The position numbers and the translations under genes were made by a program. A DNA stretch of 62,996 bases, filler included. It is 13 parts of 13 records of this genome, joined end to end, with 100 filler letters (N's around TTAATTAATTAA, not from the genome) between each part and the next. Parts side by side here need not be neighbours in the genome. Positions count along the whole stretch, not along the records: positions 8,572 to 15,091 come from SRR7504441_16865; 12 more parts are not named here. One strand, given 5' to 3'. Positions 1 through 62,996 of this stretch are shown here, piece by piece; position 1 is the first letter of the stretch; the number at the start of each line of letters is the position of its first letter. Below the pieces are notes generated by a model. That model saw nothing but the letters and a program-made list of their open reading frames with translations, ran no database searches and was not told where the DNA came from.

Positions 1-3000
1 CCCGGATTGATGTCAAGAATTCAGCAAAAGCATATATCTTGCCACCCATTCCCTCTGCTTTGAAGAAAATTCCACTGCAGGACATGGTACTTTCTGGATG
101 CTCTTCTGTCATTTGTGTCTCCTCTGTGGATATAGGGACAGAGAGCTTGGCAAGTGTGACCTCAATCCCTACTCCAGCCTTCGCGACGAAGATATCAACG
201 CTAACCTCACCTGCAAAAGATGCAGAGTTAGGGTCATGCTGGTAGTGGAAAGCTACCTCCTAACACGACTTCTACAAAAGGAGTCAAGGAGGCAAGCCAT
301 CCGCCAGCTAGGCAGTCTGTATTGTAGATATCATTTGGAGTCTCATCGCCATATGTGATTTTCGCCCCAACCCTACCAGTGATGTCCACTCTTGCACTCA
401 TGGGAATGCCGCAGAAAACGAAAAGCTTTTCGACCTCCCAAAAGGTACGCTCATATTCGATTGGTAGAACAATATATGATGCATCGACATCAAACTGGCA
501 GTAGCCCTGCCGGTCTTGATTCGAGAAACCCCCAACATCAGCGACCTCTTGCCCTTCAGAATCCTCTTCCCATTCGGTGCCGGGTGTCTCCATCGCATTT
601 TGCCTTTCCAACTTGGCCTGACCCGTCTCCTTGTTCTTGAAAGCATTTTGTCTGTTCATCTTAGGCTTCTCTGCTCCCTTCGACTCCCAAAGACGCACCC
701 CTGCAAAGCATTCTTAAGTAGGAGTTTCATACCAGTGTGGGGATCATACCCAACAGCTCGATGAAGTGACAAAAGGGTGCTTTCTGTAGCACCAGGAAGG
801 TCAGTGGCGTGCATTGAGCTGGGCCTGGGAGAACGCACCCAAGGATCTTTCTCACTGTTGAACTTCACCAATTCAAAGGTCCAGGACCATGCTTTGGCAC
901 TCAGGGAGGCATACATAATCATTTTTCTGTCTAGCGCATCCACATCCACACCAATCTTTGGCTCGGCTCTGATGTCGCCTGAGGGAGGCAGAGACCAAGA
1001 CATTTGCATCTTTAGCACGGCGGACATCTTGCCTTTGCCGGCACCGGTGGAGCTTGTGGAGCGCACTTGAGCCAACTCTTCCTTGGACTGGGACGCCTTT
1101 TCTGCAGTTGCAAGCATTTCGTCTCTAAGCTTTCTTCGTACAGGAACTCTTGGGTCGTGCTGCATCAAAAAGTCGCCACCTAAAGCTCGTAGTGCGTGCT
1201 TTCGCACGTTTATATCACTGTCACCGACGAGCTTGGCCAGATGATGCATACTACGAGAACCTCGAATTCGCCCTAGATTCTGGGAAGCTGCAATACGCAC
1301 ACGGGGTGGCAAGTGCTCAGCTGTTGCTTGAAGCAGAGCCTCGTGAGCAAGTTCTGAGCCCGAATTCCCCAGAGCATCTGAGTACATAAGTGCCTCCCGC
1401 ATCCGATTCTTGTGCAAATCTAGAGTATCATCATCAGTTGTAGTTTTAAGCACTTCAAGCAGTCGAGCAGCGTCCTCTTGGATAAGGTGGTCATATTTAT
1501 TCCTCTGCTTGCTCCCGTTACAAGTGAGAGAGTGAGACATCAGCCCATGGGAGATGTGAAACGCCATGGCGGCCAAAGCTGGGTTGGACTCTTTTGATGC
1601 AAATTCGCGCAAATGGAGAATGACCTGGGCCAACAACGCATGTCACATTCTATATGTGCAGCGATGCACTCACTGGACCATGGTCATAGCAGCTTGGCTG
1701 AAGGAGAGCAACCAGAGCATGTGTCCTTGTATGATGTTGGATCAACGAATCAGCAGCAAGGGATATCAGCTTGCCAGGTGTTGACTTTGAATTCTTGACA
1801 TTAGCCCCAAGCGCACCGACGAGGACCTTCACAACTCGTGGTGGAATCGTGTCTCCGTGCAATTGTGTGAATACGCTTGCTCGTATGTTAGAGCTCAACC
1901 TGGAACACGGCCAGCTCAGGTCAAATCTTAGTGTTAGCACATCTCACCTGAGGAATTCTCGAACTGTTCGGAAAGCCTTCCGTTCCCTCAGCTCCTTATC
2001 GGACATTTGTTTCAATTCCTCGATGAAATTTGTAACCACCTGGAACATGAGCTAAAATAAAACCAGACTCGATCAGGACATGGTATCACCTCGTGTGTGT
2101 GCGCTTTTGGTAGGCTGTTTGCTTTGGGGTGGCTGAAGTAGTTAATGCGACGATGCAGTGCCTTTCTTCCTTGCCCGATGTACTTCCAGTCGGCACTTAA
2201 AGACGTTTCTTGTGGTTCCTGCACCAGTCACGCGTGAAAAACACAGAACCGGGCAAAACGCAGAACCGGGCCAGATACGTATTTTGCCTCTTGGGTAAGA
2301 CCCATTTGTGAGGCATATGCGGGAGGAATTGTAGGTTCTGCAGTCGGGGAGAATTTGGTGTTGTCAGTAGATGTGCATGTGTAGGCATGCGTTGAAGTCT
2401 TTGTTGCCACAAAGTTGGCATCCGTCTCTCCATCGGCATGCTGGTTGCGGTCGGAAGAGTATTCACCTGTTACAGTAAGGCATCAGTCTTCCCGTCAGCA
2501 GGCTGGTCAGCGGAGCATCGACCTGTCTGTGGACACTCAACGTCAGCATAGTCCTCCGGCTTCTCTCCATGAGCCTCTTTGCAGTGTTCAGCTGTAGTTC
2601 CAGACTGATCCTTGCCAATTTTCACTCCAGCGTGATTGTCGGTAGACAGCAGGATTTCATTCTTTAGGGATGCGGTTCCTTTGAACTTTCTGGAGATCGA
2701 CTCGCTAGCGCCAGGGCCGCGATGGATACTCTGACCCTTGTTCACATCGACCAGTGTATATCCATGATGATGTATTTTTTCATGCCCATCCTCCAGCTTC
2801 TCACGCTTGTACCTGCAACGCTCAAAGCTCAGACCACGGAATGTGCACTGTCGACTGGCACCAGGTGTAATGTGTCCCCTCCTCATCAGTATGCTGGTGC
2901 TTGAACTCCAGCAGCTCCTCATCGGTGTGTCCGATCACAGGAGCTAGAGAGTCCACTGCACCAACCAGTGCATTTTGAATCCAGGAGCAATCATTGTACG

Positions 3001-3903
3001 AGGTGTGTACTTTTTCCCCATCTGCGCTCCCTTGATATGCCTCGTCCTCAAGTTCATAGTCTCGACATTTGTCCGGTTCATCTGATGGTGGAGTCGGGTA
3101 GCGGATGTGAGTTTCTGTAATCTCTCCAGTCTGTGAGCTCTGAATTACTCTCAGTGCCGTACCTTCGAAAGTCTCCTTCCTATCCTGTTGTGGGGTGGTC
3201 AGTCGACATACAGAGGGAGAGCATAAGGAGGGAGGGAGGGGGGGTCTCAGTCTCGCCCGGAACCGCCGGTCCGCCAGAGCAACACGACTCAAGCAATGAA
3301 TGTCAGAATATAGCAAGGCAAGGCAAGGCAGGGTGGAGACCTGCGCTTCGTTCTCATCGACATCGGCAAACCCTTGTGCGGTATGGCCTGCCAAGTTGTC
3401 CCCCGCAACAAACCAAACGTAATCTCCATTCTGATTCGCATTGGGACAGCCCCGTGTGATTGCCATCGTGAAGCTCATCCCGCCTGTACTGTGGTCGCGG
3501 GTGCCTTCGTCGTTCGTGCCATGACCCTGCGTGTTGCTGGTCACAGAGAACTCGCAGCGCGACCCCGTTGCACACAGCCGGGCATGCTGTAGGCCGGTCT
3601 GGACCAACGTTGCGGTATCGCCCTCCTTCTGGAAACCGTTTGGATCGTTAGCATCAACGTTTCGTTCCCCCATGTCGTTCACATCGACGTAGTTGCTGAG
3701 CTCCGTGTCGACCGGGCTGCCGTAGCCATACTGCACGCCGGCTGCTTTGCTCTCGAGTAGATCGAAGTCGCCGGCTGATTCTGGAACCACGGTGTCCTCA
3801 GGGGCGCAGTGAGCCACGACGGCGAAGAAGCAGAGGGCGGCAACGGTGCGGAGGACCTATCCCGCCCCCGCTCAGGCCCCGGCCACGGAGCTCGCACCGC
3901 CAT
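1..3903 (-). CDS. Large secreted protein, possibly large-lipid-transfer (vitellogenin/MTP N-terminal-like); multi-exon, 3' end beyond window
   Basis: ATG at 3903. A 41-nt GT-AG intron after ATG GCG gives signal peptide MAVLRTVAALCFFAVVAHC. ORF pieces 2822-3817, 2470-2922, 1650-1940, 656-1636 and 234-698 lie on the same strand; two junctions were spliced by hand. A beta-rich N-terminal part is followed by a helical HEAT-like part containing ALGNSG and VRKHALRALG. Confidence 0.5.
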
Positions 3904-3998
3904 GTGTTGTGGGAGATCGACTGCAGTCTCTCCGTGCGTCTCGTCGAGCGCAAAACTTCTGGGCCACTCTGGGCCACAATCTCACGGTCGAATCGTGT

Positions 3999-4098
3999 NN
4001 NNNNNNNNNNNNNNNNNNNNNNNNNNNNNNNNNNNNNNNNNNTTAATTAATTAANNNNNNNNNNNNNNNNNNNNNNNNNNNNNNNNNNNNNNNNNNNN
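3999..4098. other. Artificial contig spacer (N-run + TTAATTAATTAA + N-run); 12 such spacers in the window
   Basis: Identical 100-nt block with stops in all six frames, repeated at 8472, 15092, 19062, 26545, 30907, 34298, 38195, 45916, 49184, 53581 and 57761. Confidence 0.98.
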
Positions 4099-4214
4099 CT
4101 CGAGATAGTTTGGCGATATAGTCATACTCATACATGAACAGTGTGTTGTTCGCTAGCTGAGGTGCACAGCTGGTACCCATTGGGATACCTTGTCTGTACA
4201 TCTCACCGAACCTG
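4099..4214 (-). mobile_element. Reverse-transcriptase fragment, Penelope-like retroelement relic
   Basis: Translates RFGEMYRQGIPMGTSCAPQLANNTLFMYEYDYI, resembling the PLE RT motif YxQxxGIPMGTxCAPxLANLFLxxYE with about 2 residues missing. Cut by the contig end. Confidence 0.7.
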
Positions 4215-4335
4215 GTTGGCTGTGTACAGTAGTAGCACCAGTAGTAGCACTCCCGGCCGTGGCACTCTCCGTGGCCTCTGAGTCGTGCCGAGCAACACAC
4301 CGGCGGAGCGCAAAGCGAGCACGGCATTGTCGGGG

Positions 4336-7300
4336 ATGGCTGGCTGGACCTTGTGGGTGCTCCAGCTGGCGTGGCTGTTCCGGCTGGCTGCGGGCGAGCT
4401 TCGGCGGGGACCACTGCCCAGCTCGGGCGCGGCGGTGCCAGACCAGTGGGTTGCCACGTTCGTCCGCTACGCCCATGCGGCAGACCACCCCAAGCTGGTA
4501 GCCGCGGCGCTGGCCGGTGACTCTGTCAGCCCGGCCAGTCCCTGATCCCTCAACCAGGATACACCGGCCCCGGTGGGTGCCGGGTGCTCCCACGGAGGAA
4601 CAAGGCCGCGGGGCTTCCCAGCGACTTTGGATTGCTCGAACTGAGCCCTGCTGGGGACCCGATCAGGCAGGCCAGGCTGGCTGCGGTGCTACTGGCACAT
4701 CCTGGTATCCGTCGGGTAGTGCCTCACCGTTACATCCGGGCTTCGGCTCCGGCGGTGGGCCCAGGCCGCGGAGCGACTTCGAGCGGTGGCAGGCGCAGAA
4801 CGCTTCACTGAGGCACGGGCGGAGGCTGTGTGGGCAGGACCAGCTGGTGTCGGCGATAGGCTCAGACAAAGCACTGTAGGCTGTGCGTTGGCTGTGACGT
4901 TGGGGGGTAGGTCTGGGCCAAGGGGTTCAAGGGAGCTGGGGTAAAGATCGGGATCATGGACACCGGAGTGCAGGCGGCCTCATCCCAGTGGATGCCAGTA
5001 ACGGTAGCGGGTAGGAGGGCCACCCACACTTCAAGCATATAGTAGAGAGGACCGAGTGGACGTCGGACGGAAGGTTGGACGACACGATCGGGCATGGGTC
5101 GTTCGTGGCGGGCGTGATTGGCTCGTCGCAGGGCTGCCTAGGGTGAACCCGGGCGGGTGATTGGGCTAGTGTCTGGATAGATCGGCACCAGAGGTGTTAA
5201 TTCATACTTTCCGAGTGTTCACGTCCAGCCAGATGTGAGCACCAATAATTGGAAGTGAATATTTGGCTGCTGATTGACAAGCGGGCAGGTCTTACACTAC
5301 CTGGTTCCTGGACGCGTTCAACTATGCGATTCACACCAAGATGGATGTGGCCCTGTTTTGGCTGGCTAGCACTCACGTTTGAGCAAATAGGTGATTAACC
5401 TTTCAATTGGAGGCCCTGACTTCCTGGACTATCCTTTTGTGGACAAGGTCACAGCGCACTGTGCTGCACCCACTGTGCGGTGACCAGATCAACGAAATAT
5501 CTGCCAATGGAATCGTGTATATCTCAGCACAAGGAAACGACGGCCCTATGTCACAAGCTCTTCTGATCCCCTTAAATAATCAATAGTGTGGCCAGGTGGG
5601 GGACGCTTATGTCTCCTGCCGACCAGATGGATGTTGTTGGTATCGGTGGGATCGATTGGAAGAATAAGCTGGCTAGGTGCGTGGCAGTTGACTGGTCTGA
5701 GCTGCGCCGGCAGCTTCTCCGCTAGAGGGATGACCTTGTGGGAGTTGCCTTCGGGGTGCTGTTTGTAGCTTGGTGCCACTGAGGTGGGTGCAGCTATGGT
5801 CGATTTAAGCCGGACATCGTCACACACGGCGCAATGGTCACCGGCTCCAGTATACGGGGCGGCTGTACGCACCTCTCTGGCACGTCGGTTGCGTCTCCTG
5901 TGGTGGCCGGGGCAGTCGCTCTTCTAGCCAGGTCCCAAAGGGAGCTCTTTATTATTTATCAATTACTCTCAGCGCGGTGCCGCCAGAGCGAAAGGCAGAT
6001 CGAGTGAATCCTGCGGCCATCAAACAGGCGGCTTTAGTGCAGCCGACGTGTTAATATTGGTTCATCAGGTACTGGTAGAGAGCTCGGATCGGCTGCCGGG
6101 CATGAATGTCTTCGAGCAAGGCGCGGGTAAGTTGAATGTCGAGCGCGCTTTTGAGGCAATATCCATTTTTGAGCCTAAGGCGTCGCTGCTTCCGTCGGCG
6201 CTGCATCTAGATCAGGTCTCAGAACCTTCAGAACAAAGATGTGACTGTTGTTCCAGGCACCGTACATGTGGCCGTATTGCACGCAACCACTGTACGCTGG
6301 GGCGATTCCTATCATTCTCAACACCACTATTATCAACTCAATGGGCGCGGTCGGCCGACTACTTGCGACCCCAGTTCTAATCCCGGGCCGCAACGCAGAG
6401 CACTTGCAGGTGTTTATAACTAGGGCAGTTGTGGCCAGTGAATCGCTTCTGGGGATTGACCTAACGTCACAGGTGAGATTCGAGTACCCCGAGCTGCTGT
6501 GGCCGTACTGCGGTCACCTCGCACTGTGCGCGGCCGGACTATCTGCCAATGATTTATTGATGTAGGTTCCTCACTGTACCAGAGATGTCGAGCAAATTCA
6601 GCGGAATAGTTGAACTAGAATTTGAATTCATAGTTGAATCGGCCATGCCTTCAGGACCTGCCCGGCAGAGCACTGTCAGGGTGCCGCTGTCAGCTAAAGT
6701 AGTGCCCACCCCTCCAAGGCAGAAGCGGGTGCTTTGGGATCAGGCACGTGTTGCCTTCTCATTATGAATACTGCGGGCTGAGTGTGCCCGGTTAGTTCCA
6801 CAACGTGGCCTACCCGCCCGGATATATTCCGAGGGACAACATAGCTGTCTCTGGCGACATGCTCGACATGTATGGCGACCACCCGCACACGAACTTCCGT
6901 AGCTGGTAACAGAGGGAAGACTTGCACTGACTTTTAGATAGGTATGCGCGGCTCCGCTCGCTCGGGTACTTTGTAGAAGTACTGGGTCATTCATACACTT
7001 GCTTTGACGCCCGCAGGTACGGCACGTTATTCATCGTGGACTCGGAAGATGTTTTCAGCGAGGCCGAGCGTGCCAAGTTGCACCGAGACGTGACTGAGCT
7101 CGGGCTTTCTGTGGTGGTAATAGCCGAATGGTATGACCAGCAAATGATGCGCTCGGTTGCATTCAACGACGACAACACAAGGTGCTCGACTCCAACGCCC
7201 AGATAATCCCAACCGCCAGGCGGCTGTGGACAGCACTCACGGGTGGGGCGCACGTGCCTGCGCTAAACCGGCTGCTCCAGCCGTGGGGAATTGCTTTCGC

Positions 7301-8432
7301 TGGGGCCTGCCTGAAAGGAGAATTTAGTATAAGGGCACTCGAGGTCCAAGCCTCGATCCGCTCCTCGACAGCGATAGCACGCTTCCCTGCCGGCGGGTGG
7401 GCTCGTTAATTGATAGATATGTGTGCTGAGTTTGGTAGTGTCAGTTACTTACTCAAGGCTCAGTTGTCGTCGCAGCATGGGCATTCTAGGGCCGAGCACG
7501 CAGTGCTGGGGCTGCTTCAGACAGCAGGGAGCAATGCTGGTAGAATCGCCGCGTTTGTAGACTCATCTTGCATTGACGACCATCGGAGGCAGGGCCGGGT
7601 GGGATGGATCGGCTTAGAACAGTCAATGAGCAAGGGGCAGGATTGTCTGTGGCTGATGGATGTGCTAATGTCTTTTGCTGCGGACCGTGTGCTAGACGCC
7701 TCAGTAGCGCAGCATGCCGGAGCCCAAATGAAAACTGACTATTCCGATAGCAAGCCACTGCCGCAGGTCTCCTCCGTTATGCTTAGCATATAGCAGTCTG
7801 ACCTGCTGCAGGTGATTGCTGATCCTGACCCGATTTTAAAATACTCCCGTGCGATCCGTGCTGGGGTCTACCAGCAGAGCGAGTGCTTCGAGCCGTCCAG
7901 ACAGCCAGCTGAGCTCAACCAGCAGCTCCGGCGCCGACAGGGGATTCCGCCCCCAGTTGCCGCTGTGGTGAAAAAATCGGCCGGAGTTCTTCCTACAGTA
8001 CAGTTGCGACCACAGTTGGTCTCTTCGAACAGCCAGGCAAGGGAACAGCCAATGACACCCACTGTGTCTGCCGATGAAGAAGCAAGCGGGCTTTTGCGGC
8101 AGCGGGAGAGGGTGGAGAGGTTGCGCCGCCAGGTGACGGATGCGAGAGCGGAGCAGCTTATGCGCCCGATCGAGATAAGGCCAATTGGGTTAGGTAACCT
8201 GAGGGAGCCCAGGTGCGCTTAACATTTACTTGATATTTGCTGGAGTGACAGTTGGAACAGGCGGGACTGGGTTGTAGAGCAGGATATGGTGTTGGTGTCA
8301 GCTGTGATTGGGTTATTAGTGTTTATACTTGGCTGCGCTATGTTCCGCATGAGGTCACGACGGAGGCGGAAGGAGCGGCAGCCAGTCCAAGTGCCATCAG
8401 GCCGAACACTTGACATGGCACTCGATGTCTAA
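4336..8432 (+). CDS. MBTPS1: Site-1 protease / subtilisin-kexin isozyme 1 (S8), about 22 short introns
   Basis: Spliced peptides [69 protein letters not shown] and [18 protein letters not shown] follow S1P collinearly. Has a signal peptide and a C-terminal TM. One N-terminal splice (about 4730-4840) is unresolved. Confidence 0.96.
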
Positions 8433-8662
8433 GCCGTCGGCGACGCCGACACCACTGACAAGGGTTCTAAGNNNNNNNNNNNNNNNNNNNNNNNNNNNNN
8501 NNNNNNNNNNNNNNNTTAATTAATTAANNNNNNNNNNNNNNNNNNNNNNNNNNNNNNNNNNNNNNNNNNNNTCGCAGCGACGGGGGGGGCGGCACCCCAG
8601 CGGGACAGCCGCACCCGACTCCGGCAGCCGCACCAACCGGGCAGGATCAGCCGGCTGCGGAC

Positions 8663-10481
8663 ATGCCAAGGAAGAGGAGCTGGAAGAACCGGACCCAGGA
8701 GACGTCCGCCGCCCGGAACCTCCGCCGCAAGCGGTGGCTACCACAGCAGGGTTGTAGCAGGTTCTGAAGGGGGGCAGGGCCAAACAGAGGCGGTGGGAGC
8801 TGACGTCAACAGCGCAAGACGCAGCTGGCCAGTTGCGCGAGAGTTCAGGCAACCTGCATCCGGGTGAGCGCCTGTGGAAGGTGCGGCAGTTCTCGCAACG
8901 CGGTGCCCCAGCTGCCGATCATCAACCCGGCTTTGAGCCAGCCCGTCGGCACGGGTTGCTTTTCGTGCCTGATGGAGTCAGCGCCTGGTCAGTTGCGACG
9001 GCAAAATTCGAACACCCACAGCGCTGGCGCACAGCCTCGGGCCACGACCTGGTGGTAACTGAAACCTGCCTAGCGAGTGGTGGGGCAACGGATACCTCCT
9101 TAGAGCCCGACAACGTGTACTATTCAGCATGCCACCGGTTCATGGGGCACCCTTACAGGACCGGGCAGACAGTACCGAAGCGAGGGGATCCGGTGATCCT
9201 GCCTCACATCAGCAAGTCCTGCAGCTGCTACTTGATCGGCCGGTTTCTAACCGACCATGGGTTCACGACAAGGGTAAAGGACCTGAACGCGCTCTCAAGC
9301 GATTATTCTTTTCTCTCCCAGGCCTATGCTGTGGATGATTTATTTGTGGTGAGGCCGGTGCTGTGGGAACACGTCACGCACAGCAACAACCTGGAGACCA
9401 AGATGCGCGATCAGATAGATAAGGCCGTGTTTTGGTTTAGCCAGGTCATTAGAGAGCCCGAGCAGCTATATGCCACGTATCTCGCCCATGCATTGCCGGT
9501 AAAAACAATCTGGGGCGCTGAGCCTGCGTCTGGGGAGTTAAGCCTGCATCCATTTCTAGAGGCCAAAGAAGCCGTGGTTGAGGAACGAGATCAAAATTCG
9601 ATAGTCAAGGGATTGGAAACGAGCGTGTCCAAGGATTGTGCACAGCGTGTCCAAGGATTGGAATCGAGCGTGTCTAAAGACAAAGGGGAGGAGAATCCAG
9701 AGGCATGGGAAGCAGCACCGCAAAAGGTGAAGATCGAAGAATACGAATATGAAGGCTTCTACAGTTGCTTGGTGTGTCATACACCACGGCGTAGGTGCGG
9801 TAAGGTGTGTTACAGGTGTGCTACGAGTCATGCCGCCGGTCAAGAGGTGTGCTTTCTTGCTCGGGCTGTTCCGTTGGGCTTATGCATAAAGCCTGTCTAG
9901 GCTCGCAGAAGACTTGCCCGCAATGTGGCCAAGACGCCTTAATACCTTGGGATCGGACGTCACGGAATCGTTCGAATGATTTTACGGAAATTGCTAGCAG
10001 CAACAATGTCCGTGTTAATGACATGATTATGGTCGAATGGGATGATGGTGTGTTTCACGAAGGACGTGTTGTGGAAGAAAGAATATCTCTTTCTTCGACA
10101 ACACACACGGTGATTGAGCACCGCGTCAAATATGGCGACCAGTCGAAGTATTGGCATGACTTCGATTGCCAGGACTTCAGGCTGAAGCAAGTATACGTAC
10201 AACAGCCTGAAGTTGCTCCAGCACGTGCACCCATCAAGCTTGAGCTACAAGTAAATGAGCTACAAGAAGAGCATGCAAGTGCACTAGAAGATGAAGGCTG
10301 GAAGCGTAGCGGGCCTCACGTTGGTAGCATAGTCAAGAAACAATTTGATGGGCAATTGTATCGCGGCACTGTCACGTGGTGGCACCCGAATGCAGAATGG
10401 TGGTATGTAAATTATGACGATGGGGACAAAGAGACGATACACCGTGAAAAGGAACTAATGAGCATCATTATGAAGATATAG
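8663..10481 (+). CDS. Nuclear protein: basic N-terminus, unknown domain, C4HC3 (PHD/RINGv-like) finger, two Tudor-like domains
   Basis: MPRKRSWK...RRKRAKQRR is NLS-like. A 44-nt intron joins ORFs 8833-9900 and 9807-10481 to give CLVC..CSGC..HKAC..CPQC. Tudor-like motifs VEWDDGVFHEGRV and KKQFDGQLYRGTV...WYVNYDDGDKE. Confidence 0.7.
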
Positions 10482-10814
10482 GGTTAATTAATCTAGAGTG
10501 CGCACTGATTAGCCATATACATGTACTCGTATAGGAGTACCGATACAATCATGTACATGTACGTTATATATCTATGAATACGAGTACATTACAAGTCATA
10601 AACGAGGTTGTATAAACTATAATAATTAAAATGAAAACCTATATAGAGGTGCTTTTGTGAGCTAACTCCGCACCGAGTACCACGGAGTGATCGCCGGAGA
10701 TACTTGCAAGCGTACTTGTAATTGTACAACAATGATTGTACTCGTACGGTACTTGGCAATTCGGTGCACGTGCTGATGACGATTGCTTCAATTGCAATAT
10801 TGTCGATACCTCAG

Positions 10815-11540
10815 TTAGAAGTTCTTGAAGTCTGGCACTGGCCTATCACTCTGGGCATGGTCAAGATCGGATGGTACGCTCTGCGGAGCAATCCACTGCG
10901 GTGGCTCTACTGATTCACTGTCTGCAATCTCCGGATCAGGCGCTTGAGAGGTCGACTCTGGCTCGTCAGGCTCTGCGACCGCGGCACCCTCGGGCTCGCC
11001 GGCAGGTCCATCCTCAAGGGCTACGCTCTCCAGCGTCCCCACCACGGCCTGCACGGTCTCCACGGCCTCCTCGGGCTCCTCGCCCGTCTGAGTGCCCACC
11101 TCGCACACGCCGTCCCGGGTGCGCAGCGTCTGGTTCTCCGCAAACTGCCCCACATCAGCCGGCCCGGGCAGGCTGACCACCAGCGCTTTGGAGCTCTTCT
11201 TGAGGCCCTCGGCCTGGGCCTTGTACAGCTCGAGCTGCACGCCCGTCTCTATGAGCCGCTCCTGCAAGTCCAACTCCTCGTGCTCAGCGAACCCGGCCCA
11301 TCGCGGCAGCTGGCCCACTAGCTTGTCCTTCAGGTGCTCGTTGCTGGTACACAACTGGTTGTAAATGTGTTCACTGTGTGAGAGCGCCGACCGCAGCTCG
11401 CTCACCTGCTTGGCCTGGGCCTTGTAGGCGGCGCTCAGGTGCTCAAATTGGCGCTGCAGGGCCCTGTAGTCATCCATCTTGACGAACAGCTGCGGCTGGG
11501 CGTCCGGCCCATCCGCGTACTGGAAGCTCCCCGACAGCAT
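10815..11540 (-). CDS. Coiled-coil protein with acidic tail, unknown function
   Basis: 241-aa ATG ORF with heptad-rich N-terminal half; head-to-head with the gene at 11671. Confidence 0.65.
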   Translation of the reverse strand: MLSGSFQYADGPDAQPQLFVKMDDYRALQRQFEHLSAAYKAQAKQVSELRSALSHSEHIYNQLCTSNEHLKDKLVGQLPRWAGFAEHEELDLQERLIETGVQLELYKAQAEGLKKSSKALVVSLPGPADVGQFAENQTLRTRDGVCEVGTQTGEEPEEAVETVQAVVGTLESVALEDGPAGEPEGAAVAEPDEPESTSQAPDPEIADSESVEPPQWIAPQSVPSDLDHAQSDRPVPDFKNF

Positions 11541-11670
11541 CTCCGCTCCTACCCCCGGTCCGCCCCCACTGCCGTGCTGCTGGTCGCTTGTCGGTTGGGC
11601 TCAGCGGGAGCTCAGAGCAGCGCGGGGTCTGTCAGTGTGCACTGACCGCCGCCGTGTTGTGGGCTCGGCA

Positions 11671-14600
11671 ATGGAGCCGGACTGCGCCCCATTCCAGCAG
11701 GCCTCGCGGGGGAACCAGCTGCGGGTGCTTCTGGCCGGTGCCTGCCCCCGGCCGGGCTGTGTTCCCACCGCCGGGCAGGCACCTCGCGGTCGGGCAAGTC
11801 CGTGCTGCTTCGCCAATTCCGGCTGATGGCTTCACACGACTTCAGCGACCCGCAGCGGCTGTACGGCCGGGTCGTGATCCATAACAACCTGATGCTCGGG
11901 CTCAAGCAAGCCGTGGGGATCGCCCAGGCTCACCAGTGCGCCCCGGTCCCCGCCGCCCGGCCAGCCGGTGCACCAGGTACGACGAGGGGCTCTCCGAGCG
12001 GTACCACAGCGAGTGCCAGCAGGCAGCCCGGGGGCATCGGCAGCCTGGACGGTGCGGGGCAGCTGCTGGCCCTGGGGGATACGGCCACGCTGGACCACGC
12101 GCGAGGCAAGCTGCTCTCGGGGATTTGGGGCGAGCTCAAGCACACGCTAGATAACCGGTTCGCGGATATGCTCGAGGTCAGGCCAGCGGCGGGCCGGCCG
12201 AGCCCTGGGCAGGCGGGCACGCTGTTCTCGATGGACGCGCTGTCGGGGCTGTTGGATGACCTGGACCGAATAGCCGACAGTGCGCCCACACGGCACACGC
12301 TGCGGTGAGCGGGATGCAGGCGGGTACACCCCGACCGTGCGGGACATGATGCTGATGCGGCACCGGTCAGCGCGCTGCCTTGGGGGAGCGCCAGCCTGGG
12401 GCCAGTGATTACCTGAAGGACGAGATTTACGATGAGACACTCGCGATATCGGCAGCCGACCTCACATTCCGACGCCCAGACCTCAAGTGGCGCGCCGCGG
12501 GGCCGGATGGGAGCCGGGGGCAGGACGGGCGATTCAGTGGACGTTGTGCTCTATCTGGTTGGGCTGGCAGACCTGGACGGGTCTCGTAGGACTGCATCGC
12601 AGATGGACGATCTCGTGGAGGTGTATCTCCGGCGCACAGCCAGCGCACAGCGGCGGCAGGTGATCAAGAGTGAGTGTCTAGCGCTCTCAAGGACCCCAGC
12701 TGCCAAGCGTGCCCACTTCTTTGTAGTTTTGACCAAGCTGGACCTGTTTGGGGCCGACACACCTGTGCTGGCAGAGGCTGAGGCGCAGGTGCTAGTTCAT
12801 GGCTGTGTGTTGTGATGAGCGGTTTCAGGTTAAGAAGAGCCTGGGCTGGCGGCTGGACGATGTTATGGCCGCCGTGGAGGCGGATCGTGGGGCTATATTC
12901 ACGCATGCGTGTGTCTGCACCACTCTGTCGACGATGCATGTGCTCGTGCCTGCCGGAACGGGCTGATTGAATGGCAGATGTTCACACTCTTGTCCAGGAT
13001 GAAGCGGGCGCTTGCCGAGCAGAGTGACACGCCGGGGGGTTGCCCAACTGACCGCGGTTATCTGCAGCGGGGGTTCCGTTGCCGTCCACTTCGGAAGGAC
13101 TGGAGCGAGTGCAGCTGGCAGTGCCGTTGTTATGTGGACACTGTGAGAAGGTGCGCAGCTGGTCGCAGCCGTGCGAACGAGGGCAGGCTCCGGCGTTGTT
13201 GCACTGCGAGCGGTGTGACTGCAGCTTCTGCAGCTCCTGCTCGGCTAAGGTCCACCAAGGGCGGCTACAGAGCCACAAATTAAGTAACTTCTCGCCTTTA
13301 AAGGTGAGCTGCCATCAGCCAGTCAGGCCAGCGGATGACAGGAGAACTGGCCGCTGCCATGCCCGATTCATCGCGGCCAGATACGCAGGTTTGCGTCCCA
13401 GCTTGATGCAAAGGTGCAGATTGGCACAGCTGCTCCCAAGCTGGGCGGCAGGTGGGCTGCTCGCACTGTTTCCTCACTGGCGGCCCGCTGGCTGGGCACC
13501 CCTGTACAGAACTGAGCAGCGTGTGGGGCGAGGCGAGCCTGGCCTAGCTGGTTGAGCCGTGACTGGCCGGTCAGGTCGAGCACAAGTATCAGTTCATCTT
13601 CGACCAGAAGCCTCGGCTGGTGGCTGAGATCGATCAGCGGAACGGGCTGGTGGAGGAAATAGATCAGCTGCACCTGAGCGCCCAGAAGCAGATCGTCGAC
13701 CAATTCTTGCAGTTGGAGCGGTTGCTCAGCCGGAAGCGAGCAGAGCAGCTGGAGACGCTAGATCTGGTAGAGCCGCTCCGGGCTGGGCTGACGGCTTGGC
13801 AGCTGTGCCTGTACCGCCGGAAGCAGGCAGAGTTTGAGATGGACCAAATGGAGCACGCGCTCAGCCTAGTTAACGTTGACATCAAACAGCTGCACATGTT
13901 CGTTTGCGAGCAGTCCAACGCGCTTAACCGGAAGGTGCCCAGCAGCCCCTGTGAGTGCTCAGCCCTGTCGGCAGCCAACCCCGGAACAAACTGCCAGTTT
14001 CTGCTCACTCGACGCCGTCCGCAGATTTGCTGAGACCCAGCGGAGCGACGAGCTGTCGCCGGGCCGCGGTGCATCGCTCTGCCAGGTGAATTGACCTGGA
14101 CCGGCGGTGTAAGACGGGCTGGGCAGCTGCCGCACCAGCTGGACACGACTGGAGTGAAGGCCGCGCTCGAGGCGATGGAGCTCGAAGCTGACCCGCCTTT
14201 GCACGAGCAGCTGCAGCTCTCGAAGGCACCGGGTAGGCAGGTGCAGCTCTGAGTTTGTCATGGCAGGTCGAGCTCGAGAGGAGGCAGCGGCCAGCGCCTG
14301 GAGCAGCGGTTGGGTCGAGTGTGACCACGCCAGAGGCCGAGGCCGCAACTGAGTAAACAGGCCAGTGTTGCAACCCATGATGGCTGTCTCAGGTATGAGT
14401 ACTACTATCAGCTTCAATTAGCAGGACAGCTCGACTTTACGGCGCTCGACTACTTGGGAATTCTCCGGGTGTGCTCAGTGGACAGGAAAGGCCGCCAGGT
14501 GCTGTTCTAGCCAACCGAAACATCTTGCTCTGTCGAGATGAGGCGTTGTCCTTATCTGACACTGAGTAGGTGATTCGGCTGTCTGGTGCAACAATTCAGG

Positions 14601-15046
14601 GCTCATCGGATATAGCGCTGCTCATTCCCTATCTAATGCATAGTCTAGATCCATACGTGGCTAACGATTATGTAATTGTCTCGATACACAGCCCGGTGAG
14701 TGTTGGGTGGGTGTGCTGTCGAGAATGACCGGTGCAGCTTCTAATGGCTCATCTAGAAGTCTCCCAACTCCGAAGCGTGGCCAGAATGCTTCCAAGCAAG
14801 TACAATGACAACCTGCGGCAGATCCTGGTGAGGCTTTGCAGCTGTATGCGCGCAGAGTGATCTCGGGCCTAGGTGGTGGGCGCGAGTACAGGATTCCGGC
14901 TGGGGATGCGCCTGAACTACCCGTTCATGAGCAACGAGGTCTGGCAGAGCATAAAGTATGTCAAGAACCTTGACGAGCTGGATAAGTACCTAGATGTAGA
15001 CCAGTTGTGCCTCCCTCCCGACGGGAGCCAAACCGGTGCTGGATAG
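11671..15046 (+). CDS. Degenerate G-protein alpha domain + two B-boxes + coiled coil + BCH/CRAL-TRIO fusion protein (about 18 introns)
   Basis: Spliced: RVLLAGTSRSGKSVLLRQF (G1), LDRIADSGYTPTVRDMMLMR, VLYLVGLADLD, FVVLTKLDLF (G4), IFTHACVCT (G5). Then CGHCEK..HCERCDCSFCSSCSAKVH..H, CPIH..CSHC..GHPC, a coiled coil, and VDRKGRQVI..LDPYVANDYVIV..IKYVKNLDELDKYL. Stop TAG at 15044-15046. Confidence 0.8.
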
Positions 15047-15191
15047 CTACGGTGGATTTGAGTGGCTTTACACGATATCGGTGGGCAGCAGNNNNNNNNN
15101 NNNNNNNNNNNNNNNNNNNNNNNNNNNNNNNNNNNTTAATTAATTAANNNNNNNNNNNNNNNNNNNNNNNNNNNNNNNNNNNNNNNNNNNN

Positions 15192-17267
15192 ATGTTCTAT
15201 GATACCTTCTGTGTACCTAGCGTGATTCGTCTGTTTGGCGGCGCGCCAATTCTGACTCAGTTTCGCGTCTGGGACGCGATCCTGGCAGTGGGCCCACACA
15301 CATTAGTGTCCTCAGTGCTGGCGGTCATAGCCATGCATGAGATGGTTCTGCTATCGGCTTTCACTTTTGCGAGTCTGAACACGACTCTTCGACATTGCAT
15401 GGAGGCCTGTTATGACGCCGACGAGCTGATGGATCTCTCGCATGCGATCTGCATGTAAGTACTGACTTGCACTGTAGTTTGGGCTTAAATGGGAGCCTGA
15501 GACGCTCAATGTAGCTTACTGGTGTGCTGTGCAGCAAAACTAGATTGGAGGAACGGTGGCTGCATGATTACATGCCAGCACTACATCGGTTGGCCTGCGA
15601 TGAGTTGCTCCGCACCTCTCAGGCCGGGAACGTCCAAGCTGTCTGCGACTTGCTTCAGGGCCACTTTGCACATAACAGCCCCAAGCACGCAGTTGGGCAC
15701 GGCGGACTGGCTCCACTGCACGCTGCATTCATGTCGCAATGGCCCCCGGGAGCCGGCGGCTCAATATTTGACCAAGTGCAGCGATTTGGTGAGGCGACCG
15801 CCGCACGTTCTGCCACAGTCGAGCACTTAGTGCAGTGCAGCTCGATTGACGTCAACAGCGCCACTTGCGAGGTGGCTGCCATACTGGATTGGCAGTAAAT
15901 GTGGTGGTTTGTAGGGGGTGACTGCGCTGCACATGGCAGCCTGCACAATCATTCCTGCCGAGCAGGACCAAGGCCATGCTTCGTGCAGGTCCAACCCAGA
16001 GCCGTCCTCCCGTTCTGATCGGAATCGTCATGCAGGCAGCTGCTGGCTCATGGGGCGGATTTGTTTGCGCGCTGCATCGACGGGCGGACTGCTCTGCACA
16101 CCGCTGCCTCAGTTGGAGCCACGCACGCTATAGCTGAGCTGGTGAGGGCGGCTTCTGAGCAGGAGGTTGTGGTGGAGCTATTGAGATCTCGGATGGTCGG
16201 CGGGTTTACGCCGCTGCATCTTGCAGCCTCGGGCAGTGACTGCGATGGCGATTTCACCCGGTCGGTGCGGGCGTTGCTCAAGTTCGGGGCCGAGATCGAG
16301 ATCGAGGCCGCACTTGGGCTGACAGCGCTCCAGATGGCAGCGCACGCGGGCGACCCCACGGTGGGCCAGCTGGCTGAGGCGGGCTCACCCAATCCAGGTG
16401 GTTTCAGCGCTGGTGAGTTGCGGTGCAAGTTTGGAGCATGCGACCCAGCCTACTGGGCTGACGGCGCTGCACTTGGCCGCTGTGATGGGCAACTCGACCA
16501 CAGTGATTGTGCTCTTGAAGGTGCCCAGCCGGCTTGCGACTGGGCGTGCGACTAGTGCTGCAGGCCAGGGCGTCGGCCTCTGCCCAGTCTGCCACCGGGT
16601 GCACGGCCAACATGCTAGCCGCCCGGAACGAGCACCTCCAGCTGCGCGACATGCTCCGGGTGGCCCAGGAGGCTCAGCTCCGCGGGCGTGGGGCCGAGCT
16701 CACTGCCGCTTCGGTTGAGCAGCTCGACTCGCTGCTTGAGGAGCCTTTCGCGGTGGCTCGCGTCGCGGTTTGGGCTGAGCTTTAGGGTCTCAGGTGCACC
16801 AGTTCGACGCCTTCTTGCTCTGGAGCTACCCGGAAGGCCGGCGGCTGGTCTGCCTGCTCGAGGACTGCGCCGGGGTCATCCGGCATGCGCTCAGGTACCA
16901 GCAAGCCCGCAAGCCGCTGCTCGGTCGGTTCGGGATCCCAACTAGTGCGATGCAACAGTGGCAAGCTACTAAGGACCATTTCACGAATGCATGGGCCAGC
17001 CTGCACCAGAGCTACCTGGACGCCAGCTCGCTCCAGCAACTCGGGCTTCTGCGCAATGGGGTGGAGGTGCCGTCGGCTGACTGCGAGGTGGTGGAGCAGA
17101 TCGTAGCTCTTGTGAACCGAGTCCGGCTCGACGCGCTGACAACACTACAACCGTCTTTCGATACTTTTCTTGGCACCAAAGAGCACGAGGAGCTCCTCAA
17201 CCAAATGGCAGAATTAGACTTAGTGCCTGGCTGGATCCAGCGACGTGTTGCAATGAATGTGGGCTAG
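15192..17267 (+). CDS. TBC (Rab-GAP) C-terminal part + ankyrin repeats + RGS-like domain; 5'-truncated
   Basis: RVWDAILAVG..CYDADELM (TBC end). GLAPLHAA, GRTALHTAA, GFTPLHLAA, GLTALHLAA (ankyrin). LDSLLEEP..HQFDAFL..YLDASS..LQPSFDTFLGT (RGS-like). Confidence 0.72.
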
Positions 17268-17440
17268 TTAATCGCGAAGTTTCGTATAAGTTTGCGTATG
17301 AGTAGTTGCAAGGATATGAAACCAGCATGTGAGAGCGGAATAATTTAATTAATTCAGCTCCGTTTTGGCTCCTTGATGGCGCATGCGGTCATTCGGCAGC
17401 AGTATTAAGCTTGTGCCTGCCGATGCTCGTAGCGGCCAGC

Positions 17441-18427
17441 CTAATCCCGCCGCAAGTCGTTCAAGATGTACCGGTTCTTCTGGTCGAGGCTTGCCTGAAC
17501 CAACGCTCGCCCTGGCCCAACTGTCGGGGGCACCTCGAGCTGCCTGATCCGCTCCTCGAGCTGTTTGACCGTCTTGGAGGGCGATCCGCCGGGGCTCATC
17601 GAGCCATCGAGCGACGGCACTTGCAGCTGCCAGGGGGTCAGGCCAGCCCATGGGCCGCAGCTGCCTGCATCTGGAGCTGCGACACCTCCTGCTTAGCCTT
17701 GAGCAGCCGCTCCTTGAGCTTGTTCCGCTCCACCCGCTGCCAGGCAAGCTCGTTTGTTGGCTCAGCCCGGGGCGCACCATGATCTCAAGCTGTGCCTTCA
17801 CCTTCTCAAGCTCCTCGCGCAGCCGATCCGACATCTGTTGCGCGTTCACTAGCTCCTCCTCCAGCTTGCCGGTCTGCCCCCCGGCTCGCCGCTTGTCCCT
17901 GCCGGCCGGCCACCACGTCGTCATTTCCTCCCTCCATCGCGGCCAGCCTGGCCTCCAGCTCCCTAATACGCTCGTCCCGCTTCCGGAAGCCCTGCCCGAC
18001 GCTCGGCCGACCGACCGGGCCGGGGCGCGCCTCGTCCCGCTCGGCGATCAAGGCGTCCAGCTCGTCTTGCAGCCGCTCGTTCTCCAGCCTGGCCGGGCGG
18101 TCGGCAATCGTAGCCCCAGGCTGTTACCGCGTCTCCTCGATCTGCTTCTGGCACTCGGCCATCATGGCCTCCACCTTCTTGATCTGGCCGCGGCGCTTGC
18201 CGCCGGTCTCGAGTTGCTCGTGCAGCAGGGCGTTCTCTTCCTCCAGGTGCGAGATCTTGATCTTGAGTTCCTCCACCTCGTTCTTCAGTTTGTCTATCCT
18301 GAACCCCTCGCTCTTCGGGGACAGCCCGCCATCGTTCTTCGCCGCCCGCTCCGAGGCGTACTTCATTAAACCTGCCCGCCGCCCCGTCAACCCCCGGCCG
18401 CGCCCCGCCCGCCTGACCGTCAGACAT
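17441..18427 (-). CDS. Coiled-coil protein, multi-exon
   Basis: MSDG|LMKYASER..KLKNEVEELKIKISHLEEEN..RIRELEARL..LEERIRQLE..LNDLRRD-stop after removing short introns. Confidence 0.65.
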
Positions 18428-18523
18428 GGTGGACCCTCCTCAACTAGCCGTGCCCTGCAGCAACTGCCGTTCCAACGGACTTTTATCGGCCTTCCTCTTC
18501 CCCCGACAGTGAATGGACGAGTG

Positions 18524-18902
18524 ATGGGTACCGCGGGCAGCTGCACCGGGGGGAAGAAGGACCGGTCGGACCGTTCGGTGGCGAGCTCCTCGACGCCCAC
18601 CGTCCCGTTCAGCCCGGCCGCGGCTGGCCCGGCCCCCGGACTGCTCGAGGCCGCCCGCGAGGTGCTGCCCGGCAGGCGGCGCTCAGTGGTGCGCAGTCCG
18701 ACAGCGACGGTGTGCGCAGGGCGTTGCAGCAGCCCGGGACAGATGTCAACATGGTGGATACGGTGGGCCTGCCGCTAGTCCGGGCTACAGCGCCGGTCAG
18801 GAGTACGGCTCAACGGCGCTGATGTGGGCGTGCTCGGTCGGTTCGGACGACAGCATTTATTGTCTCCAGACTCAAACCTACGCTCCTACAGTCCTACCGT
18901 AG
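18524..18902 (+). pseudogene. Truncated ankyrin-repeat gene with a myristoylation-like N-terminus (disrupted or chimeric)
   Basis: MGTAGS.., LLEAARE|SDSDGVRRALQQPGTDVNMVDT|EYGSTALMWAC with two GT-AG mini-introns. Similarity stops in the second repeat and is followed by patchwork sequence. Confidence 0.6.
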
Positions 18903-18911
18903 TGTAGTGCT

Positions 18912-18980
18912 TCGTTCTTCAGTTTGTCTATCCTGAGCCCCTCGCTCTTCGACCTTCGGGGACAGTGCTAGGACAGTGCT
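18912..18980 (+). repeat. Local templated copy of 18278-18324 with micro-duplications
   Basis: 18912-18951 matches 18278-18317 at 39/40 nt, then cttcggggacag restarts and ggacagtgct occurs twice. Confidence 0.85.
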
Positions 18981-19161
18981 CATCACGATCGTTTGCGCGC
19001 CTAAGCATGCGCCTAGGCCTTCGACGCGTACTTAGCAGTCGGCGCTCCGCCTGTACTCTCGNNNNNNNNNNNNNNNNNNNNNNNNNNNNNNNNNNNNNNN
19101 NNNNNTTAATTAATTAANNNNNNNNNNNNNNNNNNNNNNNNNNNNNNNNNNNNNNNNNNNN

Positions 19162-21812
19162 TGGTTGCCAAACTGACTCCAAAACAGCCCAGACACCGCA
19201 TCAAACCTGCGGGCGAGCGTGGCAGCGTCCGTGTGCTTCTCAAGCGCGGTAGCAATCTCTGACAACTGGGCCAATGCCAGAATCGTATAGAACGCCGAGC
19301 ACATTTCGGCCGGAGTTGTTTCCTTTGGCCAGTGTGGCAGGCTGGGGATTTGGGTGACCGGTATCCAGTCGCCTAGCCCGGCGCACTTGTTTAGCCCGTC
19401 AGTGCTGCACGGCTGGCGATCCCAGTACGCCAGCAAGTCAAGCAGACCTTCCCAGTGCTCTTGAATCAACAAGGTGTTGCCATAAGCTCTGAACGCGTTG
19501 TAGGCAATCACAGGGTACGCAGCCTGCCAGACTGTGGATCCCGGGAAAGCCCCGTAGGGTCCTGTTGTGAAGGGCACCACGTCAGGGATCGAGCCACGGT
19601 GCAGATCAGGGTCGGCACAAGAGCCCCCGCCCTCGCCCATCGGAGTCTCGCACCCGATCAGCTGGTCATCTCGGATCAGCCTCAGGAAGTTGACATAAAA
19701 CGCCTCCATGTCGTGGTTGAGCATGGCTTCGTTGCTCGACATCTGGGCGTCCCCCATCCAGCCTCGTCGCTCCCGCTGAGGACAGTCGGTCGGTATGCTG
19801 TACAGATTGGACCGCTGGGCGTACACAGTCGCCGATTGGGCCCGGTTGAGCACGTCAGCAGTTCCGCTGGGATGGCCGGCTATGGACGGCAGGTTAACCT
19901 GGCCCACAACTGGCACGTCTGTGTGCACAAAGTGCTGGATGAGCGTGCTCACTGTCGGAGTCTCGCCAGCAGGCAGCCCCCAGATCTGGGCATATCGGAA
20001 GCCAGCATACATAAACTCCGGCTGGTACGACTCGACTCGGCCTGTGCCGGCCATGATGTAGAGATTGGTCTGGTTGGCGCAGTTGCCACCCCAGATCTTA
20101 CTAGAGTTTAGCACCCCTGCCCCAACAAAGCTATTGCAATTGGTGCAACCCTCATCCATTGGAGAGCCCGGCTGTACCTCCGAGTTGCTGCAGTAGCCGT
20201 TCTTAACAGACACCTGTGGGGCGTCGTCGGTTGGAATCGCCTGCAGCGTCTCGGCGTGCCTCACATATATTTTGGTTCCGACCGGCCCGGTGGCATGAAT
20301 CGATGTGAACCCTGCGACATTTTGTCCGAAATCGAATACATAACTGGTCTCGTTCAGTGGGAGCGGGTGGGGTGGCGGGGACGGCATGGCTCGACAGCCG
20401 GAGGCTATGACCACCAGCCGTTTCAGGCTGTTAGGGCACGGGTCAACTCCTCCAAACGCCCCCACCCTCGGGGCTATCTTACAGCTCGTCCTGCCCAGGC
20501 ATAGTCTGGCCACGTACGCCGACGCATTGGGCACGCCACACTGGCCGTGACTGGCGTTGGCGCAGCCTCGCGCGAGTGTCGGCTCTCCGAAGTCGGCGAA
20601 GTCGATCTGTTCTATCTTGCCAGAGCCCGGAGCGCAAGCCAATGTGAGCTCTGCTTTGCCGAACTGATCCTCTGAGATCTCCCCGCCGATCCTGTGGCCG
20701 GTGCAGGTGACCGGGGTGTAGCCATTCCTACTATGGTCAATCTTGGTGATTTTGACCGCATTCCTGCTCTCGGTTATCCTGATCGGTGGCAGTTGCGAGG
20801 CGGTCAGCGCTGAGTCTGGCACCCCTCTCGGCTGGAACAGCGCCACTGGCTGCCATTCAGGACTAGTCTCACGGTTCAGCGGGGCTGAGTCCCAGCCCGG
20901 GAGCAGCCGGCGTGCGTCAAATATCTCGCCATGATATTCGTGGTCATACTGCAACGGCCCACTCCGGCCAAGCCATCCAGCGGTCGAGCTGTAGTGTGTT
21001 ACAGTCGTGCCATCCGAGAGCTCTGCTACAAGCTGCATCCGGAACCCGAGGCAGGCGTCCCTCGTGTGCCCTGCATCGGTCATGTTGCACCAGACGTCCA
21101 TGTAGCCATACTTGTAATGCCCCAGCATCGCCCCGAACACGTGGGTCCGACCCGACGCGAGCCGGGAGGTGAGATCAAAGCTCGAGTACAGCAGCCGCTT
21201 GGGGTAGGCGCTCTGCGGAGGATCCAGCACGTGGTCGCCTACCCGCTGCCCGTCGAGTGACAAGACGAACGCACCCAGCCCGACAGCGTACGCCCGGGCC
21301 CGAACCACCCTACCACCCGCCGGCAGCGTCAGCTCGCTTCGCAGCTGGTTAGCGCCTCCGATCCACTCGGCGGGGCCCCAGCTCGCTTGGCTCGGCGCCG
21401 TGTCGAACAGTGCGCGAGCTGGCCCGCCGGCCGGGCCGCTGGTAGGCTGCACCTGCACTTGCAGCCAGAACGAGCCGTCTGCTGGGAGCTCTGGGATTGG
21501 CCGGGCCGACGCGCGCGGGGTAGGGCTGGTCACATTGCCTGATGACCACAAGATGGCCCCGGTGCGGGCGCAGCCGATGGTGGCCAGATAACCCGCCTGG
21601 CCGATCCCTCGCGGGGCCCCGGGCTGAGGCTCCAGGCGCCAGCTGAGCTCGAGCCCAGTGGTGGGCAACCCGAGGGTCGGGCCGGCCAGCGGCGGAATCT
21701 GAGCGTTCACACGGAGGTATGCGGCCTGCACGCTGCTCGCGGCGGGCTGGGCGAGCGCCAGCAGCGCTAGGCCCAACGAGCACACCACCCTGTCCCGGCA
21801 GTGCACGGCCAT
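19162..21812 (-). CDS. Alpha-L-rhamnosidase (GH78) with inserted SUEL/rhamnose-binding lectin domain; uninterrupted ORF, 3'-truncated
   Basis: Signal peptide; VFDFGQNVAG, FMYAGFRY, SIPTDCPQRERRGWMGDA and GLGDW motifs. Lectin insert FADFGEPT..CLGRTSC..FGGVDPCPNSLKRL. Confidence 0.92.
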
Positions 21813-21887
21813 CCGCAATAAAATTTTATTTATTGAGGAACGCCGAATGGGGAAGCACTAAGCACTGCTTGGGCCGGTGAGGACGGG

Positions 21888-22549
21888 ATGGCGGTCGGGC
21901 TGGTCGCGTGGGTGCTGGCAGCGGTGGTGCGGAGCTGCGCGGCGACCGAGTTCTGGCCCACCCAGGAATTCCAGCCGCTGGACGAGTACGACCCTTTCAT
22001 CGCCAACGGCACCCTGTACAAGATGGACGTGCCACCAGCCCCCGGGGTGCCCGATCAGCCAGGGGGCGCAGGAGGTGAACAGTGCGGCTGTGTTTGCGTC
22101 GTGCCGGTTTGACTGCATCCCAGTGCCGGATTATCACCGGGTTGTCAACGTAAACAACACGTATCAGGTGTGCGCCGCAGCGCCTGCTGGGAGAGCTGGG
22201 GCAGTGCCGCACGGACGCGGAGGTAAGAGCCGAGCTCCAGACAGGGGATGACGTGGTTATTATGAACCTGGCAAATCTGGGAACCACCACGACCACCGGG
22301 ATCTTCCTGGACACAAGCGCCTACTACCTGCTGGAGGACCACCGAAATGACAACTGCGCACGAATGTGTGTCGCCGAACCGCTAGGGGTGATCCAAGGGC
22401 AATTGACCCCTGACACCTACAAGTGGGTGGACATGGATTCCTTCGTGTGCGACGAGAACATGGTGCTGCTGGTGGACGACGTGCGTCAGATGGTGAGAGT
22501 GTTCACGTGGGAGAAGGGCACTTACTACCCGGATTACGTCCTCACTTGA
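21888..22549 (+). CDS. Small secreted protein, unknown function, 2 introns
   Basis: Signal peptide MAVGLVAWVLAAVVRSCAA; exon pieces join through short introns to the Cys-containing ORF 22253-22549. Confidence 0.6.
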
Positions 22550-22857
22550 CTAAATTCACATGCCAGTAGACTATCAGGGGCTGGCGCGGTGCCTGGAGCC
22601 CTGTGCCAGTTCCCGGCTGGGTCCTGGACCCATTGCTTTTGACCATCTGATCTGTACGCCAGCAGGTTGTTCGCGCTAGGCTCGTTGGACTTTGGATCGG
22701 ACCCTTGCCCGGCCTTGGGCTCGTAGAAGTGCGTGCGCGACTCGGTGGCTTGCACCTGGGGCGCGGCCGGCCCGGCGGCGTGCTGCCGGACCCAATGGTT
22801 GGACGAGGCCGCCAGCGGGTTGTCGAAGCTGCACGCGTTGCCCTTCCCGATCGACAT
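22534..22857 (-). CDS. Small hypothetical protein
   Basis: ATG ORF MSIGKGNACSFDNPL..QWVQDPAGNWHR; no family recognised. Confidence 0.45.
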   Translation of the reverse strand: MSIGKGNACSFDNPLAASSNHWVRQHAAGPAAPQVQATESRTHFYEPKAGQGSDPKSNEPSANNLLAYRSDGQKQWVQDPAGNWHRAPGTAPAPDSLLACEFSQVRT

Positions 22858-22959
22858 CGCCGCTTTTAATATCACTACCGGTAACGGCACCTCTCACCGA
22901 CAGCTGCAGTGCTCTTGCAGTGCTCTGACTACAAAGACATTAGTTTAACTTCGAGGATT

Positions 22960-23018
22960 AAACTACGTAGTAAGCGAAACCGTTCCCGAGTCAAAAAAAA
23001 AAAACTACGTAGTAAGCG
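22960..23018 (+). mobile_element. Micro retro-insertion: 17-bp target-site duplication around a 16-nt insert plus poly(A)
   Basis: aaactacgtagtaagcg at 22960-22976 and 23002-23018 flanks aaaccgttcccgagtc plus an A-run (A12 at 22993-23004). Confidence 0.6.
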
Positions 23019-23035
23019 CGGACTAAAGATACGGC

Positions 23036-24028
23036 TTATTTCCGTACCAACAACGCGACCACCAAGGCCACAAGCACAATCACTAGACCGGTTAGCTTGT
23101 GGATCGAGCAGCCACTGTCATCCAAGTGCACCGGGTCACCAACCGCGACCCGCCCCGCCTGTACCACGCGTGCATAGATGCCTAGAAACGGGCCGTGCTC
23201 CGGGAAATGCTGCCGCAGCAGTGCCGGCACGTCGTGGTCGGTAACACCCGAGCCGCTCCTCGCGTCTACGTTGGTTGCCTGGCAGCGCACCGTCCGTGCC
23301 AACACCTCCAGCACCGCGTCGCCCACTCGTATGCGCTTGCCCACCCACCCGAACTCCTGCCACGGCGCGACGCCCTCAATCACTATATTTGGTCGAAACC
23401 TCGTCGGCGCCAGCAATGGCAAACAGCCTGCCGCTTCCGAGAGCGCCCGCACGGTAGCTGCGTTGACCAGGTGTATGACGCAGCCGCTGCGGTCGCCATC
23501 GGGCTGCTCCGCCGTCTTGAACGCACGCGGCGTGTTGCCAAAGTGGTGCGGGCCAGCAGCAGACTGTACGAGCTGGACGGGCCGTGCGTTGCTCGGGAGA
23601 CCCGAGAAGAAGCGACCGACCGCATCGCAGCCGGCCGTTGTGTCGAGGCGCTGCTGCAGCAACACACTACCATCAGCCTTCCGGTGGGTTGCTCGGTCGG
23701 CCGGTGTGGCGTTGGGCGAATGCCGCCGCTGCCGCCGCCGTACAGTGAGCGTGCAGGTGTGGTCCTCAAATGTGGTCTCCAGCCCGCCCAGCAGCTCCCC
23801 AGCGGTAAATGCGCAGAGGAAGCACTGTTTATGCACCCATTGTGGCTGCTGTGGGTCGAAGCGGCGCACTGGCGCCTCAGGCAGGTCCGGCTCGGGTGGG
23901 TCGTCGAAAAGGAGCGCCCAGCGCCGGTCGGAAGGCAGCCCGAGGCCCGGCGCGAGCTGCGCGTGCGGGAGCTCGTCCCGGTCCAGGCCCTTGACGGCGA
24001 ACCGCCACAGGTGCGTGACGCGGGCCAT
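23036..24028 (-). CDS. MOSC-domain protein (MOSC_N + MOSC) with C-terminal TM
   Basis: LWRFAVKGL, SDRRWAL, RFRPNIVIEG, RTVRCQATNVD and GIYARVVQAGRVAVGD; hydrophobic tail LVIVLVALVVALLVRK. Confidence 0.9.
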   Translation of the reverse strand: MARVTHLWRFAVKGLDRDELPHAQLAPGLGLPSDRRWALLFDDPPEPDLPEAPVRRFDPQQPQWVHKQCFLCAFTAGELLGGLETTFEDHTCTLTVRRRQRRHSPNATPADRATHRKADGSVLLQQRLDTTAGCDAVGRFFSGLPSNARPVQLVQSAAGPHHFGNTPRAFKTAEQPDGDRSGCVIHLVNAATVRALSEAAGCLPLLAPTRFRPNIVIEGVAPWQEFGWVGKRIRVGDAVLEVLARTVRCQATNVDARSGSGVTDHDVPALLRQHFPEHGPFLGIYARVVQAGRVAVGDPVHLDDSGCSIHKLTGLVIVLVALVVALLVRK

Positions 24029-24121
24029 GCACGCCTTGGGACGGCAGTGCAGCAGAGTGCTCGACGTATTGCCGTTAGAACTTTGCCGGTGATCCCGGAG
24101 CTGCGCGCCGATGATGATGAA

Positions 24122-25912
24122 ATGGAGCCACTGATCCCGGAGCTCCCGGAGACGGCGGTGGCCGATCCTCCCGGGGCGGAGCCGGCGGTGGAGCAGGCCG
24201 GGCGGGTTCCGCGCCGGATCTGGGTGCTGCTGCGGTACTGCGATCACTGGCTCATCCCTCTGACCGCCGCGGCTGTGCTTGGGCCCGGCTGGCCGCTGGT
24301 CTGGCACTACCGGCTAGGCGGCTCCGGGGTCAGTGAGGTCGAAGCGTGGTACCTCACCCCGTTCGCGCTGTTCAACCTAATCTTCGTCTTCATCTCCCGT
24401 TTCGGCCGGCGGCTGCGGTTGTTTGACGCCTCCAGCGATTTCGCCGCGGTCGGGTCGGTTGCCCAATGGTGGAGTCCCGAGCCGCCGAGCCTGCACTGCC
24501 CGCGCCCGGCTCAGATTGACACGAAAGGGCTCGGGCGGCTCGGTTCGAACGAGTCGTCCAGCTCGGTGGAATCTCCCATCGAGACAGGGCTGCAGGCGGC
24601 TCGCAAGGTGAGTCTGAACACGCAGGATGTAGGGGAGTTCTTTAGAGTGGGCTCGTTCCGTCGGGCGCGGCGGCCGAGCCTGGAGGCGGCGGTGGCGAGG
24701 ATTGAGAGGACCGAAGGCCGGTGCGAAGAGGTGCAAGGGGCGGCGGTGAGCGAGAGGATGTTCCGGCCATCCATGGGTGAGTGGCTGCTGAGTGTAGGCG
24801 TGACCGTGTGGTGGCTCGGGCTGCCAATGATACCGGGGCTGTTCCGGCTGGCAAACAATCAGCAGTTCATGGGAGATAGCCTGGCTGACAGGTGCGTGGT
24901 TGGGTGGAATATACTGGCAAGTCTGCTACTTGGGTCTGTGTTCATCCCTGGCGCCGTCGTGTTGTGGTACACGGTAGATCATCGCCGCCGGATAGACCAG
25001 TTGCAGCATAAGTCAGGTAAGAAATAAGCGCATTGATCCGATCAGTGATCCGTTGGGTGCTAGATACGGTCAACTCCGAAGCAACGCTGCTGGAGTGGCA
25101 TTCAATGATCTCCTACCACCTTCGCAAGGCTAACAGCATCTTCAACACAGGAGTCAACTCCATCGTGCCCGCATATATAGGCCTGCACGCTCACTTGGGG
25201 TAGGCATTCGTCTGGCTGCTGCTGTTTGCACTGGGCTCGTCTGTTGTGTCTTTCGTTTGGGCACTCCGGGTCGGGTTTTTGTGGAGTCCAAACTTCCTCG
25301 TAATGTTCACTGCGGCACTCGGGCTCAATATCTACATTCTAATTATTCTTTGGCGGTGGGCAGCGATAGCTTGCCTAGGCTGAGCCTATGTGGTAGCGCG
25401 ACGCAAGTAGCTGTTGGGTTTGAGGATGCGATTGAGTGTCTGCAGACTCGATTTTGTGATTCTACCTTCATGTTGCACGCCAATGCCGTCAAGACAGGCG
25501 CAACAGCCAAGGCCTAGTCTGGGCGTAACCGGCGACAGGCTGGGTCAAGCTACGACAGAGCAACCAGCCAGATCCAGAGCACAGGGCGTGCTGGCTCGTA
25601 GAGTGCGCCAGACTTGGCCAGTTCTATTCTGTGTTCGGAAAGGTGCACCGCATCGCTAGTCAGGACGAGCTGTCTGCTGAGGACAAGCGACTGATTGACA
25701 GCTTGCTGCCCCAGTCGACGCTGTTAGAACCCAAACCGTTACTAAGCTCGCCGCTGCTGAGCTTGATTCTGCAATACTGGTCAGCCAAAGGCAGGTTTAC
25801 CGGGATTTCTGTATACAATGTTGTGTCGATTGATCGGAGCAAGCTTCGGACTCTTGCAGCGCTAATGATATCAAACACGATCGCGTATTCAGTCCGCAAA
25901 TTCTATTCGTGA
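24122..25912 (+). CDS. Multi-pass membrane protein, probable 7TM ion-channel chemoreceptor superfamily (GRL/DUF3537-like)
   Basis: About 7 hydrophobic segments after splicing, no signal peptide. C-terminus LILQYW..TGISVYNVVSIDRSKLRTLAALMIS resembles the DUF3537/GRL TM7 signature GITVxGxxLDRxxL. Confidence 0.55.
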
Positions 25913-26255
25913 TTAAAAAAGTAGTGCTTACATGGATCCGCCTATTGACATTTGTTGGTCATGACCATGACGTTTACCGGTAGTTACTTGTCTACGCTTG
26001 CCGAGAAGCAGCTGAGGAACAGCTGAGGTTTCAGTTAATTTATTTTGTGCAGCGGTGATTACTTGTCGTCGACGCTCGTCGCTCGAGTACGTATTTATTC
26101 ACGATTTCTTCTGTCACCGGACGATCTACTAATTATAATAATGCTTCTACCAGTACAGGCATTGAATGCTTCGAACCACAAGTCTACCGACCGATGATTC
26201 CGTGCTTGTATGAGAATGCGCCCGAAAACAAACCTAGATACGTATCAATGAGTAA

Positions 26256-26544
26256 TCAATGAGATGGTTGCGGTCGGGAGTGTGTTGGAGTCAGCTGAAG
26301 CCAACTCGAAGAATGGTACACGTCGTCCTCGTAGTGCACAACCGCCATACCGCGTGGGTTCAGCGGCCCGCCCACAGTGTGTATCTCTGAGTTGCTTCGC
26401 ACATGCAAGCCATCCGCTAATCGAAGCATCTGCACACGGTTGTTGCCAGCATCAGCCACCAACAGGTTGCCCTTCCCGTCCACAGCCACACCCATTGGAT
26501 AGTTGAACATGCCGGGTTGTCTTCCGTGACTCCCGATCGTCCGG
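26256..26544 (-). CDS. NHL-repeat protein, C-terminal fragment
   Basis: IGSHGRQPGMFNYPMGVAVDGKGNLLVADAGNNRVQM and LNPRGMAV; the 3' boundary is approximate. Confidence 0.85.
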
Positions 26545-26644
26545 NNNNNNNNNNNNNNNNNNNNNNNNNNNNNNNNNNNNNNNNNNNNTTAATTAATTAA
26601 NNNNNNNNNNNNNNNNNNNNNNNNNNNNNNNNNNNNNNNNNNNN

Positions 26645-27349
26645 GGCCTCCAGCCGCTTCACTGTGCCCTCGTGCGCTGCTCGCTCAGCTTCCTGCTCGG
26701 CACTCCGGCGCCCCATTGCAGCCTTTTGCCCCTCGAGCTCTATCACGGTCTGCGTCAGACGCTTTGCCCCTGCCTGCCCCTTAACTATTTCGGCCTCGAG
26801 CCTCTTCACGTCCTGCTCCAGCCGCTCGATTTCGGTCTGCAGTGCGCTCATCAGCGTCAGCTTCTGGGCGTGAGCGCTCTCCAGCCGGACGTTGGCGCGC
26901 TGCACCGACTGGCGGTCCGCGGCAAGCACAGCCTCCCGCCACCGGCTGACTGCTCGGGCCGGGCCGCCCATCTCGGTCAGGTTCCAGAGGCAGAGCCGCA
27001 TCAGCCGAGCCCCGGTCTCGCGGGCCCATCGCTGCTCCTGCCGCTGCTCCCTCTGGCGGGAGGAGCTGTCTAGCGAGCCGAGCAGCTCCCTGAGCGCGTG
27101 CAGGCTCTCCTCGCTGGCGGCCTCGCGCTCCTCGAGCAGCCGCCGGAGCTGGTCGGTCTCTTGCTCAGCCTGGTGCAGCCGCCGCCGCAGCCGCCGCTCG
27201 GCGCTGATCCGGCGCCATTTCCAGAGCAGCCGATGCGACCAGCCCAACAGGCTCTGCCGGGCGAACTTGCGCTGGGCAGCGGTCCCGTCCGGGCTCAGCA
27301 GTCCACTGAACATGTCATCCCCGGCCAACTGTCGGTTGACCGTTGTCAT
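26645..27349 (-). CDS. Coiled-coil protein, 3'-truncated
   Basis: ATG ORF open to the gap; heptad-rich (LQTEIERLEQDVKRLEAEI). Confidence 0.65.
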
Positions 27350-27691
27350 GAGGAAGAGCGGACTATCAAGCTACTCGTAGACCGCAAGTGCTTGACGTGC
27401 GCTAATCACGAGGATGCGAGGATGACGCGGTTGATCTCAATGCACTGAATGAGACGCCAGCCTTTATACTTAGTAGCATGCGCTGACCTGACGCATTCGC
27501 TCAGAACTGAGTACGTATGGCTGCATTGAACCGCAGACACCTGTCAAGTTTATTGTACATTCCATCCTTTGCATAAAATTTATGAATCCTAGAGTGGCTC
27601 GATTCTCTCGGCGAGCAGCTTAGCTTGTTGCACCACATGCGCTGGCATCCCTGGGTTGACTGCTAGGCCTGCGCCCCCGTGTCAGTCCCAC

Positions 27692-28975
27692 TCACCGCCT
27701 CGCGCCACCTTTGGCCACCCGCGCAGCCGGCTCTAGCGCCTCTGGACCGCACCGGTCCGCCAGCTGATTGAGAGCAGTCAGCGCCCACCCAACCACGTGG
27801 TGCTGTTCGGCCGGGCCGCACAGCCGCTCCGGCTGTAGCCCGGCTGGGGGGAGGTCTGCTACCGCCCAGCAAGCAAGCACTTGCCCGACTGTGGCAGCTA
27901 GCTCGGCCTCGGGAGCCTGCTCGGCCGTTGGCACCAGCAGAGCCACCGCCCAACAGAGCTGGCCGACCACCGAGCCGGCGGGCACCGGCAGCCCAGCCCA
28001 CCGGCCGGCCGACAGCTGGTCAATCTGCACCAGCAGCCCCAATAGCACTCGCAAGTCGGCCCCGATCAGCCGCTCCTTGAGCTCGCCCAGCCAGCGCTCC
28101 AGCAGTTCCCACCCGGGCCGCACCTCCGCCCGCTCCCGCCGGGCCCGGCATTCGGCTGCCACCAGCGCCGCGCCGGCCAGCCGGGCTAGCTCCGCCCAGC
28201 CCTCGGACCTGATCTGGTTGAGCTCGGCCCTGAGCCCCTCCAGCTGCCCGGCCTTGAGATGGCCCACCCACCGCTCCAATCTGTCCGTACTCGCCCGCGG
28301 ATCGACCCACCGGTGCTCGGCGATAGCAGTCTCGAGCCGCTCCACTGCCCGAGCCAGGTCGAGTGCCTTCCACACGGCAGGATCGGGCGTCCTCGCCGGC
28401 CCGACCGGGTCCAGCCCTCCAAAGGCCACCGCCACCGCTTCAAGCAGCGCATCGGCCGCCGCTGAACGGAGCCCCGGATCCGGGGCGGGCGACACGGCCG
28501 GCGCCGGAGAGCTCGGCTGGGGGGGCGGCCGGGCCACTGAGAGCTCGCCGCCGCAGAGAGGACAGCGGGGCTGCCACGGGCGGGGATCGGCGCCGGAGCG
28601 GAACCAGCAGCCGTCGCACTGGAGGCAGAGCATGGCCACCGCCTGCTCGGGCCGGCCGGTCGGGGCGGACTTGCCGCCAAACTGGCCGCCCGGCCGCGGA
28701 TAAGGGTCCCCCGACCGCCAGCGCTCAACCCGACCGACCTCGGACGGGGCGCATCGGCGGTCAACCCAGTCCGGCGGCCGGCGGGCCGGCTCCGGGAGCG
28801 GGAGCCGGTCGTTGGCCGGCAGTCGGTGCTCGCACCGGGCGTACCGGCTGCCGGTCGAGTGCGGACGGCCGTGCCGGCAGCCGAGGCAGCACCAGCCGTG
28901 CGTCTGCTGGGTGTGGGCCAGGTAGCGACAGCCCGGCCTACGGCAGGGAGCCATCGACGGCTGCGAGTTGCCCAT
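27692..28975 (-). CDS. Hypothetical protein with MGNS myristoylation-like start and Cys/His zinc-binding motifs
   Basis: CRRPGC..H..CCLGC..H..C and CLQCDGC..CPLC motifs, followed by a helical C-terminus. Confidence 0.55.
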   Translation of the reverse strand: MGNSQPSMAPCRRPGCRYLAHTQQTHGWCCLGCRHGRPHSTGSRYARCEHRLPANDRLPLPEPARRPPDWVDRRCAPSEVGRVERWRSGDPYPRPGGQFGGKSAPTGRPEQAVAMLCLQCDGCWFRSGADPRPWQPRCPLCGGELSVARPPPQPSSPAPAVSPAPDPGLRSAAADALLEAVAVAFGGLDPVGPARTPDPAVWKALDLARAVERLETAIAEHRWVDPRASTDRLERWVGHLKAGQLEGLRAELNQIRSEGWAELARLAGAALVAAECRARRERAEVRPGWELLERWLGELKERLIGADLRVLLGLLVQIDQLSAGRWAGLPVPAGSVVGQLCWAVALLVPTAEQAPEAELAATVGQVLACWAVADLPPAGLQPERLCGPAEQHHVVGWALTALNQLADRCGPEALEPAARVAKGGARR

Positions 28976-29103
28976 GCTTCCCCGGGCTAAGCTCCAGCCG
29001 CACACTCGCGCTGCACGGAGCCCTGTCTCTTCAAAAACGAAGCCGTTGAGACGCCGTGTACTGACCGATTATTACACTACTATTTGTAAACAGCTAAGTA
29101 TCG

Positions 29104-30906
29104 TCATCGAATTGAATCATTATGCGGATCATCCCACAATGGCGCTGATTCCAAGAACGCCGACCAGCTCTTTGGCGGGTGTTTGAACCCCAGCTTGTCT
29201 ACCCGCATACAAGGCCCGGAATGGTCCCAGCACTCCCAAGGCCGTCGCACATCGCTCCCAAAATTGTAACCAAACCAGCTGCCATCCGCATCGAGCACAA
29301 AATAGGCATCGACCCCATCGCCAGACTCTAATACCACAGGGAGGTCGAGCGGTTGGGGATTAAAATTGATTGTGACTCGCGTGGCTCCAGGCTCCAGATC
29401 GCAGCACACCGATCCGTTCTTGGGAGCTTGCGCCGCCCAGCTCCGGTTAAAATACCAACCGTCATACTCGACCCGATACTCGACTCGCATCCCGCCGCCT
29501 CTGATCCGCGACCTTAGCTGCAGCCTGCCACGATCCTGCCAGCTGAACGGGAGGTGCTTGAATCCTAGCTTGTCCAACCGCTGGCCAGCGTGATCCCAGC
29601 CCTCCCAGCGCACATCATGCGCCTCGCCCTCAGCCAGCCCGAAATTGTACCCAGCAGAACACCACGACCCGAATGCCGACCCTCGCAAGATAAAGTAGCA
29701 GTCCGCGTTGTCACCAGCTTCTATGAGAATCTCTTCGCGAGGCTTGCCGTCCGCCCATGGGCAGCCGGGCAGCCGGCGGTTGACTTTGTTGACAGATCGA
29801 CCGCCCCAAACAGTGAACCAGACCAGCACATTCCGAGCCCCAAGCTCAAGCTCGCAGCACGCCCTATTGGAGCGCTCGGACCGCCACGACCGGCGGAACT
29901 TTAGGTCAAACGTGTCGTATTCCACATGCATGTAACGCTTGGCGGCGTGACTGCCTACCTGCACCCGAAGTGAGAGCTGGCCCGTCTGCAACATGGTGTG
30001 CTAGGGCGGGCGGCACCATCTGAAGTCTCCCAGCGCGCCGCCCCCCGCGTCGGGCCGTGCCTCGACCCTGCGAAAGCGTAGGCAGACTAGCCATCCCCTC
30101 TGACATTGCCCCGATTGGATTCATATCTGCCGATGACCCGCCGGATTGCCTAGCTGCGTCCAGTGTGGTAGTGACGGCGTTACGAGTGAGCATGCCCGCA
30201 GCTACGCTCGGCCTAACAGCCAATACACTCGAGGTCTCTGCAAAGACAGAACTCGCCGCCACCGCCGACACTGTCCACGCGCCCAGCCCGCCTGTACCCG
30301 GCTGCGAGTGAGAGCCCGGCACCGCTGGGGCAGCCACCTGCCAGTGCACCGATCCCGGCCCCAAGCCCGGCTGACGTGCACCACTCCCTGCTGGACAGCC
30401 CGTGCATGTCATTCGCGCGGTGCTCTAGCTTAAGGTTGTCAAACATCGTGCACTGCCCGGCGCCTGCGAGCGCCCCACCCACCACCCCGACTGCCACCAC
30501 CAGCACCGAGCTGATCAGCATTTGGCGCCGCCAGGTCGGATCTGGGCAGGTGAGCCCATGCCACACGTCCTCTTTCAGCTGCCGCCAGAAAGGCCCCGTG
30601 AGCAGCTTACGCCATGAGTTGCTCCGAATGTGCCGGTCGTACCGACGCTTCTTCTCCTGGTCGTGGAGCACGCCATAGGCCACAGTGAGCCGCTGGCAGT
30701 ATCCGAGCGCTGACTGCTGGTCGGCGGGCGTCATCTGGAGGATTTTGTCGGGGTGGTACATCCGGACCAGCGCGAGGTAGGCCCGTCGGATCTGTACTGA
30801 CTGTTCTGAGCTAGGCAGCCGCCACAGGTCCTCTTTGCACAAGCCGAGTGTCTCGTATAAGTCGATCCCCTCCTCCAGAGACGGAGCCCGCTCAGAGGGC
30901 ACCAGC
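29104..30906 (-). CDS. DnaJ domain + Gly-rich hydrophobic segment + two copies of an unrecognised domain; 5'-truncated
   Basis: J domain DLYETLGL..IRRAY..YHPDK..AYGVLHDQEKKRRYD. Introns 30292-30337 and 29986-30016 keep frame into ORF 29104-29994, which has an internal duplication. Confidence 0.65.
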
Positions 30907-31192
30907 NNNNNNNNNNNNNNNNNNNNNNNNNNNNNNNNNNNNNNNNNNNNTTAATTAATTAANNNNNNNNNNNNNNNNNNNNNNNNNNNNNNNNNNNNNN
31001 NNNNNNCTCCTGTTGACCTGGGCCGGGTCAGGCACCGGAGGGGAAGTGGCACGACGGGGGTCGCTGGGCACCTCCCATTGAAGGGGGTCGCTGGGCACCT
31101 CTAGCACCAAAGTGAGTGCCTGTAGTGTTTCACTTGGGCTCAGCTTTTATATGCAACTTGCTATTAAAATCATGCTGTAATCATGCTGCGGG

Positions 31193-32833
31193 CTACTCTA
31201 CAACCGACGATTCAGCACGAATGGCGATGGGTTGCTCGAGGTCACTCGCCCTAGTTTTCTTGCTCGTTGGCTCCTCGTTATGCTCTCGGCTCGGCTCGCG
31301 CGGCTGGCGCAATCTAAAGTGAAGCGCCACGCCCGCCACCAGCGCTACAAGGCTCAGGCAGGCGCACACCACGTGCGTCAGCCTGAAGCATTCGATCCCG
31401 GCGCACTCAGCTCCGGGCGGCTTGTGCGCCTGGTAGACTGCCGGCTCGAGCCAGTTGCTCAGCAGCAGCACTCCGCCGGCCGCGAGGCACACAATGCACC
31501 CAAAGATCGACCCGACGTGCTTGAGCCCGAACACGCGACTGCTCAGCCAGGGCGCCGCGGTCCACACGCAGCCGTCACTCAGCCCAAGCAGCACGCAGCT
31601 CACCAGGATCATCGGGGCGTAGTCCAGGCAGAAGCCGGCCTGGGCCAGCGCCGACAGCCCGGCCCCGATCAGCAGGTAGGCCACCTTGGGTATCGACTCC
31701 AGCTCAAACATAGCGAGCCCCACAGTCAGCCGGGCCACAGCGGAGGTGGCCATCGCTATCACCACGGCCACGTTGCCCACCTGCACCGGGTCGGACCAGT
31801 ACCCGCCATTCCTGTCCTTGACGATCGTGGTCAGGTTGTTCAGGACCGTCACGGTGCTCCCGACGCAACACGCGATCACAGCCACCAGCAGCCAGAACTC
31901 TCGCCAGCACACCGCCTGGCCCAGCCGGACCGCCGGGAGCTCGGGCCCGGCCAGCGGCGCGTACTGGTCCTCGGGCCCGACGCCCACCGGGAGCGCGGCC
32001 ATTAGGGCGACGAGCAGCAACAGCACGAGCAGTGCGAGCAGGCCCCAGCAGGCGAGCTGCACAGTCCACAGCTGGCCGGGCAGGCTGACCCGGGAGAGGT
32101 TGCACAGCACCACCAGCCCGAGCACCAGCAGCACCCCGGCCAGGCAGCGCTTAAAGTGCGGCCGGAAGTGGCCCGGAACGCTCGGAGCCGGAGGCCCAAA
32201 CGGGACCAGGCAAGCCAGCACCAGCACCGGGCACACTATCGACATCAACCCAATGTAGTGCGCCACGTCGCCGTCCGGGAACCCGCCGCTGCACCGGTAC
32301 TGCCCGCTCTGGCTGTCGTGCACGGCCTGGCCCCCGATACAGCTGTAGAGCAGCGTGGCCCAGATCGTCGGGCCCATCCCGAAGCTCATGATTAGCAACC
32401 CGAGCACGTACGCCCGGTCGGCCGCATTGAACTGCCGGGCCACGAAGAAGAGCGAGGCGTTGTACACCCAGCCCGACCCGTGACCCACCAGGAACCAGGC
32501 CGCGCAGCACACCGGCGGACTCACCCAGCTGGCCTCCGGCGAGAGCAGCGCCCTGTAGAATAACTGGTACCCGCCAAGCAGGAGCACCGCGGCGCCCGCC
32601 ATCGTCACCCGGGCCCCGAGCCGGCTGTCTGCCATCAACCCACCCACCGCCGAACCCGTCCACAGCCCGCAATTGCCGCTCACCCCGATCGCCTCCTTGG
32701 CGGCCTCCGAGAGCATCAGCCGCTCCTTGACATCGTCCGACAGGGTGCCGAATCCGTAGATCGCCCCAGCCACGATCAGCAGCGGGATGGCGCACCCCAG
32801 CGCCCACCAGCGGCTCCAGCCCACAGCTGCCAT
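31193..32833 (-). CDS. MFS transporter, nodulin-like/MCH1 type; uninterrupted ORF
   Basis: 546 aa, about 12 TM; IYGFGTLSDDVKERL, GGLMADSRLG, REFWLL and C-terminal CAGIECFRLT. Confidence 0.88.
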   Translation of the reverse strand: MAAVGWSRWWALGCAIPLLIVAGAIYGFGTLSDDVKERLMLSEAAKEAIGVSGNCGLWTGSAVGGLMADSRLGARVTMAGAAVLLLGGYQLFYRALLSPEASWVSPPVCCAAWFLVGHGSGWVYNASLFFVARQFNAADRAYVLGLLIMSFGMGPTIWATLLYSCIGGQAVHDSQSGQYRCSGGFPDGDVAHYIGLMSIVCPVLVLACLVPFGPPAPSVPGHFRPHFKRCLAGVLLVLGLVVLCNLSRVSLPGQLWTVQLACWGLLALLVLLLLVALMAALPVGVGPEDQYAPLAGPELPAVRLGQAVCWREFWLLVAVIACCVGSTVTVLNNLTTIVKDRNGGYWSDPVQVGNVAVVIAMATSAVARLTVGLAMFELESIPKVAYLLIGAGLSALAQAGFCLDYAPMILVSCVLLGLSDGCVWTAAPWLSSRVFGLKHVGSIFGCIVCLAAGGVLLLSNWLEPAVYQAHKPPGAECAGIECFRLTHVVCACLSLVALVAGVALHFRLRQPREPSREHNEEPTSKKTRASDLEQPIAIRAESSVVE

Positions 32834-33048
32834 GTCTCTTCAGCCCCCGGAGGTGCGGGTTGGTTACCTCTGTTGTTAAATTTCGTAAATTAAATAGCCA
32901 TGGTGTCGACCGCTTTACTTGCTTTACGACCGCTTCTGACAAAGATTCGAATTCAAATGGGGAGCGCACTACATGCATTTAATTGGTAGAAGCCTGCTGT
33001 GCATGCTGATTGCACATGCCGACCCATGCCGATTGCATAGTTATGAAG

Positions 33049-34186
33049 TCACACGCTTTGAGTTGCAAAGCTTTCCATCTCTGTGATAATTAGCTCGCTC
33101 CAAGGTGTGTTCGTGTTCATCGGGGCCCACGCGGTACCGTGTGCCGGTGCCGACAGGCATTGTCCTCCGTTGCTCCAGGAAGTGCACGTGGTCGCACATG
33201 CGTTGACAGAGGGGTCAGCACACCTGCCACCAAAGCAGCCACAGCTCACACACATCCGACTCGGCTCGAGCTATACGGCAGGGTGAGTGTGGCAGGGGTT
33301 CGCCACACCTCACATACATGTTGTCATCCAGGTCTATGATGCTCTGCACCTGACACTCTTGCTCCTGGCGGCTGAGCTCAGAGCGATCGTGCAAGGGTCA
33401 AACCTTGAACTCATAGGTACCATTCGCATACTTCCACATGATGTTGTTGCAGACAGTGAGCTTGATGTAGTTTATGGCAACCTTGTACCGCAGATAGGTG
33501 GTGCCTGCCAAACGTTCCTTTGGCCCACAGGCAGTTGGATTGCACCTATTTTGTTGTCGACCCTCGGATACTCTAGCTGCACCCTCTTCCCTTTCTTCAT
33601 AGTGGCCAGGCAACGGCTGCTCTGCATTCCCAGGACACCGGAAGCTTTGAGCGCCTCGCCCTGAGCAGCCACGGCGCGCAGGGCTGAGGTGCTGGCCGGC
33701 GTGTAATGGTCTCCCGGTGATCGTTGATAGAATCGGATTTGGCGGGTCAAGACATCTCCGTCATTCATCCCGGCGAACAATGGGGCCATCGCGCTGCTGT
33801 TCACGCAGGCGGTGTCGGCCGCAGCTGGTGCTCGCATCTTGACGCAAAGATCGCCATCCGAGGTTGCAAACACACTGTCTGTGCCGCTAGTGCCGCCACA
33901 CATGAGCGTCCCGAGCCTGGCCAGGATCTGATTCGCCGTCTCGCCCACCCCGCCGCCCAGTTCGGCCACTTGGCTCTCGCCCAGCCTCTCAGACAGGTCT
34001 AACTCCTCGAGCTCGTCGTTCCCTGTCCCGCAGCTTAGAGCCCAGGCTGCAGCCCGGCATACCGGCGCGGTTGTTGCCGCCGGACCAGGAGGTGGCGCTG
34101 CCGGCAGTGTAGGTGCTCTGGCCCCGCCGGCCCTCGCAGGCGGCGAGCACGAGGGCCAGACACAGCAGCCAAGCAACCCTCGCCAT
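33049..34186 (-). CDS. Secreted Cys-rich protein with precursor-like N-terminus, multi-exon
   Basis: Signal peptide MARVAWLLCLALVLAACEG. A 40-nt intron gives NNRA|GNDELEEL. Cys-rich end CVSCGCFGGRCADPSVNAC. Confidence 0.6.
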
Positions 34187-34397
34187 GGGCGCCGCTCTTC
34201 TTGATCTGACCTCCGGTGAGATCGATTTATGAACTGAAGATCCAACCACTCACTGCAGCTGGCAGCTGCCAGCTGACTGCACTCACCCGGCGGCGGGNNN
34301 NNNNNNNNNNNNNNNNNNNNNNNNNNNNNNNNNNNNNNNNNTTAATTAATTAANNNNNNNNNNNNNNNNNNNNNNNNNNNNNNNNNNNNNNNNNNNN

Positions 34398-37300
34398 ACG
34401 GAGGTGTGCGCATCAAGTGCCAAAACAGCCGCTCGACTCGCAAGATAGTAAAGATATGTCCGCCCAGGCCACTGCAGATGAACACAGTTACTGCAATGCA
34501 AGAGAGGACGACACCAATGCTTTCGGTGGCGTAGCCAAAGTCCATACCAACATGGTCGGGCATGAACAATGCCAACACACTCCATATAAACAAGATGCCC
34601 GTAAAGACAGACAACAGAACCATCGCTCTGTTTCTTGATTTCAGCACCAGTGATGCCTGTACCTCCCGCACTGCGCGTAACTCGGTGTTAATTTCGGGCT
34701 CATCCCCAATAAGTGATGCGCTTGAGATATGCCGGTCGTCGGGTTTAACTTTGAAAAGAGCAAGACTGGGGATTAGCATGTCTGATACGAGACTTGTCCC
34801 GCCACAGGGCTCCTCGCATGCGGAATGTGACCTGTCTTGAACCAGGAGGGCTTTGAGCACCATCAAAAAACTCATACCTGCTATCACCACAGTGTACATG
34901 GTCAGATCGTCGACATGAGTATATTCCCGGTCTAAGGATTGCATGTCTGTAAAGTGACCCGCCTCCAGGAAAAGGACAATGACTACCGCCGCAGAAATGG
35001 TAATTATCACATGAAAGCTCTTACCCTGGCCGACCAAGTCTGCCCGCTTGCTATAGAGCAGGGCCTGCACCGAATTGAGAAAGATCAACACTGCAAGCAA
35101 GGCCACGACGTAGAGCGCCCATGTCGTACCGAAGAATTGCCATACGTCGTCCCCATCATGCCGCCATAGGCTAATGGCCAGGGCTAGCACAACGGCCATT
35201 GCCGCAGTCCAGTATTGCTCAAGACTGATGCGCAGTAAAGTAGGTGACTGATCGGTTTTTTCCATCACAGCAAGCCCCGTGAGGTAATAATACCCAGATA
35301 CCCCCAGGAAGAGCCCACGTTGGGGAAATGGAACAGTGGACACACCAATCGCAATGGCATAGCCAAGAAAAACGTACCAGGTGACAGTGGTCGCTTTGAT
35401 TTCACCGTAGTATATGCCATATAGGATGGGAAGGAGCGAGGAGTAGAGGATACTCGTGGCTGCCAGAATGAGCATAGCAAACGTCTGATAATCCGGAAAC
35501 ACGAAGTAAACTGTGATGGAGCCCACCAGTGTATAAATGGGCAACAAAATAATAGCTGCGACTCTGCATTTGACACTGAGCAACACTTGCTCTTTTGCGT
35601 TGTCACCAATCATCACGCCTACGAGACTCTTCAGACCTGTGAGTGGATCGTTGTCTCCTCGGTTGTTGTAGATATCAATCTTGGTGCGCCCAGTCAACAA
35701 TATCAGATTAAGAAAGACATATGGAGTGAATGAGTTGAAGAAAATGAAGAAGAACAGGTGGTGGTGTTTAGAAATGAACGCTCCGGTGACAAAGAATGTC
35801 AGCAATAAGACCTTCACCACCACCGTGATGAAGAGCCACAAACTGAGTCCGTATTTCAACCCAAGCATGCGGTGGTTATGGCCCAGCAAGCATCGAAACA
35901 TGAGTGGGTTTTTATTTCTGAAGGTCTGAGGCCATCTTCGGTAATCAGCCGAAATTTCATCCATCTGCACCTTCATGTATATGTCATCATCCCTGTTCGT
36001 CATGCTTGTCGTGACAAGATTCATTCTCCCATTGATCAGTGCATTACGCAAGCCTTGAGTATTCAGTGCAAGTGTCGCAGCGCTCAGTGCAACACGCAAA
36101 TCTATGGAATCAGCAGCAGATAGCATCCCACGCATGTCCGCATCCCCCGTCGGTGTCCTTATCAGTGCCAAATCTTGTTGAAAGGAACGCTCTAGATCCT
36201 GTGAAGAGGATTGCGTTATGTTCGGGCTGAAACACCCAGGCTGCAACACCTGGGCTCTCAGCCACAGGGCAACCTCCCCTCGAAGGTTCAGCTCTGCCGC
36301 AACCACATTGATCCCTACCAATAGGAGGTCATGGCGGCGGCTTCCAAGAAAGCACCATGTATTGCTGCAGAGGACGAAAGACGGGCAAGGCCAACATGAT
36401 CCAGCAAGTTGCGACACGAGTGCTGAAGGCATTCAACCTGTAGCCCAGTCAGCAACAGAGTCGGCGGTAAAACTAGTCAGATACCAACTTTCGCGCCACC
36501 GCAAGAGGAGCTGCCAGCAAACATAATCAAACCCTGCGCCTTTGGCAGCTAGGATACCGTTCATCAGAATTTCGTTCTGTAGACAGGACGCAGCCTTGCC
36601 AAGATGAAACTCATTTGAACTTCGACGCTCGTGCATTTCGTCATGGTACTCGCGCCAATCTGAAAGCTTGGAGCTCACCACCGGCCTGGCAGTATTTGTG
36701 CATCGCCATGGTAACCCGTCCATCCGGGCTTCAGCGTAAACACCAAACGTGCGAAGTACATCTTCTGCCACCTGGCCAGAGCTGAGTCCGGGGACAGGAT
36801 AGGCTCAGATTAAGAGGATGAGGCACCAAGCGTAAGTCATCTCCATGCATAACCGCTCGAATGAATCTTGCCATGAGCTCACCAGTTGTATGAACGACAC
36901 ATATGGCAGTCTCCCACCCTGTAAGCTGGAGAGAGCATGCAGCTTGAACGGCCCTTGATGAGAGCTCCATAAGCTCCACCTCCGTGCCATTCCACAGGTC
37001 TTCGCTGTACAGATGCTGGGCGACGGAATCGCAGCCAGCACTAGGCAACACACACACTTGTCCGATCCATGGATGCTGCTTCCGAATTGACGCCGACGGC
37101 CTTTTGTGCAAGAACGCCTTGAACCGTGGGCGCACTGTTTTCTCCACATACGATTGAGCCGCATCGACGTGGTCTATTGCAAGCTTGAACGCACTCCAAA
37201 AGTTGAAAAAGCAGCAAACAGACACCAGCACAAGAGCCATATGGAATGGGTAAAGCGATTCCCTAACTTGCCCATAAAAGAATGTTTGGTCATTCAAAGT

Positions 37301-38194
37301 GGCGTACGTAGCACTGTGTCCCGTTGCAATGAGGATCTCAAATATTCCACAAAGCAACATCAAAACCACAAGACAGCAGATAAAGGGCACGTTGTATACC
37401 AATGCGCAATATCCTCGCAGCTTGATAACTCTTCGCTTGCACAGGAATACCTTTTCGTCCAGTACCGCACTTTGTTGCGCATAATCGGCATCAAGAGGGT
37501 TCAGCGCAAGTACTTCAGCATATAATGCCTGAGATGTCCGGATCTCCTCTAAGAACTCGGTCGCATAATCGGCACTTAATGTGGGGCCCCACATCGCAGT
37601 CAACCAAGAAAAAGGAAGCAGATACCAGTGTTGTTTGGCAAGGTGCTGTGCCGTAGCTGTCTGGGCACGTTGCCAGGCTATGCGCCGCTCCTGCATCACG
37701 ACCTCTTCGATGACGGTACTGCTGTCATTCATGCGGAGCTCGCCCTGCTCGTCAAGGCCCTCCAGTACTTGGTAGGTCTTGTAGGCCGCACCAAGGCTAG
37801 CAACCACGCCCAGCCATACAAACGTGTTGGTGACTCCAATGTGCCAGTCCGAGTCGTCCCCATTGACAACCAATAGTACACGCGAGCCGAGGGGCAGGGC
37901 ACAAAGCACGAAGATCCGCACCATAGCGCCGCTGCTACCTAGATCCATCTGGCACACAAAGAATCAGAGCTGTCAGGTTCTAATACCACCTGATAAACAA
38001 GGCCAAATGTCAGCAGGTCCGTTGCGATTAGCGTCGGGGGCAAATAGAGTACCAAATGCATGTCGGACATGAATGACTGGACCGCAATATATACCAGCCA
38101 TACAAACAAGTAAGCCCACAGGTTCACCACGGGCAGCCCGTGAGAGAATTCAGAGGCCACACGGACCGAATGGGCTATTTTGAGGTCCAGCCCT
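34398..38194 (-). CDS. Large polytopic membrane protein, both ends truncated, family unknown
   Basis: Collinear ORFs 37939-38160, 36731-37957, 36433-36771 and 34398-36432, with more than 15 hydrophobic segments. Confidence 0.7.
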
Positions 38195-38294
38195 NNNNNN
38201 NNNNNNNNNNNNNNNNNNNNNNNNNNNNNNNNNNNNNNTTAATTAATTAANNNNNNNNNNNNNNNNNNNNNNNNNNNNNNNNNNNNNNNNNNNN

Positions 38295-39413
38295 TCTCAG
38301 ATGCTCTCTGCAGTAGTCACGGCGTGTGACGGAGTGCTGCAAGGGTTGGCTGGAACTGGGGACCTGGCAAGCAGATTAGCCCAGTATCGCCAGATTGGGA
38401 TGGTGGTGCATGTGGAGTCTCTTCTGACTGCAATCAATGCCGAGGCGGGCATGCTTGCGGACATGGCTGGAGTGATACACTTCTCAAACACTCAGATGAA
38501 GATCTGGCTAGTGCCAGAGATCCACGCAGCTTCGATGTTTGAGGTGGCAGAGATTGTTGTGGTAGGTCACACAATCGAGGTTCACTGGAGGATACCTGCG
38601 GCTATTGTGGCTGGACTCCAGGAGGCTGAGATTCCTGAGAGGATCAGGCTGCATGTGTTTATGTGTAATCAGGGCATCAACGAGTGGCAGACTTTGGTCA
38701 AGCAAGGGATGACGGGTGACATCGGGCTCCAAAACTCGGTGAATGAGATCAACTTTGCTGTGCTGGCCCAGTGCGTGCAGAGCTTTGTGAGCTTCATACG
38801 GGTCGCGGATCCTGATCTCGTGGCTCTGGTGGATGAAATTACCACGGAGCTCCAAACAGAGGTGGAGAAGAGGGAAGCTCGCAACATCAGGATGCTTGAA
38901 CTCACAGCAGATCTGGTTTGTGCGATCGGGGCTGGGTGCTGATCTGCTGGCAGGTGACGCTGCTGGGTGGAGGGCACATCACAGTGTGTAAGAGTGGCAA
39001 AGACCGGACTGGGATGTCTGTCACTCACCATCAGTCAAGATGGTCAGTCCTCTGGCCGATGACTATCTTGTAATCTGCTGTGGGGGCACAGGGTGTATAA
39101 TAGAGACGTGTGCAACCACACGCAATGTGTGCGTCAGCATCAGGTCCCGGGTGATATATCTAATGTTGCCACGTTCGAGGATCTACAAGACCACCTGGGC
39201 AGTATCTTCACACTATCGTGCATGATGCGAGGATTTGGAACCAGGTAAGACACTATTCATACTTGCCTTGGCTCACAGCTGTTGGGATGCAGGTTAGAGA
39301 ATACTGTCAAGAACACAGGGCTTCGCGGATTTGCTTTCAATCTATTCCAAAGAAGTTGCTTTCCAGAGCTCTATCGCGCTCCGAAAACGAGATGTGCGGC
39401 AGCAGAAAGTTGA
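38295..39413 (+). CDS. INPP4: Inositol polyphosphate 4-phosphatase, catalytic C-terminal part
   Basis: ESLLTAINAEAGMLADM, NQGINEWQTL, catalytic CKSGKDRTGMSVT and RLENTVKNTG..FAFN..FPELYRAP. Stop TGA at 39411-39413. Confidence 0.9.
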
Positions 39414-39683
39414 TATTGCGTATGTTCCAAATCAATTCTTCGATGATTGTCCAATAATAAAACTCATCATATAGTTCTTAACATGACACCTTAGGACTTA
39501 CAGTCTTAGCAAGGTTGCTGTAGGTCGCGGTTCAAAGCTTTTAAATCAATTATTTACAATATATAATTGTCAAGCCGCCGGTCATTGACAACTAATACTT
39601 GGCTTCATTCCTAAACTTAGCTTCAGCTCGAAACGTGTCATGTAGTGTCATGTACATCATGCAGCAGCTCGAGGTGATTTCTC

Positions 39684-42567
39684 TTAGCCCGACTGGGGTG
39701 CCTCGCGGGGCCTCATGTACAGCATCATTCGCCTGAATTTGATTGCATCAGCCTTGAAAGCCTTGATGTCGTCAAACGTGCTCTTGAGCAACTCAACGGT
39801 CCGGATACGTGCTAGGACAGTGGATATATCTGCATCAGGTGGACCAGCTGAGCCTGGGTCCTCGTCCTCTTGAGACATCCAATCTTCAGTTTTGACAATG
39901 TTCCGAATGTAGTCAAACTTGTCTACCATGAGAGCAAGCACCAGATTCATAAATACATACGAAACTACCAAAATGAAGACACCGAACAACAGGACTGCGT
40001 ACACTGGCTGCTTATTAGGATTGCAGCCGTACAACTGGGCTTCGTTTGCAGTATATGTCTCGTCACATCCGTAAAACTCGACATAAAAGTATGTGACCCA
40101 TCTCCTTGTGAGCGCGGAGAACATGGCAATCACAGACAGGAACAGCGTATCGAAATACTTGCTGTCGTTGTCTTGGAAGACCATGCATGCAAAGACTGCA
40201 AACATGTAGATGACGAAGGCAAGACCACAAAACACCCAAGCGACAGAGGGCAGCAGAGCCAGCGTCGCTCGTATCACTACACGAAGCCCTTGGAGTGGTT
40301 GCCATAAGCTCGCATACCGGAAGAGAGAGAAGAGCCGTAACACCAACACAGCGTATCCACCAGTGTTGCTTTCGCCATCCACAGCGGCCACAATCAGGCT
40401 CCCAATCCACGTGGCCAGGACAGCACAATCCAGCAGGTTCCACCAGTCCGTAAAATACAGCCAGGGCTTGGGGAATTCTGCTATCTGGCACACACACCGA
40501 CCTCGTCAGCACTAGTCAAGCCAATGTTGCGCAATACCAGCTTTAGGGTCATTTGCACGACCAGCAGGACCACACACACGAGCTGGCCTGTCTTGACCAT
40601 TGTGCTATCGCGCAGCTCCTTGTCGGTGGCCATCCCTGCGAGCACAGCGCCGGCCAAAATCACCAGCACCACAAACCACGAGAATTCGGGCTGTTGAACG
40701 AACTTCATCATCCTCGACTCGTCGTCGTCGCCTCGGTGCGACCCAAACTTTGGCCTCCAAGCTCGCAGCGTGTAGAAGACTCGCATCTTGGCTGCAAAGT
40801 AGCACCAGGCCAGTGTGGGCACAATCAGCAGCAGCGCCATCTGCAGTCAGCGCTCAGCTGAGCGTCAGCCAGGCCGACTCACCAGCCCCAGCGTGGTTTG
40901 GCTGTAGCTATCGAGACAGAAGTGCAGTCCAAAGTATAACATCGAGTAGACAAGCCCTCCTCCGATATACTGGAGAGCGTACAGAGACCATATGGCCATC
41001 ACGCCAACCCGCCGGATGGTGAACTGCTCGCGCTGCCGGAGTTCCACCCACACAGCCACCGTGCCATAGGCGGACCAGACCGCTATCGGGGCCATCAGCG
41101 CGCTGTTGACTCTATTCATTGGGGCATTCGTAGCAGGAACGTCAAACTTGTCCCATTCGAAATACAAAAAGAGCGTGAACAGCCCGCACACGTACACCCC
41201 AACCACCGTTAGGATCCCGAGCATCATCTCGAGCGAGCCCCCCGTCAGTCCTGGGCTCGAGTTGTACCAGTCTGAGTCCATCAGCGAGATTCCCATAGAC
41301 TCGACTTCGTCGGCGCCCGGATCGGTTGCACTGTGAGTCTTGACTGCTATCATGACCTGATCCGACCATGCTCGAGCCGGCGATCGGCCGGGCGCGTGCC
41401 TTGGTGACTAGATAGCTGTCGATGAACATGTAATGCCGAATCCTCGTGTATCCCAGCTCCTCAAGAATGTCTCCAGCCGCACCTGCCAGACACTCGGCCA
41501 CCGCACGCTCGGGCCAGGCACTCGGCTCGAACCCAGGCAGGATGAGCACCATCTTGCCGCCCGGCTTGAGCACTCGGTGCATCTCGCACAGCTGGAGGTA
41601 GTAGGCAGGCTCATTGTTGCCTTCATACCTAGGCTGCGCTCAGTTCGAGCCCACTGAGCCGGCCGGACCGAGGGTTGAGCGTGACATCCACACACTCGTC
41701 GAGGATGTCCAGGTGGGTCGGGTCCTTGGAATCGACCTCTATGATCACCTGCGCTTGCTCAGACTCGCCTGCACCGCCAGCTACCCGCCCCGAATGCTCC
41801 ACCCTGCGTGCGTTCTCAATAGGCCACCGCGGGTCGCAAGGGCAGTCGGCTGTCTTCCAGTCGTCCTCTCCCGTCACCCGGCCGCCGTCGGTCAGCTGAT
41901 TGGCAATGTAATTCACCCACTTGCCTCGTCCGCAGCTGCGCCCTCACTCAGCTGACTGAGCTGCCAGCTCGCACCGTAGCACCAGACACCGCTCGTGCCC
42001 CTGGAAACGAACAGGGTACAGACACCTCTCGGCGTGCTGGTCGTTCAAGCTGGCTGCTCCGTGCGCCCAGTACCGAAGCCCCGTGTGCAGCGTCAGCAGC
42101 GCCGTGAGCGTCAGCTGGAGGAACAGAAACGCTTCCTGGTTGAAAGCTCGCGGCATCTGACTCTGAGGCCCGTCGCTGGCGCAAGTGGCTGGCCCGAGCC
42201 TTAGCGCCCGGGGGGGGGAGCGCGCACCGCTCAGTAGCCCGTAAGACACGCAGAGTATCAGGGACGGGACTCCGGCCAGAGCACTCAGCTGCCGCCCAGC
42301 CGTTCGGCGCGCAAGCGCCGGGGGGGACGGACCGTCAGGTTGAAGGCAAGTGACGGGCCGCGCTCGTAGCTCGGCGGGGGGAGCTTGGCGTTCTGCGGCC
42401 CGTGTGAGCAGGGCGGGGCGGGGCGGCACCTCGTCTTCGGTCTTGGTCGGATCCTCGGGCGGCTTGGTCAGCTTGGTACTCAGCCGGCGGTACCAGAGCC
42501 AGAATCCGAGGCAGAACGCCGCGTTGAGCCCGTGGCCGACCGCTTGCCAGTCGTCCGCGCCGGCCAT
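39684..42567 (-). CDS. TM + degenerate class I SAM-methyltransferase + TM + single-domain (EukCat/BacNav-like) 6TM channel fusion
   Basis: Introns 41936-41974, 41629-41668, 41357-41399 (GC-AG), 40841-40882 and 40485-40537 give one frame. MTase motifs ERCLVLRCGRG, RVTGEDDW, EMHRVLKPGGKMV. Channel motifs FSWFVVLVIL, YFTDWWNLLD, FYGC, FMNLVLALMVD. Confidence 0.8.
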
Positions 42568-42702
42568 ACTCGCGACGCGTCAGGTGCTTCCTGCTGGCAT
42601 GGATCACTTCAGTTGTTGGAGCCGTTGTCCGGATTGAGACATGCATGGGATCTAGGGTGCGAGGGACCCACTAGGCTCTATGCTGGACCGGATTGAATGC
42701 CT

Positions 42703-45442
42703 ATGCGGGTGACGGTACTCCCGGACGGGGGGGGGGCTGCCGGTGCCACTGTCCGCCTCGCCCGGGACCAGCCTGGCCGAGCTTCAGCGGTTGGTAGAAT
42801 CAGCGGCAGGGGTGGAGGTGGCCGAACTCACCCTCCGGCCGGACCCGAGCGCCGCCTGCCCCGTGCTGGTCCCGCTGGCCCAAGAGATGCTCCAGCTCCC
42901 ACTGAGCAGCCTGCGCGCCGGGCCTGACCTCCGCTGTCACCTCAAGCAGCAGCCTGGCAAGCCCGGTGCCGTCGCCATGTGCATTCAGCCCGCGAGGCCC
43001 CAGCCTGCCCGCCGGGGCACTCAGCCGGCCGCGCCCGAGCCTCGACCGGCCAGCCCGCCGGAGAAGAGCTCGACCAGCCCGCCGCAAGAGGCCGTGGGCC
43101 CTCCAGCCCCGGCCGCAGCCCCGGCTGCAGCCCCGCGGGTGGTGAGGGCAGCCAGGAAGGTCCCGGCCGCGGCTGTGGAGAAGGAATGCGCCGAGATGGC
43201 CGCGGCGGCCGCGCGGCTGCAAGCCGGGGAGATGCGGCTGCGGCAGACAGGGCAGCCTGGGGGCGAGTGCACGGCGACTGCGAGCCCGACTGGGCACAGG
43301 AGGCGGGAGCGGAGGCATGACCCGCTGGCGGAGCTCGGCCGAAGGCGGGAGCGGAGATTGAACAGCCCGCCCGCTCGACAGTCAGTTGCAGCGCCGAGCA
43401 GCGAGCCAGAGCGGGTGCTAGTGGCACCAGTCAAGACCAGTAGCCCCGTACCAGCCGGCTGTGGGGCGCCAGGTGGTCGGCCTGTAGGCAGGTCTCCTTG
43501 TGCAGCGGGGCAGCAGCTGCGCTCGGACACGATGCCAGGACCTAGTCCTGAGCACTTCTCGGACACGGTGCCAGGGCCTAGTCCTGAAGCCACGGATGAT
43601 CCGGAGCACTTCTCGCAGAGGATGCCAGGGCCTAGTCGTGAGCACTTCTCGCAGATGATCCCCGGCAGCAGCTTGGTCTTGCCATCCGAACCCCAGGCTG
43701 CGGTGCCAGGCCGGCCGTCCGAGGAGGTCTTGTCAGTCGGCCAGGCTGCGGTGCCGAGCGGGTCACCTGCAGGGACACCCTCGCAGCCGGTGCCGAACCA
43801 GACTGCAAGTGAGTCCATTGGCGGTGCGGGGTCGCCGGAGGGAGAGTTGACGGGGCCCCGGAAGTTTCATTCTCATGGTAGCGGGGTTATTTTCCGGTCG
43901 GATTTCATAGCGCGCGGTGGGAGCGCGGCCGACTTTAGTTACTATGACTGGAACCAGGACGGTTTGTTGGACCCTCACGAGGTAGCCGCCCGGCGCAGGA
44001 TAAAGGAGCAGCTGGAGAGCGTGACCGGCCCTGTGCTGGTGGCTGAGGGCGACGTGTTCGACGAGGACAATGACGGCAAGCTGGACCGTTACGAGCTCGA
44101 GGCTAGGGCGGTGGCTAGACACAGGGCGGCCGATGAGATGGCCCGGTTTGGCGGCGAGCAGGTGACGCTGGACCAGTTTGTGGCAGCTGGCGGGGATCCG
44201 AGCGAGTTTTCGAGTTACGACTTGAACCTGGATGGCACTCTCAACCGTACAGAACTGGAGCGCCGAGCTCTGGTCAAGCAGCGGACTCTGGCAGACCAGC
44301 ACCTGATGGGCCAGCCGGGCGGGCTAGTGGACCTTGCTGGTTTCACAGCGGCCGGTGGGACTCGGGCCGAGTTCCGTCTGCGCGATGCCAATCAGGATGG
44401 GTTCCTCGACCAGACCGAGCTTGAGGCCCGCGTGGCAGCTGCGATCGACGGGATGGAGCGGCCGCCAGGCGCGCCCACTGGCTCGTGCTTTCGTGGTCTG
44501 CCGATGCTCCGGTGCGACAACTGTGGCAAGGTGCACAGCCACCTGGCCTGCCGACTGCCCCAGCGCGCCCAGCAGCCGGGGGAGGCGGCCACGCCAGCCA
44601 GAAGCTGGTTCGAAGCGAATGTCGCCAGTAAACGGCCGGCGAGCATTTGCGAGCTGAGGCGACGGCGGGTTGGATTCGACCCAAGTAGCAGCTGCGGGGA
44701 GGGTGCTGAGGTGGAGAGCGGGGCCTGGGTGCTCGAGCTGAACAGAAGGGCGCTCGCAGACTCCTCGGGGGCGCACGTGCTATCCTCGCCGTTGCAGCAG
44801 CGCTCGAGAAGAGCGGTGGCTATTAATGGGCATATTGGGTGTGTTAATAGGGATGCCGATGTAGATCTCGACGGTGCAACTGCGGGCACGAGCACAGACG
44901 TAACACCACACGATGCAAGCAAGGACACCGATAAAACTGGAGGCGAACATGTACCCCACAGTTTAACTGAAGAGACTGATGTAGCCCCCCGCAACGTAAT
45001 TATTAATGGCGATGCTGTAGAAACCGACACAAACTCAGCGTCTGTGGCCAGGCCCAGAGTGCAGAGAGCACGGCAACTCTCTGAGGAAACTCTGCGCAAA
45101 CAGGCTATCCAGTTCCATCAAAGCCTAGGATTCCCTGCTGGGACATTCGAGCGTTTGCGTGCCAAGCCCACACAGGCGCAGAGGCGATCAGTAGGCCAAA
45201 GTAAAGCGATGCTTCAGTCAATGCCAGCGCTCAAGGAGCCACTGCAAAAGCCAAAGTCTGAGCAGGAGCCTAAGCACGAGCAAGAACTGGAGCGAGCACC
45301 GGAGACAGCGCAAAGGCCCAACCAGGCCATTGAACAGAGTGATAGCGACGTTAGCGAGTTTGAACGCGAGTTCGAGGCTGTGATAAAGACAAAGGCGCGG
45401 ACACGCTTTGTACTTGTGAAGCACCCCGCCTTAGACATCTAA
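42703..45442 (+). CDS. EF-hand protein with ubiquitin-like N-terminus and long low-complexity regions
   Basis: Four EF loops: DWNQDGLLDPHE, DEDNDGKLDRYE, DLNLDGTLNRTE, DANQDGFLDQTE. The ATG at 42703 joins the long ORF only if the G10 run at 42727-42736 is G9. Confidence 0.75.
43525..43665 (+). repeat. Coding minisatellite, about 4 copies of (M/V)PGPSPEHFS
   Basis: Repeated tgccagg(a/g)cctagtc(c/g)tgagcacttctcg units. Confidence 0.8.
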
Positions 45443-46015
45443 TCATACATGACATTGTACGAGTATTAATTAATCAAAAGTACTCCGGCGTATTTATCTG
45501 ATCAGTACTGGAATTCCGATTTTACTGAACACGATCAGGGTTAGCATTGTTTATCGGGCTCTTTCGTTTGGTAATCGTTCGGTCTATGGTCAATTGATCA
45601 AATGAATACCGTAATTATGCGTACTGCGCATACTCGTTCTTGAAAGATGTGGCGACGTAATATCAAACTGAACTCCGCGATTTCGGCCGCCGACACCATC
45701 ACGTGCACTACACCATCCACGGTTACTTCATGTACGTAGCCTCTGGCATTGGCGCCCGATGCTCTACCCTACGACCCTGCCCGTCGACCACACCCGGTCA
45801 GGAATGCCATTGTGCATGTGGTGAGCCGTGGCTGCAACTGGTAAGGCGTAGCACGTCTGGTTGATCAATTGCAAGCAACTGACCAGCACTTAGATGTTGC
45901 GTAAGACCTTACGTANNNNNNNNNNNNNNNNNNNNNNNNNNNNNNNNNNNNNNNNNNNNTTAATTAATTAANNNNNNNNNNNNNNNNNNNNNNNNNNNNN
46001 NNNNNNNNNNNNNNN

Positions 46016-47911
46016 TCCGCCCATCCATCGCGTGGCGCGGCATCCCATACGCCGCCCCGCCCACTGGCGCCAATCGCTGGCGGCCGCCCCAGCCGGTCCC
46101 ACCGTGGGGCCCGGCGGTGCTGCCCCCGCGCGAGTCGCCCGGCTGCATGCAGGTCCGTTAAAATCCGTTAATCCTGCCCCTCCCGATAGCATATTTATAT
46201 ATACAAGGCAAGAGCAGGGCGTTCACAGCAAGGCAGGTCAAACATTCCCCCGGCCACGCGCACGCCAGCGGCAGCGAAGACTGCCTGTACGCCGCCGGCC
46301 GGTGGCCATGTTGGCTGACGGATTTGCCGTTGATGCAGTTACCTGAACCTCTTCGCGCCGCCAGCCAACGTCTCGGAGCCCGGGCCGTTCCCCGTTATGC
46401 TCTGGATCCACGGCGGCGGTTACCAGGTTTTCAGCGTGCGGTTGGATGTCCGTTAAATGCCGTTGCAGGTAGGCAGCGGCACGGGCAACGACACGGACGG
46501 TGGTTACGACGTCGCCCATTTGTCACAGCCGCTGGTGATTGTCACGATTAACTACCGGCTTAACATCTTTGGATTCGGAGCCAGCACCGCACTGCGAGGT
46601 CGAGATCCGTTAAACGGGACCGGCAACTACGGGATTTTGGACCAGCGGCAGGCCATGCGCTGGGTGAAGCAGAACGTGGCGAGGTGTGACAGTAACTGGT
46701 CACTCGATCGATTGATTATTGAACCGGAAGGTTCGGAGGCGACCCGCGTCGAGTTTTTATTGCCGGGCAGAGTGCCGGCGGTGAGGCGGTTGGCGAGCAT
46801 CTGGTGGCTTAACACACATTAATCCGACCGATTTCCGTTGTTTTCAGGTGCGGCCGGGCTCGTTTGGTTTGTTCTCTGCTGCGGGACTCGAATCAGGTTT
46901 TGATGCGATTTTATTGTTATCAACTAATCACTGGTACAGGCGCGTTCTACCAAATGTCACCGCCCACACTTGCTGACGTCCCACTTATGCCCTGTTTGGG
47001 CCCATCCCCGGGGAATGTCACAGTAGCCCAGCAAGCCGACCGGTGGGCCAAAGCGATGAACAGCTCCAACTGCCCCGATCTCGAGTGCATGTTGCGAGCG
47101 TCCGCCGAGCAACTGTTACTAACCGCCGGCCAACCGACTGGGCAGTGCGCCTGGGTGTGTTAAGTGTCCGTTGGGCGGTTAGTTAAGAGCGAGGCAGGTC
47201 CCGACTATCGATGGTGTCGATCTGACAAAGCCGTCATTCCGACTAGCCATGGATGGCCAGCTGGCGGCTGTGCCTGTAGTGGTCGGGTCCACCATGGAGG
47301 ACGGGTACCTAGTCCCAGCTAACTGCGCCGACCCGGCCAACTGCACCCAACATGACTTTGAGCACTGGGCGAGCGACGGCTATGGCTTCAACAGCTCCGA
47401 AACCGCCCGGCTCGCGGCTATTTATAGAAACGACCCTGGCCGGCCGGGCCTCTCCAACGGCACCAGCTGGTACTGGGCGCAAGTGCACGCAGGAGCGGAT
47501 GTTCAGTCGACATGCCCGGCGCGGCGGACGGCGCAGTGGGTTACTAACACTGGCCAGCGGGCTTGGTGGTACTACTGGGAATACGAGCCCAAAGACCCGC
47601 AGACAGGGGCCAGCCTGCCGGCGGCCCACTGCGCCGAGCTCAAGTTCTTGTGGGGGCTCCGGTGCGGCCCGGATTGGCTCAAGGACAAGCCATGGGCTAA
47701 AGCTCAGTGCGATTTCGGGATCAAATTCGCCGGGTTTTGGGCTTCTTTTGCTGCTCGTGGGGACCCAACGGATGGACCGACCGGCTGGCCGGCGTACGGG
47801 CGGGGAGGAGGGGCGCTGGTGGTGGGGGAGGGGATGAGGCTTGAGCGCGTGGCCGGGTTGAGGAGAGCTCGTTGCGACTTTTGGGATTCCCACTTCCCGG
47901 CGATACAGTGA
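46016..47911 (+). CDS. Type-B carboxylesterase/cholinesterase family, 5'-truncated, multi-exon
   Basis: WRGIPYAAPP, MLWIHGGGY, NYRLNIFGF, GNYGILDQRQAMRWV, nucleophile motif GQSAGG and AAHCAEL. Confidence 0.93.
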
Positions 47912-48106
47912 ATTGGATTCGGATTAAATAATAATTCGGATTAAATAAAAACGTGGGTATGTTACTAAAACTAGTGCGAGCAGCATAGCTATCATGACGA
48001 GCTCAGTCAAGAGTAAGTCAAGAGAACTCAGTTCAGACCTAGTTGAGACTTGTACTTAACTGCCTGACAACAGTCGCTGTGAAGGGCCGTCGACGCCAAA
48101 ACACTC

Positions 48107-48695
48107 TCAGGCGATCACACAGCACCCCCCGCCCTCCTCCTCGTCCTTCGTCTTGGGCGCCTCCTCGGCCGCCGCCTCTTCTTCAGCCGCCGCCTCCTCC
48201 TCCGCGGGGGGCCTCCGCCTCGGCCGCTGCCTCCTCCGACGGCGCCTGCCCCCCCACCGCACTCATGCGCCGCCGTCGCTCCTGAGCCGGGTCACCGCGC
48301 GCTGCCCGGGGGGCGAGGGGGGTCGGGCCTTGGGGGATCCAGCCGCCTGTACGAGGAGGTCAAGCGCCAGCCCAGCCGGGGCGCCAACGGACTTTGCTGG
48401 GCGACTTGGGACTGTTGGCCTCCTTTTTCTCCTGGTCCCACTTGTCCTGCTCCTCCTTCTGCCGCTTGGCCCGGTTCGCCTTGCGCGCCTCGTTCTCCGC
48501 CTCCTGCGCTGCCATCCTCTCCTGCTCCGCCTTGGCCACCGCCTGCCTCGCCTCGACATCCGCCTTCTCTCTGTCCTCCCGAGACTTGCGGCGCGCCTCG
48601 GTCCGCTTTTCTGTCCGCTCGCGCTCCCTGGCGATCTCGGCCAGCGCGTCCTCCTCCATCTTGCGCATCTTGGCGGACCCTCGTGGCGAGCTCAT
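48107..48695 (-). CDS. Small charged coiled-coil protein
   Basis: MSSPRGSAKMRKMEEDALAEIARERERTEK.., E/K/R/A-rich; the 3' exons and end are approximate. Confidence 0.55.
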
Positions 48696-49050
48696 CTTCG
48701 CTGGCGGGTATGTACCGCAGCCACAACGGCGAGATCGCGCCGTTAACGTTGAGCGACGTCTAGACTGAAGTCACCTGTGCAGGCACGCACTGCAGGCATA
48801 GTGCAGGCAGATTGATGGGGTTGGGATGGACGCGTTGCAGGTGCTAGGCCGGGACGAGTATTCCGAGTGCGATTAGTCGCTAATCGTTAATGCATTGTGT
48901 AGTGTTGTGGAGTCCTATTTATAAAACTAGACATCAGTCGAATCATTCGAGCGACAAACGTCGATTGAACACGATCAAAATTATGCTTGGTGATTCTCAA
49001 GGCAGAGTCAATATTCCGTGTACCAGTGTGTCGAGGTCGATGACGCATGC

Positions 49051-49183
49051 CTAAAAGGTTTTGAGACCCGCGAGTTTCCTAGGCGTGCGCTCGCCCTGTT
49101 CCACACCATGCCCCAGCCGGCCTTCATCGCCCGACCCAAAGGTGTAGACCTGTTGCTGCTCCTGAGTCATCACCACGCTGTGA
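49051..49183 (-). CDS. RCC1-repeat protein, last repeat
   Basis: HSVVMTQEQQQVYTFGSGDEGRLGHG..RTPRKL then TAG; absent from the ORF track. Confidence 0.85.
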
Positions 49184-49283
49184 NNNNNNNNNNNNNNNNN
49201 NNNNNNNNNNNNNNNNNNNNNNNNNNNTTAATTAATTAANNNNNNNNNNNNNNNNNNNNNNNNNNNNNNNNNNNNNNNNNNNN

Positions 49284-49906
49284 CCGTCAGCTCCCTCCGC
49301 CCAGATCTCGAGCCGCTTGATGCTCTTGAGAGTATCCGCAGTGGGACACACGGATGAGTCGTCAGCGCACTCCTTGGTGTGGCCGCCGGTGGCCGGGCTC
49401 CACATGTCCGAGAACTGGTTGAACGGCACGCGAACTTGGCTGAAGTCCGAGCCGGCCGGCACCGTGAAGCTGGCCTTGAAGCAGCCCCGGCTGAGCGGAA
49501 TCGAGCCGCCGCCGGAGCAGGCGTAGGCCGGCGAGAGGGTGCCGGCAGCGAATGACACCCGGAAGCCCGTGTAGGCAGGGGTGGTGCTCCGGACAGAGAG
49601 AACCAGCTCGCCACCGAGCGCGCTGGAGGCATCTGGGAAGGTGCCGTCGGCCGAGGCCTTAATGAAGCCCGGGGCCTTGAGGCTGGGCACGTCCTTGACG
49701 GTCCCGGTGAACCGGCCGAACTTGCCCGTGGCGTCCACGGAGAAGTTGCCGGAGGACTGGCCGCCCATCACTGGGTCGTTCAGCTCGACGAACTTGAAGA
49801 AGGTGGGCCCCGAGCCGGTGAAGGTTGCCAGCGGCACGTCGGCCCGGGCGATGGCCAGCAGCAGCGGGAGCAGGCAGGAGCGGAGGGGGAGAGAGCGGGT
49901 CGACAT
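49284..49906 (-). CDS. Secreted CIA30-like domain protein, 3'-truncated
   Basis: Signal peptide; LNDPVMGGQSSG, LKAPGF and VRVPFNQFSDMW. Confidence 0.85.
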
Positions 49907-50378
49907 GTTGCGTCGTGTGTTTCGTTCGGACTGCGCGGGTGTCCCGCCGCAGATCCACGTTGACCTGACCGGTAGCTAAAAGCCGGTTAAGAAGACCGGG
50001 CTTTTATTATCGATAATCCAGATCTACTGCGTTGCACGTACGTTGTACGGTTAGAGTAGATTAGCCACACGTAGTATAGCTCAGCTAGCGAGCTAGCTCG
50101 AGATCAGCGTACGTTGTTAGACGTTTGTCGCCCGGCCCACAATGGTGTATCGGGTGCCGAATAAAGCTAAAGTAATTATTTGTTAATCTCGTATAAGTAC
50201 ACAATTTTGCAATTCGTCACATTTTATGACTCCAATGATGATTATAAACCGATATAAACAGATGATAAAAGCTAAGTTCCAATTCTATAAGCCAAATCCT
50301 AAGCTAGAACTAACGGATGCAGCTTTTCTGCTTTCATTGACCTATATCATTGGCCACTTTTAAACAAGGTTTGGGGTG

Positions 50379-53300
50379 TTAGTAGTTTCTATGATACTTG
50401 TGGAGTTGCCTACATATCACATCGAGCTTATCAATCCGTTGCCTTCTACTGATGCGCTCATGGCGTGAGCAATTGAGCAACTCTTGTTGGGCGTTGAACA
50501 GCTCATCATTCATTAGTTTGAGCGTAGCAGTAGTGTCATGCTCTGAGCCGAGCAAATCCGGATGCAAGATTTGATTGAATTTTTCAGTGTTGGTGGCACA
50601 GAGCTGCTCAAGCTGCTCGTGAGTAATTGTGTCGCCGGCCTGCACTCTATCAAACGCGTCGTCCACTATCTTAGCGATGGTCTCTGCGGCGTCGATGACC
50701 TCCTCGGACACCTCGCTCATTCGTAGGCACTCCTGAGCACTAGCAGACTCCTCTGCGTCCTCGAGCAGATCTCCGCAGGCTTCTGCTGCTGATCCCTCTA
50801 ATGCGTGATAGACCTCCTGTACCTTCTGGGCGTAGCTTGCTCGCGAAACAGTCGCCTCCGCCTCATCACCCACCAGCTTGCACAACATCGCACCCTGCTG
50901 CTTGACATCGCCTCCTCGGGTAGACATGCTCCCCATCCCCTTTATATACTCAAACATGGACAGAAACCTGCATCTCTCACTCAGATCCGGCGCCTAGCTG
51001 CAACTTGCCCGTCGCCGTCTGCGTCCAAAAGCCCAAATAGCCTGTCCGCGATCTCAGGGCTGACTCCAAGCACTTCCTTGAATCTACACACACCTGGTCA
51101 GCACATGACCAACCGCCAGCCCACCTGCTCGAGCTTATACACGGCTCACCCTCTCGCAGCAAGCTCCTGAATTTGTTTTCGCTGTCGTCCAACTCAAACG
51201 GAAAGTGGCTCTGCTCCAGGATCCGACGCTCGGCCGTGGACAACTGGGCCTTGTCGGTGAGACTCCGACCGACCATCTGCTCTGTGATCTGGCCCATTGA
51301 TCGTGAGGCATTCTCGAGCAGGTCGCTGCAGCCCTGCATTGCGCTGCCCCCCACCGCAGTCATTAAATCACCTGCAGCCACCCAGCTTGGCCCAGCCCAG
51401 CCGCCGGTCTGGCACCACTGCTGTCGCTGCTTGATCCAGAGCTGCTGGCCTGAGTGCTCTCATCCTCACTGAGGTTGCCGTCGGAATCCGAGTCGCCGGC
51501 CGGCTTGTTGTAAGTCTCGACCTCCACCATGCAGTCCACCCCAGGGATGTTGAGAGGTGCCGCGTGCGGCCTGGAGCTCACCTCGTGAGTAAACTCCTCC
51601 TGAGGCCAACCCATCAGCCTATTCCGGGCTAGCTTGGGACCTCATGCTGGCCTCTGAGCTCGAGCAGCCGAGTGAGCACCGTGTCGTCCTCGTACGCGAG
51701 CAGCATCAGCTTGTCGGCGTCGAAGGTGCAGAGCGGGGCGTTCTTGAGCTTCTGGAACACGTCCTCAAACGTCTCGACCCCGATGATCTCCTCGTGATTC
51801 AACTTCAGTAGCGCAACAGTACAGCTACCGCGCAGTGAGCTGGCTGGCGAGGGGGTGGGCACCGGAAGAGCACGTCTCGCCCGTCCTGCATGAAGCAATC
51901 CCAAATGCGGGCGGCTGTCTCTGCAGGCACCACCCCAATGAAGATACACATGAACCAGCGCGTGGTGATGGTGGCAAGCGAGATGTCCAGCTGCTTGAGG
52001 TGCAAGTCGAGCTCCGGGATCTGCTCCTCGATCACCAGCGCCAGCAGCATCTGGTCTACTTGCACCTGCGGCCGCCCTCCCCCCGGGCAGAGGCTCGCGC
52101 CACACCTGGACCATCCCCTTCATGTAGTACCCAGACATCCGGTCATCCACGACCCTGGTCAGGCACCAGAAGGCGGCCATCTCGTCCATGTACAGCAGCA
52201 GGAAGGCGCACAGGAAGTTCATGGCCTGGCAGTATCCCACTTTGGCGTTGTGCAAAGAGTAGGCCAACAGCACTCTCTCTAGCATCTGACGACCTGCCAA
52301 GTTGCACAGGAACGGATGGTCTGGGAACGTCCGCGGGATATCCTGCCCGCGCCTCAGCCGCCACGGGCTGGGCTCGGGTAGCCTGCACTATATCCCTGTG
52401 CCATTGGGTGCCCTCGACGTATGCTTGCCTCACGAGCTCCTCGTAGTGGCTCTCCGGCCGGGCAGCGCACACGAGGTCCGCGCCCAGCAGCTCCTGCCAC
52501 ACCTGCGACCGGAGGAAGTCCGGCATCCCCCGGCTGGCACGCCTCAGCCTTTCTCCAGCTGAGCCGCACCGGAGCAGCGTCGAATCCTCCAGCTCGGTCC
52601 TGAGAGGGAATCCGTCCGCATCTCGTGCTCGGCTAAGCCTGCGCTCCTCCCAGTCGCTAGTCGGGCTCGTATCCTTAGGGTTGTCCCAACTCGGGGTCCG
52701 GCCTGCCCAGGCAGCTCGCGCGGCCGGTGAGGCCGCCTCACTAAGTCGGAGCGTGCGGCGCTCCCAGACCAGGTACTGCTCCTCAAACATCGATGGCACA
52801 ACGAACCCGTGCCCGTCCCAGACCAAGAGCCGCTTCCGGCGCACGTGCGACGGTGGCTGCAACGGCACCAGCAGCAGCGTGCATCTGCGCCTGGTGAGCC
52901 CGAGCTGGGTGGCGGGCGCACTTTTGGGCCGGAAATTGCTGCTGGGATCCGCGCAGCAGGAGTTCCTTCTTCTCCAAGGGCTCGAGCGAGGCGATCGGGA
53001 CTTGCCAGGTGGTGAGTGCATGCCCGGAGATCCGGATGTCGCCCTCGGTGGCGTGCAGCAGGTTGATCAGGATCATCTCATCCCGTTCGTACGCCAGCAG
53101 CCCCACCTGCTGAGCCTGACCCCGCGGGCTCGCCCCCGGCCGAGGGGGGGCGCACCTCCAGGTTGGAGAGCGACTGGGTTGCCCCGATCCGCAGCTCGAG
53201 GAACAACTGGTCCGGCGGGATGGCCGCGCTGGGCGAGGCCGGCGACAAGGATCCAGTCCGCTGCAGCCCGCGCTGCGGCGCAAACCGGACCAAGATCCGG

Positions 53301-53580
53301 GCGACCGGCTGCGGCCGGAGCGCCAGCCGGGATCGCGAGTCGAGCGCCGAGCGCGACTTGTTATCCGAGCTCCACATAGCCGGTGCCGCGGCGGCAGGCC
53401 TAGGGGCGAAAGCCCGAGTCGGCAATTGGCTGACCGTTGATGTCGTTGCCAACGGCACCCACCGCCCTCTGATCTCCGCCCCTCATCCCATCTTAACCCG
53501 TCTCCATCGAGCGCGAGGAACGGCACCAGCCTCTGATCTCCGCGTCTCCATCAGTCATGTCCGAGCTCCCGTCTCCATCG
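50379..53580 (-). CDS. TBC-domain Rab-GAP with C-terminal EF-hand-like region, multi-exon, 5' uncertain
   Basis: GMPDFLRSQVW, DIPRTFP (Arg finger), VGYCQAMNF (Gln finger), AFWCL and RIWDCF. Confidence 0.88.
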
Positions 53581-54131
53581 NNNNNNNNNNNNNNNNNNNN
53601 NNNNNNNNNNNNNNNNNNNNNNNNTTAATTAATTAANNNNNNNNNNNNNNNNNNNNNNNNNNNNNNNNNNNNNNNNNNNNGAGAAGGCGGCCAAGATGAA
53701 GCGGCTACAGGCCAAGAAGGACGAGCTGATGCAAGGGCTGGGCTGAGGGCGATGGCTACTTCAGGAGGACTTGATAGTGAGCATTCCCTCAGCGCTGGCA
53801 CTAATTTCTTTGCCGATAGTGCTGGATGGTTCGTCAACCCTGTGCCTAAATGAAGCCGGGTACCTAGAATCGCGGAATCAAGGCTAGTACTAACGTGCGT
53901 AGCGTGTCAGAGCGGACAGCGGATCGGTTCGATGATCATTTAATTCGATATACCTCGCAGATTTCAATGCTTTTTCAAACAAATCGTGCGATCGTGCGAG
54001 GTAGAGCAAGTAATTACATGTAGTTCCGGGGGCAGGGTCACTAGGGTGGGGTTAGCGAGGTAGCCCGACCTACCGGCCTCCATGTCGGCATGATCCAACC
54101 CGCCGTGATGAGATTTCGTTGTCTACAGGTC

Positions 54132-55372
54132 ATGGCCACCCGCCGAAGCTGGCTGGTGCTGGTGCTGCAGCTGCTGTGGACCGGGAGTCGGCCGGAGTGC
54201 AGCGAGCAGTGGACGGCCGGGGCGATCGGGCTGCTCCCGCTCGGTCTGGACCTGCCCGCCCAGCTCTGCCGGCAGCTGGTGCGGGCGGCCGAGCGGAGCG
54301 GTTACAGCGCCGACCCGGACAGCATAGACGGGCAGGCGGTGCTGGACATTAACGTATTCAACCATCAGCAGGTGCTCAATGAGGAGATTTACGGGCTGCT
54401 CCAGCCTTACCTGCCCGAGATGAAGCGGCGGCTGGACATGCGCTTCCCCGAGGCGGTCAACTCGCTGGACTGGGTGTTTGTCCGCAAATACGAGGCCGGC
54501 CACAGGCGGGATTCCCTCCGCGGGCACCACGACGAGAACCAGCAGACCATAAACGTCCCGCTCAACGGGCAGGACGAGTATGAAGGCGGGCGGCTCTTCT
54601 TCGTACCGGTGGGCTCTCGGCTCGGCCAGCTGGCGGCCCGGAACAAGCTGGATGACCCGGACGCGGTGCTGGACGGTCGACGAGTGGACGGCCGGTGCAA
54701 CCAGTCGGACTATTTCTTCCCACACCAGCAGCTCGGGCGCGCGATGGTCCCCTTGCCGTGGGTTAGGTAGTCCGGTGATAGGCCACGGCAGGTCTACAAC
54801 AACACGATCTGGCATGGCGTCACGCGGGTCAGCAAAGGTGCACGGTAAGCCAGAGCCGAGCCGCGCGGCGCGGATGGGCCGGTGCAGGTTCACGCTGTCG
54901 CTATTCTATGATGAGCCTGAGCGGTCAACTGAGACGTCTGGAGGCAGCAATCAAGCTAAAGTCACGATCGAACATAATTGGCCCGGCGACAGCGACACGG
55001 CGCCTTACTGGATCAGGAACTCGGACGCGGTGCCCGCGGGCGGGGCTGGGCTCCCATTTGTGCCGCAGGTGACTGGAGAGGATGGCCAGTTGCTGCCGGT
55101 AAGCCAGCTGACGTTAGACACGATCTCGCCCGAGGGAAGGGTGCGGCAAGACGACGAGGACACGCCGTGGAGGTGCTGTGATGCTGGCGCAGCGGCCGAA
55201 GGTGGGCAGGTTTGGGGCCAAGCTGACGATCAACACGTACCGTGGCCACATCTTTGCAGTGATGGACAGCGCAGGCAGGGTGGTCAGATTGTGGCGTGTG
55301 AATTCTGGAGGTGAGGACCTGCCGGTGCGGTGGGTGACGGGCGGGTCAAGGCGGGGATTGGTTGGTGTATGA
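54132..55372 (+). CDS. 2OG-Fe(II) oxygenase (P4H/PLOD-like) with C-terminal VHL-beta-like domain; signal peptide
   Basis: FVRKY..LRGHHDE..TINVPLN..YEGGRL..WHGVTRVSKGARFTL gives the HxD..H..R triad; then PYWI..INTYRGHIFAVMD. Confidence 0.78.
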
Positions 55373-55845
55373 GCCGTCGGTAGCGCCGGGGGGCGCACTG
55401 GCTGGAGCGGATGAGGCGGTCGAGGGTGAGCAGGGGCACGAAGATCTGTGATGATTATCTGCTACGTAAAATAATATCTAGGTTTAGAGTAGGCGCCGCT
55501 TGAGCGGGAATAAAGACATCGTATCGGCGGATTGCGAATGCTGACTAAAGTTGCAAGGTGTGTATGCAACCTTGTACATGTAAACAAACAGTACTCGTAC
55601 ATGTTACGTCCGCCAGCGAATGTCCTCAACTCAGCCCTCGATTTATAAAATAACACGTTACGATACATACTCGAAAGATGAAAGTGCATCGCAGAGGGCC
55701 GCGCCGCCGCCTACACTGTGCAAACCTGCGCCATGCGTGTCCGCGAGATCACCGGCAGCGCCAACTCTTAGCACCAGCTCGTTCACCCCGCACAGAGCCG
55801 TCTCCAGGCGCCCTCCGACCGAGCGCTTAAACGCCAGCGGCCCGA

Positions 55846-56247
55846 TCAGGCCATCCGGGGCGACCCGTCCAACGCCTGGCCGTGGAACCGCCACCGGCTC
55901 GGGCTATCGGCGCTAGGCTCGGTGATGATCGTGTCGGGCGCCGCCAGGTTGTCATACTTAGCCATGAACTCGGCGTGCCCGAGCTCTGAGTCGGGGTGGT
56001 ACTTGAGCCGCGGGTAGATGTACACCACCCCGTTCACCTTGACGCCGTACTCGCCGATGCTCTTGGGACCGTTCTGGCCAGCGAACTCCATCTCGGTTCC
56101 GTTGGCTACATACCGCGAGCAGGCCACAGGACCTAGCCCGAGCGCCTGCTGGCACAGCTCGCCGAACCGGGCCACGCTGGTGTGCGGCCCGGTCGGGTTC
56201 ACCGCTACTTCGCCCGCGCCCGACTCTGTCTTGACCCACACCTTCAT
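55846..56247 (-). CDS. Ubiquitin-like domain protein (3' end may extend to 55658 by splicing)
   Basis: MKVWVKT..RYVANGTEME..SIGEYGVKVNGVVYI fits a beta-grasp pattern. Confidence 0.6.
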   Translation of the reverse strand: MKVWVKTESGAGEVAVNPTGPHTSVARFGELCQQALGLGPVACSRYVANGTEMEFAGQNGPKSIGEYGVKVNGVVYIYPRLKYHPDSELGHAEFMAKYDNLAAPDTIITEPSADSPSRWRFHGQALDGSPRMA

Positions 56248-56315
56248 GCCCACCGCAGAGTGCACCTGCCAACGACTTTATTTTAACGACTTTTTCGCGG
56301 CGGGCGGTGGGGGAA

Positions 56316-57161
56316 ATGATCCGGGCTGCTGTTTGCGTTCTTGCCGCGGCGGCCAGCGTTCGGTCGTCGGAGCTGCAGGCAGAGATCGCCGAGATCCTGG
56401 AGCTCTCGCCTGTCCAGATCGGCATGCCGGTGCCCACCGGCTGGCTCTCGGCCGGGCAGCTGCTCGCGGCCGACCTGCCCGTGTGGGCCGCCGGGGCCGC
56501 TGCTGCCACACTCTCGGCCACCCAAGCCCTGGGCGTCGCGGACGCGGGCCGCGTCGCCAGCGCGGTGAGGCGACAGTGCGACCCGGATCTGGCGGTGCAC
56601 GCCTGTGCGCTGCGGTCGGAGGCTGAGGGCTGCAACGTCACCGGATCAGCCACCGAAGATAAGAACCGGTTCCTCGATCTGCGAGTGTACAGCAGCCCCG
56701 CGGCAGCCGGTGTCCGCGTGGTGGTTGCCGAGGATGCCGCGCGCGCTGTCAACCGGCCGTTATCTTTCAACGTCGTGATCGATGAAACCGTTGTGGCCGG
56801 TCAGAACGCTTCGGGCCCACTGGTTGGGCGGAACCTGTCGCCCGCGGCTGCGGCGCGCGGGATGGACGCCATGCGACCCCGATGGGCCAATGGCAGCCTG
56901 GTCCGAGCAGTGGTGGCCATTACCGAGCAGTGGCCTTGGGAAGCCTGCATGCCTCGCCTGCGGAGCTCTCCAACTAGAGGTGCAGATCTAGACTTCGAAA
57001 CGGCGGTCCGGTCAGCGCTCGAGCGGGTGGTGGGCGCCGGTTTCTCGGTGGGTTTCGGCGAGCTGGTGAGGAGCTCTGAGGGGGTGGTGTTCACTGTTTC
57101 GTACGCGCTCTGCGGGCACTGGATGGCGATGCCTGTAACTGTCCAACTAAAAGCCAGTTGA
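56316..57161 (+). CDS. Secreted hypothetical protein
   Basis: Signal-like MIRAAVCVLAAAASVRS; uninterrupted ORF with N-glycosylation sequons. Confidence 0.6.
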   Translation: MIRAAVCVLAAAASVRSSELQAEIAEILELSPVQIGMPVPTGWLSAGQLLAADLPVWAAGAAAATLSATQALGVADAGRVASAVRRQCDPDLAVHACALRSEAEGCNVTGSATEDKNRFLDLRVYSSPAAAGVRVVVAEDAARAVNRPLSFNVVIDETVVAGQNASGPLVGRNLSPAAAARGMDAMRPRWANGSLVRAVVAITEQWPWEACMPRLRSSPTRGADLDFETAVRSALERVVGAGFSVGFGELVRSSEGVVFTVSYALCGHWMAMPVTVQLKAS

Positions 57162-57271
57162 TAACCTGCCTCGACCCAATAAAACAAGACCCTCAATCAA
57201 TAGCCAATAGCAATCGCCCCTCTTTATTATTCACCGGCCCTCAGGCCAGGCCATATGGATCTCGGCTGACA

Positions 57272-57733
57272 TCACAGAGGCGGGATGGGCGCACCGATCT
57301 GAATCCAGTAATTGAGCGGGTAGGTCGGGTCCTTTTGGATCTTGCCCGACGGGTCGGTGAACCCGATTGCGACCTGCGGCTTCGCCGAGTCGCCGCTGGC
57401 GTCGGCGGGCCCCGAGGGCGCGGTGAGCTGACGCAGGGATGCTTTCAGCGCGCAGGGCGGTGGCCCTGGTTTGCCGGGCACGCGGAAATCGACGAGGGCG
57501 GTGCAGTCCTTGAGCTCGAGCGGGGCAAGCACAGACCACGTCTGGTTGTTCCCGTGAGGGGTGATGCGGAGCGTCATGGGGTTGGTGAGGAGCTGGACTT
57601 TCTTCTGGTCGCCGTCGTGCATGTCGGCCACCACCACCGAGGAACCGATCTCGAGCACGTCCAGGCACCGGGTGGCCGCGGCCGAGCAGAACCCGACCGC
57701 GAGGAGCAGGGCGCAGAGATGGTGCCGCGCCAT
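57272..57733 (-). CDS. Secreted hypothetical protein
   Basis: Signal peptide MARHHLCALLLAVGFCSA; motifs DMHDGDQK, DFRVPGKPGPPP and FTDPSG. Confidence 0.7.
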   Translation of the reverse strand: MARHHLCALLLAVGFCSAAATRCLDVLEIGSSVVVADMHDGDQKKVQLLTNPMTLRITPHGNNQTWSVLAPLELKDCTALVDFRVPGKPGPPPCALKASLRQLTAPSGPADASGDSAKPQVAIGFTDPSGKIQKDPTYPLNYWIQIGAPIPPL

Positions 57734-57860
57734 AATACACGGATTGCCACATAGCCAACGNNNNNNNNNNNNNNNNNNNNNNNNNNNNNNNNNNNNNNNN
57801 NNNNTTAATTAATTAANNNNNNNNNNNNNNNNNNNNNNNNNNNNNNNNNNNNNNNNNNNN

Positions 57861-58512
57861 TGCCATCGGTGAAATCGGCAAACCTGGTGTCCAAGGAAAG
57901 AAGGGCGCACTCGGTGAAACGGGTGAGCGTGGTCCGATTGGTGTCACTGGTCCAACTGGCAAGCGTGGCCCCAAGGGCAAAAATGGTAAGCATGGTAAGA
58001 AGGGCAAGAACGGACGGCGTGGCCTTCCTGGCAAGGCTGGTATGCCCGGTCGCAAAGGTCCTCGTGGCAGCAAGGGTACCACAGGCGTTGGCATGGCTGG
58101 TCCTCCCGGCCGATCCGGTTCTCGTGGTCTTCCAGGAGTTCAAGGTCCTGCTGGCCGCAGGGGCTCCAAGGGAGCAAACGGCATCGCTGGCCCCAATGGC
58201 AAGAAGGGCAAGGACGGTCAAGCTGGCAAAAACGGTAAGCATGGCAAGGCTGGGCCTGCGGGCAAGCCTGGTCCTGATGGTAAGAAGGGGCCAAAGGGTG
58301 ACAGCTGCAAGAGTGAACTGCAGATTCATCTGAACGCTCTCAAAAGCTATGTGGATATGAAATTCGATGTATTAAAAGGCATGATGGACAAGACATTGGC
58401 ACGCTCTTCAGAGGGAGACATGGAGCTCGGAGAGGATGACGATGTTGGTCTTGGCGACATGGAAACACAATTGCAACAATCTATGACCAAGATGGACATG
58501 GAATCGAACTAG
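57861..58512 (+). CDS. Collagen-like (Gly-X-Y) protein, 5'-truncated
   Basis: About 45 Gly-X-Y triplets with one interruption (GVGMAG), K/R-rich, followed by a helical and acidic tail. Confidence 0.88.
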
Positions 58513-58823
58513 TGTGGAATGATTTATTAGGTCAACTCAACTAGTCAAAGTTTGTCGACCAAAGCAATAAATTGAAATATAAGATTAACAAACTTGGCTT
58601 TACGCAGCGCATTGATGATGTAGGTCGTTCGGCTATCGTTAGGCAAGGTAAGAGCTACATGTACAAACAAGCGGCTCGATCACGCAATCCCGGGAGTCGG
58701 CGTTATAGCGTTACGGCGTCAATTATACAATATGATTATCCGAAGACATGTGCTCCAGCTGCCGCGTATATGTACACACGTTTTAATCTCGCATTTGCAG
58801 CTATTGATGTATATTGATGGGGG

Positions 58824-60155
58824 TCAACAGGGTCCATTGATGCAACACTTGGTGCTATCCTCGTCTACCCAGCCGTGCTTCTTTTTCCTCTTCGCTCTAA
58901 ATTTCAGGTGGCACCCTGCAAAGACGAAGATGCCTATGGCTAGCAAATATAAAAACAGGATACACAACAGCGATGCTTCGTCAAAGTCGTACCGTGCGTC
59001 TTCATCTACGAACTTGCACCTAGCAGCCAAGAGATTTTGAATACCAAGTAGTACCAGAATGGAGATATTGACCAGCACGTACGCATCTAGGTAAGTGATG
59101 TAGCTGATCTGGGGCAATTTGTCAGCCACCGTGAGCTTAAACGCGACGAGGGTCAGGATCAAAGAAAGAGTCACACTGCTCCGCCCGGATAAATCATTTG
59201 CAGGGATGCCATACACAATGCAGCCCAGTATCGTGATCAGGCATACTGGTAGCATGACGTTCCAGACATAATATTCGTGGCGTCGCAGCGCTATGACGTC
59301 GACGAATAGATGCGAGAACTTTTGAGGCCTTTCCGGGTCCCAAGCCTGAGCAGTGTATATTGGCTCTAACTTTAACTTGAACTCGGGCTGCTGCAGGCTC
59401 CTGTCCACTGTTGCTCGTCAGATTACAATGCGAGGCGCTTAGGAGCTACCTCTCAGTTTTCGCTTGGCGCCTCCGTCATTTCCAGTGTCGGCAGACAGCC
59501 GGACCATGTCTTTGGCCTTAATATCCCACTCGGGCTGTGGGTGATTTGAGGCTATCATGAGCGTCAGATATTGCGTGTCAAAAGGAAAGTTACGCAGCTT
59601 AAAGTCTGCCACCCCCAGCAGGCATTCAGCCCGCTTTTAATGCGCCTAGCTCGGCTTACCGTCTCGGAAAGTCCCAGTGTAGTCGCCCCTCTGCTCCACA
59701 ACATCCTCGCCGTCCCGACCCTCTCGCCATGAGCACCAGCGCTTCGATAGGTTTTTGGCGGTCAGCTCGCCCACTTGGTTCATAAACTCGAGTCTGGGGT
59801 TGAACAGCTCTTCCTCTGGCTTGTTGCGCGCCCCGGGCTCCACCCACATCGCCCGCAGGAAGAACTCGGCGTCAAAGGTCTGCTGCACCGTATCCACGTT
59901 GTAGATCGCAAACAGGTTGATGTACAGTGCTATATCCCATACTGTGACGTCCTTCACACGCCGGCTGATCTCCCGGGCCTCCTGCTCAGTCTCAGAGATG
60001 CTCCTAAACATAAACACGCGCGACCGGTCCTCCGGCTCCACGTCGGCCTTGCTGTCGGCCGGCAGCGTGTTGACGAAGTGCGCAGCGTCGCGCTGGCTGG
60101 GCAAGATCCCGACCGCCATGTGGGTGCCGATCTCGATCTCCGACGGGTCGGTCAT
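58824..60155 (-). CDS. Pentameric ligand-gated ion channel, Cys-less (Pro-loop) type, 2 introns
   Basis: NVDTVQQTFDAEF, FNPRLEFMN, LRNFPFDTQ, RRHEYYVWNVMLP, M2 GRSSVTLSLILTLVAF and LPQISYITYLD. Confidence 0.9.
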
Positions 60156-60287
60156 CCTGCGGACTCCTGTCGCAGGGGTTGCCTTGCCAGTGGTCCACCC
60201 GAAAAGTTCACATTCATTCCGTTATTTCGCGCAGCGGTGGGACTGCCGGCCGCAGCAGGGGTTGGGGCGTCCGTGTGCCAGCGGTCC

Positions 60288-61574
60288 ATGGCCGGGCTGC
60301 GGGATGAGGACGTGGCCACCCGGCGAGCAGCCGCCGAGGCGGCGGCCGCAGCCGAGCCTGAGGCGCTTGGAGAGCTGGCCGGTCAGCTGATGCCGCTGCT
60401 CGAGGACCCGGACCCCGCCACACGTGCCGCGGCCGCCGAGGGTCTCAGTCGGCTGGCTACGCACCGGCGTGCAGCCCTGCGCGAGCGAGGGGTGCGCTGG
60501 ACGCCCGAGGCCAGTCCAGGGCCGCCGGACTGGGAGACCGACCGGGCGGAGGAAGGTGTGGTCACGCACACTCTGGTGCTCTCTCCTAAGAGCTCGGACC
60601 GCCGGGCCGCCGGCTCGATCCGGCCAAGCCCGCCCCCGAAGCAGACCCGACCCGAGTCACCGGGGGCCACGCTGGGTGGGCTCGATTTCGAGTGTAGTAC
60701 GCCGGTGGAGGCGAGCGGCGACGGGTCTTGGATAGAAAGCCTGCAGGAGGACCCGAACGTTGTGACCCACGTGCTGTGCCTGAGCCCAAAACACAGCCGG
60801 CAGCCTGCCGCGTCCGAGCCGGCCGTGTCGGGCCGGTCGGTGCCCGCGCTGCTGCTTGCCGCACAGTCTTGCGACAAGGATGCATTGGGCGAGCTCCGTA
60901 GACTGCCGGTAAACCAGCTCGAACCGCATGCCGGAGGGCTGCTGGAGCTGCTCGCACTGCCCGGGGCCCGGCCGTCGGCCATGCAAGCACTGTCACGGCT
61001 GCCGGCCGACACGCTGGCACGCCACGGGAGTGCGCTGCGTAGGATGCTGGCGGACCAAGCGCCCGAGCTGCGGGCGTGCGCTTTTCGACTGCTCAATCGA
61101 ATGGGCACAGGCCCTCGAGCCAATGAAAACCAGCCCTGCCGGCGGTCTGGCCGGCTGCAGCACCCGGAGAGGACCTCCAACCCGGACTTGGCTCACTCTC
61201 AGGCCGCAGCCGCGCTGGTGGACCTAATCCAGAACAAGGATCACGAGATCCGCCGGATTGCTCTATGCGAACTGTCCAGACTGCCGTTGGAGGTGCTACT
61301 TCGGGAGGCTACGGTGCCGTTGATCGGACTGCTCGGGCACTCGGACCATACGGTGCGACTGGCATCGGCGGCGGCACTCGGGTCGTTGCCGACGGAGGAG
61401 CTGGAAGGGGTGCCAGCAGCTGAAGTCGAAGTGACAAGGCGGGAGGACGACCGGTTGGCCGGGGCGCGCGAGGGAGTTGGACCGGATCGGACAACGGTGC
61501 TCGACGCGCTGCTGGATAATCCGGACGACGAGGTTAAAAAAATCGTTGCCGAAGCGAGAGCATTGATTAATTGA
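60288..61574 (+). CDS. HEAT-repeat protein
   Basis: LLEDPDPATRAAAAEGL, LIQNKDHEIRRIALCEL and LLGHSDHTVRLASAAAL. Confidence 0.8.
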   Translation: MAGLRDEDVATRRAAAEAAAAAEPEALGELAGQLMPLLEDPDPATRAAAAEGLSRLATHRRAALRERGVRWTPEASPGPPDWETDRAEEGVVTHTLVLSPKSSDRRAAGSIRPSPPPKQTRPESPGATLGGLDFECSTPVEASGDGSWIESLQEDPNVVTHVLCLSPKHSRQPAASEPAVSGRSVPALLLAAQSCDKDALGELRRLPVNQLEPHAGGLLELLALPGARPSAMQALSRLPADTLARHGSALRRMLADQAPELRACAFRLLNRMGTGPRANENQPCRRSGRLQHPERTSNPDLAHSQAAAALVDLIQNKDHEIRRIALCELSRLPLEVLLREATVPLIGLLGHSDHTVRLASAAALGSLPTEELEGVPAAEVEVTRREDDRLAGAREGVGPDRTTVLDALLDNPDDEVKKIVAEARALIN

Positions 61575-61654
61575 ATCACGGAATACAACTTTTAATACCG
61601 AGCTTTAATGAAATCTTCAGTCTGAAGCGAGTCGGCTAATTATCGGCTAATAAG

Positions 61655-62996
61655 CTAATATTTGATTCCTTGAGTCGCAATATTCGCCACATTCCTCGCT
61701 AGACGCTGTGAAGCCACTTCGAGCTTCTTCTTCTTGATCTGCACTTTGATCGCTTTCCGCTTAAACATCTTTTGGACCGATACGACATGAGCTAGCCAGG
61801 CCATCAACGCTCGCATCAGCAACATCTCGCGTGGCCTCTGGCACGTGTACTCCAGCTGCTTAAGCCTCTCAGCCTGCAGAGCTACCACTTCAGCCTGAGA
61901 GTCGACATTATCACTCAGCGCGTTCACATGCTCCTGCAGCAGACTCTCCTGGTTGTTGCACTCATCCAGCTTCCTCTCGAGCCGCCTGCTCCCGTGCACC
62001 ACCGCCATCGCGAGGCGCTTGACCTCTCCTGCCTCGGCTGACACTGGCAAGGCAGCCACTGCATCCATCAGCTGAGTGTAGAGAGGCCCCAGCGCACTCC
62101 TGTCAGGACTCGTCGCGCCAACCCTTTGGGATGCAGACAGAGGCACCGGCGCGACCGTCTCTGGCATGCCAGCTCGTGCCAAATCGGCCGGCTCTCTGTT
62201 CCGGCCTTCAACTGCAGGGTGTCTAGTGGCAAACGCGCATTCCTCTTCGACTGCTAACTCGGGCAGCTCGACAGACTGTACCATTCGGGCGAGGTCTGTG
62301 GTCTCATCTGAAGGGTTGCTCGTCAGATCCTCTAGCGGTGCACTCTGCTCTGCATACACATCCCCGGCTGGGAGCTCTGGGCCTCTCTCGAGATCTCCTG
62401 TGCTTAAGACGGCCTGCTTGTCCCCCGAGCCGCTCTCAAATGCATCGTCCTGCTCACCATGCACTGCCAGGCTTGGCTCTGGCACAGAAGCGTCCAGCTC
62501 AGCTTGCACGTCATGGCCGAACTCGGGCGGCTCTTGGTACAACTCATCGCAGCTCGCCACATCGTTCAAATGCAGATCCGCCAACCTGTCCCCAAGTACT
62601 GGCTCTTGGGGCTTGTGCAGCAGGCCGAGCGATAAGCTGGCAGAAGTCTCGATTTGCTGCACAATCCCCCGCGAGCGAGCCAGTGCCAGTTGCATCTTCT
62701 CGGCAATCCTGTCGGCCTCGTCATCTCCGTCCTCCGTGCCACTCGACATCTGGAGATAGGTCTCTGAGATCAAATCCAGCTCGCCTGGGCTACTAGTGCC
62801 GACATCTACCGCACTTGATTCCTCGATGCAGCTGGAGTCCAGCAGCACAGCTGTGCTCCGACCAGCAGTCTCCCCAACATGCTCAGTTGCTGCAAGCAAA
62901 GCCTCCTCGATTGCTGCAGGCTCAGCAGCCGCTGTGCAGTCCTCAGCCACTGTGGACTCCTCAGCCGCTGAAGCAGAAACCTCCTCGACTGCTGCA
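61655..62996 (-). CDS. Acidic low-complexity/coiled-coil protein, 5' end beyond window
   Basis: ORF of more than 431 aa; E/A-rich with a C-terminal coiled coil. Confidence 0.65.
   Translation of the reverse strand, partial: AAVEEVSASAAEESTVAEDCTAAAEPAAIEEALLAATEHVGETAGRSTAVLLDSSCIEESSAVDVGTSSPGELDLISETYLQMSSGTEDGDDEADRIAEKMQLALARSRGIVQQIETSASLSLGLLHKPQEPVLGDRLADLHLNDVASCDELYQEPPEFGHDVQAELDASVPEPSLAVHGEQDDAFESGSGDKQAVLSTGDLERGPELPAGDVYAEQSAPLEDLTSNPSDETTDLARMVQSVELPELAVEEECAFATRHPAVEGRNREPADLARAGMPETVAPVPLSASQRVGATSPDRSALGPLYTQLMDAVAALPVSAEAGEVKRLAMAVVHGSRRLERKLDECNNQESLLQEHVNALSDNVDSQAEVVALQAERLKQLEYTCQRPREMLLMRALMAWLAHVVSVQKMFKRKAIKVQIKKKKLEVASQRLARNVANIATQGIKY

Follow-up and report, generated by a model that had tools for sequence, protein, structure and literature searches.

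A candidate fusion of a divergent G-alpha-like domain with B-box, helical and BCH-like regions in an uncultured marine protist

G-alpha subunits are almost always free-standing proteins with a C-terminal tail that reads the receptor, and the switch-I Thr and G3 Gly of known G-alpha proteins contact Mg and the gamma-phosphate. Degenerate relatives have been described in plants, where XLG1-3 are G-alpha homologues without residues for nucleotide binding or hydrolysis and are partly nucleotide-independent, according to the source's abstract (bioRxiv 10.1101/795088). TRIM23/ARD1 (RING, B-box, B-box, coiled coil, ARF) joins its two B-boxes and its coiled coil to a GTPase of the Arf/G-alpha lineage on one chain. 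Two papers place the origin of TRIM23 within Metazoa (PMC8358228; PMC3503706), and one of them holds that G-alpha descends from an Arf-like ancestor (PMC8358228). BCH domains have been described with BNIP-2-N, macro, RhoGAP or RasGAP partners or with none, and in that survey's main text the terms G-alpha, B-box and zinc have zero occurrences each (PMC3313917). No paper on G-alpha fused to a B-box, Sec14 or BCH domain was found in the literature searched.

The gene described here resembles each of these systems in part. As in XLG1-3, with which it can be likened by description, a degenerate G-alpha region and a Cys-rich region would share one chain; XLGs have the Cys-rich region N-terminal and G-alpha C-terminal with a free end, whereas the order here is reversed. 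XLGs bind G-beta-gamma, according to the same abstract (bioRxiv 10.1101/795088), whereas here both the N-terminal helix and switch II are shorter; a B-box/helical/BCH module is absent from XLGs. TRIM23 combines a RING with a C-terminal, Arf-like GTPase; here there is no RING, the GTPase-like domain is N-terminal and G-alpha-like, and a BCH-like domain follows. An assembly independent of TRIM23 would explain these differences most simply. We favor, with a probability of roughly 0.6, a single gene encoding ~800 aa in the order G-alpha, B-box, degenerate B-box-like motif, helical region, linker and BCH, with a role as a pseudo-GTPase scaffold.

The window, by which we mean the whole 62,996-nucleotide stretch of DNA analysed, consists of 13 contigs from a short-contig, metagenome-type assembly, chained via N44+TTAATTAATTAA+N44 linkers as its N-run listing shows. 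The 6.5-kb contig at 8572-15091 (no strand assigned) has these artificial linkers on both sides and carries what appears to be a nuclear gene of an uncultured marine protist, a eukaryote. The sequence-only reading had proposed a frame-consistent, multi-exon gene at 11671-15046 on the plus strand, and this is borne out, with the claimed motifs and junction located. From the ATG at 11671, 24 exons within the contig give a 2403-nt coding sequence, free of stops and frame breaks, for a product of ~801 aa. A head-to-head spacer of 130 nt (11541-11670) separates this ATG from that of a minus-strand neighbor (ORF 10815-11600, Met at 11540), and the ORF list and three-frame view contain no other ATG within 11600-11670. 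The earlier estimate of about 18 introns needs correction to 23, two of which are in frame and hidden. All 23 have GT-AG ends, 18 start with GTG and 21 finish with CAG, and lengths range from 31 to 71 nt (median 40). GC content by codon position is 0.645/0.407/0.738 in the coding sequence and 0.68 in introns. The first hidden intron (12621-12659, plus strand, 39 nt) has a PWM score of 14.9, the highest among in-frame candidates, and its 13 codons are missing from a related protein; the second (13151-13186, plus strand, 36 nt) lies within the first B-box, scores 14.6 (second among all in-frame candidates), and contains a metagenome variant, 13178 C>T, that would change CGA to TGA if the segment were coding. 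Because both preserve the frame, they are invisible to open-frame reading.

The related protein, P0001, has 206 aa, comes from another public assembly, and was found (E 5.1e-19) when an 88-aa exon was compared exhaustively with 1.84 billion representative proteins by HMMER. The same search returned no canonical G-alpha at E<=1e-3; identity is very low. A second match, P0002 (E 4e-5), a 607-aa tandem-repeat protein, was dropped as compositional. P0001 and the spliced model are identical at 128 of 189 positions (68%; blastp E 1e-81) and colinear across introns 12177-12212, 12280-12319, 12366-12405 and 12487-12523, and the absence from P0001 of the 13 codons of 12621-12659 reveals a fifth intron. 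For the G-alpha part, the division into exons and introns can be taken as established. P0001 stops 30 residues past the position of donor 12789, which we read as a retained intron; if it instead represents mature mRNA, the relative's protein stops before G5 and the B-box, which counts against the fusion. AlphaFold2 without an alignment gave P0001 a mean pLDDT of 40.9, and the ESM Atlas scores of up to 0.84 to Gtr1/RagA, G-alpha and Arf clusters serve as a lead only.

The G-alpha-like domain (residues 1-323) spans 11 plus-strand exons between 11671 and 13023: 11671-11737, 11779-11935, 11977-12012, 12044-12176, 12213-12279, 12320-12365, 12406-12486, 12524-12620, 12660-12788, 12829-12939 and 12978-13023. 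Its assignment draws on Pfam, PDB matches and colinearity with P0001. Pfam was searched with single translated exons or fragments, and all scores therefore lie under the gathering cut-offs; an exon of the window matches G-alpha (PF00503) at HMM 30-73 (E 9.2e-5, 22.2 bits; gathering 48.8 bits) and P0001 matches it at HMM 142-263 (E 5.9e-5, 22.8 bits; gathering 48.8 bits), so that the two matches are non-overlapping and colinear. Searched against the PDB, the P-loop exon matched seven times, each time a G-alpha 12/13 chain or chimera, and G-alpha chains account for 58 of the 60 matches listed for P0001; G-alpha chains head both lists. The one family matched by the P-loop exon and by the segment from the helical domain to G4 is thus canonical G-alpha (Gz and Gi1, 9md1_A and 9kft_A; G-alpha 13, 7t6b_A). 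Among short exons, 12829-12939 gave two chance PDB matches and 12660-12788 none. The N-terminal region thus stands as a G-alpha homologue, as had been proposed. Along the plus strand the Pfam order is G-alpha, B-box and CRAL_TRIO_2, the expected families and no others, each with E<=2.5e-4, and seven of ten clean exons match no family. This colinear set, like the codon-position GC and the synonymous exonic variants, exceeds what chance would give. At the level of fragments the three family assignments can be regarded as established.

B-box 1 (13068-13303, plus strand; exons 13068-13150 and 13187-13303) is defined by profile matches and Cys/His spacing. With intron 13151-13186 removed, the spacing is C-x2-C-x8-C-x2-C-x4-C-x2-C-x4-H-x6-H, which agrees with the type-1 consensus. 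The fragment matches zf-B_box (E 1.1e-4, 22.7 bits against a cut-off of 24.1) and ANCHR-like_BBOX (E 3.7e-5, 24.2 bits against a cut-off of 27), with a weakly overlapping IBR match. Of the tandem pair of B-boxes proposed earlier, the first has profile matches just under threshold, while the second (13342-13520, plus strand; exons 13342-13413 and 13452-13520) is a putative B-box recognized by its Cys/His pattern, C-x2-H-x7-A-x3-D-x4-C-x2-C-x9-H-x-C, with Ala at one expected Cys; neither half matches any Pfam family. A RING family is absent from the Pfam lists, and the N-terminus is occupied by the G-alpha-like domain. The next 108 aa (13575-13934, plus strand; exons 13575-13766 and 13803-13934) form a helical, coiled-coil-prone region in which two residues are Pro or Gly and 58% are E/K/Q/R/D/L; a crude score, a weak heuristic, gives a heptad signal at residues 504-545. 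The region has no profile or PDB sequence match of use, with one phage protein at E 0.38. By analogy with TRIM coiled coils, it may dimerize.

The low-complexity linker follows in plus-strand exons 13975-14085, 14127-14232 and 14295-14352, and the splice at 14233 is ambiguous, being either 14233-14294 or 14241-14266. Of these exons, 14127-14232 alone has a strong codon-position GC signature; the other two lack it. The CRAL_TRIO_2/BCH-like domain at 14393-15043 (plus strand; exons 14393-14498, 14570-14695, 14738-14827 and 14873-15043) gave two colinear fragment matches to PF13716, one from the 57-aa last exon (HMM 80-130/137, E 2.5e-4, 21.8 bits) and one from exon 14570-14695 (HMM 18-48, E 0.019-0.029, 15.2-15.8 bits), both against a gathering cut-off of 23, in keeping with the BCH domain of the sequence-only reading. 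The BCH hallmark is R(R/K)h(R/K)(R/K)NL(R/K)xhhhhHPs, as given in the survey (PMC3313917). The corresponding stretch here, SKYNDNLRQILVVGAS, has the NL-R-x-hhhh core (NLRQILVV), which the window shares, along with PF13716 fragments, with BCH proteins such as BNIP-2, p50RhoGAP, GDAP2 and S. pombe 7e0w/8k70, but the stretch lacks both the cluster of basic residues that should precede NL and the HP that should follow it (SKYND...GA). PDB matches of the last exon, to TLR7 and a yeast BCH chain, are non-significant (E ~1; yeast BCH 1.1), and its ESM Atlas matches to retrotransposon clusters (<=0.84) are noise.

The BCH domain probably belongs to the same transcript as the G-alpha and B-box regions, although the link from the coiled coil to BCH is less certain than the G-alpha to B-box junction. 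The alternative that survives best, which we consider unlikely, is that there are two genes: one for G-alpha, B-box and helical region, in which donor 13935 is not used and the frame runs on to the stop at 14031-14033, and a BCH-only gene starting from the ATG at 14175. Frame 2 is open over 13563-14033, the ATG at 14175 is in frame inside exon 14127-14232, which looks strongly coding, the GC values of exon 13975-14085 (0.65/0.62/0.70) show no coding signature, and BCH-only proteins are known in plants, green algae and arthropods, as the survey reports (PMC3313917). Against this division, introns 13935-13974 and 14086-14126 score 16.1 and 19.3, the latter the best of all, and both keep the frame open from the helical region into 14127-14232; the intergenic region would measure merely 141 nt and would hold the best-scoring intron. 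The frame that carries the BCH domain (14325-14510) has no ATG ahead of the domain.

Within the favored single gene, the state of the G domain can be read from its motifs. G1, GTSRSGKS, was found as described at residues 23-30, aligns with ESGKST of G-alpha 13 and fits GxxxxGK[ST]. The ESGKS match sits at residue 26 of the model and at residue 43 of 7t6b_A, so the N-terminal helix is ~17 aa shorter than in that chain. About 130 residues separate G1 from the switch-I position, as in canonical G-alpha, and the P0001 profile match begins at HMM 142, which would fit a helical-domain insert between G1 and switch I. G4 is TKLD at residues 253-256, also in P0001, with Thr in place of Asn and the Asp of canonical G-alpha kept; the consensus is [NT]KxD. 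The reported losses also stand in HMMER alignments to Gz and Gi1 chains: switch II is, in addition to what had been noted, shorter by ~4 residues and an Arg is kept opposite the Arg finger of Gz, a two-residue gap lies opposite the TT of switch I, DLTFR lies opposite DVGGQ with Phe at the G3 Gly and the catalytic Gln missing Whereas the C-terminus of canonical G-alpha is free, the last G-domain helix here is spliced straight into the B-box exon and would be fused to zinc fingers.. We infer from these motifs that the domain may be hydrolysis-dead, a pseudo-GTPase, although retention of the Arg means that some catalysis is still possible. That the same architecture instead carries a working switch with non-canonical catalysis, through Arg for Gln or through residues of a partner or dimer, seems improbable. 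The intact P-loop, the TKLD Asp and the retained Arg would suit such a switch, and P0001 has exactly the same altered switch regions (MLMRHRDYLKDE, DLTFRRPD) and TKLD as the window despite 68% overall identity, conservation that suggests a specific role; the deleted switch-I Thr pair, the Phe at the G3 Gly and the shortened switch II argue against it.

The intron at 13024-13067 (plus strand, 44 nt, phase 1, GT-AG) connects the exon of the last G-domain helix to the B-box exon, and the claimed junction AEQ|TGVP across it is present and in phase. The ORF list shows no ATG before the zinc finger in the frame that carries the B-box (13052-13555), and exon 12978-13023 follows a G5-like stretch at the position of the last helix. 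A G-alpha to B-box fusion is thus strongly suggested. Separate genes, with G-alpha reading through donor 12940 to the TGA at 12964-12966 where frame 0 stops, and the next gene starting at the ATG that opens exon 12978-13023 immediately past the acceptor, would need an 11-nt intergenic gap, against a measured 5' spacer of 130 nt, and would deprive the G domain of the helix after G5; the splice sites of intron 12940-12977 score in the ordinary range (5.9 + 6.1), and we give this division very little credence. The junction rests on a single assembly, as no independent contig among the metagenome pieces bridges 12951-13090.

Six sequencing runs contained 5-8% of sampled words, and four of these, marine or aquatic, were compared, yielding eight pieces that leave 11600-12585, 12951-13090, 13291-14137 and 14877-15091 uncovered. 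Each of the three domain regions is covered in part by independent contigs of 98-100% identity, and none of the eight pieces contains a spliced junction. An RNA library (X4) supplied just two contigs, each 151 nt long; they follow the genomic sequence straight through introns 12621-12659 and 12789-12828 and so represent unspliced pre-mRNA or DNA carry-over. Piece 5 (X3, 37 nt, five mismatches, loose ends) belongs to something else. Seven strain variants occur in marine metagenomes, three intronic and four exonic; all four exonic variants are synonymous third-position changes (one each in G-alpha and B-box 1, two in BCH), and purifying selection acts on these frames. A chimeric contig or decaying pseudogene might be expected from a metagenome-type short-contig assembly whose junction no second contig bridges, yet 2403 nt free of frame breaks, synonymous exonic variants, an orthologue (68% identity) that keeps the same spliced frame, and independent near-identical contigs over parts of the three domain regions make such an artefact highly improbable.

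In the proposed single protein, a divergent G-alpha domain with a Ras-like core and helical insert would run through its last helix into the B-box, leaving no free C-terminus, and would be followed by the second, degenerate B-box-like motif, ~108 aa of helix, a disordered linker and a Sec14-like BCH (CRAL_TRIO_2) domain. With an intact P-loop and the TKLD Asp kept, the G domain probably still holds guanine nucleotide, while it would have lost its Mg/gamma-phosphate sensors and catalytic Gln through deletion of TT, DLTFR and the shorter switch II. Together with the short N-terminus and the C-terminal tail that is not free, these losses suggest that it does not serve as a receptor-coupled timer switch; it may instead act as a constitutive or nucleotide-locked pseudo-GTPase module seated on a self-associating B-box/helical scaffold, with the BCH tail docking this scaffold to membranes, lipids or Rho-type GTPases. 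Absence of a RING implies that the protein is not itself an E3 ligase. The basis for this mechanism is the motifs together with the known activities of the families. The broader claim, that a G-alpha paralogue uncoupled from receptors and G-beta-gamma and kept under selection heads a RING-less TRIM-like scaffold with a BCH tail and so founds a new pseudo-GTPase scaffold family, is tentative, and we would put it somewhat short of even odds. If true, the TRIM23 idea would have been reinvented independently, and in mirror image, outside animals, and the G-alpha fold would have been reused a second time as a non-catalytic module, after plant XLGs. Such a protein would also place a RING-less TRIM-type B-box/B-box/helix module in a non-animal lineage, give the BCH domain a new partner, and imply scaffolds that link nucleotide state or simple assembly to Rho/lipid signalling in marine protists.

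The architecture had not been recognized in the sequence-only reading, and nothing alike was found in the proteins or literature searched. The G-alpha ORF piece gave no longer relatives (>386 aa) at E<=0.01 among the best 8000 word-indexed candidates, and the B-box exon gave none (>138 aa) among 54 such candidates and no candidate among near-length proteins in the word-indexed search. In JGI metagenome contigs, 334 and 266 pattern matches yielded zero confirmed by tblastn, and an Rfam search of the window gave no match. The 3' end is uncertain, since an extra plus-strand intron (15036-15088) could take out the TAG at 15044-15046: scored with splice-site matrices built from this gene, a donor-like site at 15036 reaches 6.3 and an acceptor-like one at 15088 reaches 9.3, the top of the range. 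If this intron is used, the gene may continue past the contig end at 15091, which may truncate it. At a threshold of 12, intron-like sites number 22 on the plus strand and 9 on the minus strand, against 5.9 +/- 2.0 in 60 shuffles, but these counts are circular and carry no weight because the matrices were trained on the same introns. A further candidate hidden intron, 12670-12726 (score 10.7), was rejected because P0001 retains the stretch as coding. In-frame introns of 36-40 nt sit unseen within open frames of this organism, and ORF-only gene models and the domain spacings taken from them are therefore wrong here.

The gene studied lies on the plus strand of contig 8572–15091 and runs from ATG 11671 to TAG 15044–15046; inspection of the three reading frames, with the exons then joined by coordinates, gave 24 exons, 23 introns and a coding sequence of 2403 nt (801 aa). 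The sequence-only reading had followed one frame through about 18 introns; the frame holds and the count rises to 23. All introns are GT-AG, with lengths of 31–71 nt (median 40), most begin with GTG (18 of 23) and most end in CAG (21 of 23), and phases 0, 1 and 2 occur 14, 4 and 5 times. GC contents by codon position are 0.645, 0.407 and 0.738, with 0.68 in introns, and this signature of low second-position and high third-position GC recurs in nearly all exons, the exceptions being linker exons 13975–14085 and 14295–14352. A minus-strand gene (261-aa open frame 10815–11600; Glu/Ala/Gln-rich, with no Pfam match) starts at 11540, and the start at 11671 is credible because the 130-nt spacer separating it from this head-to-head neighbour contains no other ATG. 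At 14233, either of two alternative splices keeps the frame. Near the gene end, an intron from donor 15036 to the top-scoring acceptor 15088 could delete the stop codon, and the gene would then run beyond the contig.

The 88-aa translation of 12525–12788, searched exhaustively with HMMER against 1.84 billion representative proteins, returned two hits at E ≤ 1e-3, of which P0002 is a tandem-repeat protein and was set aside. The other, P0001, is a 206-aa protein of Logan origin, a single-member cluster carried on one 1,135-nt contig. It matches the spliced model at 128 of 189 positions (E 1e-81), and the alignment passes uninterrupted over introns 12177–12212, 12280–12319, 12366–12405 and 12487–12523. 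Thirteen residues missing from P0001 correspond exactly to the GT...CAG segment 12621–12659 on the plus strand, which is therefore an in-frame hidden intron. When exons were scanned for in-frame introns with splice-site matrices made from the gene's own introns, this segment ranked first (score 14.9), followed by the 36-nt segment 13151–13186 (plus strand, score 14.6) inside the first B-box. Stop-free in-frame introns of 36–39 nt inside open frames mean that ORF-based readings of this organism's genes gain spurious stretches of 12–13 aa. P0001 departs from the model at the position of donor 12789 and reaches a stop 30 residues on, which may mean that a relative's transcript was incompletely spliced and kept this intron.

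Contigs from the metagenome runs differ from the window at seven positions, at depths (2–4.5) too low to rule out an error at any one of them. The four exonic differences (12864, 13132, 14674 and 14770) are all synonymous third-position changes, and three are intronic (12628, 13178 and 14703); the C>T change at 13178 would turn CGA into TGA if 13151–13186 were coding. As a whole, this pattern supports the frames of the G-alpha, B-box and BCH parts and the second hidden intron. The two 151-nt contigs of the one RNA library, X4, are both colinear with DNA over two introns and show no spliced junctions.

The sequence-only reading had proposed a B-box/B-box module, of which the first box has profile matches just under cut-off, and the putative second box shows a Cys/His pattern. 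Exon 13187–13303 matches ANCHR-like_BBOX (E 3.7e-5) and zf-B_box (E 1.1e-4; 22.7 bits versus a cut-off of 24.1). With intron 13151–13186 removed, the ligands of the first box read C-x2-C-x8-C-x2-C-x4-C-x2-C-x4-H-x6-H, in keeping with type-1 B-box spacing. The second motif, C-x2-H-x7-A-x3-D-x4-C-x2-C-x9-H-x-C over 13342–13413 and 13452–13520, has no Pfam profile match and is plausibly a degenerate type-2 B-box. Pfam scans found no RING in the gene. The following 108 residues contain only two Pro/Gly and 58% E/K/Q/R/D/L, and a crude score limits the heptad signal to residues 504–545.

At the C-terminal end, the last exon matches CRAL_TRIO_2 (E 2.5e-4; 21.8 bits versus a cut-off of 23; HMM 80–130 of 137), and exon 14570–14695 matches the same profile in the proper order (E 0.019–0.029; HMM 18–48). 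Of the published BCH hallmark motif (PMC3313917), the gene has the core as NLRQILVV and is missing the basic cluster and HP. The frame of the BCH domain has no ATG upstream of the domain. Two genes, with a G-alpha/B-box/helical protein ending at 14033 and a separate BCH gene starting at 14175, are unlikely: an in-frame ATG does occur at 14175 and the read-through is open to 14033, but two high-scoring introns preserve the frame across this interval.

The G-alpha-like domain (11671–13023) is highly divergent by sequence. In Pfam, its P-loop exon matches G-alpha only (E 9.2e-5, 22.2 bits, HMM 30–73) and P0001 matches G-alpha at a separate stretch of the profile (E 5.9e-5, HMM 142–263), both under the 48.8-bit cut-off when the fragments alone were tested; the remaining five pieces had no match in the Pfam scan of translated exons. 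In PDB, the P-loop exon has seven matches, every one a chain or chimera of G-alpha 12/13 (best E 0.051), and G-alpha chains make up 58 of 60 among the matches listed for P0001 (best E 0.016). The motifs G1 GTSRSGKS and G4 TKLD are both there, as had been read, and HMMER alignments to the canonical chains Gz and Gi1 agree with the reported absence of the switch-I Thr and of DVGGQ in G3. In these alignments, LLDDLERIA...YTPTVRDM falls where the helical domain ends. Opposite the second Arg of the RSR/RTR stretch the gene also has an Arg, but both Thr after it are absent; DLTFR replaces DVGGQ, and switch II is shortened by about four residues. TKLD and the altered switch stretches are exactly the same in the window and P0001 at an overall identity of 68%, which speaks for a non-canonical function under selection and against decay. 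G1 starts 17 residues closer to the N-terminus than in the G-alpha 13 chain 7t6b_A. The stretch after TKLD (IFTHACVCTT, then exon MFTLLSRMKRALAEQ) is presumably G5 and the last helix, going by other G-alpha sequences; PDB sequence searches of exons 12829–12939 and 12660–12788 found nothing that bears this out.

Guanine nucleotide binding is likely kept, and the domain appears to lack both its gamma-phosphate- and Mg-sensing residues and those that catalyse hydrolysis. Canonical subunits have a long N-terminal helix and a free C-terminal tail that serve G-beta-gamma and receptors; the protein here has neither. Most likely, the G module would be constitutive or nucleotide-locked on a self-associating B-box/helical scaffold, and that it is instead a non-canonical yet active switch seems unlikely. 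The scaffold would be recruited by its BCH tail to membranes, lipids or Rho-type GTPases, all known to be bound by BCH domains (PMC2938388 and PMC11090974).

At the junction of the G-alpha-like domain with the B-box, exon 12978–13023 is spliced to 13068 over a phase-1 intron of 44 nt whose splice scores are ordinary. The B-box frame (13052–13555) has no ATG ahead of the zinc finger and must therefore splice to an upstream exon; if donor 13024 is skipped, the G-alpha frame crosses the B-box in a different frame, until 13283. The gene structure thus read points to a fusion of G-alpha to B-box, with a probability of about 0.9; no independent contig in the metagenome runs bridges 12951–13090. The sole two-gene option here, a second gene from ATG 12978, is highly improbable, leaving a gap of only 11 nt after the read-through stop at 12964–12966 and costing the G domain its last helix.

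Protist lineages often shuffle domains in ways of their own, but a conserved G-alpha with neither the usual catalytic residues nor a free tail is unusual. The nearest systems differ from the gene in composition and order: plant XLGs, which have an atypical G-alpha and a Cys-rich region; TRIM23, of metazoan origin (RING-B-box-B-box-coiled coil-ARF); TRIM37-like proteins, which exist outside animals (PMC3503706); and BCH domains with their described partners BNIP-2-N, macro, RhoGAP and RasGAP (PMC3313917). No paper was found that joins G-alpha to B-box or Sec14/BCH, although supplements of G-protein and Naegleria papers may list unusual architectures, and protein-database searches and metagenome contig scans gave no full-length relative. 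The architecture that had gone unrecognised has no counterpart among the nearest systems; the initial observation was real and its anatomy largely right.

Pieces of the locus were found again at 98–100% identity in four marine/aquatic metagenome runs, which identifies the source as an uncultured marine eukaryote. In the window, 24 stretches of 44 N stand in pairs on either side of TTAATTAATTAA as linkers (N44 + TTAATTAATTAA + N44; 3999–4098, 8472–8571, 15092–15191 and so on) that join 13 contigs of about 3–8 kb each. Neighbourhood across linkers is meaningless, contig-end genes are truncated and the window does not represent a continuous piece of chromosome. On the gene's own contig, ORF 9804–10481 (plus strand) matches a PTM/DIR17-like Tudor domain (E 1.1e-10), a family name that points to plants and algae and is possibly a hint to lineage. 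An exon fragment at the start of the next contig (15192–15455, plus strand) has weak RabGAP-TBC matches below cut-offs (E 0.0017 and 0.0053); it represents another GTPase regulator, on a different contig, and linkage to the gene is not implied. An unbroken 915-aa frame on the minus strand (19110–21857) matches bacterial-type alpha-L-rhamnosidase domains (E 2e-34, 6e-27 and 7e-17) and a SUEL lectin domain (E 2e-10). This intron-free frame contrasts with the intron-dense gene studied and may reflect gene transfer or a contig from another organism in the bin. A 909-aa open frame at 42713–45442 (plus strand), on a contig with 69% GC, has several EF-hand matches (E about 1e-9).
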